DNA of 64,000 nt, taken from assembly GCF_024700885.2 (NCBI RefSeq), contig NZ_CP117016.1; one strand, written 5' to 3'. Below, in pieces: positions 1 to 64,000 of this stretch. The position numbers and the translations under genes were made by a program. Source of the DNA: Escherichia coli. GTDB lineage: Bacteria > Pseudomonadota > Gammaproteobacteria > Enterobacterales > Enterobacteriaceae. The notes under the pieces were generated by a model. That model did not search any database. It was not told where the DNA came from and saw only the letters and a list, made by a program, of their open reading frames with translations. Positions within the stretch are counted from its first letter, which is position 1. Each line of letters opens with the position of its first letter.

Positions 1-806
1 GTAAGCTCCAGTGCCTGACATAACGCAGAAAAAAGCTTGTCATTACCACAACAAATAGTAATCGGCTTATCCTGAGTATCAAAAACATCAAAAGGTGCCA
101 TGTAGGGATGGCGATTTCCCAGGCGTTGTGGTGACTTCCCTGTCGCAATATATGCCATCAGACCATGCTCCAGAAAACTCAGCGTGGCATCAAACATCGC
201 TATATCGACATGCGCCCCTCTCTGGCTCTTTTCGCGGCCATAAAGTGCACTCACTATTCCGCTGAATAAATAGACACCGCCACATAAATCCGCAAGAGAG
301 GTACCCACGCGCACTGGCGGAGCATCAGGGTACCCTGTTTCCATCATTATCCCGCTCATTGCCTGAATAATGGTATCGTAGGCAGGAGCATCTTTTAACG
401 GACCGGTATGCCCGAAACCCGACGATGAAGCATATATGAGGCGCGGGTTGATTTCTTGTAACCTTTCCCATGAAAACCCCAGTTTTTCCATTGTACCTGG
501 GCGAAAATTCTCAGCTAATACATCCGCTTGTTTAAGCATATTTATAAATATGCTTTTATCGTGATCATTCTTTAAATCAAGAACCACACTCTCTTTGCCA
601 TGATTAATAAAACTGTAATAGAGTGACTGTCCATCCACATAGGGACCAAATGTGCGGGTATCATCACCATGACCTGGCGGCTCAACTTTAATTACCCTTG
701 CGCCCATATTACAAAGAAGTTGAGTTCCGAAAGGCCCATTAAGGACATGCGTCATATCGATAACTAATAAGCCTTCAAACGGCCCTTTACATTCATTATT
801 GGTCAT
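1..806 (-). CDS. yfdE: Acetyl-CoA:oxalate CoA-transferase (family III CoA-transferase); 5' part only, 3' end lies beyond the window start
   Basis: Minus-strand frame open to the window edge; N-terminus MTNNECKGPFEGLLVIDMTHVLNGP read from the ATG at 804-806; sits next to yfdV-oxc-frc. Confidence 0.8.
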   Translation of the reverse strand, partial: MTNNECKGPFEGLLVIDMTHVLNGPFGTQLLCNMGARVIKVEPPGHGDDTRTFGPYVDGQSLYYSFINHGKESVVLDLKNDHDKSIFINMLKQADVLAENFRPGTMEKLGFSWERLQEINPRLIYASSSGFGHTGPLKDAPAYDTIIQAMSGIMMETGYPDAPPVRVGTSLADLCGGVYLFSGIVSALYGREKSQRGAHVDIAMFDATLSFLEHGLMAYIATGKSPQRLGNRHPYMAPFDVFDTQDKPITICCGNDKLFSALCQALEL

Positions 807-820
807 TTGCTTATACCTTG

Positions 821-851
821 AAAAAAGCCGAAGGTGAAAAGACACTTCGGC
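821..851 (-). terminator. Putative rho-independent terminator downstream of yfdV
   Basis: GC stem gccgaag/cttcggc (827-833 / 845-851) followed on the minus strand by a T-run (complement of the A-run at 821-826). Confidence 0.45.
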
Positions 852-879
852 ATTTATGTAAAATCAATAACATGATTAA

Positions 880-1824
880 TTATGAAACCAGTCGACTGAC
901 ATAAATCCACAAGGGAGCCGTGACGACAAAACCCAGTACGCTCACAGCCAATGACGCTGTACCAGTGCGGGTGTAGACATTAAACCGACTGGCAATAATG
1001 ATTCCGGAGAATGCCGGCGGTAAAGCGCCTGCCAGTACCATCATCTGCAAATGTTCGCTGTTCAAATGACATGCCATACCAACGAGAAGCAGCGCCAGTG
1101 GCATCAGAATCAGCTTCAGGAAGGTGTTATAAGCAATTTCGGCACTGAACTCGAATTTATGTGCAGCCAGAGTCAACCCCGCAGCGAATACCGCTACCCC
1201 TGAGTTAGCCTTCGCAATCAGATTAAAGGTTGGGTCCCATGCTGCCGGAATTTTTACCCCAACCAACACCAGGATCGTTGCCAGAACAGGTGCCCATACT
1301 ACTGGCTCCTTTGCCGCAGAAATTAATGCGCTCAGATTACTATTCTTCTTACCATCCGCTCCTGAGGAAGGATTCAGCAAATACAGACCAATAGGAATAG
1401 TAATTGCGTTAACAATAATAGAAATAATTGCTACCACTAAACCTGTTGATACGGAATCACCATAAATAGGGTCGAGAACTGCAAACCCCAGGAATCCGAT
1501 GGTAGGTGAGCCTGCAATTAATGCACATACTGCTGCTTCTGCATGGGTACGTTTAAAAAATTTGTAGCAACCAAACCAGGAGAAAAAGAAACATCCGACA
1601 ATAACCACAAGTGATACAAGGGTCAGGCGAGTGTCCGCAAAAATCATTTCCCTGTTTGCCCGGGTAATAGAAACAAATAGGGCCGCAGGAAGAGCGTAGT
1701 TTAATACCAGTTTATTAAATGCCCGAGCTTGATCTTCTGAAAAAGTTTCTCGTCTGCCGCTAAAATAACCCAACAGCATGATTACGATAATAGGCAATAA
1801 ATCGCCAATAAAAAATGTTAGCAT
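880..1824 (-). CDS. yfdV: AEC-family (auxin efflux carrier-like) membrane transporter
   Basis: 314-aa polytopic membrane protein [21 protein letters not shown]; position between yfdE and oxc. Confidence 0.85.
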
Positions 1825-1892
1825 AATAGTATTTCCGATAAGGGTCCCCTCACCATCGATAATGAGTTGGCAAGAGGAGACGATGTCAGTAT

Positions 1893-3587
1893 TTAATTAC
1901 CAGCGACTTGTTTTGGGTTAAGTTTGGTAATATGGCCACTTTCAGTTCCTGCTGCAGGGTCGATGACCACATTAATAATGGTCGGTTTGCGCGACTGAAT
2001 ACCGGTAGTTAAAGCATGACGAAGTTCATCTGTCGTGGTGACGTTATAACCAACGCCACGAAACGCATCCATTAATTTGTCATACCTTGCATGGTGCAAT
2101 AGATCTGTTGGTGATGGTGCACCAGCGCCACTGAGATCAACACCGTCTCCTCTGTAGATGCCGCCATTATTAAAAATAACGATCGTCACCGGCAGGTTAT
2201 ATCGACAAATCGTTTCAATCTCCATCCCACTGAAACCAAAAGCACTATCACCTTCAATGGCGACAACCGGAGAACCAGAGGTCACGCTAGCACCGATGGC
2301 ATAGCCCATACCGATGCCCATGACACCCCAGGTGCCACAATCCAGACGACGACGTGGTTTATACATATCAATAATATTTCGTGCATTATCCAAGGTATTT
2401 GCCCCTTCATTAACTAAATAAATATCCTGGTTCTCACGCAATACATCGCGCACAGCACTCAATGCATTAAAGTAATTTAATGGTTGGGTATCTGTACTTA
2501 ACTTTTCATGCATTTTTTGCGCATTTTGCTGCTTGTGGATATTTAAAATATCGCGCCACACCAGCGGAGTCGTAAATGTGTTTTGTTTCAATTCTGCCAG
2601 CATACCTTGCATACTGGATGCAATATCGCCAACGACTGGCACAGCAATGGGGCGGTTGCTGTCAATTTCCTGCGGTTCAATATCCAGTTGAATAAACTGT
2701 GTATCTGCCGCCCATCCTTTTTTACCGTGCGCCAGTAACCAATTCAGTCGTGCACCAACAAGCATGACAACGTCAGCATTTGCCAGGGCAAACGAACGCG
2801 CAGCTGCCGCAGAAAGTGGATGCGTATCTTCCAGGATCCCTTTCGCCATAGACATTGGCAGGAATGGAATCTGGGCACTTTCAATAAATTCACGAAGCTG
2901 TTCATCAGCTTGTGAATACGCCGCGCCTTTGCCAAGGATAACTAATGGACGTTCAGCTTTTGCTAAAAGCGAAATTGCGCTAGTGACTGACTTCGGGCAT
3001 GGCAATAATGCTGGCGACGGATTTTCAACTTTAACAATCGTGGTTAACGCTTCGTCTTTTTCCATCGTCGCGGCCAGGACATTTGCTGGTAAATCAAGAT
3101 AAACTCCGCCAGGGCGACCCGATACTGAGACCCGGATAGCGCGTGCCAATGCAATGCCAAGATCCTGCGGCTGATTAACGCGGAATGCTGCTTTGGCATA
3201 CGGTTTTGCCGCATTCATTTGGTCCAGCTCTTCATAATCACCTTGCTGTAGGTCGACGATCGCGCGGTCGCTGGAGCCGCTAATCATGATCATCGGAAAA
3301 CCATTTACCGTTGCGTTGGCCAATGCGGTCAAACCATTGAGGAATCCTGGCGCAGACACTGTCAGGCAGATCCCCGGTTTTTGGGTAAGAAAACCGCTTG
3401 CCGCAGCGGCATAGCCTGCCGACTGCTCATGACGAAAACCAATATAACGAATGCCTTCCGCCTGGGCATGGCGCGCCATATCCGTCACAGGAATACCTAC
3501 AACACCATAAATAGTGTCAATATCATTCTGTTTTAATGCTTCAACGATGATATGCATACCATCTGTCATTTGAAGTTGATCTGACAT
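1893..3587 (-). CDS. oxc: Oxalyl-CoA decarboxylase (thiamine-diphosphate dependent)
   Basis: 564-aa ORF with TPP-enzyme fold motifs (GVVGIPV near the N-terminus, [15 protein letters not shown] near the C-terminus); adjacent to frc. Confidence 0.9.
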
Positions 3588-3640
3588 GATTAATAACCTC
3601 GAAATTTTTATAAATTGGGAGCCAGAAGCCCCCGTTAATA

Positions 3641-4891
3641 TCAGATGGCGTGGTTTTGCTTCATTGCAGCAATTTCATCGTCGCTATAACCCAGCTCCTG
3701 CAATACAGCAGCGGTATGTTCACCTAATAGCGGCGCAGCTTTAATATCCGGCGTAAAGGCAGAGAATTTCATTGGACAACCAACTGTCAGATATTTTCCA
3801 CGCAACGGTTGTTCCACTTCGACGACACTGCCACTTTGGCGCAAAGAGGGATCAAGTGAAATTTCTTTCATACTTAAAACCGGTGCGCAAGGAATATCAA
3901 ACTGAGTCAAATAGGCCACCGCTTCATGTTTATCAATAGTGACAGTGTATTTTTCGATTTCAGCAAAAATATCGAAAATATGTGGCTGTCGGGCATGGGC
4001 TGTACTGTATGCCGGATCGGTAATCCAATCTGGTTTGCCGATGGCTTTACAGGTGTTTTCCCAGTTTTGCTCCTGAATAGTGAAATAAATATAGGCGTTA
4101 GGATCGGTTTCCCAGCCTTTACATTTCAGGATCCAGCCAGGCTGACCGCCACCACCCGCATTACCTCCGCGGGGAACTGCATCACCAAATGTGCCATTCG
4201 GATACTGCGGGTATTCTTCCAGATAACCCAATTTATCGAGACGCTGCTGGTCGCGTAATTTCACGCGGCAAAGGTTCAATACGGCATCCTGCATTGACAT
4301 GGTAACTCGTTGACCACGCCCCGTTTTTTCGCGATGCAGCAAAGCAGCAAGTAAACCGATCAGCAAATGCATTCCGGTGTTGCTGTCACCCAACGCTGCA
4401 GCGCTTACCAGCGGCGGGCCGTCCCAAAAACCTGTAGTGGATGCCGCACCACCCGCTGCCTGAGCAACGTTTTCATAGGCTTTTACATTCACATAAGGCG
4501 AACACTCATCAAACCCTTTGATCGAACCAAAAATCAAACGTGGATTGATTTCTTGAATATGCTCCCAGGTGAAGCCCATGTGATCAATGGCCCCTGGATG
4601 AAAGTTCTCGACTAAGATATCAGCTTCGCGGATCAGCTTTTCCATTACCTCTTTGCCTTCCGCTGTTTTGGTATTTAATTCAATAGAACGTTTGTTACTG
4701 TTAAGCATGGTGAAGTAAAGCGCATCGATATCAGGAATATCTCGCAGCTGGTGACGCGTTACGTCACCAACGCCGGGACGTTCAATTTTAATGACGTCAG
4801 CGCCAAACCAGGCCAGCATTTGAGTACAAGATGGGCCAGATTGCACACCGGTGAAATCGAGAACTTTAATTCCTTGAAGTGGAGTTGACAT
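3641..4891 (-). CDS. frc: Formyl-CoA:oxalate CoA-transferase
   Basis: 416-aa ORF, N-terminus [43 protein letters not shown] typical of family III CoA-transferases. Confidence 0.9.
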
Positions 4892-5142
4892 AGCAATACC
4901 TATTAGTTAATTAAATATATGTTAATTTAGCGTTTATTTAAGGCATAACGCCCTCTATAAATAATCCGCAAAATATCGTCGTAGCTGCACTCGATATTTT
5001 TAAATTCCTGTATCAAGTGCTGAAAATCATTTCATCGCCACTTCCAATTCCTTTCTGCATGGTAAGTAGTGAGGACGAAAAGAAGAATATGATAAATATT
5101 GGTTCGCGGTAATCAGAGAGAGCCGCGACATTTGTGATGTTA

Positions 5143-5160
5143 TTCTTACAACTGTAAGAA
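5143..5160. promoter_or_regulatory. Candidate EvgA box: perfect 18-bp palindrome TTCTTACA-AC-TGTAAGAA, about 250 bp upstream of frc
   Basis: Exact 8-N2-8 inverted repeat read directly; matches the EvgA box consensus TTCPyTACA-N2-TGTAPuGAA as I recall it. Confidence 0.5.
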
Positions 5161-5403
5161 GCGCCGGTGATTTACAAGTAAGGGTATGATTACGCCTTTT
5201 AAAGCGTACCATAAAACATAACATAATAAATGATTTGTGATGACACGGGATTATTGCGGTTTACTTTGAGGAAGATAAAATGCGAGTTTATAGAACCGCG
5301 AGCGCCAAATAATTTTATGACCACAACCTGTCGTATTGTGGTCATAAAAAATTGTCGGCTGGAGGGAGTTAAATCCTTTACCTCAATATACTGCCTGTCA
5401 GCG

Positions 5404-6036
5404 TTAGTTCACAAACAGTGCTTCGCTATCGACGATGATTCCATCTTCCGCACCTTTAAGCGCCAGGTTTGCCTCGTAGTATTGCTTTTTATCAAGCAGT
5501 TTCTGCGCATCAGCAAGTGCATTACGAGTCTGTTTGAGCGGCATCAGATATTGGTTTTCCATTACGCCAACACCGGCCAGGCGCAGCTCTTCCATTGCGC
5601 CCTTTTTATCCCCTTTCGCCATTTTTTCGTTGGCAATTTTTATCGCGGCTTCTTTTTCGGGTGTCGCTACATAACTCTCAGAAATTCCGACAGATGCATT
5701 AATGACAATATATTGGTCATCATTGACATTGGTCTTTTTACCTGGCTTAGCGAACTTTGCCCATTCGGTACTGTCATCTGACAACAAAGCTGAAGCTTCA
5801 TTGGTCAGTTCTTTTGCCTTTTCCGGATCGCCATGAAACAGAGCCAGGCGCGCTACCTGCACGTCACGCATCGCATATAAACCTTGTTCAGAGATACGCT
5901 CTGCTGCTGCCGTTTTCTGGGTTTGCTGAACTTGCTGAGTTTGCTGTTGTGCCGCTACCGGTGCATTATCAGCCGCCCATACAGTTGAAGATGCCAGAAT
6001 TGCTGTGACCATCGTAGCCATAATTAAACGTTTCAT
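5404..6036 (-). CDS. yfdX: YfdX-family periplasmic protein (signal peptide, EvgA-regulon member)
   Basis: 210-aa ORF with N-terminal signal peptide [21 protein letters not shown]; position between frc and ypdI. Confidence 0.85.
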
Positions 6037-6133
6037 ACTTACCTCATTCTTTAACAGTTTTAGAAAACGCCGCCATCATATTGGGTGAGCATGAAATGAG
6101 AAATCAGAGAGCAACGGTCATTTTGAAAGGGTT

Positions 6134-6151
6134 ATCTTACAGTTGTAGTTA
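6134..6151. promoter_or_regulatory. Weak EvgA-box-like inverted repeat upstream of yfdX
   Basis: aTCTTACA-gt-TGTAGtta, about 13 of 16 positions match the consensus. Confidence 0.3.
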
Positions 6152-6171
6152 TTATCGCAAGAAGTATTTTA

Positions 6172-6189
6172 GTCTTACAATTGTAGGAA
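6172..6189. promoter_or_regulatory. EvgA-box-like inverted repeat upstream of yfdX
   Basis: gTCTTACA-at-TGTAGGAA, 15 of 16 positions match the consensus; about 140 bp upstream of the yfdX start. Confidence 0.45.
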
Positions 6190-6331
6190 TATGCTTCCTG
6201 TCGCAGAGAACTATTCTTATATACCACAAAGAGATGTCATTTATTATATCGATGTAAATACTGATTAATTAAATGTAAATACAGCCATAACATCGTAGGT
6301 TCTCAGTGAGCCATTCTCAGGATAACTTTCT

Positions 6332-6607
6332 ATGAAAGTAAACTTAATGCTTTTTAGCTTATTTTTATTGGTCTCTATTATGGCATGCAATGTTTTTGCA
6401 TTTTCCATTTCTGGTGGTGGAAGTGAGACGAGCTATAAAGAGACAGAAAAAACGTCAGTGATGACGACAACTCATTCTACAAAACTTCAGCCATCACAGG
6501 CGATTTTGTTTAAGATGAGAGAAGATGCGCTACCATTAAATCTCACAGAAGACATCACGCCCCCTTTTCCGACAAAGGCGAATTATCTTATTCATCCTGT
6601 GCGATAG
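6332..6607 (+). CDS. ypdI: Small putative lipoprotein
   Basis: 91-aa ORF with signal peptide and lipobox-like SIMAC motif; position matches ypdI. Confidence 0.65.
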   Translation: MKVNLMLFSLFLLVSIMACNVFAFSISGGGSETSYKETEKTSVMTTTHSTKLQPSQAILFKMREDALPLNLTEDITPPFPTKANYLIHPVR

Positions 6608-6683
6608 CGTCTGTCACATGGCAGGTGAACAATCATATCTGTTGATGATGTGAGCACCTGCCCAAATGATCCATCCTGAACTA

Positions 6684-6926
6684 CTACCGCCTGCCATACC
6701 CCACCATAAAGCGAATCATCAAGCCACAAGCCGGGGCAAGAAACATAAATATCCCCGTCACTAGTTCATTACCGCCTGTTAACCACATGGTGAAGTAGTA
6801 AATGAGTGCAGCGAGGATCACCATGCCGAAGAAAGAAGAGACCGCCGAGACCACGTTCAGTACCTGACCGATGTATCCGCTTACGCAGACAATACACAGG
6901 GCGAGAAACATCCATAAATAAATCAT
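6684..6926 (-). CDS. yfdY: Small inner-membrane protein (DUF2545-like)
   Basis: 80-aa ORF with two hydrophobic helices; position matches yfdY. Confidence 0.65.
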   Translation of the reverse strand: MIYLWMFLALCIVCVSGYIGQVLNVVSAVSSFFGMVILAALIYYFTMWLTGGNELVTGIFMFLAPACGLMIRFMVGYGRR

Positions 6927-7278
6927 AGCTCAACCTCCTGCCGCGCTAAAAAACCTGTAACTTCAGTCACTTTAATAGTAAGACAATCCTTAACCTCTGG
7001 CAATTTTTGCTAAGCATCAATGAAAACAGCATGTTAAATGCAAGACTGTTGCGTACGGAAAAATATTTACTTTGCACGATTAATAATCAGTAGCTGAAAG
7101 CAGTCAGCCAGTGATAAAGTACAGATACCGCATTCATGCTCCTCGTGGTTATGTCCTGACTAGTCTTTACACTCTTTACAGGAACCATTGTCGTACATGA
7201 TGGCCCAACCAATTGAGTGTACCGCTGTCGACATGGAATCTTCTGCGATACAACAATTCGTATCTACAGAAGGTAACT

Positions 7279-8199
7279 ATGTTTCCACAATGCAAATTTT
7301 CCCGCGAGTTTCTACATCCTCGCTACTGGCTCACATGGTTTGGGCTTGGTGTACTCTGGCTTTGGGTACAGCTTCCTTATCCTGTTCTCTGCTTTCTCGG
7401 CACGCGTATTGGCGCAATAGCGCGACCATTCCTGAAACGGCGTGAATCTATCGCCCGTAAAAACCTGGAACTTTGTTTCCCACAGCATTCTGCGGAAGAA
7501 CGCGAGAAGATGATTGCCGAAAACTTTCGTTCACTCGGCATGGCGCTGGTAGAAACCGGCATGGCGTGGTTCTGGCCCGACAGTCGCGTACGTAAATGGT
7601 TTGATGTTGAAGGGTTGGATAACCTTAAACGCGCACAAATGCAAAATCGCGGCGTAATGGTTGTCGGCGTCCATTTTATGTCGCTGGAACTGGGCGGCCG
7701 CGTGATGGGACTGTGCCAACCAATGATGGCTACCTATCGTCCACATAATAATCAGCTGATGGAATGGGTGCAGACCCGTGGGCGCATGCGCTCTAACAAA
7801 GCGATGATCGGCAGAAATAATCTGCGCGGCATTGTCGGTGCACTGAAGAAAGGTGAAGCGGTATGGTTTGCTCCCGATCAGGATTATGGTCGTAAAGGCA
7901 GCTCCTTCGCGCCGTTCTTTGCGGTGGAAAATGTCGCCACAACCAATGGTACGTATGTCCTTTCACGTCTCTCTGGCGCAGCCATGTTAACCGTAACGAT
8001 GGTAAGAAAAGCGGATTACAGCGGATATCGTTTGTACATCACCCCAGAGATGGAAGGCTACCCGGCAGATGAAAATCAAGCCGCTGCCTATATGAACAAG
8101 ATTATCGAAAAAGAGATCATGCGCGCACCGGAGCAGTACCTCTGGATCCACCGTCGCTTTAAAACGCGCCCGGTGGGAGAATCGTCGCTATACATTTAA
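7279..8199 (+). CDS. lpxP: Lipid A palmitoleoyl acyltransferase (cold-induced late acyltransferase)
   Basis: LpxL/LpxP-family ORF; six-frame ORF starts at 7213 but the ATG at 7279 (MFPQCKFSREF...) gives the expected 306 aa. Confidence 0.85.
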   Translation: MFPQCKFSREFLHPRYWLTWFGLGVLWLWVQLPYPVLCFLGTRIGAIARPFLKRRESIARKNLELCFPQHSAEEREKMIAENFRSLGMALVETGMAWFWPDSRVRKWFDVEGLDNLKRAQMQNRGVMVVGVHFMSLELGGRVMGLCQPMMATYRPHNNQLMEWVQTRGRMRSNKAMIGRNNLRGIVGALKKGEAVWFAPDQDYGRKGSSFAPFFAVENVATTNGTYVLSRLSGAAMLTVTMVRKADYSGYRLYITPEMEGYPADENQAAAYMNKIIEKEIMRAPEQYLWIHRRFKTRPVGESSLYI

Positions 8200-8554
8200 C
8201 AAACTGCTCTTACTCTTTCCCTCCTCAAATCAGCCATAATAACCTCATGGTTTTTATGGCTTTTTTCTTAAGGTTTTTTCCTTCGCTGAATCTCTAATTA
8301 TTACCGTCAGAAATTAAACTGTCGCCGATATGAGACACCTGTAAGTTACTAAAAGTAAATAAGAAAATGCCTCTTGTCTCGTTTCAGTTTTAGGCGTACA
8401 TTAGCGCCGTCTGGAGCAGTTTAGCTCAGAATTCTGGGGTGATGCCCACGGTAAAATACAGGACTTTTAAGGTCGTTTTGCCCGGTGTCAACTCACTGTA
8501 TCAGGTGTAATGAAGTCATTCAGGCGTAACAGTAATTACGCGGAGAGATGTAAA

Positions 8555-8626
8555 GTGAAATATTTCTTTATGGGCATTTCTTTTATGGTCATCGTTTGGG
8601 CCGGTACTTTTGCCCTGATGATCTAA
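8555..8626 (+). CDS. ypdK: Very small hydrophobic membrane protein, 23 aa
   Basis: GTG-initiated ORF encoding (M)KYFFMGISFMVIVWAGTFALMI, matching the K-12 small protein YpdK as I recall it. Confidence 0.5.
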   Translation: MKYFFMGISFMVIVWAGTFALMI

Positions 8627-8643
8627 AAGCAAACTGTGCAATG

Positions 8644-8679
8644 AAAAACAGGAGCCATCAGGCTCCTGTTTGCATTTTT
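8644..8679. terminator. Bidirectional rho-independent terminator between ypdK (+) and alaC (-)
   Basis: Stem aacaggagcc / ggctcctgtt (8647-8670) flanked by an A-run upstream and a T-run downstream. Confidence 0.55.
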
Positions 8680-8690
8680 GAGGTCGGTGT

Positions 8691-9929
8691 TTATTCCGCG
8701 TTTTCGTGAATATGTTTGCTGCTGGCGGGTAGTAAACCATCGGCACGGAACATCGCTTTAATCCCACGAATCGCCTGACGAATACGGTCGCGGTTTTCAA
8801 TCAGTGCAAAGCGAACATGCGTGTCGCCGTAGTCGCCAAAGCCAATCCCCGGAGAGACACAGACCTTCGCTTCGTTCAGCAGCTTCTTGGCAAATTCCAG
8901 CGAGCCCATGGCAGCATACGGTTCCGGGATTTTCGCCCAGACATACATCGAAGCCTTCGGCATTTCGACCATCCAGCCCGCTTCATGCAGCCCTTTTACC
9001 AGTACATCACGGCGGCGTTTGTACTGTTCAGCAATGTCGCGCACGCACTGTTGATCGCCCTCCAGCGCCGCAATCGCTGCCACCTGCAACGGCGTAAAGG
9101 TGCCGTAATCGTGATAGCTTTTAATACGTGCCAGCGCGCTGACCAGCGTTTTGTTGCCAACCATAAAGCCGATACGCCAGCCCGCCATGTTGTAGCTTTT
9201 CGACAGCGTAAAGAACTCGACCGCCACATCGCGTGCACCCGGCACCTGCATGATTGACGGCGCTTTCCAGCCATCGTAGACGATATCGGCATAGGCCAGG
9301 TCATGGACCACCAGCACATCGTAGCGTTTCGCCAGCGCCACAACCTTCTCAAAGAATTCCAGCTCCACGCATTGCGCGGTTGGATTCGACGGGAAGCCGA
9401 GGATCATCATCTTCGGTTTCGGATAACTTTCGCGAATGGCGCGTTCCAGTTCGTTGAAGAAATCGACACCTTCCACCAGCGGCACTGAGCGTACCTGCGC
9501 CCCGGCAATCACCGCGCCGTAAATATGAATCGGGTAGCTTGGATTAGGCACCAGTACAGTGTCACCATGATCCAGCGTCGCCAGCATCAGATGCGCCAGT
9601 CCCTCTTTCGAACCAATGGTGACGATGGCTTCTGATTCCGGGTCGATCTCGACGTCGTAGCGATCCTGATACCAGCGGGAAATGGCGCGACGTAACCGCG
9701 GAATGCCGCGTGAAGTAGAGTAACCATGCGTGTCCGGTCGCTGGGCCACCGTACATAATTTTTCGACGATATGCGGCGGAGTCGCACCGTCCGGGTTACC
9801 CATACTGAAATCGATAATATCTTCGCCGCGCCGACGCGCAGCCATTTTCAGTTCAGCGGTAATATTAAAAACGTAGGGCGGGAGACGATCAATGCGCGTA
9901 AAGCGACGTTCAAGGCGAGTGTCAGCCAT
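8691..9929 (-). CDS. alaC: Glutamate-pyruvate aminotransferase (PLP-dependent aminotransferase class I)
   Basis: 412-aa [51 protein letters not shown]; aminotransferase fold motifs. Confidence 0.9.
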
Positions 9930-10305
9930 AATTTCCTCAGATTAACGTTAGCGCCCGGACCGTCCGAGCGACGCTGCCACGATGGTGGCTGTTTTGAAAA
10001 TAGCCTGATTAATTTCTGTCTGTCCAGCGTTTTAGAACATTTTTATCAATGGCTTTAAATGAGGAACTCCACTTCAAAAACAGGAAATTTATCTGCGCTA
10101 ACAAGAAAATTACCACTCATTTTATTAACATTATAATTTCAATAAATTTACCAAGCAGATGTGCATTATCAAGAGATGCATTGCTAATACACCATTTATC
10201 TTTCAATCCCCTTTTAAAATTGTGGTTTTTCCTCAAAAACGGCCTGCTGGTCATCAGCCTTCAGGTTACCTATCATAGAGGTTTAATCCTTATTCAGAGT
10301 CACCC

Positions 10306-12003
10306 GTGCACGAAATATTCAACATGCTGCTGGCGGTCTTCGATCGGGCAGCGTTAATGCTTATCTGCCTGTTCTTTCTCATCCGTATCCGCCTGTTTCG
10401 CGAACTGTTGCACAAGTCGGCACACTCACCGAAAGAGCTGCTCGCCGTTACCGCCATTTTCTCGCTGTTCGCCCTGTTCAGCACCTGGTCCGGCGTTCCC
10501 GTAGAAGGCTCGCTGGTGAACGTACGTATTATCGCGGTGATGTCAGGCGGGATTCTTTTTGGCCCGTGGGTAGGCATTATTACCGGCGTGATCGCAGGTA
10601 TTCACCGGTATTTAATTGATATCGGCGGCGTGACGGCGATCCCCTGCTTTATCACCAGCATTCTGGCGGGTTGTATATCGGGCTGGATCAACCTGAAAAT
10701 CCCCAAAGCACAGCGCTGGCGCGTCGGTATTCTCGGCGGCATGTTATGTGAAACGTTGACCATGATTCTGGTGATTGTCTGGGCACCAACTACCGCGTTG
10801 GGGATCGATATCGTCTCTAAAATCGGGATTCCAATGATCCTCGGTAGCGTCTGTATCGGCTTTATTGTGCTGCTGGTGCAAAGCGTTGAGGGCGAAAAAG
10901 AGGCCAGCGCCGCGCGGCAGGCCAAGCTGGCGCTGGATATCGCCAACAAAACGCTGCCGCTGTTTCGCCATGTCAATAGCGAGTCATTACGCAAAGTTTG
11001 TGAAATTATCCGCGATGATATTCATGCCGATGCGGTGGCGATTACCAATACCGATCATGTGCTGGCCTATGTTGGCGTGGGTGAACACAACTATCAGAAT
11101 GGCGATGACTTCATTAGCCCGACTACCCGACAGGCGATGAATTACGGAAAAATCATCATTAAAAACAATGATGAAGCCCACCGCACACCAGAGATTCATT
11201 CCATGCTGGTGATCCCATTGTGGGAGAAAGGCGTTGTGACCGGAACACTGAAAATTTACTACTGCCACGCGCATCAGATTACGTCATCATTACAGGAAAT
11301 GGCGGTCGGTCTGTCGCAAATCATCTCCACGCAACTGGAGGTTTCACGCGCCGAGCAGCTACGTGAAATGGCAAATAAGGCAGAGCTTCGCGCCCTGCAA
11401 AGCAAAATTAATCCCCATTTCCTGTTTAACGCTTTGAACGCTATTTCATCGTCGATCCGTCTGAATCCGGATACCGCTCGCCAGCTGATCTTTAATCTGT
11501 CGCGTTATCTACGCTATAACATTGAATTAAAAGACGATGAGCAAATCGATATCAAAAAAGAGCTGTATCAAATTAAAGACTATATTGCCATTGAGCAGGC
11601 CCGCTTTGGCGACAAGCTGACGGTTATCTATGATATTGATGAAGAGGTGAATTGCTGCATTCCCAGCCTGCTGATCCAACCGTTGGTGGAGAACGCCATT
11701 GTCCACGGTATTCAGCCTTGCAAAGGTAAAGGCGTTGTCACCATCAGCGTTGCAGAGTGCGGTAATCGGGTACGCATTGCGGTGCGGGATACCGGGCACG
11801 GCATCGATCCAAAAGTCATTGAGCGGGTCGAAGCGAACGAAATGCCGGGCAATAAAATTGGCCTGCTGAATGTCCATCATCGCGTGAAGTTATTGTATGG
11901 CGAGGGACTGCATATCCGCCGTCTGGAACCAGGAACGGAAATTGCGTTTTACATTCCTAACCAACGCACCCCTGTCGCCTCACAGGCTACGTTATTGCTT
12001 TGA
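10306..12003 (+). CDS. ypdA: Sensor histidine kinase, LytS-type (multi-TM N-terminus plus HATPase)
   Basis: 565-aa ORF, GTG start; hydrophobic N-terminal half and C-terminal kinase motifs ([17 protein letters not shown]). Confidence 0.85.
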
Positions 12004-12017
12004 GCCGGAGTGATATT

Positions 12018-12752
12018 GTGAAAGTCATCATTGTTGAAGACGAATTCCTGGCACAACAGGAACTGAGCTGGCTAATTAAAGAGCACAGCCAGATGGAGAT
12101 TGTCGGCACCTTTGACGACGGTCTGGACGTGTTGAAGTTTTTGCAGCATAACCGCGTCGACGCCATTTTTCTGGATATCAATATTCCGTCGCTGGACGGT
12201 GTGTTGCTGGCGCAAAACATCAGCCAGTTCGCCCATAAACCGTTTATTGTGTTCATCACCGCGTGGAAAGAACATGCGGTAGAAGCGTTTGAACTGGAAG
12301 CGTTTGACTACATTCTCAAACCGTATCAGGAGTCACGCATTACCGGGATGCTGCAAAAACTGGAAGCGGCCTGGCAGCAACAGCAGACCAGCAGTACGCC
12401 TGCCACGACGGTAACGCGTGAGAATGACACCATTAATCTGGTGAAAGATGAGCGAATAATCGTCACGCCAATTAACGATATCTATTACGCCGAAGCGCAC
12501 GAGAAAATGACCTTTGTCTATACGCGGCGTGAATCCTACGTAATGCCGATGAACATTACCGAGTTTTGCAGCAAGCTGCCGCCATCGCATTTTTTCCGCT
12601 GCCATCGCTCATTTTGTGTCAATCTGAACAAAATCCGCGAGATCGAACCGTGGTTTAATAACACCTATATTCTGCGGCTGAAAGATCTGGATTTTGAAGT
12701 GCCAGTCAGCCGCAGCAAAGTTAAAGAATTCCGCCAGTTAATGCATCTTTAA
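12018..12752 (+). CDS. ypdB: LytTR-family response regulator
   Basis: Receiver domain MKVIIVEDEFLAQQEL plus LytTR output domain; GTG at 12018 gives the expected 244 aa (six-frame ORF starts at 12000). Confidence 0.85.
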   Translation: MKVIIVEDEFLAQQELSWLIKEHSQMEIVGTFDDGLDVLKFLQHNRVDAIFLDINIPSLDGVLLAQNISQFAHKPFIVFITAWKEHAVEAFELEAFDYILKPYQESRITGMLQKLEAAWQQQQTSSTPATTVTRENDTINLVKDERIIVTPINDIYYAEAHEKMTFVYTRRESYVMPMNITEFCSKLPPSHFFRCHRSFCVNLNKIREIEPWFNNTYILRLKDLDFEVPVSRSKVKEFRQLMHL

Positions 12753-12764
12753 TCGGGAACTTTC

Positions 12765-13622
12765 ATGAAAGCACCAGGCTTGCCCGCCGATCAACAATTT
12801 TTCGCCGATCTGTTCAGCGGCCTGGTGCTTAACCCGCAACTACTGGGGCGCGTCTGGTTTGCCAGCCAGCCTGCCTCGTTACCGGTGGGCAGTTTATGTA
12901 TTGATTTTCCCCGTCTGGATATCGTGCTGCGCGGCGAATACGGCAATCTGCTGGAAGCAAAGCAGCAACGTATGGTTGAAGGAGAAATGCTGTTTATTCC
13001 AGCGCGCGCGGCTAATTTACCGATCAACAACAAACCGGTGATGCTGTTAAGCCTGGTGTTCGCACCGACCTGGCTTGGGTTATCGTTTTACGATAGCCGT
13101 ACCACGTCGTTGTTGCATCCTGCTCGCCAGATCCAACTTCCCAGCCTGCAACGCGGCGAAGGTGAAGCAATGCTTACTGCCCTCACCCATCTTAGCCGTT
13201 CGCCGCTGGAGCAGAATATCATTCAGCCGCTGGTGTTAAGTTTGCTGCATCTTTGCCGCAACGTGGTGAATATGCCGCCGGGTAATTCGCAGCCGCGCGG
13301 AGATTTTCTTTATCACAGCATTTGTAACTGGGTTCAGGATAATTATGCCCAGCCGCTCACCCGTGAGAGCGTGGCGCTGTTTTTTAATATCACGCCCAAT
13401 CATCTGTCAAAACTGTTTGCGCAGCATGGAACAATGCGTTTTATCGAATATGTGCGTTGGGTGCGAATGGCGAAGGCGAGGATGATTTTGCAGAAATATC
13501 ATCTGTCGATTCATGAAGTGGCGCAGCGTTGCGGCTTTCCGGACAGCGACTATTTTTGTCGCGTCTTCCGGCGTCAGTTTGGCCTGACGCCAGGAGAGTA
13601 CAGCGCCCGTTTTCAGGGCTAA
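12765..13622 (+). CDS. ypdC: AraC-family transcriptional regulator
   Basis: 285-aa ORF with C-terminal AraC-type HTH (YVRWVRMAKARMILQKYHLSIHEVAQRCGFPDSDYFCRVFRRQFGLTPGEY). Confidence 0.8.
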   Translation: MKAPGLPADQQFFADLFSGLVLNPQLLGRVWFASQPASLPVGSLCIDFPRLDIVLRGEYGNLLEAKQQRMVEGEMLFIPARAANLPINNKPVMLLSLVFAPTWLGLSFYDSRTTSLLHPARQIQLPSLQRGEGEAMLTALTHLSRSPLEQNIIQPLVLSLLHLCRNVVNMPPGNSQPRGDFLYHSICNWVQDNYAQPLTRESVALFFNITPNHLSKLFAQHGTMRFIEYVRWVRMAKARMILQKYHLSIHEVAQRCGFPDSDYFCRVFRRQFGLTPGEYSARFQG

Positions 13623-13624
13623 CG

Positions 13625-16120
13625 TCAGAAGGTTAATTCTGTTTCCAGCAGCGTCAGGATGCTTTGTGCATCTTGCGCGGCGAACAGCGACTGGCGGAAG
13701 TTTTTATTCACCAGTTTGCGCGCCAGCTGCGAGAAGACTTTCACATGGTTCATCCCTTCGTTAGCACCCAACGTCAGCATGATCACCAGTTCGACTTCGC
13801 CCATTTCTGACTGCCAGTCAACCGGTTTCACCAGCCGGGCAATGCTGATACTGGAATGACGGATCCACTGAGATTTGGTGTGCGGGATCGCTACGCCAAA
13901 ACCAACGCCGGTGGTAACAATCTCTTCCCGTTGCCAGACATCCTCTTCCAGCTCGAACGGATGTTCAGTGCGCCCGTTAACGCCGAGGTTACCGCACAGG
14001 AACTGGATCGCCTGCTCTTTATTGCTAAAGGCCTGATCAACGAAGATATTCTCCAGCGCCAGCAGCGGGCGAACGTCTTCTTCCGGCGTAAAGGCGGTGA
14101 GTAACGCTTCAATCTCCTGCGCGCTGCGACATTCACACGCCTGACGCGCCAGTTCCCGACACGCCTCGCTATCCAGTTGACGAAGCTGGCTTTTCACCGC
14201 CGGAATGCGCGGGCTACTCATACTCAGCTCATCCAAGCCCAGCCCAAGCAGTAGCGGCAGATAACGACTTTCACCGCCCAGTTCACCGCAAATACCTACC
14301 CATTTTCCGCGCTGATGCGCAGTGGTAATAATCTGCTGCAACATGCGCAGGAACGATGGCGTAATCGGGTTATACAGCGGCGATACGCGCGGGTTATTAC
14401 GATCGACCGCATACAGATACTGGGTCATATCGTTAGAACCGATACTGAAGAAATCGACCTCATCGCAGAAGTGGTCGATGATGTAGCACACCGACGGCAC
14501 TTCCACCATGATACCCAGCGTAATCGTCTCTGCATGACGCAGGCCATCGCGCTTAAGCTCAACGATCGCTTTTTGGATCTCGCCCTTCACCCATAAGATC
14601 TGATCGAGGCTGTGAACCATTGGGATCATCAACTGGGCGTTGCCGAAACTGGCGGCGCGCAAAATGGCCCGCAGTTGAGTGCGGAACAGGCCAGCAAATT
14701 CCGGGTAAATACGTACCGCGCGATAGCCGAGGAACGGGTTCTCTTCCTGGGGAATGTTGAGATAAGGAATGCTTTTATCGCCGCCGATGTCCATCGTGCG
14801 GAAGATAATCGGCTTGTCGCCCGCTGCCAGTAGCACCTGCTGGTAGGCTTCAAATTGCTCCTGCTCGTCCGGCGCGCTGTCGCGATCCATATAGAGCATT
14901 TCGGTACGGAACAGCCCGACGCCTTCCGCGCCGTTGGCAAACGCGCCAGGCGCTTCCAGAGCGGTGCCAATATTCGCCGCGATATCAATGCGCTTGTTAT
15001 CACGGGAATAGGCCAGCTGCGCGGCAGCCTGCGCCTGCTGCTGCTGACGTTTATCTGCCAGCGTCTGCGCAACCTGATAATAACCGCTCACCGCGTCATC
15101 AGGATTAATCGCCAGCACGCCGCACTGGGCGTCAAGCACTGCCGGTTGCCCGGCATAGCGCGCGATCGCATCCAGCGGCAAGCCACTTAGTACCGGGATC
15201 GCCGAGGCGCGGGCCAGAATCAGGGTATGCGAGGTGCGCCCGGTTTTCTCCAGAATCATGCCCGCAAGATTTTTTAAATCGAGGCTCAAAAACTGGCTTG
15301 GGGTTAAATCCTCGGCCACCAGAATAGTCGGTTTTTCCAGCACCAGATTGTTGCGCGGCTTCAGTTCCGGCCAGGTGATATGCAGCAACTGTTCGCTGAT
15401 ATCGCGAATGTCGCTGACCCGCTCGCGCAGATAATCGCTGGCAGAAGCAGATAGTTTGGCGCAAACCTGCTCCATATTGCTGATGATCGCCGCCCCCAGT
15501 CCCTGATGCTGTTCTGCCATAAGGCGACGGATATTGCCTGCAAATTCATCATCCTGAATCAGCGACAAATGGGCGCTGAGGATAGTTTTGCTTTCGCCGT
15601 CACGCTCGCGCAGTTGCTGGTTCAGTTGCTCGGCAAGCGTTGCCAGGCTGTGCTCCAGCCGGGTGGAGTCTTGCGCACTGGCCGGGATTGCCCGATAACT
15701 GTCGAGGCTGTCGCTCTGTAACAGGGTCAGCGTACCCACGCCGACGCCGCTTGCCAGCACATTGCCGTACAGTAAATCAGGATTCAGACGGCTTAATGAA
15801 CGCGGCAGCGGATGCGCCGTCAGTTCTACCTGCGTTGGCTGGACGCTGTCGCTGTCGATAAAGCGCACCTGGATGTACTCTTCCAGCACGCGCCGCGCCT
15901 GCTCTTCATCGCTGCCGCTAATGTTCAGGCTGCAACTGTCATTAAATAGGGTGCCGGTGCCAATCAGCGCCAGCGAGCTTTTCGCATCTGCCTTTGCGTT
16001 CTGGCGATGGTTGATGAAGGTGATTTCGCTTTGCCACTGGCTGCACTGTTCTTTAAGTTCCCACGCCGGACGAGCATGCAGACCGTTAGGCAGAGGACAG
16101 AGAAATTGAATCGTTAGCAT
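13625..16120 (-). CDS. fryA: Multiphosphoryl transfer protein of a fructose-like PTS (HPr, Enzyme I and IIA domains fused)
   Basis: 831-aa ORF; N-terminal HPr-like domain, central PEP-utilising Enzyme I region (GGRTSHTLILARA), C-terminal IIA-like domain. Confidence 0.85.
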   Translation of the reverse strand: MLTIQFLCPLPNGLHARPAWELKEQCSQWQSEITFINHRQNAKADAKSSLALIGTGTLFNDSCSLNISGSDEEQARRVLEEYIQVRFIDSDSVQPTQVELTAHPLPRSLSRLNPDLLYGNVLASGVGVGTLTLLQSDSLDSYRAIPASAQDSTRLEHSLATLAEQLNQQLRERDGESKTILSAHLSLIQDDEFAGNIRRLMAEQHQGLGAAIISNMEQVCAKLSASASDYLRERVSDIRDISEQLLHITWPELKPRNNLVLEKPTILVAEDLTPSQFLSLDLKNLAGMILEKTGRTSHTLILARASAIPVLSGLPLDAIARYAGQPAVLDAQCGVLAINPDDAVSGYYQVAQTLADKRQQQQAQAAAQLAYSRDNKRIDIAANIGTALEAPGAFANGAEGVGLFRTEMLYMDRDSAPDEQEQFEAYQQVLLAAGDKPIIFRTMDIGGDKSIPYLNIPQEENPFLGYRAVRIYPEFAGLFRTQLRAILRAASFGNAQLMIPMVHSLDQILWVKGEIQKAIVELKRDGLRHAETITLGIMVEVPSVCYIIDHFCDEVDFFSIGSNDMTQYLYAVDRNNPRVSPLYNPITPSFLRMLQQIITTAHQRGKWVGICGELGGESRYLPLLLGLGLDELSMSSPRIPAVKSQLRQLDSEACRELARQACECRSAQEIEALLTAFTPEEDVRPLLALENIFVDQAFSNKEQAIQFLCGNLGVNGRTEHPFELEEDVWQREEIVTTGVGFGVAIPHTKSQWIRHSSISIARLVKPVDWQSEMGEVELVIMLTLGANEGMNHVKVFSQLARKLVNKNFRQSLFAAQDAQSILTLLETELTF

Positions 16121-16144
16121 AACCGCTCCGGGTTAATCAGGAGA

Positions 16145-17182
16145 TCATCTGAAATCCGTCAGTTGAACAACCGTCTCACGCGTAAGACGTTGAATAAGGG
16201 CAGATAAAAGTTGCTGCATCTGCAAAATGTCGCGACAATCGGCAATCGATGCCGCGCAATGTCCGTGGCGGGTGGCAGGCCCCATCACCACTGTGGGTAC
16301 GCCAGTGCCGGTTAAGTGCACCGCCCCACCGTCCGTGCCACCGTTGCTGAACATATCCGCCTGCAACGGCACGCCAATTTCTGCCGCCACGGTTTCAATC
16401 CACGCGGTAAGTTTTGGCGGCGCAATCAGCGATTTATCGCTTAACACCAGCATCGGGCCGTTACCAATCTGACGATGGTTAGCCGCGCCATAATCAAAGT
16501 TTTTCGCCCAGCAGGCGGTATCAAGCACAATGGCGACATCCGGCGACACCGCGCGGGTGGCAGTTTGCCCGCCGCGTAATCCCACCTCTTCGCTGGAGCT
16601 GGCCACCAGCCACACTTCCGCAGGCAGTTCGGCATCATGCAGCTCACGTAGTAACGTCACCAGCAGATAGCAACCGAGGCGGTCATCAAAGGCTTTCCCC
16701 ATCACTCGCTGGTGGGGTAGAACCTGAAAAGTGGTATCGAAGGTGACGCGATCGCCTGGACGAATTCCCGCCTGCATCACTTCGTCATACGAGCGCGCGC
16801 CAATGTCCACGCGCATGGCGCTAACATCATTCCCCTGCCGGTCGTCGTCAAGCAGGCCTGGAATTTTGCACTCTTCACGGGTGGTGATGCGCACCGGCTG
16901 CAGCTGGCGGGCAGCCATGCGCACATTGCCAACCGGCAGCACGTCAATAGCCCCTTCGCGGGAGATGCTGCGCACCATAAATCCCACTTCATCCATATGC
17001 GCACAGATCATCACCTTCGGACCTGTCGACTCATTGAGTCGGATCAGCACCGATCCCAGCCCATCAAATCGCACTTCTTTTTGCAGGCGATCCGCTTCTT
17101 CCAGCAGGATCTGCCGTACTTCCTGTTCCGAGGAGGCGATCGCATCTGCCTCGCTCAACGCTTTTAATAGCGATAAATCCAT
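16145..17182 (-). CDS. ypdE: M42-family aminopeptidase
   Basis: 345-aa ORF with peptidase M42-like motifs; embedded in the fry operon. Confidence 0.8.
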
Positions 17183-18267
17183 TATGCCTCTCCCGTGAGC
17201 AACACTGTTTTCGGCATGGCGTAGAGCACTTCTGCTCCTTGCGGGGTAACCAGCACAACATCTTCGATGCGCACGCCCCCTTGCCCTGGCAAATAAATCC
17301 CCGGCTCCACGGTCAGCAACATGCCTGGCTGTAGCGTCGTGGTGTCCCGCGGTGAAAAACGCGGATCTTCATGGACTTCAATGCCGATAGCGTGACCGGT
17401 GTTATGACCGAAATAGTCGCCATAACCTGCTTCTGTAATGACCCGGCGCGCGGCGTCGTCAACCTGCTGGCAGCGCACGCCGGGGCGAATTGCAGAGATT
17501 GCTGCGAGCTGTGCTTGCAGGACAATCTGATAGACGTTAAACAGCGGGTGGGATTCGGCACTTACCCCTTCGCCATTCACCAGCAAGGTGCGCGTCATAT
17601 CAGAGCAGTAGCCCTGATACAGCGCACCAAAATCAAGAGTGACAAACTCGCCCGCTGCAACAATCTTGTCGCTGGCTTTACCGTGCGGCAGCGCGCCACG
17701 CCAGCCGCTGGCGACAATGGTATCGAAAGAGGCTTTTTCTGCGCCCTGCTGGCGCATAAACCACTCCAGTTCAGCGGCTATCTCGCGCTCGCTCATCCCC
17801 GCCTGAATAAAGCGGCGAATATGCTCAGCACCGCGATCGGCAATCCCACAGGCGAGGCGGATTTTCTCCACCTCCTCTGGCGTTTTGATTTGCCGCAGCA
17901 CATCCGGCGTGGCGCTAACCAGTTTCGCATTGAGTTCAGACTGCCAGCGGTGCGCGGTTTCCCAACTCACCTGCTGGCCTTCAAAACCGAGCGTTTGCAA
18001 CTGCTCATCGGCAATGATTTGATTGACGATAGTGGTAAGCGTGTTCGTCGCGTCAAGCAAATGCAGCTGGTAGCCTTGCGTGCGGGCTTCTACATCCGCG
18101 TAGTAGCGCGAATCCACCAGAATGTGCGCACTTACACGGCTAATCACCACATAGCCTGATCCGGTGGAGATCCCCAGATGCGGCTGTTTGTTCTGCCGTG
18201 AGGAGAGAAGCACCGCATCCAGTTGTTGCGCCTTAAGCCAGTCGCGCAGCGAAGCGAGTAATGTCAT
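17182..18267 (-). CDS. ypdF: Xaa-Pro aminopeptidase (M24 family)
   Basis: 361-aa ORF with M24 motifs ([13 protein letters not shown]); stop overlaps the ypdE start. Confidence 0.8.
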
Positions 18268-18281
18268 CAGGATTGTCCTTC

Positions 18282-19529
18282 TTACAGGCTATCGATTAAC
18301 AATTTGCCTTTACGGAACATCATCAGACGCAGGAACACCACCATCAGCGCAGTAATGACTGCCCCCAGCGCGATCCCCGCCATGTAGACGCCGAGGTTAG
18401 TGACCAGTGGCCATGCCCAGATAGCGGATTCCGGGAACCATTGCACTGCGCCCAGCCAGACTGCAGCGGTTGAGCCGACAATCGCGCCAACCATATAGGA
18501 CGGAATGGCGGTGATGGGACTTTCCAGTGCAAACGGAATCGCACCTTCACTGATCCCCATAAAGGCAAGGAACATGGCGGTTTTACCCTGCGGATAAAGC
18601 TGAGCGTTGAACAGGCGTTTGCCGGTTAAACGACGGTCAATAATGGTCGCCAGACCCAGACCAATCGGCGGAATAACAATAGCGATGGAACGTGCGGTGA
18701 CCGGTAATACGTGGTCCGTGGTAAAGCTGAAGGCAACGAAACCTGCGGCTTTGTTGATCGGGCCACCAAGGTCGATTGCTGTCGCCGCGGCGATCCCCAT
18801 CGCATACATTAGCGCGCCCTTCTCACCTGCGGCAGTCAGCACGGCACGAATACCGCCGTTGATCCAGCCACCAAAGGGGGTGATGACGTAGTACATCGCC
18901 AGCATGACAAAAATGGCGGAAAGAATCGGTAGCAAAAATGTGGTTTTGAACGCTAACAGGAAATCCGGTAACTGGATTTTCTGGTTCATCCACTTCACAA
19001 GGTAACCCGCAACGATAGAAATAATCAGGGCACCAATGAAGGTGGACGGCACCGGCGAAGAGGTCGCCCATTGCATCGTGCTGGGATCGAAGTTCAGCAG
19101 TTGCGTCGGCTGGGTAGACATCAAGCCGCCGATAAAACCAGCCGGGAACGCCAGTTTGCCACCGATAGAGTTCGCCACAAATGCAGCAAACATCGGAATG
19201 GCGAAACCAAACAACACGCCGCCGAAGGATTGCGACAGCCAGGCAAATTTCAGTAAGGAAAGGTCGAAACCGGAGAATTTCCCGCTATTAAGAGCATCCA
19301 TGATGCCGATATCAGCAGGAATTTTAAGCCAGCTATAAGCAATCAGCTGGCTGAAAGCGAGGATCACACCACCCATAATTAAGGTCGGCACCATGCGTGA
19401 AATCCCTGACATCACATGCTGCGGGAGTTCACCCCAGAAGCTGCTTTTAGAGGCCTGCGGATTCTTAACTGCCGCTGCCGCACCGGATGCGCCAGGCACA
19501 ACGGTTGCACTGCGTTTTTTAATGGCCAT
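18282..19529 (-). CDS. fryC: PTS fructose-like permease IIC component
   Basis: 415-aa polytopic membrane protein with EIIC-Fru-type sequence. Confidence 0.85.
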
Positions 19530-19550
19530 AACAATTATCCCTGTCGAATA

Positions 19551-19877
19551 TTACTGTTGTTCAGAGGCAATCATCTCTTCGATTTCTTTGATGATGCCCG
19601 CAGCGTTTTTAATTGCGTCCTGCAAAGTGATTTCATAAACGTCGCGTGATTCGAAACGTTCGTTATCTTCCGGGGTAACCGCCACGGAGTGGATGATGAT
19701 GGTCGCTTCGGCGATATCCTGCGCGGTCAGGCGATTCTGGATGCCGTCCGCGCCCTGAGTTTCAATTTTCACTTCATAGCCTGCTTCCACCGCCGCTTCT
19801 TCCAGCGCCTGGGCTGCCATAAAGGTGTGAGCCAGACCCATCGGGCAGGCACATAAAGCAATCAGTTTCTTACTCAT
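19551..19877 (-). CDS. fryB: PTS fructose-like IIB component
   Basis: MSKKLIALCACPMGLAHTF with the IIB phosphocysteine motif; internal ATG at 19877 gives 108 aa (six-frame ORF extends to 19928). Confidence 0.8.
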   Translation of the reverse strand: MSKKLIALCACPMGLAHTFMAAQALEEAAVEAGYEVKIETQGADGIQNRLTAQDIAEATIIIHSVAVTPEDNERFESRDVYEITLQDAIKNAAGIIKEIEEMIASEQQ

Positions 19878-20049
19878 CGTTAATTCCTCGTTCAGTGATA
19901 GTTGACGAGTGAAATTATGAACGTGCAAAACAAATCGCCGTTACCAGACAAATAATGCATTTACTGGAGAATTAATCCCGCTGTACGGAAGTGTGACGCA
20001 GGTCGGCCTTGTGAGGAGGACACAAAGAAAAATTGAATTAACTGTATGA

Positions 20050-20082
20050 TTTAAAAGATTATCGGGAGAGTTACCTCCCGAT
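20050..20082 (-). terminator. Putative terminator downstream of glk
   Basis: Stem tatcgggag / ctcccgata (20059-20082) followed on the minus strand by a T-rich tract. Confidence 0.4.
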
Positions 20083-20096
20083 ATAACAGGAAGGAT

Positions 20097-21062
20097 TTAC
20101 AGAATGTGACCTAAGGTCTGGCGTAAATGTGCACCGGAACCGAGAAGACCCGGATTGTCATGGACGATGAGATACACCGGAATATCATGGACATATTCTT
20201 TAAAGCGCCCTTTATCTTCAAATGCGGCACGGAAACCAGAGGCTTTGAAGAACTCAAGGAAGCGCGGCACGATACCACCCGCAATAAACACGCCGCCAAA
20301 TGTCCCGAGATTGAGCGCCAGATTGCCGCCAAAACGGCCCATAATGACGCAAAACAGCGACAACGCGCGGCGGCAATCGGTGCAGCTGTCAGCCAGCGCA
20401 CGTTCGGTAATATCTTTTGGCTTGAGATTTTCTGGCAGGCGGTTGTCGGCTTTCACAATCGCGCGATACAAATTCACCAGCCCAGGACCAGAAAGCACGC
20501 GCTCTGCCGAAACATGACCAATTTCTGCACGCAGTATTTCGAGGATAATGCCCTCTTCTTCACTATTCGGCGCAAAATCAACGTGACCGCCTTCGCCTGG
20601 CAAGCTTACCCAACGCTTATCGACATGGACCAGATGCGCAACCCCAAGCCCCGTTCCGGCACCGTAAACCGCAATAGGCTTACCTTCGACCGGTTCTGCG
20701 CCACCAAACTGAATCAGATGCTCTTTTTTCAGCATCGGGATCGCCATCGATACAGCGGTAAAATCGTTAATAATTTCCAGATGGCTAAAACCGAGATTCT
20801 TTTTCATTTCGGCAATTGAGAACGCCCAGGTATGGTTGGTCATTGCCACCCAGTCACCGGTAATTGGGCAAGCAATGGCAATACAGCCGTCTTTCACCTC
20901 GACCTTATGTTCTTCAAGATAAACGCGAATGACCGCTTCGAGGCTGGGGTAATCAAGCCCTGAATAGGTCTTAGCCTGCGAGATTTCACCACTGGCAATA
21001 TCACACAGAGCAAGACGTGCGTTGGTGCCGCCCACATCACCGACTAATGCATACTTTGTCAT
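20097..21062 (-). CDS. glk: Glucokinase
   Basis: 321-aa [27 protein letters not shown]/glucokinase ATP-binding motif. Confidence 0.9.
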
Positions 21063-21265
21063 TCTTCAACTGCTCCGCTAAAGTCAAAATAATTCTTTCT
21101 CACACTGTAAATACCTGGGGGCATAACAACAACGCCGGAAAGGCAGGCTCCCTGTAAATATCGATCTGGGTCACACAATTACTTTATCGTTTCAGCACCA
21201 ATTGCAGCGATGCCTTTTTGCAAGCTGGGCAAACTAAGTATCTGACCCCGCATAAGGAATAGAAC

Positions 21266-22522
21266 ATGCTCCATCCGCGAGCCAGAACCATGTTGTTATT
21301 ATCGCTCCCCGCCGTGGCAATTGGGATTGCGTCCAGTCTTATTCTGATTGTGGTGATGAAAATCGCCTCGGTATTACAGAATTTGCTCTGGCAACGACTG
21401 CCGGGAACTCTGGGGATAGCTCAGGATTCACCTTTCTGGATCATCGCCATATTAACGCTAACAGGTATTGCGGTGGGGTTGGTTATCCGTTTCAGCCAGA
21501 GGCATGCTGGACCAGACCCCGCCTGTGAACCGCTGATCGGCGCACCGGTTCCGCCCTCTGCGCTACCTGGACTTATCGTAGCATTAATTCTCGGTCTTGC
21601 TGGCGGCGTCAGCCTGGGGCCGGAACATCCGATCATGACCGTCAATATCGCCCTTGCGGTTGCCATTGGCGCTCGTCTGTTACCGCGCGTCAACCGAATG
21701 GAGTGGACTATTTTAGCCTCTGCCGGCACCATCGGCGCGCTGTTTGGCACACCTGTTGCGGCGGCGTTGATATTTTCGCAAACCTTAAATGGCAGTAGTG
21801 AAGTTCCGCTATGGGATCGTCTTTTTGCGCCATTAATGGCGGCAGCAGCTGGTGCACTTACTACCGGATTATTTTTCCATCCCCATTTTTCACTGCCCAT
21901 TGCGCATTACGGACAAATGGAAATGACCGATATTCTCAGCGGTGCAATTGTCGCGGCGATTGCCATCGCAGCAGGGATGGTCGCCGTATGGTGCTTACCA
22001 CGGTTGCACGCGATGATGCATCAAATGAAAAATCCGGTGCTCGTGCTGGGTATTGGCGGATTTATTCTCGGTATTCTGGGGGTTATTGGTGGACCAGTTT
22101 CGCTGTTTAAAGGGCTGGATGAGATGCAGCAGATGGTGGCAAATCAGGCTTTCAGCACCAGCGATTACTTTTTGCTGGCGGTAATTAAACTTGCCGCCCT
22201 GGTCGTTGCTGCCGCCAGTGGCTTTCGCGGTGGGCGAATCTTCCCGGCAGTGTTTGTCGGCGTGGCATTAGGGTTGATGCTGCATGAGCACGTTCCCGCC
22301 GTTCCAGCAGCAATAACCGTTTCCTGCGCTATTCTCGGCATCGTGCTGGTGGTAACACGCGATGGCTGGTTAAGTCTTTTTATGGCGGCAGTCGTTGTAC
22401 CCAATACCACATTGCTACCGCTGCTCTGTATCGTCATGCTTCCGGCATGGCTGTTATTAGCAGGTAAGCCGATGATGATGGTCAATCGTCCGAAGCAACA
22501 GCCACCCCACGATAACGTTTAG
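21266..22522 (+). CDS. yfeO: Putative ion-channel membrane protein (ClC-like)
   Basis: 418-aa highly hydrophobic ORF; position between glk and ypeC. Confidence 0.75.
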
Positions 22523-22636
22523 CAAAAAATGCTCTCCTTTATGATTTAAGAGTTATGGCGATGATACGGGGCTTTACCTCCCCGTAATATTGCGTTAACA
22601 GGCCGCTGACGGCTTCGATCGTGAAGGAGAATAACA

Positions 22637-22963
22637 ATGTTCAGGTCACTGTTTCTGGCGGCCGCCCTGATGGCATTTACCCCGCTTGCGGCAAACGCAG
22701 GTGAAATCACCCTACTGCCATCAATCAAATTACAAATTGGCGATCGCGATCATTACGGTAATTACTGGGACGGTGGTCACTGGCGCGACCGTGACTACTG
22801 GCATCGCAATTATGAATGGCGTAAGAACCGCTGGTGGCGTCATGATAATGGCTACCATCGTGGCTGGGATAAGCGTAAAGCGTATGAGCGTGGCTATCGT
22901 GAAGGCTGGCGCGATCGTGACGATCATCGTGGAAAAGGCCGCGGACATGGACATCGCCATTAA
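22637..22963 (+). CDS. ypeC: Secreted small protein rich in Arg, Asp, His, Trp and Tyr (DUF2502-like)
   Basis: 108-aa ORF with signal peptide [21 protein letters not shown] and a repetitive charged/aromatic C-terminus. Confidence 0.7.
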
Positions 22964-22987
22964 ACACATTCGCCAATGGAGCACAAT

Positions 22988-23005
22988 GCCTGATGCGACG
23001 CTAGT
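22988..23005. repeat. Left half of a REP/palindromic unit interrupted by the IS insertion
   Basis: gcctgatgcgacgctagt; together with 24438-24459 it reconstitutes a REP of the same type as the intact copy at 46393-46428. Confidence 0.6.
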
Positions 23006-23047
23006 TGAACTGCACCCCAAATGTTGGACATAATCTGACATCTGAAG

Positions 23048-23578
23048 GTGCAGTTTATGAAACATTCATTTGAAGTAAAACTTGCCGCTGTAAATCATTA
23101 CCTGGCCGGTCATGCAGGCATCATTTCTACGGCAAAACTCTTTCAACTTTCTCACACCAGCCTCTCACACTGGATTAATCTTTTTCTTCTTCACGGTCCT
23201 CGGGCACTGGATTGCAGACACAAGCGTAGCTATTCTCCTGAAGATAAACTTTGCGTGGTTCTTTATGCTCTCGGGCATTCTGAGTCTCTACCCCGGGTAG
23301 CTGCCCGGTTTAACATTCCCAGCCACAACACGGTTAAAAACTGGATAAAAGGCTACCGCAAATCTGGTAATGAGGCCTTTATCAGGCGCAGGAAGGAGAA
23401 AAGCATGACCCGTTCTGATGATACCCATGAAAACGAGGCAAACATGACGCCGGAAGAGATGAAGAATGAGCTGCGTTATCTTCGCGCAGAAAATGCATAT
23501 CTGAAAGCCATGCAGGAGCATCTCCTGGAAAAAAAGCGCCAGGAGCTGGAGAAAAAACGAAAGTCATCCGGAGCCTGA
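23048..23578 (+). CDS. IS3-family transposase OrfA (HTH DNA-binding part)
   Basis: 176-aa ORF with HTH and leucine-zipper-like C-terminus; A6C slippery run at 23552-23558 near its 3' end. Confidence 0.8.
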   Translation: MQFMKHSFEVKLAAVNHYLAGHAGIISTAKLFQLSHTSLSHWINLFLLHGPRALDCRHKRSYSPEDKLCVVLYALGHSESLPRVAARFNIPSHNTVKNWIKGYRKSGNEAFIRRRKEKSMTRSDDTHENEANMTPEEMKNELRYLRAENAYLKAMQEHLLEKKRQELEKKRKSSGA

Positions 23579-23682
23579 GGTGCGGACACTGCCAGCCTGA
23601 CCTGTTAAAGGCTGCAGGGCTGGCCAGAAGCACGCTGTACTACCAGCTGTCACTGCAGAAGGCTAAGGACAAGTATGCTGAT

Positions 23683-24535
<853 letters not shown>

Positions 24536-24540
24536 TTGAA

Positions 24541-25788
<1,248 letters not shown>

Positions 25789-25791
25789 CTA

Positions 25792-25813
25792 AAACATAGC
25801 CTTTGCTATGTTT
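25792..25813 (-). promoter_or_regulatory. MntR operator palindrome in the mntH leader
   Basis: AAACATAGC-N4-GCTATGTTT perfect inverted repeat 13-34 nt upstream of the mntH ATG, between the likely -10 and the SD. Confidence 0.6.
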
Positions 25814-25828
25814 CATGCTATGCTAAAC

Positions 25829-25845
25829 GATAATGATTATCAAAT
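25829..25845 (-). promoter_or_regulatory. Fur box in the mntH promoter
   Basis: GATAATGATTATCAAAT closely matches the Fur consensus GATAATGATAATCATTATC. Confidence 0.5.
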
Positions 25846-26114
25846 TCATTTAAATGGGTTGTGGTGATTTCTCTGATAGACCAGGATTATGACTACGAAA
25901 AGATTGATGACTTGAATGTTATGGTTATGTTTAATGTTAGCACATTTACATAACTTTCAGCTTTCATACACAACATAGCAGAAATGTATGACAGCTCACT
26001 ATTTTTGAAGCTTGTCACAGGACGTCATTATAGTGTGTGTCAGATCTCGTTTTCCTTAACCATGTTACATAGAATGTGCACGGAAATTTAACCTGCCTCA
26101 TATTTGGAGCAAAT

Positions 26115-27317
26115 ATGGACCGCGTCCTTCATTTTGTACTGGCACTTGCCGTTGTTGCGATTCTCGCACTGCTGGTAAGCAGCGACCGCAAAAAAATTCG
26201 TATCCGTTATGTTATTCAACTGCTTGTTATCGAAGTGTTACTGGCGTGGTTCTTCCTGAACTCCGACGTTGGTTTAGGCTTCGTGAAAGGCTTCTCCGAA
26301 ATGTTCGAAAAACTGCTCGGATTTGCCAACGAAGGGACTAACTTCGTCTTTGGTAGCATGAATGATCAAGGCCTGGCATTCTTCTTCCTGAAAGTGCTGT
26401 GCCCAATCGTCTTTATCTCTGCATTGATCGGTATTCTCCAGCACATTCGCGTGTTGCCGGTGATTATCCGCGCAATTGGTTTCCTGCTCTCCAAAGTCAA
26501 CGGCATGGGCAAACTGGAATCCTTTAACGCCGTCAGCTCCCTGATTCTTGGTCAGTCTGAAAACTTTATTGCCTATAAAGATATCCTTGGCAAAATCTCC
26601 CGTAACCGTATGTACACCATGGCAGCAACGGCGATGTCCACCGTGTCGATGTCCATCGTTGGTGCATACATGACCATGCTGGAACCGAAATACGTCGTTG
26701 CAGCGCTGGTACTGAACATGTTCAGCACCTTTATCGTGCTGTCGCTGATCAACCCTTACCGTGTTGATGCCAGCGAAGAGAACATTCAGATGTCCAACCT
26801 GCACGAAGGTCAGAGCTTCTTCGAAATGCTGGGTGAATACATTCTGGCAGGTTTCAAAGTTGCCATTATCGTTGCCGCAATGCTGATCGGCTTTATCGCC
26901 CTGATCGCCGCGCTGAACGCACTGTTTGCTACCGTGACTGGCTGGTTTGGCTACAGCATCTCCTTCCAGGGCATCCTGGGCTACATCTTCTATCCGATTG
27001 CATGGGTGATGGGTGTTCCTTCCAGTGAAGCACTGCAAGTGGGCAGTATCATGGCGACCAAACTGGTTTCCAACGAGTTCGTTGCGATGATGGATCTGCA
27101 GAAAATTGCTTCCACGCTCTCTCCGCGTGCTGAAGGCATCATCTCTGTGTTCCTGGTTTCCTTCGCTAACTTCTCTTCAATCGGGATTATCGCAGGTGCA
27201 GTTAAAGGCCTGAATGAAGAGCAAGGTAACGTGGTTTCTCGCTTCGGTCTGAAACTGGTTTACGGCTCTACCCTGGTGAGTGTGCTGTCTGCGTCAATCG
27301 CAGCACTGGTGCTGTAA
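26115..27317 (+). CDS. nupC: Nucleoside:H+ symporter (CNT family)
   Basis: [36 protein letters not shown] at 26115 gives the expected 400 aa (six-frame ORF starts at 26076). Confidence 0.85.
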
Positions 27318-27327
27318 AACCATACAT

Positions 27328-27358
27328 AAAAAAGCCGGGGATCATTCCCCGGCTTTTT
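27328..27358. terminator. Bidirectional rho-independent terminator between convergent nupC and yfeA/pdeA
   Basis: aaaaaa-GCCGGGGA-tcat-TCCCCGGC-tttttt. Confidence 0.65.
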
Positions 27359-27366
27359 TACGCCTG

Positions 27367-29556
27367 TTAATCAGCTAATGGCTGCGGGCGACCAATCAAA
27401 TACCCTTGCAGATATTGCACCCCGAGCTTATGCAATAGCGCCTGCTGCTGTTGCGTCTCGACAAACTCCGCGACCACACTCAATGACTTCGCTTTCGCCA
27501 GATCGGTAATTGATCTCACAATCATCGCATCCAGCGTATTCGTGACGATATCTTTCACAAAGACACCATCAATTTTGATGATATCAGCCTGCAAACGCTT
27601 TAACCGTTCGTAGTTGGCATAGCCGGTGCCAAAGTCATCAATCGCAATCCGGAAGCCAAACTTATGCAGTTGCTCGATGTTGTACATGCTGCTTTCTGCG
27701 TTAGAAAACGCCTGCTCCTCGGTGATCTCAAGAATGACCGCCTGCGGGGAGATGTGATAACGCTTAAACAGACGAATAATCCGCCCGGCAATATTCTTTT
27801 GCAGCAGCGTGAGCGGCATTAAATTGACTGAAAAGCGCGGACCTTTTTTGTCGCAAGGGTGTGTTGCCAGCCACTTCAACAAGGATTCCAGCACTTGCAA
27901 ATCAAAACGCGCGCTAAGGTTAAACTGAGCAATAAGGGGCAGAAACTTATCCGGGGTCATAATGCCGCCGTCATATTTCAGTCGCGCGAGGATTTCATCA
28001 TAACCTTCACCCTCTTTGTTGCGAATTGGCTGGGCGTAGAGCAGCAAATCCCCCTGATCTAACGCCGTGCGAATGGTATTCAGCAATAGCACCTGTTTAG
28101 TGGTCTGCCCGGAAACCATCTCCTCTCTGCTATCCAGCGCCAGCACATGATGATGTGCACAGGATTGCTCCGCCAGCCAGCTTAACTGCCCCAACAAGGG
28201 TTGCAGGGTTTCCTGATTTCCATCAAAACGCCCCCAGGCAGCACCATAGCCCATATCCAGCCCGGTATTGTTCCAGTGAATTTGCCGACTATTCAGGATG
28301 TTAACCATATGCTGGAGTCGCCCTTCCGTTTCCGGCCCGCTCAGCACTAACAGCAGTTCACTACCCGGCAATTGATACAACTTTTCGTTTTCCTGCATCA
28401 ACGGCAGCAGCGTACGGTAAATTGATCGGATACAGTGAACGCGCATCATTAAGCCGTAATGACGACTCATAAACTCAAGATTATCAATGCGCAGGCAGCA
28501 AAAACTCTTGCCCGCCTCTTGCTCCGGCGCTTGTTCTAACGCACGAAAGTTGGGTAGGAGCGTTAACGGATCGGTCAGCGCCTGCAAATGCCAGCGGCGA
28601 TTAAGCCATTCACTGCGATGATAAATGCGCACCATATAGAGCAGGCAAACGCTAAAGGAAATCAGCACCGCGAGAATAAATGCCAGCGAATATTCGGTTT
28701 CCACCCCTTGCAAAAAGTTCTGGTTGTAATTCAGAAGGCAAAGCGTTGAAACAGCCCAGGTGAGATTTAAAAACGGATAGCGGAGCTTACCGACCCCGAG
28801 GGTAAAGATAATGAAGAAAACGGGCACCAGGTAACCGGCAATAAAGTCATTTTCATACGGTGTGCACAGCAGAAGTAGCAGCACGCTTAACGCTGCCAGC
28901 CAGCTTAAGGTAAATGCGCGTTTCTCTTTGCCCAACGACGGAGCGATATCCCTGCGCCACAATATCTGCGCAAAGTGGGGACTTACAATCATGCGAGTGA
29001 GATAGTAGAAAAGCATGTTGTAAATCAGCACAGCGGTGAAAAGGCTTAGTAAATCAACGACTGTGAAAATGGCATCCGCATCGCCGAAAAAGGTGGATAT
29101 CTTTAGCGGGAAATCAAAAAAGCTCCCCACAAGATACATGCTGCATTTGATGCCGATCGGCGTCACCAAACCAAGCCAGAAAAGACGTTGCCAGACATAT
29201 CGGCTGGTCAATCCATAACGCCAACGCGTCCCCAGCTGCCAGCGTAATATTGCGCAGGCACACAACACCACAAACGTCTGGCTGCCGAGCATGACCGCGG
29301 TCTGTAAAAAAGAGAGATGAAAGTTCCACAGATTGGTGCAAAACATCCCGCATAAAACGGGAACGACACCGCGCCAGCCAAAGATAAACAAGATTGACAG
29401 CATTACGCACAGTGGCATCCACGCCAGAAAGATATAACTGGAATGGATAATGGCAAGTGGCGAAATAAAACGGGATAGCTGAATAAGTACCACGGTGAGC
29501 GTAAACGCTAGTGTGAATATCTTGATATTTTTTATCAGGTTATGCTCCACAAACAT
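27367..29556 (-). CDS. pdeA: Membrane-anchored c-di-GMP phosphodiesterase (EAL domain with degenerate GGDEF)
   Basis: Multi-TM N-terminus, C-terminal EAL motifs; internal ATG at 29556 gives the expected 729 aa (six-frame ORF extends to 29616); also known as yfeA. Confidence 0.8.
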   Translation of the reverse strand: MFVEHNLIKNIKIFTLAFTLTVVLIQLSRFISPLAIIHSSYIFLAWMPLCVMLSILFIFGWRGVVPVLCGMFCTNLWNFHLSFLQTAVMLGSQTFVVLCACAILRWQLGTRWRYGLTSRYVWQRLFWLGLVTPIGIKCSMYLVGSFFDFPLKISTFFGDADAIFTVVDLLSLFTAVLIYNMLFYYLTRMIVSPHFAQILWRRDIAPSLGKEKRAFTLSWLAALSVLLLLLCTPYENDFIAGYLVPVFFIIFTLGVGKLRYPFLNLTWAVSTLCLLNYNQNFLQGVETEYSLAFILAVLISFSVCLLYMVRIYHRSEWLNRRWHLQALTDPLTLLPNFRALEQAPEQEAGKSFCCLRIDNLEFMSRHYGLMMRVHCIRSIYRTLLPLMQENEKLYQLPGSELLLVLSGPETEGRLQHMVNILNSRQIHWNNTGLDMGYGAAWGRFDGNQETLQPLLGQLSWLAEQSCAHHHVLALDSREEMVSGQTTKQVLLLNTIRTALDQGDLLLYAQPIRNKEGEGYDEILARLKYDGGIMTPDKFLPLIAQFNLSARFDLQVLESLLKWLATHPCDKKGPRFSVNLMPLTLLQKNIAGRIIRLFKRYHISPQAVILEITEEQAFSNAESSMYNIEQLHKFGFRIAIDDFGTGYANYERLKRLQADIIKIDGVFVKDIVTNTLDAMIVRSITDLAKAKSLSVVAEFVETQQQQALLHKLGVQYLQGYLIGRPQPLAD

Positions 29557-29763
29557 GAGTACACTACTCTCACTGATCGGGGTTTTCAGGCACACAAATA
29601 ATAAGTTTATTCGCATCGCGAAGCAAACAGGGGCCAGCCTGTTGCCGATTTTTCATCCAATGATGCTTTCACCAGGCGGCGCTAACCCGGACGTAGACTG
29701 TATTACAAAAGCGGCAAAAAGCAGAGACAAAAAACCCCCGCTTTACAGCGAGGGTTTGAAATT

Positions 29764-29839
<76 letters not shown>

Positions 29840-29878
29840 ACGATGCGTTTACGTACCAAATTTGCTGGGTGCAAAATT

Positions 29879-29954
<76 letters not shown>

Positions 29955-29986
29955 GTCACGTAAAGCTTGACGAGTTGACGGGCGGC

Positions 29987-30015
29987 ATCATATGAATTCC
30001 GCCCGAATGTGTCAA
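29987..30015 (-). promoter_or_regulatory. Putative sigma-70 promoter of the alaW-alaX tRNA operon
   Basis: On the minus strand TTGACA-17 nt-TATGAT followed by a GC-rich discriminator (gccgccc), about 30 nt upstream of the mature tRNA 5' end. Confidence 0.45.
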
Positions 30016-30174
30016 CGGCAAATTGCAACGTGTAGTTTCAATCGCTGAAAAATCAGGCAAATGAACAATTTTGGAAAACCGCTCGCATTCAGTAGTTATT
30101 CATGTCACGGTTTCCTGTAAAGTGGTGTTATAAAATGAACGACTAATAGACCCACATACATTCAGGGAATTGTT

Positions 30175-30534
30175 ATGTTCAAGGAGAGGATGACACCAGA
30201 TGAACTTGCCAGACTGACCGGCTATAGCCGCCAGACCATTAATAAATGGGTACGCAAGGAAGGCTGGACAACGTCACCAAAACCTGGCGTCCAGGGTGGC
30301 AAAGCCCGACTGGTTCACGTCAATGAACAGGTTCGTGAATATATTCGCAATGCTGAACGTCCAGAAGGTCAGGGAGAAGCGCCTGCCCTGTCTAGTGATG
30401 CGCCGCTTGAAGTGTTGCTGGTGACACTGGCGAAAGAGATGACGCCAGTTGAACAAAAACAGTTTACATCCTTGCTTCTGCGGGAAGGGATTATCGGATT
30501 ATTACAACGCTTAGGGATTCGCGATAGCAAATAA
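30175..30534 (+). CDS. yfeC: Small putative DNA-binding protein
   Basis: 119-aa ORF (start may be the internal MTPDELARL); paralogous to the next ORF (shared ELA..G....QTINKW/RWIREKGW and GG(K/R)ARL motifs). Confidence 0.7.
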   Translation: MFKERMTPDELARLTGYSRQTINKWVRKEGWTTSPKPGVQGGKARLVHVNEQVREYIRNAERPEGQGEAPALSSDAPLEVLLVTLAKEMTPVEQKQFTSLLLREGIIGLLQRLGIRDSK

Positions 30535-30535
30535 T

Positions 30536-30928
30536 ATGAAAAGATTACGCAATAAAATGACCACCGAAGAACTGGCTGAATGCCTCGGTGTGGCTAAACA
30601 AACTGTTAACCGTTGGATCAGAGAAAAAGGCTGGAAAACGGAAAAATTTCCTGGCGTGAAAGGCGGTCGTGCCAGACTTATTCTGGTCGATACGCAAGTT
30701 TGCGAGTTTATTCAGAACACGCCTGCGTTCCATAACACACCAATGTTGATGGAAGCTGAAGAGAGAATTGCTGAATACGCTCCTGGAGCACGCGCCCCGG
30801 CGTATCGACAAATCATCAGCGCAATAGACAACATGACTCACAGTGAGCAGGAAAAAGTTGCGCAATTTTTGTCACGCGAAGGAATTCGCAATTTCCTCGC
30901 CCGTCTCGATATTGACGAATCAGCATAA
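30536..30928 (+). CDS. yfeD: Small putative DNA-binding protein, paralogue of YfeC
   Basis: 130-aa ORF MKRLRNKMTTEELAECLGVAKQTVNRWIREKGWKTEKFPGVKGGRARL. Confidence 0.7.
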   Translation: MKRLRNKMTTEELAECLGVAKQTVNRWIREKGWKTEKFPGVKGGRARLILVDTQVCEFIQNTPAFHNTPMLMEAEERIAEYAPGARAPAYRQIISAIDNMTHSEQEKVAQFLSREGIRNFLARLDIDESA

Positions 30929-30978
30929 ATAAAAAACGGCAGGGGTATCTCTCCTGCCGTTTATCTTTTATGCGCTAA

Positions 30979-32394
30979 TTACTGCTGATTTTCGCGTTCA
31001 GCAATAAAAGCCAGCGCTTTGTTGATACGCTCGATACTGCGGGTCTTACCAATTGCGTGAACGGTAACATCCAGTGCTGGAGACTGCCCCGCACCGGTTA
31101 CGGCGACACGCAGCGGCATACCAACTTTACCCATACCCACTTCCAGCTCATCCGCCGTCGCCTGAATAGCGTGATGAACGTTTTCAGCGGTCCAGTCAGT
31201 AATCGCAGTCAGTTTGTCACGAACCACTTCCAGCGGCTGACGCGCAACCGGACGCAGATGTTTTTTCGCGGCGTCGGCATCGAACTCAGTAAAATCTTCG
31301 TAGAAATAGCGGCAGCTCTGTGCCATCTCTTTCAGCGTCTTGCAGCGTTCACCCAGTAGTTTCACCAGATCAGCCAGCTGCGGGCCGTTACGGGTATCGA
31401 TATTTTCCTGCTCAATGTGCCACTGTAAGTGAGTAGCAACATACTCCGGCGGCAGCGCGTTAATGTAGTGATGGTTCAGCCACAGCAGCTTGTCGGTGTT
31501 GAACGCACTGGCAGATTTGCTGACGGCATTCAGAGTGAAGTATTTGATCATCTCTTCACGAGTGAAGATTTCCTGATCGCCGTGGGACCAGCCCAGACGC
31601 ACCAGATAGTTCAGCAGTGCTTCGGGCAAATAACCGTCATCACGATACTGCATTACGCTGACCGCCCCGTGACGTTTGGACAGTTTTTTACCGTCATCGC
31701 CGTTGATCATAGAAACGTGCGCGTAAACCGGTACCGGCGCTTTCAGGGCTTTAAGAATGTTGATCTGGCGTGGCGTGTTGTTGATATGGTCTTCGCCACG
31801 GATAACATGGGTGATTTCCATATCCCAGTCGTCAACCACCACACAGAAGTTATAGGTTGGGGAACCATCGGTACGGCGAATGATCAGATCATCCAGCTCC
31901 TGGTTGCTGAACTCGATCGGGCCACGGATCTGATCGTCAAAAACAACAGAACCTTCCTGCGGGTTAGCAAAACGTACAACGCACGGTTCATCATCAGCAT
32001 GATGCTCATGGCTGTGGCGGCAGCGACCGTCATAACGCGGCTTCTCACCTTTCGCCATTTGCTCTTCGCGCAGCGCTTCCAGGCGCTCTTTAGAGCAATA
32101 GCATTTATAAGCAGTGCCCTCTTCCAGCATCTGATCGATCACCGCGTTGTAGCGATCAAAACGTTTGGTCTGGTAGTACGGACCTTCATCCCACTCCAGG
32201 CTCAGCCAGTTCATGCCATCCATAATGGCTTCGATAGCTTCCGGCGTGGAACGCTCAAGATCGGTGTCTTCAATACGCAGCACGAACTCACCGCCGTGGT
32301 TACGTGCAAAAAGCCAGGAGTAAAGAGCAGTACGCGCGCCGCCAACGTGCAGATAGCCTGTTGGGCTTGGCGCGAAGCGAGTTTTGATTTTCAT
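30979..32394 (-). CDS. gltX: Glutamyl-tRNA synthetase
   Basis: 471-aa [34 protein letters not shown] with HVGG (HIGH-type) and KLSKR (KMSKS-type) class I motifs. Confidence 0.9.
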
Positions 32395-32607
32395 GAAATG
32401 GCCTTACGTTTAGAAAGATGCCGACAACCGGCAAATCCTGGAAAAATTGAGTGGGCGATATTCTATCACTCCCGCCTGATTCCTCAATGTAGTTCGGGTT
32501 GCAACCTTACGCATTATTGTTTTCGTTGACAAATTGCGCAACACGGTCTGTTTTGCGATCATCTTGCTTAAATTTACGACGAACGAACAATTTCTTTAGA
32601 AAATGCG

Positions 32608-32635
32608 TTGACTCATTTTGAACTCTCCCTATAAT
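32608..32635 (+). promoter_or_regulatory. Putative sigma-70 promoter of the valU-valX-valY-lysV tRNA operon
   Basis: TTGACT (32608-32613), 16-nt spacer, TATAAT (32630-32635), GC-rich discriminator, about 17 nt upstream of the first tRNA. Confidence 0.55.
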
Positions 32636-32652
32636 GCGACTCCACACAGCGG

Positions 32653-32728
32653 GGGTGATTAGCTCAGCTGGGAGAGCACCTCCCTTACAAGGAGGGGGTC
32701 GGCGGTTCGATCCCGTCATCACCCACCA
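32653..32728 (+). tRNA. valU: tRNA-Val (anticodon TAC)
   Basis: GGGTGATTAGCTCAGCTGGGAGAGCACCTCCCTTACAAGGAGGGGGTCGGCGGTTCGATCCCGTCATCACCCACCA. Confidence 0.9.
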
Positions 32729-32772
32729 ACTACTTTATGTAGTCTCCGCCGTGTAGCAAGAAATTGAGAAGT

Positions 32773-32848
32773 GGGTGATTAGCTCAGCTGGGAGAGCACC
32801 TCCCTTACAAGGAGGGGGTCGGCGGTTCGATCCCGTCATCACCCACCA
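32773..32848 (+). tRNA. valX: tRNA-Val (anticodon TAC)
   Basis: Identical 76-nt copy. Confidence 0.9.
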
Positions 32849-32894
32849 CTTTCTCGCCAGCTAAATTTCTTGTAAAAATGTGAAGTACCGAAGT

Positions 32895-32970
32895 GGGTGA
32901 TTAGCTCAGCTGGGAGAGCACCTCCCTTACAAGGAGGGGGTCGGCGGTTCGATCCCGTCATCACCCACCA
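32895..32970 (+). tRNA. valY: tRNA-Val (anticodon TAC)
   Basis: Identical 76-nt copy. Confidence 0.9.
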
Positions 32971-32974
32971 CTTC

Positions 32975-33050
32975 GGGTCGTTAGCTCAGTTGGTAGAGCA
33001 GTTGACTTTTAATCAATTGGTCGCAGGTTCGAATCCTGCACGACCCACCA
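32975..33050 (+). tRNA. lysV: tRNA-Lys (anticodon TTT)
   Basis: GGGTCGTTAGCTCAGTTGGTAGAGCAGTTGACTTTTAATCAATTGGTCGCAGGTTCGAATCCTGCACGACCCACCA, 4 bp after valY. Confidence 0.9.
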
Positions 33051-33054
33051 ATGT

Positions 33055-33081
33055 AAAAAAGCGCCCTAAAGGCGCTTTTTT
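33055..33081 (+). terminator. Rho-independent terminator of the tRNA operon
   Basis: aaaaaa-GCGCC-ctaaa-GGCGC-tttttt. Confidence 0.7.
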
Positions 33082-33082
33082 G

Positions 33083-33206
33083 CTATCTGCGATACTCAAA
33101 GATTCGAACCTGCAGCAGGTTCGAGTTGAGCGCAGCGAAACAACGGAGCCGCTCGCGGCGACGGCCCGAAGGGCGAGCGAAGCGAGTCATCCTGCACGAC
33201 CCACCA
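33083..33206. repeat. Scrambled tRNA-Lys-derived fragments ending in a second copy of the tRNA 3' end
   Basis: gattcgaacctgc (33101-33113) is the reverse complement of the lysV T-arm; gcaggttcga (33115-33124) is a direct T-arm fragment; atcctgcacgacccacca (33189-33206) duplicates lysV 33033-33050. Confidence 0.6.
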
Positions 33207-33213
33207 ACAATGT

Positions 33214-33240
33214 AAAAAAGCGCCCTAAAGGCGCTTTTTT
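33214..33240 (+). terminator. Second, duplicated copy of the tRNA-operon terminator
   Basis: Same aaaaaa-GCGCC-ctaaa-GGCGC-tttttt hairpin following the duplicated tRNA 3' end. Confidence 0.6.
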
Positions 33241-33273
33241 ACTATATGCGGTTTGTAAGATTGATTTTTCTTC

Positions 33274-33300
33274 TCAAGTTCCTTGTTCTTCTGCCGATAT
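33274..33300 (+). promoter_or_regulatory. Candidate sigma-28 (FliA) promoter upstream of the FlxA-like ORF
   Basis: TCAAGTTC-N11-GCCGATAT against the sigma-28 consensus TAAAGTTT-N11-GCCGATAA; about 30 nt upstream of the ATG. Confidence 0.45.
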
Positions 33301-33328
33301 TACCTCGTACAGTGACGAGGACTGAACA

Positions 33329-33670
33329 ATGGCCACTATCTCTTCAACTTCAATTCCTTCCATACAAACACAGAGTAGTAACAGGGCATCAGAAGGTAGC
33401 GATGTTGCTTCACAAATTGCGCGGATAAGTCAGCAAATCATCAAACTCACTCAACAAATTAAAGAGATTGCAGACACTAGCGGCAGTGCTGAAGACAAGC
33501 AAAAACAGGCCGAATTGATTCAGCAGCAAATCACCCTACTGGAAACACAACTGGCGCAGTTGCAGAGACAGCAGGCAGAAAAAGCGCAGGAGAAAGAGCA
33601 GCGTTTGTCTCTGAATGCATCCCTTCCAAATCCTGTTGAAAAAACGACTCATATCGATATCTATATCTGA
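33329..33670 (+). CDS. FlxA-like small coiled-coil protein (Gln/Glu-rich, conserved ...THIDIYI C-terminus)
   Basis: 113-aa ORF with SD GAGGA 7 nt upstream; heptad-like Q/L/E repeats ([29 protein letters not shown]); resemblance to FlxA is from memory, not alignment. Confidence 0.45.
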
Positions 33671-34587
33671 TACAGCGGATCCCCTTCCCGCCCAGCCATT
33701 AGCGCACGGCCCTGGTCTCGTACCACGTCCCATAACGCTTCAGCGGCGGTGGAAAGTGAACGGTTCTTCCTGCGCACCAGCATCAACTGGCGTTCAACCA
33801 CCGGCGTAATGCGCTTTACCACCAGTGGGCTACCTTCAGGCAATGGTAGCGCCAGTGCGGGAAGAATACTGATGCCGATGCCTGCGGCTACCATCGGGAA
33901 CAGCGTCGCCGGATGTCCAATCTCCTGCACAATATTCACCTGAATACCATTGCGCGCCAGCGCTGCGTCAATCAGCGGTCGGCTGCCTGACGCGTAATCC
34001 TGCAACACCAATTTCGCTCCCTGTAATGCCTGCCAGGGTACATAATCTTCCACGGCCAAAGCGCTATCGCGATGGCAAAGCAGAAAGAAAGGCTCGGAAA
34101 GAATCGCTTCACATTGCAGATCGCCCACTGGGCCTGGATCGATGACGATGCCAAAGTCGACATCTCCCTGACGAATACTTTCCATCACCCACTGCTGCGG
34201 ACGATCGTGCAGGACAAACTGAATATCTGGATAGCGGCGATGGCTTTCAGCAATGCATTGCGGAATAAGATGCGCGGAAATGGTCTGGCTGGCAGCGACC
34301 CGAACTTTTCCGCTCAGTTGTTGCCCCATACGCCCGGTATCGCGCAACGTGCTGTTAAGTTCATCCAGCAGTCGCTCAAGACGCAAAGCCAACTGCTGCC
34401 CTGCATCTGTAAGCACCACTTCACGCGTGGTTCTGTCCAGCAGGCGAACACCAGTATGATTTTCCAGCTCCTTCACACTGTGACTTACTGCCGACTGGCT
34501 CAGGCCGATACGCTCTCCTGCACGACTAAAACTTTTCTCCTGCGCTACTGTGACGAAAACCTTTAATTGTTTTAAAGAATAATTCAT
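33661..34587 (-). CDS. yfeR: LysR-family transcriptional regulator
   Basis: 308-aa ORF with N-terminal LysR HTH ([38 protein letters not shown]); divergent from yfeH. Confidence 0.8.
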
Positions 34588-34676
34588 CTGTTTTCTTCAT
34601 GAATGGATGCAATAAATCAATTTTATTTCTCAAACTGGAAGAAGCACAATAGAACCATCGATCATCTGGAGTCTTT

Positions 34677-35675
34677 ATGAAACTTTTTCGTATCCTCGAT
34701 CCTTTCACCTTAACCCTGATCACGGTGGTGTTGCTGGCCTCTTTCTTTCCGGCCAGAGGCGATTTCGTCCCCTTCTTTGAAAATCTGACCACCGCAGCGA
34801 TTGCCCTGCTGTTTTTTATGCACGGCGCGAAGTTGTCGCGTGAGGCGATTATTGCTGGCGGTGGTCACTGGCGACTGCATTTGTGGGTAATGTGCAGCAC
34901 TTTCGTGCTGTTTCCGATTCTGGGTGTACTGTTTGCCTGGTGGAAACCGGTAAATGTCGACCCGATGCTCTACTCCGGTTTTCTCTACTTGTGCATTCTC
35001 CCGGCTACCGTGCAGTCTGCAATCGCCTTTACTTCAATGGCGGGCGGTAACGTCGCGGCAGCAGTTTGTTCTGCGTCAGCATCCAGCCTGTTGGGGATTT
35101 TCCTTTCACCATTGCTGGTTGGTCTGGTGATGAATGTTCACGGTGCGGGAGGCAGCCTTGAGCAGGTCGGTAAAATTATGCTGCAATTGCTGCTGCCGTT
35201 TGTATTGGGGCATCTTTCCCGGCCGTGGATTGGTGACTGGGTGTCGCGCAATAAAAAATGGATTGCGAAAACTGACCAGACGTCCATTCTGTTGGTGGTT
35301 TATACAGCGTTCAGCGAAGCCGTCGTTAATGGTATCTGGCATAAAGTTGGCTGGGGATCATTGCTGTTTATCGTGGTGGTCAGCTGCGTTCTTCTGGCTA
35401 TCGTGATTGTAGTTAACGTCTTTATGGCACGCCGACTGGGCTTCAATAAGGCAGATGAAATTACTATCGTCTTTTGTGGTTCGAAAAAGAGTCTGGCAAA
35501 TGGCATCCCGATGGCAAACATTCTTTTCCCCACATCGGTGATCGGTATGATGGTGCTGCCTCTGATGATTTTCCATCAGATCCAATTGATGGTCTGTGCG
35601 GTGCTGGCGCGTCGATACAAACACCAGACCGAACAGTTACAGGCGCAGCAGGAAAGCCGCGCCAATAAAGCTTAA
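34677..35675 (+). CDS. yfeH: Bile acid:sodium symporter (BASS) family membrane protein
   Basis: 332-aa polytopic membrane ORF. Confidence 0.8.
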   Translation: MKLFRILDPFTLTLITVVLLASFFPARGDFVPFFENLTTAAIALLFFMHGAKLSREAIIAGGGHWRLHLWVMCSTFVLFPILGVLFAWWKPVNVDPMLYSGFLYLCILPATVQSAIAFTSMAGGNVAAAVCSASASSLLGIFLSPLLVGLVMNVHGAGGSLEQVGKIMLQLLLPFVLGHLSRPWIGDWVSRNKKWIAKTDQTSILLVVYTAFSEAVVNGIWHKVGWGSLLFIVVVSCVLLAIVIVVNVFMARRLGFNKADEITIVFCGSKKSLANGIPMANILFPTSVIGMMVLPLMIFHQIQLMVCAVLARRYKHQTEQLQAQQESRANKA

Positions 35676-35890
35676 AGAGGACGCTTCAGGGGCTGGACCA
35701 GTTGCGTCAGCCCCTCAGTTTTAATCAGCAGCGTGATTTGCATTAGCTCACCGAGCTTCCCTGCCGGGAACTCATCTTTGCGGGCAAACCACAGAAGATA
35801 CTCCTCCGGCAGGTCGATTAAGCGACGCCCTTTGTATTTGCCAAACGGCATTATCGTATTGGCTATTTCAATCAGCTGCTCTTTTTCCAT
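35672..35890 (-). CDS. ypeB: Small conserved protein (DUF3820-like) immediately downstream of ligA
   Basis: Internal ATG gives 72 aa (MEKEQLIEIANTIMPFGKYKGRRLIDLPEEYLLWFARK...); start is 1 nt after the ligA stop. Confidence 0.6.
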   Translation of the reverse strand: MEKEQLIEIANTIMPFGKYKGRRLIDLPEEYLLWFARKDEFPAGKLGELMQITLLIKTEGLTQLVQPLKRPL

Positions 35891-35891
35891 C

Positions 35892-37916
<2,025 letters not shown>

Positions 37917-37923
37917 TCAATGC

Positions 37924-37947
37924 TAAAAACCCCCGACAAGCGGGGGT
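37924..37947 (-). terminator. Putative terminator downstream of zipA
   Basis: Stem cccccg / cggggg with a T-run on the minus strand (complement of aaaaa at 37925-37929). Confidence 0.4.
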
Positions 37948-37977
37948 TCGAAGAGGAGTTAATTTGCCTTAAGTGTA

Positions 37978-38976
37978 TCAGGCGTTGGCGTCTTTGACTT
38001 CGCGGATGATGTCCTGGTACTCGCGCAATTTCTGCGGAGTCATCATACGGCGCTGATCGTCAAGCACTACACCGCCCACTTCATCGGCAATATGCTGCGC
38101 AGATTGCAGCATCAGCTTGAAGTTCTGCAGCTCGTCACCGTAAGACGGTACCTGCATAAAGATAGTGACACCCGGAGTAGTGAAATCCTTCATTTCAGGA
38201 TCAAAGGTTCCCGGTTTCACCATATTCGCCAGGCTGAATAACGCCGGGCCGCTGCCATCCGGGCTAAGATGACGATGGTAAATATTCATATCGCCAAAAA
38301 TGAAGCCCGCTTGTTGAATGCTGTTAAGAAGCAGTTCACCGTTTAGCTCGCTACCGTGATGCGCCGCGACGTTCATGATAATCACCGCTTCTTTACGCTT
38401 CGGTTTATCCATAACTGGAGCCGGTTCCGCTACAGGCTCAGGCTGTGGTACCGCTACGGGTTCTGCAGGCTGGAAAGCCTGTTGTGCCGGTTGCGGTGCT
38501 GAATGCACTGGCTGCGGCGCTGACGCGACTTGTGGCGAAACTGGCTGCTGCAACGGCTGTTCAGGCTGCGGCTGATAGGCAGGCTGCTGCACGGGTTGCT
38601 GCACCGGCTGCGCTGGACGCGGAGCATGTTGCGGCGGTACCTGCGCTTCAGGCGGCTGCTGGACCGGTTGACGCGGCTGCGCAGACGCATAAGGCGGTTG
38701 GTACTGGTGTTGCGGCGACGGACGAGCAGCCTCATGCTCCTGGGCGTTAGCCGGGGCATGATTCACGCGGTGAACACGAACCTCACCAACGCCCTCATCA
38801 TCTTCGACATCCTCGTCATAAGAATCGTCGTCACGTTTTGACTTCATTCGTTTTAATGGCCGATCGCGGAACATAGAAGATCGTTCTTTACGGCTGGTCC
38901 AGAAACCATGTACCAGTAAAGCGATTATGGCGATCGCGCCAACAATGATTAATATCAGACGCAAATCCTGCATCAT
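37978..38976 (-). CDS. zipA: Cell division protein ZipA (FtsZ membrane anchor)
   Basis: [34 protein letters not shown]-terminal anchor, long P/Q-rich linker, C-terminal FtsZ-binding domain; six-frame ORF extends to 39027. Confidence 0.85.
38415..38766 (-). repeat. Low-complexity Pro/Gln-rich linker-coding repeats within zipA
   Basis: Repeated QPVQQP / PQPEQP / APQP units in protein and matching short GC-rich nucleotide repeats. Confidence 0.6.
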
Positions 38977-39205
38977 TATATTCTCTGTTGTTCTAACACC
39001 TTGCCACCACGGCAAACATTTACTCACTAAGAGTATTTGCCGATTACCTCAAGTGCAAGTGCACTATTAACTTTCACAGCACAAAGATAGATGAAATCGT
39101 GCTTTTTGCTGTTTTTTCGAACATATCCTAACTGTCCATTGCGCAATTACCCGGTAAAATACGCAGAATTTTCCTGGGATTGGTCAAAAGGAGCTCATCC
39201 TGATT

Positions 39206-39967
39206 ATGGTTTCATCATTCACATCTGCCCCACGCAGCGGTTTTTACTATTTTGCGCAAGGCTGGAAGCTCGTCTCGCAACCTGGGATTCGGCGTTTCGT
39301 TATTTTACCGCTGCTGGTCAATATTTTGTTGATGGGGGGCGCATTCTGGTGGCTCTTTACGCAACTCGATGTCTGGATCCCGACTCTCATGAGTTATGTT
39401 CCGGACTGGTTACAATGGCTGAGCTATCTGTTGTGGCCTCTGGCAGTCATCTCCGTGCTGTTAGTGTTTGGCTATTTCTTCTCAACGATTGCTAACTGGA
39501 TTGCCGCTCCGTTTAACGGTTTATTGGCTGAACAACTGGAAGCACGATTGACTGGCGCTACACCGCCAGATACCGGGATTTTCGGTATCATGAAAGATGT
39601 GCCGCGAATCATGAAACGCGAATGGCAAAAATTTGCGTGGTATCTGCCGCGCGCAATTGTATTGCTAATTCTTTACTTCATCCCTGGTATTGGGCAAACC
39701 GTCGCGCCGGTACTGTGGTTCCTGTTTAGCGCCTGGATGTTAGCCATCCAGTATTGCGATTACCCCTTCGATAACCACAAAGTGCCGTTTAAAGAGATGC
39801 GCACCGCCCTGCGCACACGCAAAATCACCAATATGCAGTTTGGTGCTTTAACCAGCCTGTTTACGATGATCCCTCTGCTTAATCTGTTCATCATGCCCGT
39901 TGCCGTTTGTGGTGCGACGGCGATGTGGGTCGATTGCTATCGCGATAAACACGCGATGTGGCGGTAA
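39206..39967 (+). CDS. cysZ: Sulfate transporter CysZ
   Basis: 253-aa membrane ORF; adjacent to cysK. Confidence 0.85.
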
Positions 39968-40151
39968 CAATCTACCGGTTATTTTGTAAACCGCTTGTGT
40001 GAAACAGGGGTGGCTTATGCCGCCCCTTATTCCATCTTGCATGTCATTATTTCCCTTCTGCATATAGATATGCTAAATCCTTACTTCCGCATATTCTCTG
40101 AGCGGGTATGCTACCTGTTGTATCCCAATTTCATACAGTTAAGGACAGGCC

Positions 40152-41123
40152 ATGAGTAAGATTTTTGAAGATAACTCGCTGACTATCGGTCACACGCCGC
40201 TGGTTCGCCTGAATCGCATCGGTAACGGACGCATTCTGGCGAAGGTGGAATCTCGTAACCCCAGCTTCAGCGTTAAGTGCCGTATCGGTGCCAACATGAT
40301 TTGGGATGCCGAAAAACGCGGCGTGCTGAAACCAGGCGTTGAACTGGTTGAACCAACCAGCGGTAATACCGGGATTGCACTGGCCTATGTCGCTGCCGCT
40401 CGCGGTTACAAACTTACCCTGACCATGCCAGAAACCATGAGTATTGAACGCCGCAAGCTGCTGAAAGCGTTAGGTGCAAACCTGGTGCTGACCGAAGGTG
40501 CTAAAGGCATGAAAGGCGCAATCCAAAAAGCAGAAGAAATTGTCGCCAGCAATCCAGAGAAATACCTGCTGCTGCAACAATTCAGCAATCCGGCAAACCC
40601 TGAAATTCACGAAAAAACCACCGGTCCGGAGATCTGGGAAGATACCGACGGTCAGGTTGATGTATTTATTGCTGGCGTTGGGACTGGCGGTACGCTGACC
40701 GGCGTCAGCCGCTACATTAAAGGCACCAAAGGCAAGACCGATCTTATCTCTGTCGCCGTTGAGCCAACCGATTCTCCAGTTATCGCCCAGGCACTGGCTG
40801 GTGAAGAGATTAAACCTGGCCCGCATAAAATTCAGGGTATTGGCGCAGGTTTTATCCCGGCTAACCTCGATCTCAAGCTGGTCGATAAAGTCATTGGCAT
40901 CACCAATGAAGAAGCCATTTCTACCGCGCGTCGTCTGATGGAAGAAGAAGGTATTCTTGCTGGTATCTCTTCTGGAGCAGCTGTTGCTGCGGCGTTGAAA
41001 CTACAAGAAGATGAAAGCTTTACCAACAAGAATATTGTGGTTATTCTACCGTCATCGGGTGAGCGTTATTTAAGCACCGCATTGTTTGCCGATCTCTTCA
41101 CTGAGAAAGAATTGCAACAGTAA
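40152..41123 (+). CDS. cysK: Cysteine synthase A (O-acetylserine sulfhydrylase A)
   Basis: 323-aa ORF with the PLP-binding lysine motif ([11 protein letters not shown]). Confidence 0.9.
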
Positions 41124-41144
41124 TGCCAGCTTGTTAAAAATGCG

Positions 41145-41173
41145 TAAAAAAGCACCTTTTCAGGTGCTTTTTT
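41145..41173 (+). terminator. Rho-independent terminator after cysK
   Basis: aaaaa-AGCACC-ttttca-GGTGCT-ttttt. Confidence 0.6.
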
Positions 41174-41506
41174 GTGGCCTGCTTCAAACTTTCGCCCCTC
41201 CTGGCATTGATTCAGCCTGTCGGAACTGGTATTTAACCAGACTAATTATTTTGATGCGCGAAATTAATCGTTACAGGAAAAGCCAAAGCTGAATCGATTT
41301 TATGATTTGGTTCAATTCTTCCTTTAGCGGCATAATGTTTAATGACGTACGAAACGTCAGCGGTCAACACCCGCCAGCAATGGACTGTATTGCGCTCTTC
41401 GTGCGTCGCGTCTGTTAAAAACTGGCGCTAACAATACAGGCTAAAGTCGAACCGCCAGGCTAGACTTTAGTTCCACAACACTAAACCTATAAGTTGGGGA
41501 AATACA

Positions 41507-41764
41507 ATGTTCCAGCAAGAAGTTACCATTACCGCTCCGAACGGTCTGCACACCCGCCCTGCTGCCCAGTTTGTAAAAGAAGCTAAGGGCTTCACTTCTG
41601 AAATTACTGTGACTTCCAACGGCAAAAGCGCCAGCGCGAAAAGCCTGTTTAAACTGCAGACTCTGGGCCTGACTCAAGGTACCGTTGTGACTATCTCCGC
41701 AGAAGGCGAAGACGAGCAGAAAGCGGTTGAACATCTGGTTAAACTGATGGCGGAACTCGAGTAA
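41507..41764 (+). CDS. ptsH: Phosphocarrier protein HPr
   Basis: 85-aa [32 protein letters not shown] with active-site His15 context. Confidence 0.95.
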
Positions 41765-41808
41765 TTTCCCGGGTTCTTTTAAAAATCAGTCACAAGTAAG
41801 GTAGGGTT

Positions 41809-43536
41809 ATGATTTCAGGCATTTTAGCATCCCCGGGTATCGCTTTCGGTAAAGCTCTGCTTCTGAAAGAAGACGAAATTGTCATTGACCGGAAAAAAAT
41901 TTCTGCCGACCAGGTTGATCAGGAAGTTGAACGTTTTCTGAGCGGTCGTGCCAAGGCATCAGCCCAGCTGGAAACGATCAAAACGAAAGCTGGTGAAACG
42001 TTCGGTGAAGAAAAAGAAGCCATCTTTGAAGGGCATATTATGCTGCTCGAAGATGAGGAGCTGGAGCAGGAAATCATAGCCCTGATTAAAGATAAGCACA
42101 TGACAGCTGACGCAGCTGCTCATGAAGTTATCGAAGGTCAGGCTTCTGCCCTGGAAGAGCTGGATGATGAATACCTGAAAGAACGTGCGGCTGACGTACG
42201 TGATATCGGTAAGCGCCTGCTGCGCAACATCCTGGGCCTGAAGATTATCGACCTGAGCGCCATTCAGGATGAAGTCATTCTGGTTGCCGCTGACCTGACG
42301 CCGTCCGAAACTGCACAGCTGAACCTGAAGAAGGTGCTGGGTTTCATCACCGACGCGGGTGGCCGTACTTCCCACACCTCTATCATGGCGCGTTCTCTGG
42401 AACTGCCTGCTATCGTGGGTACCGGTAGCGTCACCTCTCAGGTGAAAAATGACGACTATCTGATTCTGGATGCCGTAAATAATCAGGTTTACGTCAATCC
42501 AACCAACGAAGTTATTGATAAAATGCGCGCTGTTCAGGAGCAAGTGGCTTCTGAAAAAGCAGAGCTTGCTAAACTGAAAGATCTGCCAGCTATTACGCTG
42601 GACGGTCACCAGGTAGAAGTGTGCGCTAACATTGGTACGGTTCGTGACGTTGAAGGTGCAGAGCGTAACGGCGCTGAAGGCGTTGGTCTGTATCGTACTG
42701 AGTTCCTGTTCATGGACCGCGACGCGCTGCCCACTGAAGAAGAACAGTTTGCTGCTTACAAAGCAGTGGCTGAAGCGTGTGGCTCGCAGGCGGTTATCGT
42801 TCGTACCATGGACATCGGCGGCGACAAAGAGCTGCCATACATGAACTTCCCGAAAGAAGAGAACCCGTTCCTCGGCTGGCGCGCTATCCGTATCGCGATG
42901 GATCGTAAAGAGATCCTGCGCGATCAGCTCCGCGCTATCCTGCGTGCCTCAGCTTTCGGTAAATTGCGCATTATGTTCCCGATGATCATCTCTGTTGAAG
43001 AAGTACGTGCACTGCGCAAAGAGATCGAAATCTACAAACAGGAACTGCGCGACGAAGGTAAAGCGTTTGACGAGTCAATTGAAATCGGCGTAATGGTGGA
43101 AACACCGGCTGCCGCAACAATTGCACGTCATTTAGCCAAAGAAGTTGATTTCTTTAGTATCGGCACCAATGATTTAACGCAGTACACTCTGGCAGTTGAC
43201 CGTGGTAATGATATGATTTCACACCTTTACCAGCCAATGTCACCGTCCGTGCTGAACTTGATCAAGCAAGTTATTGATGCTTCTCATGCTGAAGGCAAAT
43301 GGACTGGCATGTGTGGTGAGCTTGCTGGCGATGAACGTGCTACACTTCTGTTGCTGGGGATGGGTCTGGACGAATTCTCTATGAGCGCCATTTCTATCCC
43401 GCGCATTAAGAAGATTATCCGTAACACGAACTTCGAAGATGCGAAGGTGTTAGCAGAGCAGGCTCTTGCTCAACCGACAACGGACGAGTTAATGACGCTG
43501 GTTAACAAGTTCATTGAAGAAAAAACAATCTGCTAA
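41809..43536 (+). CDS. ptsI: PTS Enzyme I (phosphoenolpyruvate-protein phosphotransferase)
   Basis: 575-aa ORF with [13 protein letters not shown] phosphohistidine motif. Confidence 0.95.
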
Positions 43537-43576
43537 TCCACGAGATGCGGCCCAATTTACTGCTTAGGAGAAGATC

Positions 43577-44086
43577 ATGGGTTTGTTCGATAAACTGAAA
43601 TCTCTGGTTTCCGACGACAAGAAGGATACCGGAACTATTGAGATCATTGCTCCGCTCTCTGGCGAGATCGTCAATATCGAAGACGTGCCGGATGTCGTTT
43701 TTGCGGAAAAAATCGTTGGTGATGGCATTGCTATCAAACCAACTGGAAACAAAATGGTCGCGCCTGTAGACGGCACCATTGGTAAAATCTTTGAAACCAA
43801 CCACGCGTTCTCTATCGAATCTGATAGCGGCGTTGAACTGTTCGTCCACTTCGGTATCGACACCGTTGAACTGAAAGGCGAAGGCTTCAAGCGTATTGCT
43901 GAAGAAGGTCAGCGCGTGAAAGTTGGCGATACTGTCATTGAATTTGATCTGCCGCTGCTGGAAGAGAAAGCCAAGTCTACCCTGACTCCGGTTGTTATCT
44001 CCAACATGGACGAAATCAAAGAACTGATCAAACTGTCCGGTAGCGTAACCGTGGGTGAAACCCCGGTTATCCGCATCAAGAAGTAA
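43577..44086 (+). CDS. crr: PTS glucose-specific Enzyme IIA (EIIA-Glc)
   Basis: 169-aa [42 protein letters not shown]. Confidence 0.95.
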
Positions 44087-44095
44087 TTCTTGCCG

Positions 44096-44129
44096 CAGTG
44101 AAAAATGGCGCCCATCGGCGCCATTTTTT
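44096..44129. terminator. Bidirectional rho-independent terminator between crr and pdxK
   Basis: aaaaa-TGGCGCC-catc-GGCGCCA-tttttt. Confidence 0.6.
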
Positions 44130-44982
44130 ATGCTTCCGCCAGCGGCGGCAAAATCAATTCATCGCTCTCATGCTGCTGGGTGTAGCGCATCACTTCCAGT
44201 ACGCGCAACCCCGCACGGTGCACCGCATCGTTTAACGCCTTCCCTTTCAGCAAACCACTGATAAGCTGAGCACAAAACAGGTCGCCAGTCCCTTTCAGGT
44301 CAGTTTTAACCCGTGAATGGGAAATGACATTCACGCTGTCGGCACTGACCACCACCACCACCTGCATCTCCTGATTTTCTTCGTTACCGGAGGCGCTGGT
44401 AATCACCACCCATTTTAATGTGTCTGAAAGCAGACTTTTTGCGGCAGCAATGGCACTGTCGAGATCGCGGCAATTTTTACCGGTCAGGATTTCCAGCTCA
44501 AAGATATTGGGGGTAATTCCCTGCGCCAGCGGCAGTAAATATTGTCGATACGCCTCGGGAAGGTCAGGTTTGACATAAATTCCGCTATCAATATCGCCAA
44601 TCACCGGATCGACCATGATCAATAGGTCAGGATGGTCTTTGCGTAGCGCAGTCATCCACTCGGCAAGGATTTTGATTTGCGATGCCGTTCCCATATAGCC
44701 CGTGGTTACAGCTCGAAGTTGGCGCAGCGCATCACGCTCCTGAAGCGCACGCAAATAGCCGCTAAACCATTCGTCCGGAATCGCACCACCGTAGAAAGTG
44801 TCATAATGCGGCGTATTGCTCAGCAATACCGTCGGCACGGCAAAGACATTCAGGCCGTTCTGTTTGATAGCAGGCACGGCAATGCTGTTGCCTACGCTGC
44901 CGTACACTACCTGCGACTGCACGGCGACGATATCCGCCTGCAATGCCCTGCTCTTATCGTTAAACAACAACAAACTACTCAT
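44128..44982 (-). CDS. pdxK: Pyridoxal/pyridoxine/pyridoxamine kinase
   Basis: 284-aa ribokinase-superfamily [36 protein letters not shown]. Confidence 0.8.
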
Positions 44983-44995
44983 TTAATTTTTTCTC

Positions 44996-45061
<66 letters not shown>

Positions 45062-45086
45062 CACAAAACAAGGATAAGGTAATTCA

Positions 45087-45455
45087 ATGAAGAAAATCAT
45101 TTGTCTGGTCATTACGCTGCTAATGACACTCCCCGTTTACGCGAAGTTAACTGCCCATGAAGAAGCCCGTATCAACGCCATGCTGGAGGGATTAGCACAG
45201 AAAAAGGATTTGATATTTGTGCGTAACGGCGATGAACACACCTGTGATGAAGCGGTTTCCCACCTGCGTCTGAAGCTCGGCAACACGCGCAACCGCATTG
45301 ACACCGCCGAGCAGTTTATTGATAAGGTGGCCTCGTCGTCATCGATTACCGGGAAGCCGTATATCGTGAAGATGCCCGGTAAAAGCGATGAGAACGCACA
45401 ACCTTTTTTACATGCGCTAATTGCGCAGACGGATAAAACAGTGCCTGCGCAATAA
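45087..45455 (+). CDS. yfeK: Small periplasmic protein of unknown function
   Basis: 122-aa ORF with signal peptide [19 protein letters not shown]. Confidence 0.65.
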
Positions 45456-45457
45456 TC

Positions 45458-46369
45458 TTAAATCCCTGCCCCCTGACTAAAATGCTCTTCCCCAAACACC
45501 CCGGTAGAAAGGTAGCGATCGCCACGATCGCAGATGATCGCTACCACCACCGCACCGGGGTTAGCCTTTGCCACGCGCAGTGCTCCGGCAACCGCGCCGC
45601 CGGAGCTGACGCCACAGAATATTCCTTCCCGCACTGCCAGTTCGCGCATGGTGTTTTCTGCATCGCGCTGATGAATATCCAGCACCTCATCCACCAGCGA
45701 AGCGTTGAAAATCCCCGGCAGATATTCCGCAGGCCAGCGGCGAATGCCGGGAATGCTACTGCCCTCTTCCGGCTGCAGGCCAACAATGGTCACCGGTTTG
45801 GATTGTTCGCGCATAAAGCGTGAAACGCCGGTGATAGTGCCGGTTGTTCCCATGCTGGAGACAAAATGGGTAATGCGCCCGCCAGTTTGCTGCCAGATTT
45901 CCGGCCCGGTGGTGGTGTAATGGGCGAAGGGATTATCAGGATTATTGAACTGATCGAGCAGCTTTCCTTCACCACGATTCGCCATCTCCAGCGCCAGATC
46001 GCGCGCACCTTCCATGCCCTGTTCTTTAGTGACCAGAATTAGCTCCGCGCCGTAGGCACGCATCGCCGCACGGCGTTCCTGGCTCATGTTGTCGGGCATC
46101 AGCAATTTCATGCGATAGCCTTTAAGCGCGGCAATCATTGCCAGCGCAATGCCGGTGTTACCACTGGTGGCTTCGATTAAGACATCACCCGGTTTAATTT
46201 CCCCGCGCTTTTCCGCCTCGACGATCATCGAAAGCGCCGCACGATCTTTCACCGAACCTGCCGGGTTATTGCCTTCCAGTTTTAACCACACTTCACTGCC
46301 GTTATCCGGCCCCATTCGCTGCAACTTCACCAGAGGCGTATTGCCTATTGTTTGTTCTAATGTACTCAC
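45458..46369 (-). CDS. cysM: Cysteine synthase B (O-acetylserine sulfhydrylase B)
   Basis: (V)STLEQTIGNTPLVKLQRMGPDNGSEVWLKLEGNNPAGSVKDRAA; GTG at 46369 gives 303 aa (six-frame ORF extends to 46447). Confidence 0.85.
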   Translation of the reverse strand: MSTLEQTIGNTPLVKLQRMGPDNGSEVWLKLEGNNPAGSVKDRAALSMIVEAEKRGEIKPGDVLIEATSGNTGIALAMIAALKGYRMKLLMPDNMSQERRAAMRAYGAELILVTKEQGMEGARDLALEMANRGEGKLLDQFNNPDNPFAHYTTTGPEIWQQTGGRITHFVSSMGTTGTITGVSRFMREQSKPVTIVGLQPEEGSSIPGIRRWPAEYLPGIFNASLVDEVLDIHQRDAENTMRELAVREGIFCGVSSGGAVAGALRVAKANPGAVVVAIICDRGDRYLSTGVFGEEHFSQGAGI

Positions 46370-46392
46370 GATCTCTATCCATACGTGGTGTT

Positions 46393-46428
46393 GCCTGATG
46401 CGACGCTTGCGCGTCTTATCAGGCCTAC
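46393..46428. repeat. REP (palindromic unit) between cysM and cysA
   Basis: GCCTGATGCGACGCTTGCGCGTCTTATCAGGCCTAC. Confidence 0.7.
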
Positions 46429-46502
46429 AGGTTACAAACCTTGCCATTAAAAAGCCCGGATCGCGGGAAGCGCCTCCGGGCGTTTAACATTCACTCAACC
46501 TA

Positions 46503-47600
46503 TCAGGCGCTTTGTGCGAGAGCAAGTTCCTCATCTCGGGTTTCGATACGCTCGTCGCCGTTATACAGCCGCGCATGTTGCAGACCAACGAATAAACGCT
46601 CGCCACGCTGCGGGGCATCGTCGCCATGCATCACAACCGTCAGCGCTTCGTTGTACCACCCCAGCGGCTGCACGACTAATTGGGTGTAGTGGCCTTTCGG
46701 GCTGGCTTCCAGTACCTGTACCGGCAGCGGCGAATCGAGGCTGGTACGGCGGCTGATATCCACTTCCCACGGACGCAGGAAGAGATCCACTGGCCCCTGA
46801 TACGCAGGTGTATAGCCCAGCGGCCAGCGATGTGCGCCAACATGGAACTGCCCGCCGCGAATGGTTCCCTGCAGGCGGTTCACTTCGCCCATAAATTCGA
46901 GTACAAAACGGGTCGCTGGTTCACGCCATACCTGGTCCGGTGCATCAGCCTGCTCGATATTGCCCTGGCTCATCACCACTACACGATCGGCTACTTCGGT
47001 CGCTTCTTCCTGATCATGGGTCACAAACACGCTGGTGAATTTCAGCTCTTCATGTAACTGACGCAGCCAGCGACGCAACTCTTTACGCACCTGCGCATCC
47101 AGCGCGCCAAACGGTTCATCAAGCAGCAGAATTTGCGGTTCTACAGCCAGCGCGCGCGCCAGTGCCACACGCTGTTTCTGGCCGCCGGAAAGCTGTGCTG
47201 GATAACGATCCGCCAGATGGGCAAGCTGCACCATCTCCAGCAATTTTGTCACTTTCGCTTTGATCGCCGCCGCATTCGGGCGCTCGCGACGCGGTAGCAC
47301 CGTCAGGCCGAAAGCGATATTGTCGAACACCGTCATATGGCGGAACAGCGCATAGTGCTGGAACACGAAACCAACTTTACGATCGCGCGCATGCAGGCGG
47401 CTGACGTCGGTGCCGTGGAAGCGAATATGCCCGCTGGTTTGATGCTCCAGCCCGGCGATAATCCGCAGCAGCGTGGTTTTCCCGGAACCAGACGGCCCCA
47501 GCAATGCGACCATCTGACCAGAAGGAATATCCAGTGAGATATCGTTCAGCACCTGGGTGCGACCAAAAGACTTCTTAATATTGGCAATCTCAATGCTCAT
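46503..47600 (-). CDS. cysA: Sulfate/thiosulfate ABC transporter ATP-binding protein
   Basis: 365-aa ORF with Walker [10 protein letters not shown] and ABC signature LSGGQKQR. Confidence 0.9.
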
Positions 47601-48465
47601 GATGTTCCTCCTGCTGCGCGCGTTTTTCCTGATTCTCCAGACGCCACTGCAACATACTCTTTAAAAACAGGGTGATAATCGCCATCAGCGTCAACAACGC
47701 GGCAGCGGTAAAGGAGCCGACGGTGTTGTAGTCCTGCTCAAGCAATTCAATCTGTAACGGCAGCGAAAGTGTTTCGCCGCGAATCGAGCCGGAAACCACC
47801 GACACCGCACCAAACTCGCCAATCGCGCGGGCGTTGGTCAGCACCACGCCATAAAGCAGCGCCCAGCGGATGTTCGGCAGCGTGACGCGGCGAAACATCT
47901 GCCAGCCAGACGCGCCAAGCAAAATTGCCGCTTCGTCTTCCTGGCTGCCCTGGCTTAACATCACCGGCACCAGCTCACGCACCACAAACGGACACGTCAC
48001 GAAGATGGTGACCAGCACCATTCCCGGCCAGGAGAACATAATTTGCAGATTATGTTCATCCAGCCAGCCACCGAGCGGGCCGTTAGAGCCGTAGAACAGC
48101 AGATACACCAGACCGGCAACCACCGGCGACACGGCAAACGGAATGTCCAGCAGCGTCAGCAGCAACTGGCGTCCAGGGAAGTTAAAGCGCGTCACCAGCC
48201 AGGCCAGCAGAATGCCGAACACCAGGTTTACCGGTACGGCAATCAGCGCGATCATCACCGTCAGCCAGATGGCGTGCAGCATGTCCGGATCGGCCAGATT
48301 CTGTAAAACCGGCATCAGCCCTTTGCTGAACGCCTGTACGAAGATATAAATCATCGGCACCAGCAGGATGAACGCCGATACCAGCATCCCGATGCCAATC
48401 AGAAACCATTTGCCCCAGTTAATCGGGCGCGCGTCATAACGCTTCAATTGGGTAACTTCCGCCAT
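47590..48465 (-). CDS. cysW: Sulfate/thiosulfate ABC transporter permease
   Basis: 291-aa permease ORF; start overlaps cysU stop. Confidence 0.9.
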
Positions 48466-49298
48466 TAATGACCTACCACACGCCGACCAAAGCGACTTTG
48501 CAGAGTGTTAATTGAGAACAGCAGCAGCAGGGATGCCGCGAGGATCACCGAAGCAATCGCGCTCGCCGCCGGGTAATCAAACTCCTGCAAGCGCACAAAA
48601 ATCATCAGCGACGTCACTTCCGTCTTCCAGGCGATGTTCCCGGCGATAAAAATCACCGCGCCAAACTCACCAAGACTACGAGTAAACGACAGCGCCACGC
48701 CCGCCACCAGCGCCGGAGAAAGTTCCGGCAGCACCACTTTGCAGAAACTCTGCCAGCGCGTTGCACCAAGCGTTTCTGCCGCTTCTTCATATTCCGGGCC
48801 TAACTCTTCCAGCACCGGCTGCACGGTACGCACCACAAACGGAATACTGGTAAAAGCCATCGCCACCGCAATCCCCAGCCAGGTATAGGTAACTTTGATA
48901 TCAAACTTCGCCAGCCATTCACCGTAAAAACCGTTCACGGAAAAGAGCGAGGCCAGCGTTAAACCGGCGACTGCCGTTGGCAGCGCAAAGGGTAAATCCA
49001 TCAGCGCATCAAGCAGCGTGCGGCCCGGAAAGCGATAACGGGTTAAGATCCACGCCATCAGCAGGCCGAAAACGCCGTTAAAAATTGATGCCACAAACGC
49101 CGACAGCAGCGTCACTTTGTAGGCCGCGACCACTTGTGGGTTGGTGATCACCTCCCAGTACTGCGCCCAGCTCATCTGAGCCAGCTGCATCACCAGCGCG
49201 GAGAGCGGCAGCAGCAAAATAAGGCACACAAACAGCAGACTGGTGCCGAGGCTTAAGGTAAAGCCCGGCAGCACGCGTCTTGATGAAACTGCAAACAT
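48465..49298 (-). CDS. cysU: Sulfate/thiosulfate ABC transporter permease
   Basis: 277-aa permease ORF; start overlaps cysP stop. Confidence 0.9.
   Translation of the reverse strand: MFAVSSRRVLPGFTLSLGTSLLFVCLILLLPLSALVMQLAQMSWAQYWEVITNPQVVAAYKVTLLSAFVASIFNGVFGLLMAWILTRYRFPGRTLLDALMDLPFALPTAVAGLTLASLFSVNGFYGEWLAKFDIKVTYTWLGIAVAMAFTSIPFVVRTVQPVLEELGPEYEEAAETLGATRWQSFCKVVLPELSPALVAGVALSFTRSLGEFGAVIFIAGNIAWKTEVTSLMIFVRLQEFDYPAASAIASVILAASLLLLFSINTLQSRFGRRVVGH

Positions 49299-64000: not shown

Follow-up and report, generated by a model that had tools for sequence, protein, structure and literature searches.

We have analyzed a stretch of 64,000 nucleotides (hereafter the window) from the Escherichia coli contig NZ_CP117016.1 (RefSeq assembly GCF_024700885.2), specifically the point where yfeK and cysM meet tail to tail. 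A preliminary description of the sequence had placed their stop codons 2 bp apart, and this is what we found: the TAA of yfeK occupies 45453-45455, the stop of cysM appears on the plus strand as TTA at 45458-45460, and the two letters TC lie between them. Read directly, the plus strand within 45440-45470 is ...GTG CCT GCG CAA TAA tc TTA AAT CCC... The features of the junction are the following.

Positions 45026 to 45053, plus strand: sigma-E-type promoter motif GAAACTT-N16-TCAAA upstream of yfeK, from direct reading.
Positions 45087 to 45455, plus strand: yfeK, intact, with an ATG start, 122 aa and a signal-peptide-like N-terminus (DUF5329), from the open reading frame and profiles.
Positions 45420 to 45453, no strand: imperfect hairpin in the 3' end of yfeK, closing at the stop codon, from folding.
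Positions 45456 to 45457, no strand: putatively un-inserted yfeS site, the 2-bp spacer TC, from the sequence, the open reading frames and the annotation of strain 1190.
Positions 45458 to 46369, minus strand: cysM (cysteine synthase B), end of the cysPUWAM operon, from the open reading frame and a profile; a CDS of 912 nt in strain 1190.

YfeK matched Pfam PF17263 (DUF5329) at 1.8e-31 (108.7 bits, cut-off 27) and NCBIfam NF007646 from end to end (279 bits over positions 1-122 of 122, cut-off 171), a full-length match above the curated cut-off that places it in the DUF5329 / PRK10318 family. CysM scored 561 bits against the equivalog model TIGR01138 (cut-off 394), and with cysA immediately upstream on the same strand it holds the position of the last gene of the operon. 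No open reading frame with a WGR domain lies between the two genes, where there are only the 2 bp between stops, and the junction contains no remnant of yfeS. A tblastn search of the whole 64 kb with YfeS gave only a chance match of 15 residues (E = 2.3).

A probe of 1,011 bp across the junction was 100% identical in strain 1190, a canine E. coli isolate (NZ_CP023386.1) in which RefSeq annotates yfeK and cysM with the same 2-bp gap. Over the 64 kb the window and this strain differed at some nine substituted positions and in pdxK, where the window has an additional Val codon. This codon is an in-frame expansion of a 3-bp repeat and the sole indel between the two: the window has five consecutive Val codons at 44347-44361 (minus strand, seen as a run of CAC on the plus strand) and a product of 284 aa, while K-12 and strain 1190 have four and 283 aa. 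The spacing of the stops is by itself statistically unremarkable for the region. As annotated in strain 1190, it has 12 convergent gene pairs, of which 5 are at most 5 bp apart or overlap, namely eutR/hemF (5 bp), cysM/yfeK (2 bp), ptsP/ypdC (2 bp), ypeB/yfeH (-4 bp) and yfeR/flxA-like (-10 bp).

The preliminary description had also stated that K-12 carries a further gene, yfeS, encoding a WGR-domain protein, between yfeK and cysM. The statement was right. In MG1655 yfeS is 735 bp long and 955 bp separate the two coding sequences, so the difference in gene content (955 bp versus 2 bp) is real, and the junction of the window is tight because it lacks the insert of about 950 bases found in K-12. 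The large gap was wrongly placed in a three-way MAFFT alignment; the junctions were therefore determined by visual inspection together with separate alignments. Window and K-12 are 98-100% identical in the pts genes, and closer than 500 bp to the junction the identity is only 92.5-94%, as would fit a haplotype that is old or was imported. Looking at a wider region (45159-49951), identity to K-12 was 92.5-94% at the junction and about 94-98% through cysM-cysP, and between 51952 and 52951, around murR and the murQ-murR spacer, it was 88.6-91.6%. Such low values in the cys-mur region are unusual for E. coli core genes and suggest old or imported haplotypes there.

In order to know how common each arrangement is, we counted both in 5426 complete E. 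coli genomes. The tight junction, searched by blastn (11-base words) with a 70-bp probe that has the junction at its centre, gave a contiguous match in 4038 genomes (74.4%), and the yfeS segment reached a coverage of at least 80% in 1381 (25.5%). Together they account for all the genomes but seven (5419 of 5426). Megablast with the same probe had retrieved only 273 genomes, since SNPs break its 28-base word, and that count is superseded. K-12 and BL21 are among the carriers of yfeS. The window, O157:H7 and UPEC 536 share exactly the junction GCGCAATAATC/TTAAATCCC, and the GTDB representative of E. coli has it too, with one substitution upstream in yfeK. These numbers also bear on the idea that the 2-bp junction is an artefact of sequencing or assembly, such as a collapsed repeat. 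The REPs of the yfeS segment are repetitive and could in principle confuse an assembler, but nothing supports this having happened, and it is refuted by the presence of the same junction in another genus and in 4038 complete genomes that many laboratories sequenced on many platforms; we give this explanation practically no weight.

The segment found in K-12 has a defined structure. It consists of the end of yfeK, a 32-bp spacer with a ribosome-binding site, yfeS, half a hairpin (intact in BL21) and two inverted REPs. YfeS of K-12 matches the WGR domain (Pfam PF05406) at 6e-18. The REP part matches tens of sites in every E. coli genome, and in K-12 the REPs of the yfeS-cysM spacer fold at -38 to -40 kcal/mol (z about -3). 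Exactly at both boundaries we found an 8-bp direct repeat, ATTAATCC (local positions 2007-2014 and 2959-2966 of the extracted K-12 locus). This 1 kb contains eight other chance pairs of 8-bp repeats, and only the position of ATTAATCC is informative. It has the form of the target-site duplication of a transposon-type insertion, also in the Pseudocitrobacter copy described below, and suggests that the original event involved either such a duplication or microhomology. The K-12 cassette has no inverted repeat joining its ends and contains no transposase: its only open reading frame is yfeS, with a WGR domain and without a transposase domain. The PADLOC models of anti-phage defence gave no match at E <=0.01 for YfeS or YfeK.

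The composition of yfeS also sets it apart. Its GC content is 39% (GC3 37%), versus 46-57% (GC3 51-62%) for crr, pdxK, yfeK and cysM. Outside the enterics the nearest relatives of YfeS are at most 65% identical, and those that could be named, from Paenibacillus, Dysgonomonas, Lysinibacillus and Clostridium, share 44-58%. Phage records held no close homologue. One homologue, 70% identical to YfeS of K-12, is carried by NZ_CP098226.1, a 50-kb non-mobilizable plasmid of a canine E. coli, at positions 4001-4702 of the extracted locus; the region is unannotated and gives no vector information. Besides, in some genomes IS elements (ISVsa5, IS1A) interrupt yfeS, as in E. coli T2 (local positions 746-2818) and strain LR-03, which is consistent with the gene being dispensable.

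We have examined 22 loci, found by one scan of the GTDB species representatives with peptide patterns of YfeK, to see which arrangement is the older. Pseudocitrobacter faecalis has the arrangement of the window, with 2 bp between stops (CAATAAAC up to the TTA of cysM). Enterobacteriaceae bacterium UBA5654 has a single base pair between the two stops, Citrobacter amalonaticus and Superficieibacter sp. have 31-32 bp, and yfeK and cysM overlap in Escherichia sp. E1V33. All of these lack yfeS; the sample of out-groups is a small one, with no Salmonella, Klebsiella or E. fergusonii in the 22 loci, and the peptide patterns miss distant yfeK genes. Taken with the frequencies within E. coli, the GC content and the distance of the YfeS relatives, the out-groups point to a tight junction that existed before yfeS was inserted, and the window probably keeps the un-inserted, ancestral site. 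The preliminary description had written that yfeS appears absent. The absence stands, and the polarity that it implied does not: the state of the window is that of the majority and, by the out-groups, ancestral. The exception is K-12, which bears the insertion, and the missing yfeS is therefore not a loss.

The contrary polarity, in which the ancestor had yfeS between yfeK and cysM and the lineage of the window lost it by deletion, so that K-12 keeps the first state, deserves some consideration. The direct repeat flanking the cassette could promote a deletion, and yfeS is clearly dispensable, as its interruption by IS elements in some genomes indicates. However, a deletion from repeat to repeat does not give the junction observed. 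Removed precisely between the copies of ATTAATCC, the K-12 sequence would become ...GAAGGAAATTAATCC next to TTA, but the window has ...CAATAATC next to TTA, and therefore one simple event does not link the two haplotypes. The CAATAA-type junction is common to the window and Pseudocitrobacter faecalis, yfeS is missing in every other out-group with convergent yfeK and cysM, its GC content is foreign, and between genera the third positions of yfeS are far more alike than those of its flanks (see below). An ancestral yfeS is thus very improbable. Since a deletion between the repeats does not recreate the junction of the window, the original insertion probably took place in a donor lineage outside those sampled.

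In one lineage of Pseudocitrobacter yfeS occupies the identical site, together with the ...PAEGN* tail of yfeK and the REP pair, and is bounded on either side by ATTAATCC. The junctions and the repeat are identical in this cassette and in that of K-12, and the genes around it compare with K-12 as follows.

crr: 90% DNA identity, 72% at third positions.
yfeK: 80.5% DNA identity, 59% at third positions.
yfeS: 95.9% DNA identity, 92% at third positions.
cysM: 89.6% DNA identity, 73% at third positions.

The first of these Pseudocitrobacter contigs came from a metagenome-assembled genome. A chimeric contig was ruled out because five independent assemblies have this protein within one non-E. coli gene order (EAL-domain gene, pdxK-like, SnoaL-like, yfeK, yfeS, cysM). 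As yfeS lies at the same place and its identity is far above that of the flanks, the cassette would have moved between the genera long after they diverged. The most likely way is homologous recombination through the conserved ends of yfeK and cysM, which would be the simplest route since the junctions are kept and the cassette brings its own yfeK tail.

Our preferred reading is that the window holds the un-inserted and probably ancestral allele of a site where other strains carry a foreign cassette of about 0.95 kb that has moved between enterobacterial genera; we put its probability at roughly 0.88. In about a quarter of E. coli genomes the cassette sits at the point between yfeK and cysM, made up of an alternative tail of three codons for yfeK, the ribosome-binding site, yfeS, the hairpin and the two REPs, and bounded by ATTAATCC. 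The polymorphism in gene content is real, and it is an ordinary one that is already annotated.

What happens to transcription at so tight a junction was also considered. The sigma-E-type motif of yfeK is identical in K-12, O157:H7 and UPEC 536, and in K-12 yfeK-yfeS has been described as a sigma-E-controlled operon (PMC11502571, PMC2685091). The preliminary description had noted the lack of an intergenic terminator, and our consensus scan detected none at the junction, nor did any Rfam family match there. The hairpin at 45420-45453 has a 9-bp stem (AUUGCGCAG/CUGCGCAAU) and a 16-nt loop, and folds at -13.5 kcal/mol on the plus strand (z -1.7) and at -16.9 kcal/mol on the minus strand (z -0.8). 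It could be thought of as a bidirectional intrinsic terminator standing in for the intergenic one, given that its stem (11 bp on the minus strand with G-U pairs) closes exactly at the stop of yfeK and is perfect in the haplotype without yfeS (GCGCAA), with one mismatch in that of K-12 (GCGGAA). Against this, the folding energy is no better than that of shuffled sequence on either strand, the loop is long, a U-tract is lacking on both strands, the consensus scan does not recover it, and no such stem exists in Citrobacter amalonaticus or Superficieibacter sp., both with tight junctions. We consider a role of the hairpin as terminator unlikely. Without the cassette the transcript of yfeK would run into cysM in antisense, and that of cysPUWAM into yfeK. 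With no terminator between the genes, each transcript would have to end inside the opposite coding sequence, probably through Rho after the release of the ribosomes. As a speculation, the sigma-E transcript of yfeK in strains without yfeS might, as antisense to cysM, couple envelope stress to cysteine synthesis.

The same junction carries other cargo in some species. In E. albertii 1.8 kb lie exactly between yfeK and cysM (local positions 4313-6149), with two AT-rich open reading frames on the minus strand (280 and 175 aa) that have no Pfam match. Citrobacter sedlakii has 3.8 kb (local 4358-8182) with two open reading frames of about 630-650 aa, one of them with TPR repeats, and Superficieibacter electus has an insert of 0.5 kb (local 4358-4891) with a gene for a 140-aa SnoaL/DUF4440 protein. 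None of the three is related to the yfeS cassette. A broader proposal, in which the junction is a recurrent landing site for small cassettes in Enterobacteriaceae and the yfeS cassette was inserted by way of its REPs or by transposition and then spread between genera, is a long shot when all of its parts are taken jointly.

Other differences from K-12 were apparent in the same region. At the murP-yfeX boundary (about 54978-55019) the window lacks pbp4b (yfeW, about 1.3 kb) of K-12; the alignment skips positions 22979-24389 of the extracted K-12 locus, and strain 1190 has only a partial pseudogene of 87 bp. At about 33329-33670 collinearity with K-12 begins only at 33660, the end of yfeR. Next to this gene strain 1190 has a FlxA-like gene, an RtT sRNA and tRNA-Lys/Val genes where K-12 has yfeN, which is another difference in gene content. 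Between mntH and ypeC (about 23057-24405) there is a transposase of IS1397, of the IS3 family, with a programmed frameshift according to the annotation of strain 1190. IS1397 inserts into REP/BIME sequences.

The importance of these findings is small, and they involve no new type of element or mechanism. They indicate that yfeS, a K-12 gene for a WGR-domain protein of unknown function, is a horizontally acquired accessory gene missing in about three quarters of E. coli genomes, and that K-12 is not the reference state at the yfeK-cysM locus. In annotation, the lack of yfeS should be taken neither as a loss nor as an error. A yfeS deletion mutant of K-12 is sensitive to boric acid (PMC11502571), and the accessory status of the gene matters for the interpretation of such phenotypes. 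Mildly interesting besides are the presence of one cassette at identical junctions in two genera and the unrelated cargo in other species.

Compared with known genomes, the segment pdxK-yfeK-yfeS-cysM of K-12 MG1655 (b2418-b2421) has the flanking genes, order and orientation of the window, the same sigma-E-type motif before yfeK and pts genes that are 98-100% identical. It differs in the 955-bp segment of yfeS and REPs, which the window lacks, and in the tail of yfeK, ...PAQ* in the window (122 aa) and ...PAEGN* in K-12 (124 aa), because the last codons belong to an alternative haplotype. Among the strains without yfeS, O157:H7 and UPEC 536 have 2 bp between stops as in the window, and in ATCC 8739 the match to the 70-bp junction probe is contiguous, with 98.6% identity. 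In O157:H7 and UPEC 536, however, yfeK is annotated as a frameshifted pseudogene with a GTG start (local positions 438-805 and 438-807, respectively), the frameshift being a T6 run shortened to T5 near the 3' end or a C4 run extended to C5 near the 5' end, whereas yfeK of the window is intact; the gene appears to be decaying in some lineages. With respect to the REP/BIME regions between convergent genes of E. coli, the inverted REP pair of the K-12 spacer is the usual 3'-end structure, whereas the window has no REP at the yfeK/cysM junction. Its nearest REP-like match lies at 46392-46424, in the cysA-cysM spacer, a partial match to Rfam naRNA4 (RF02564) of 37.9 bits, below the gathering score of 59.5, which we take to be a REP element on the assumption that the naRNA4 family derives from REPs.
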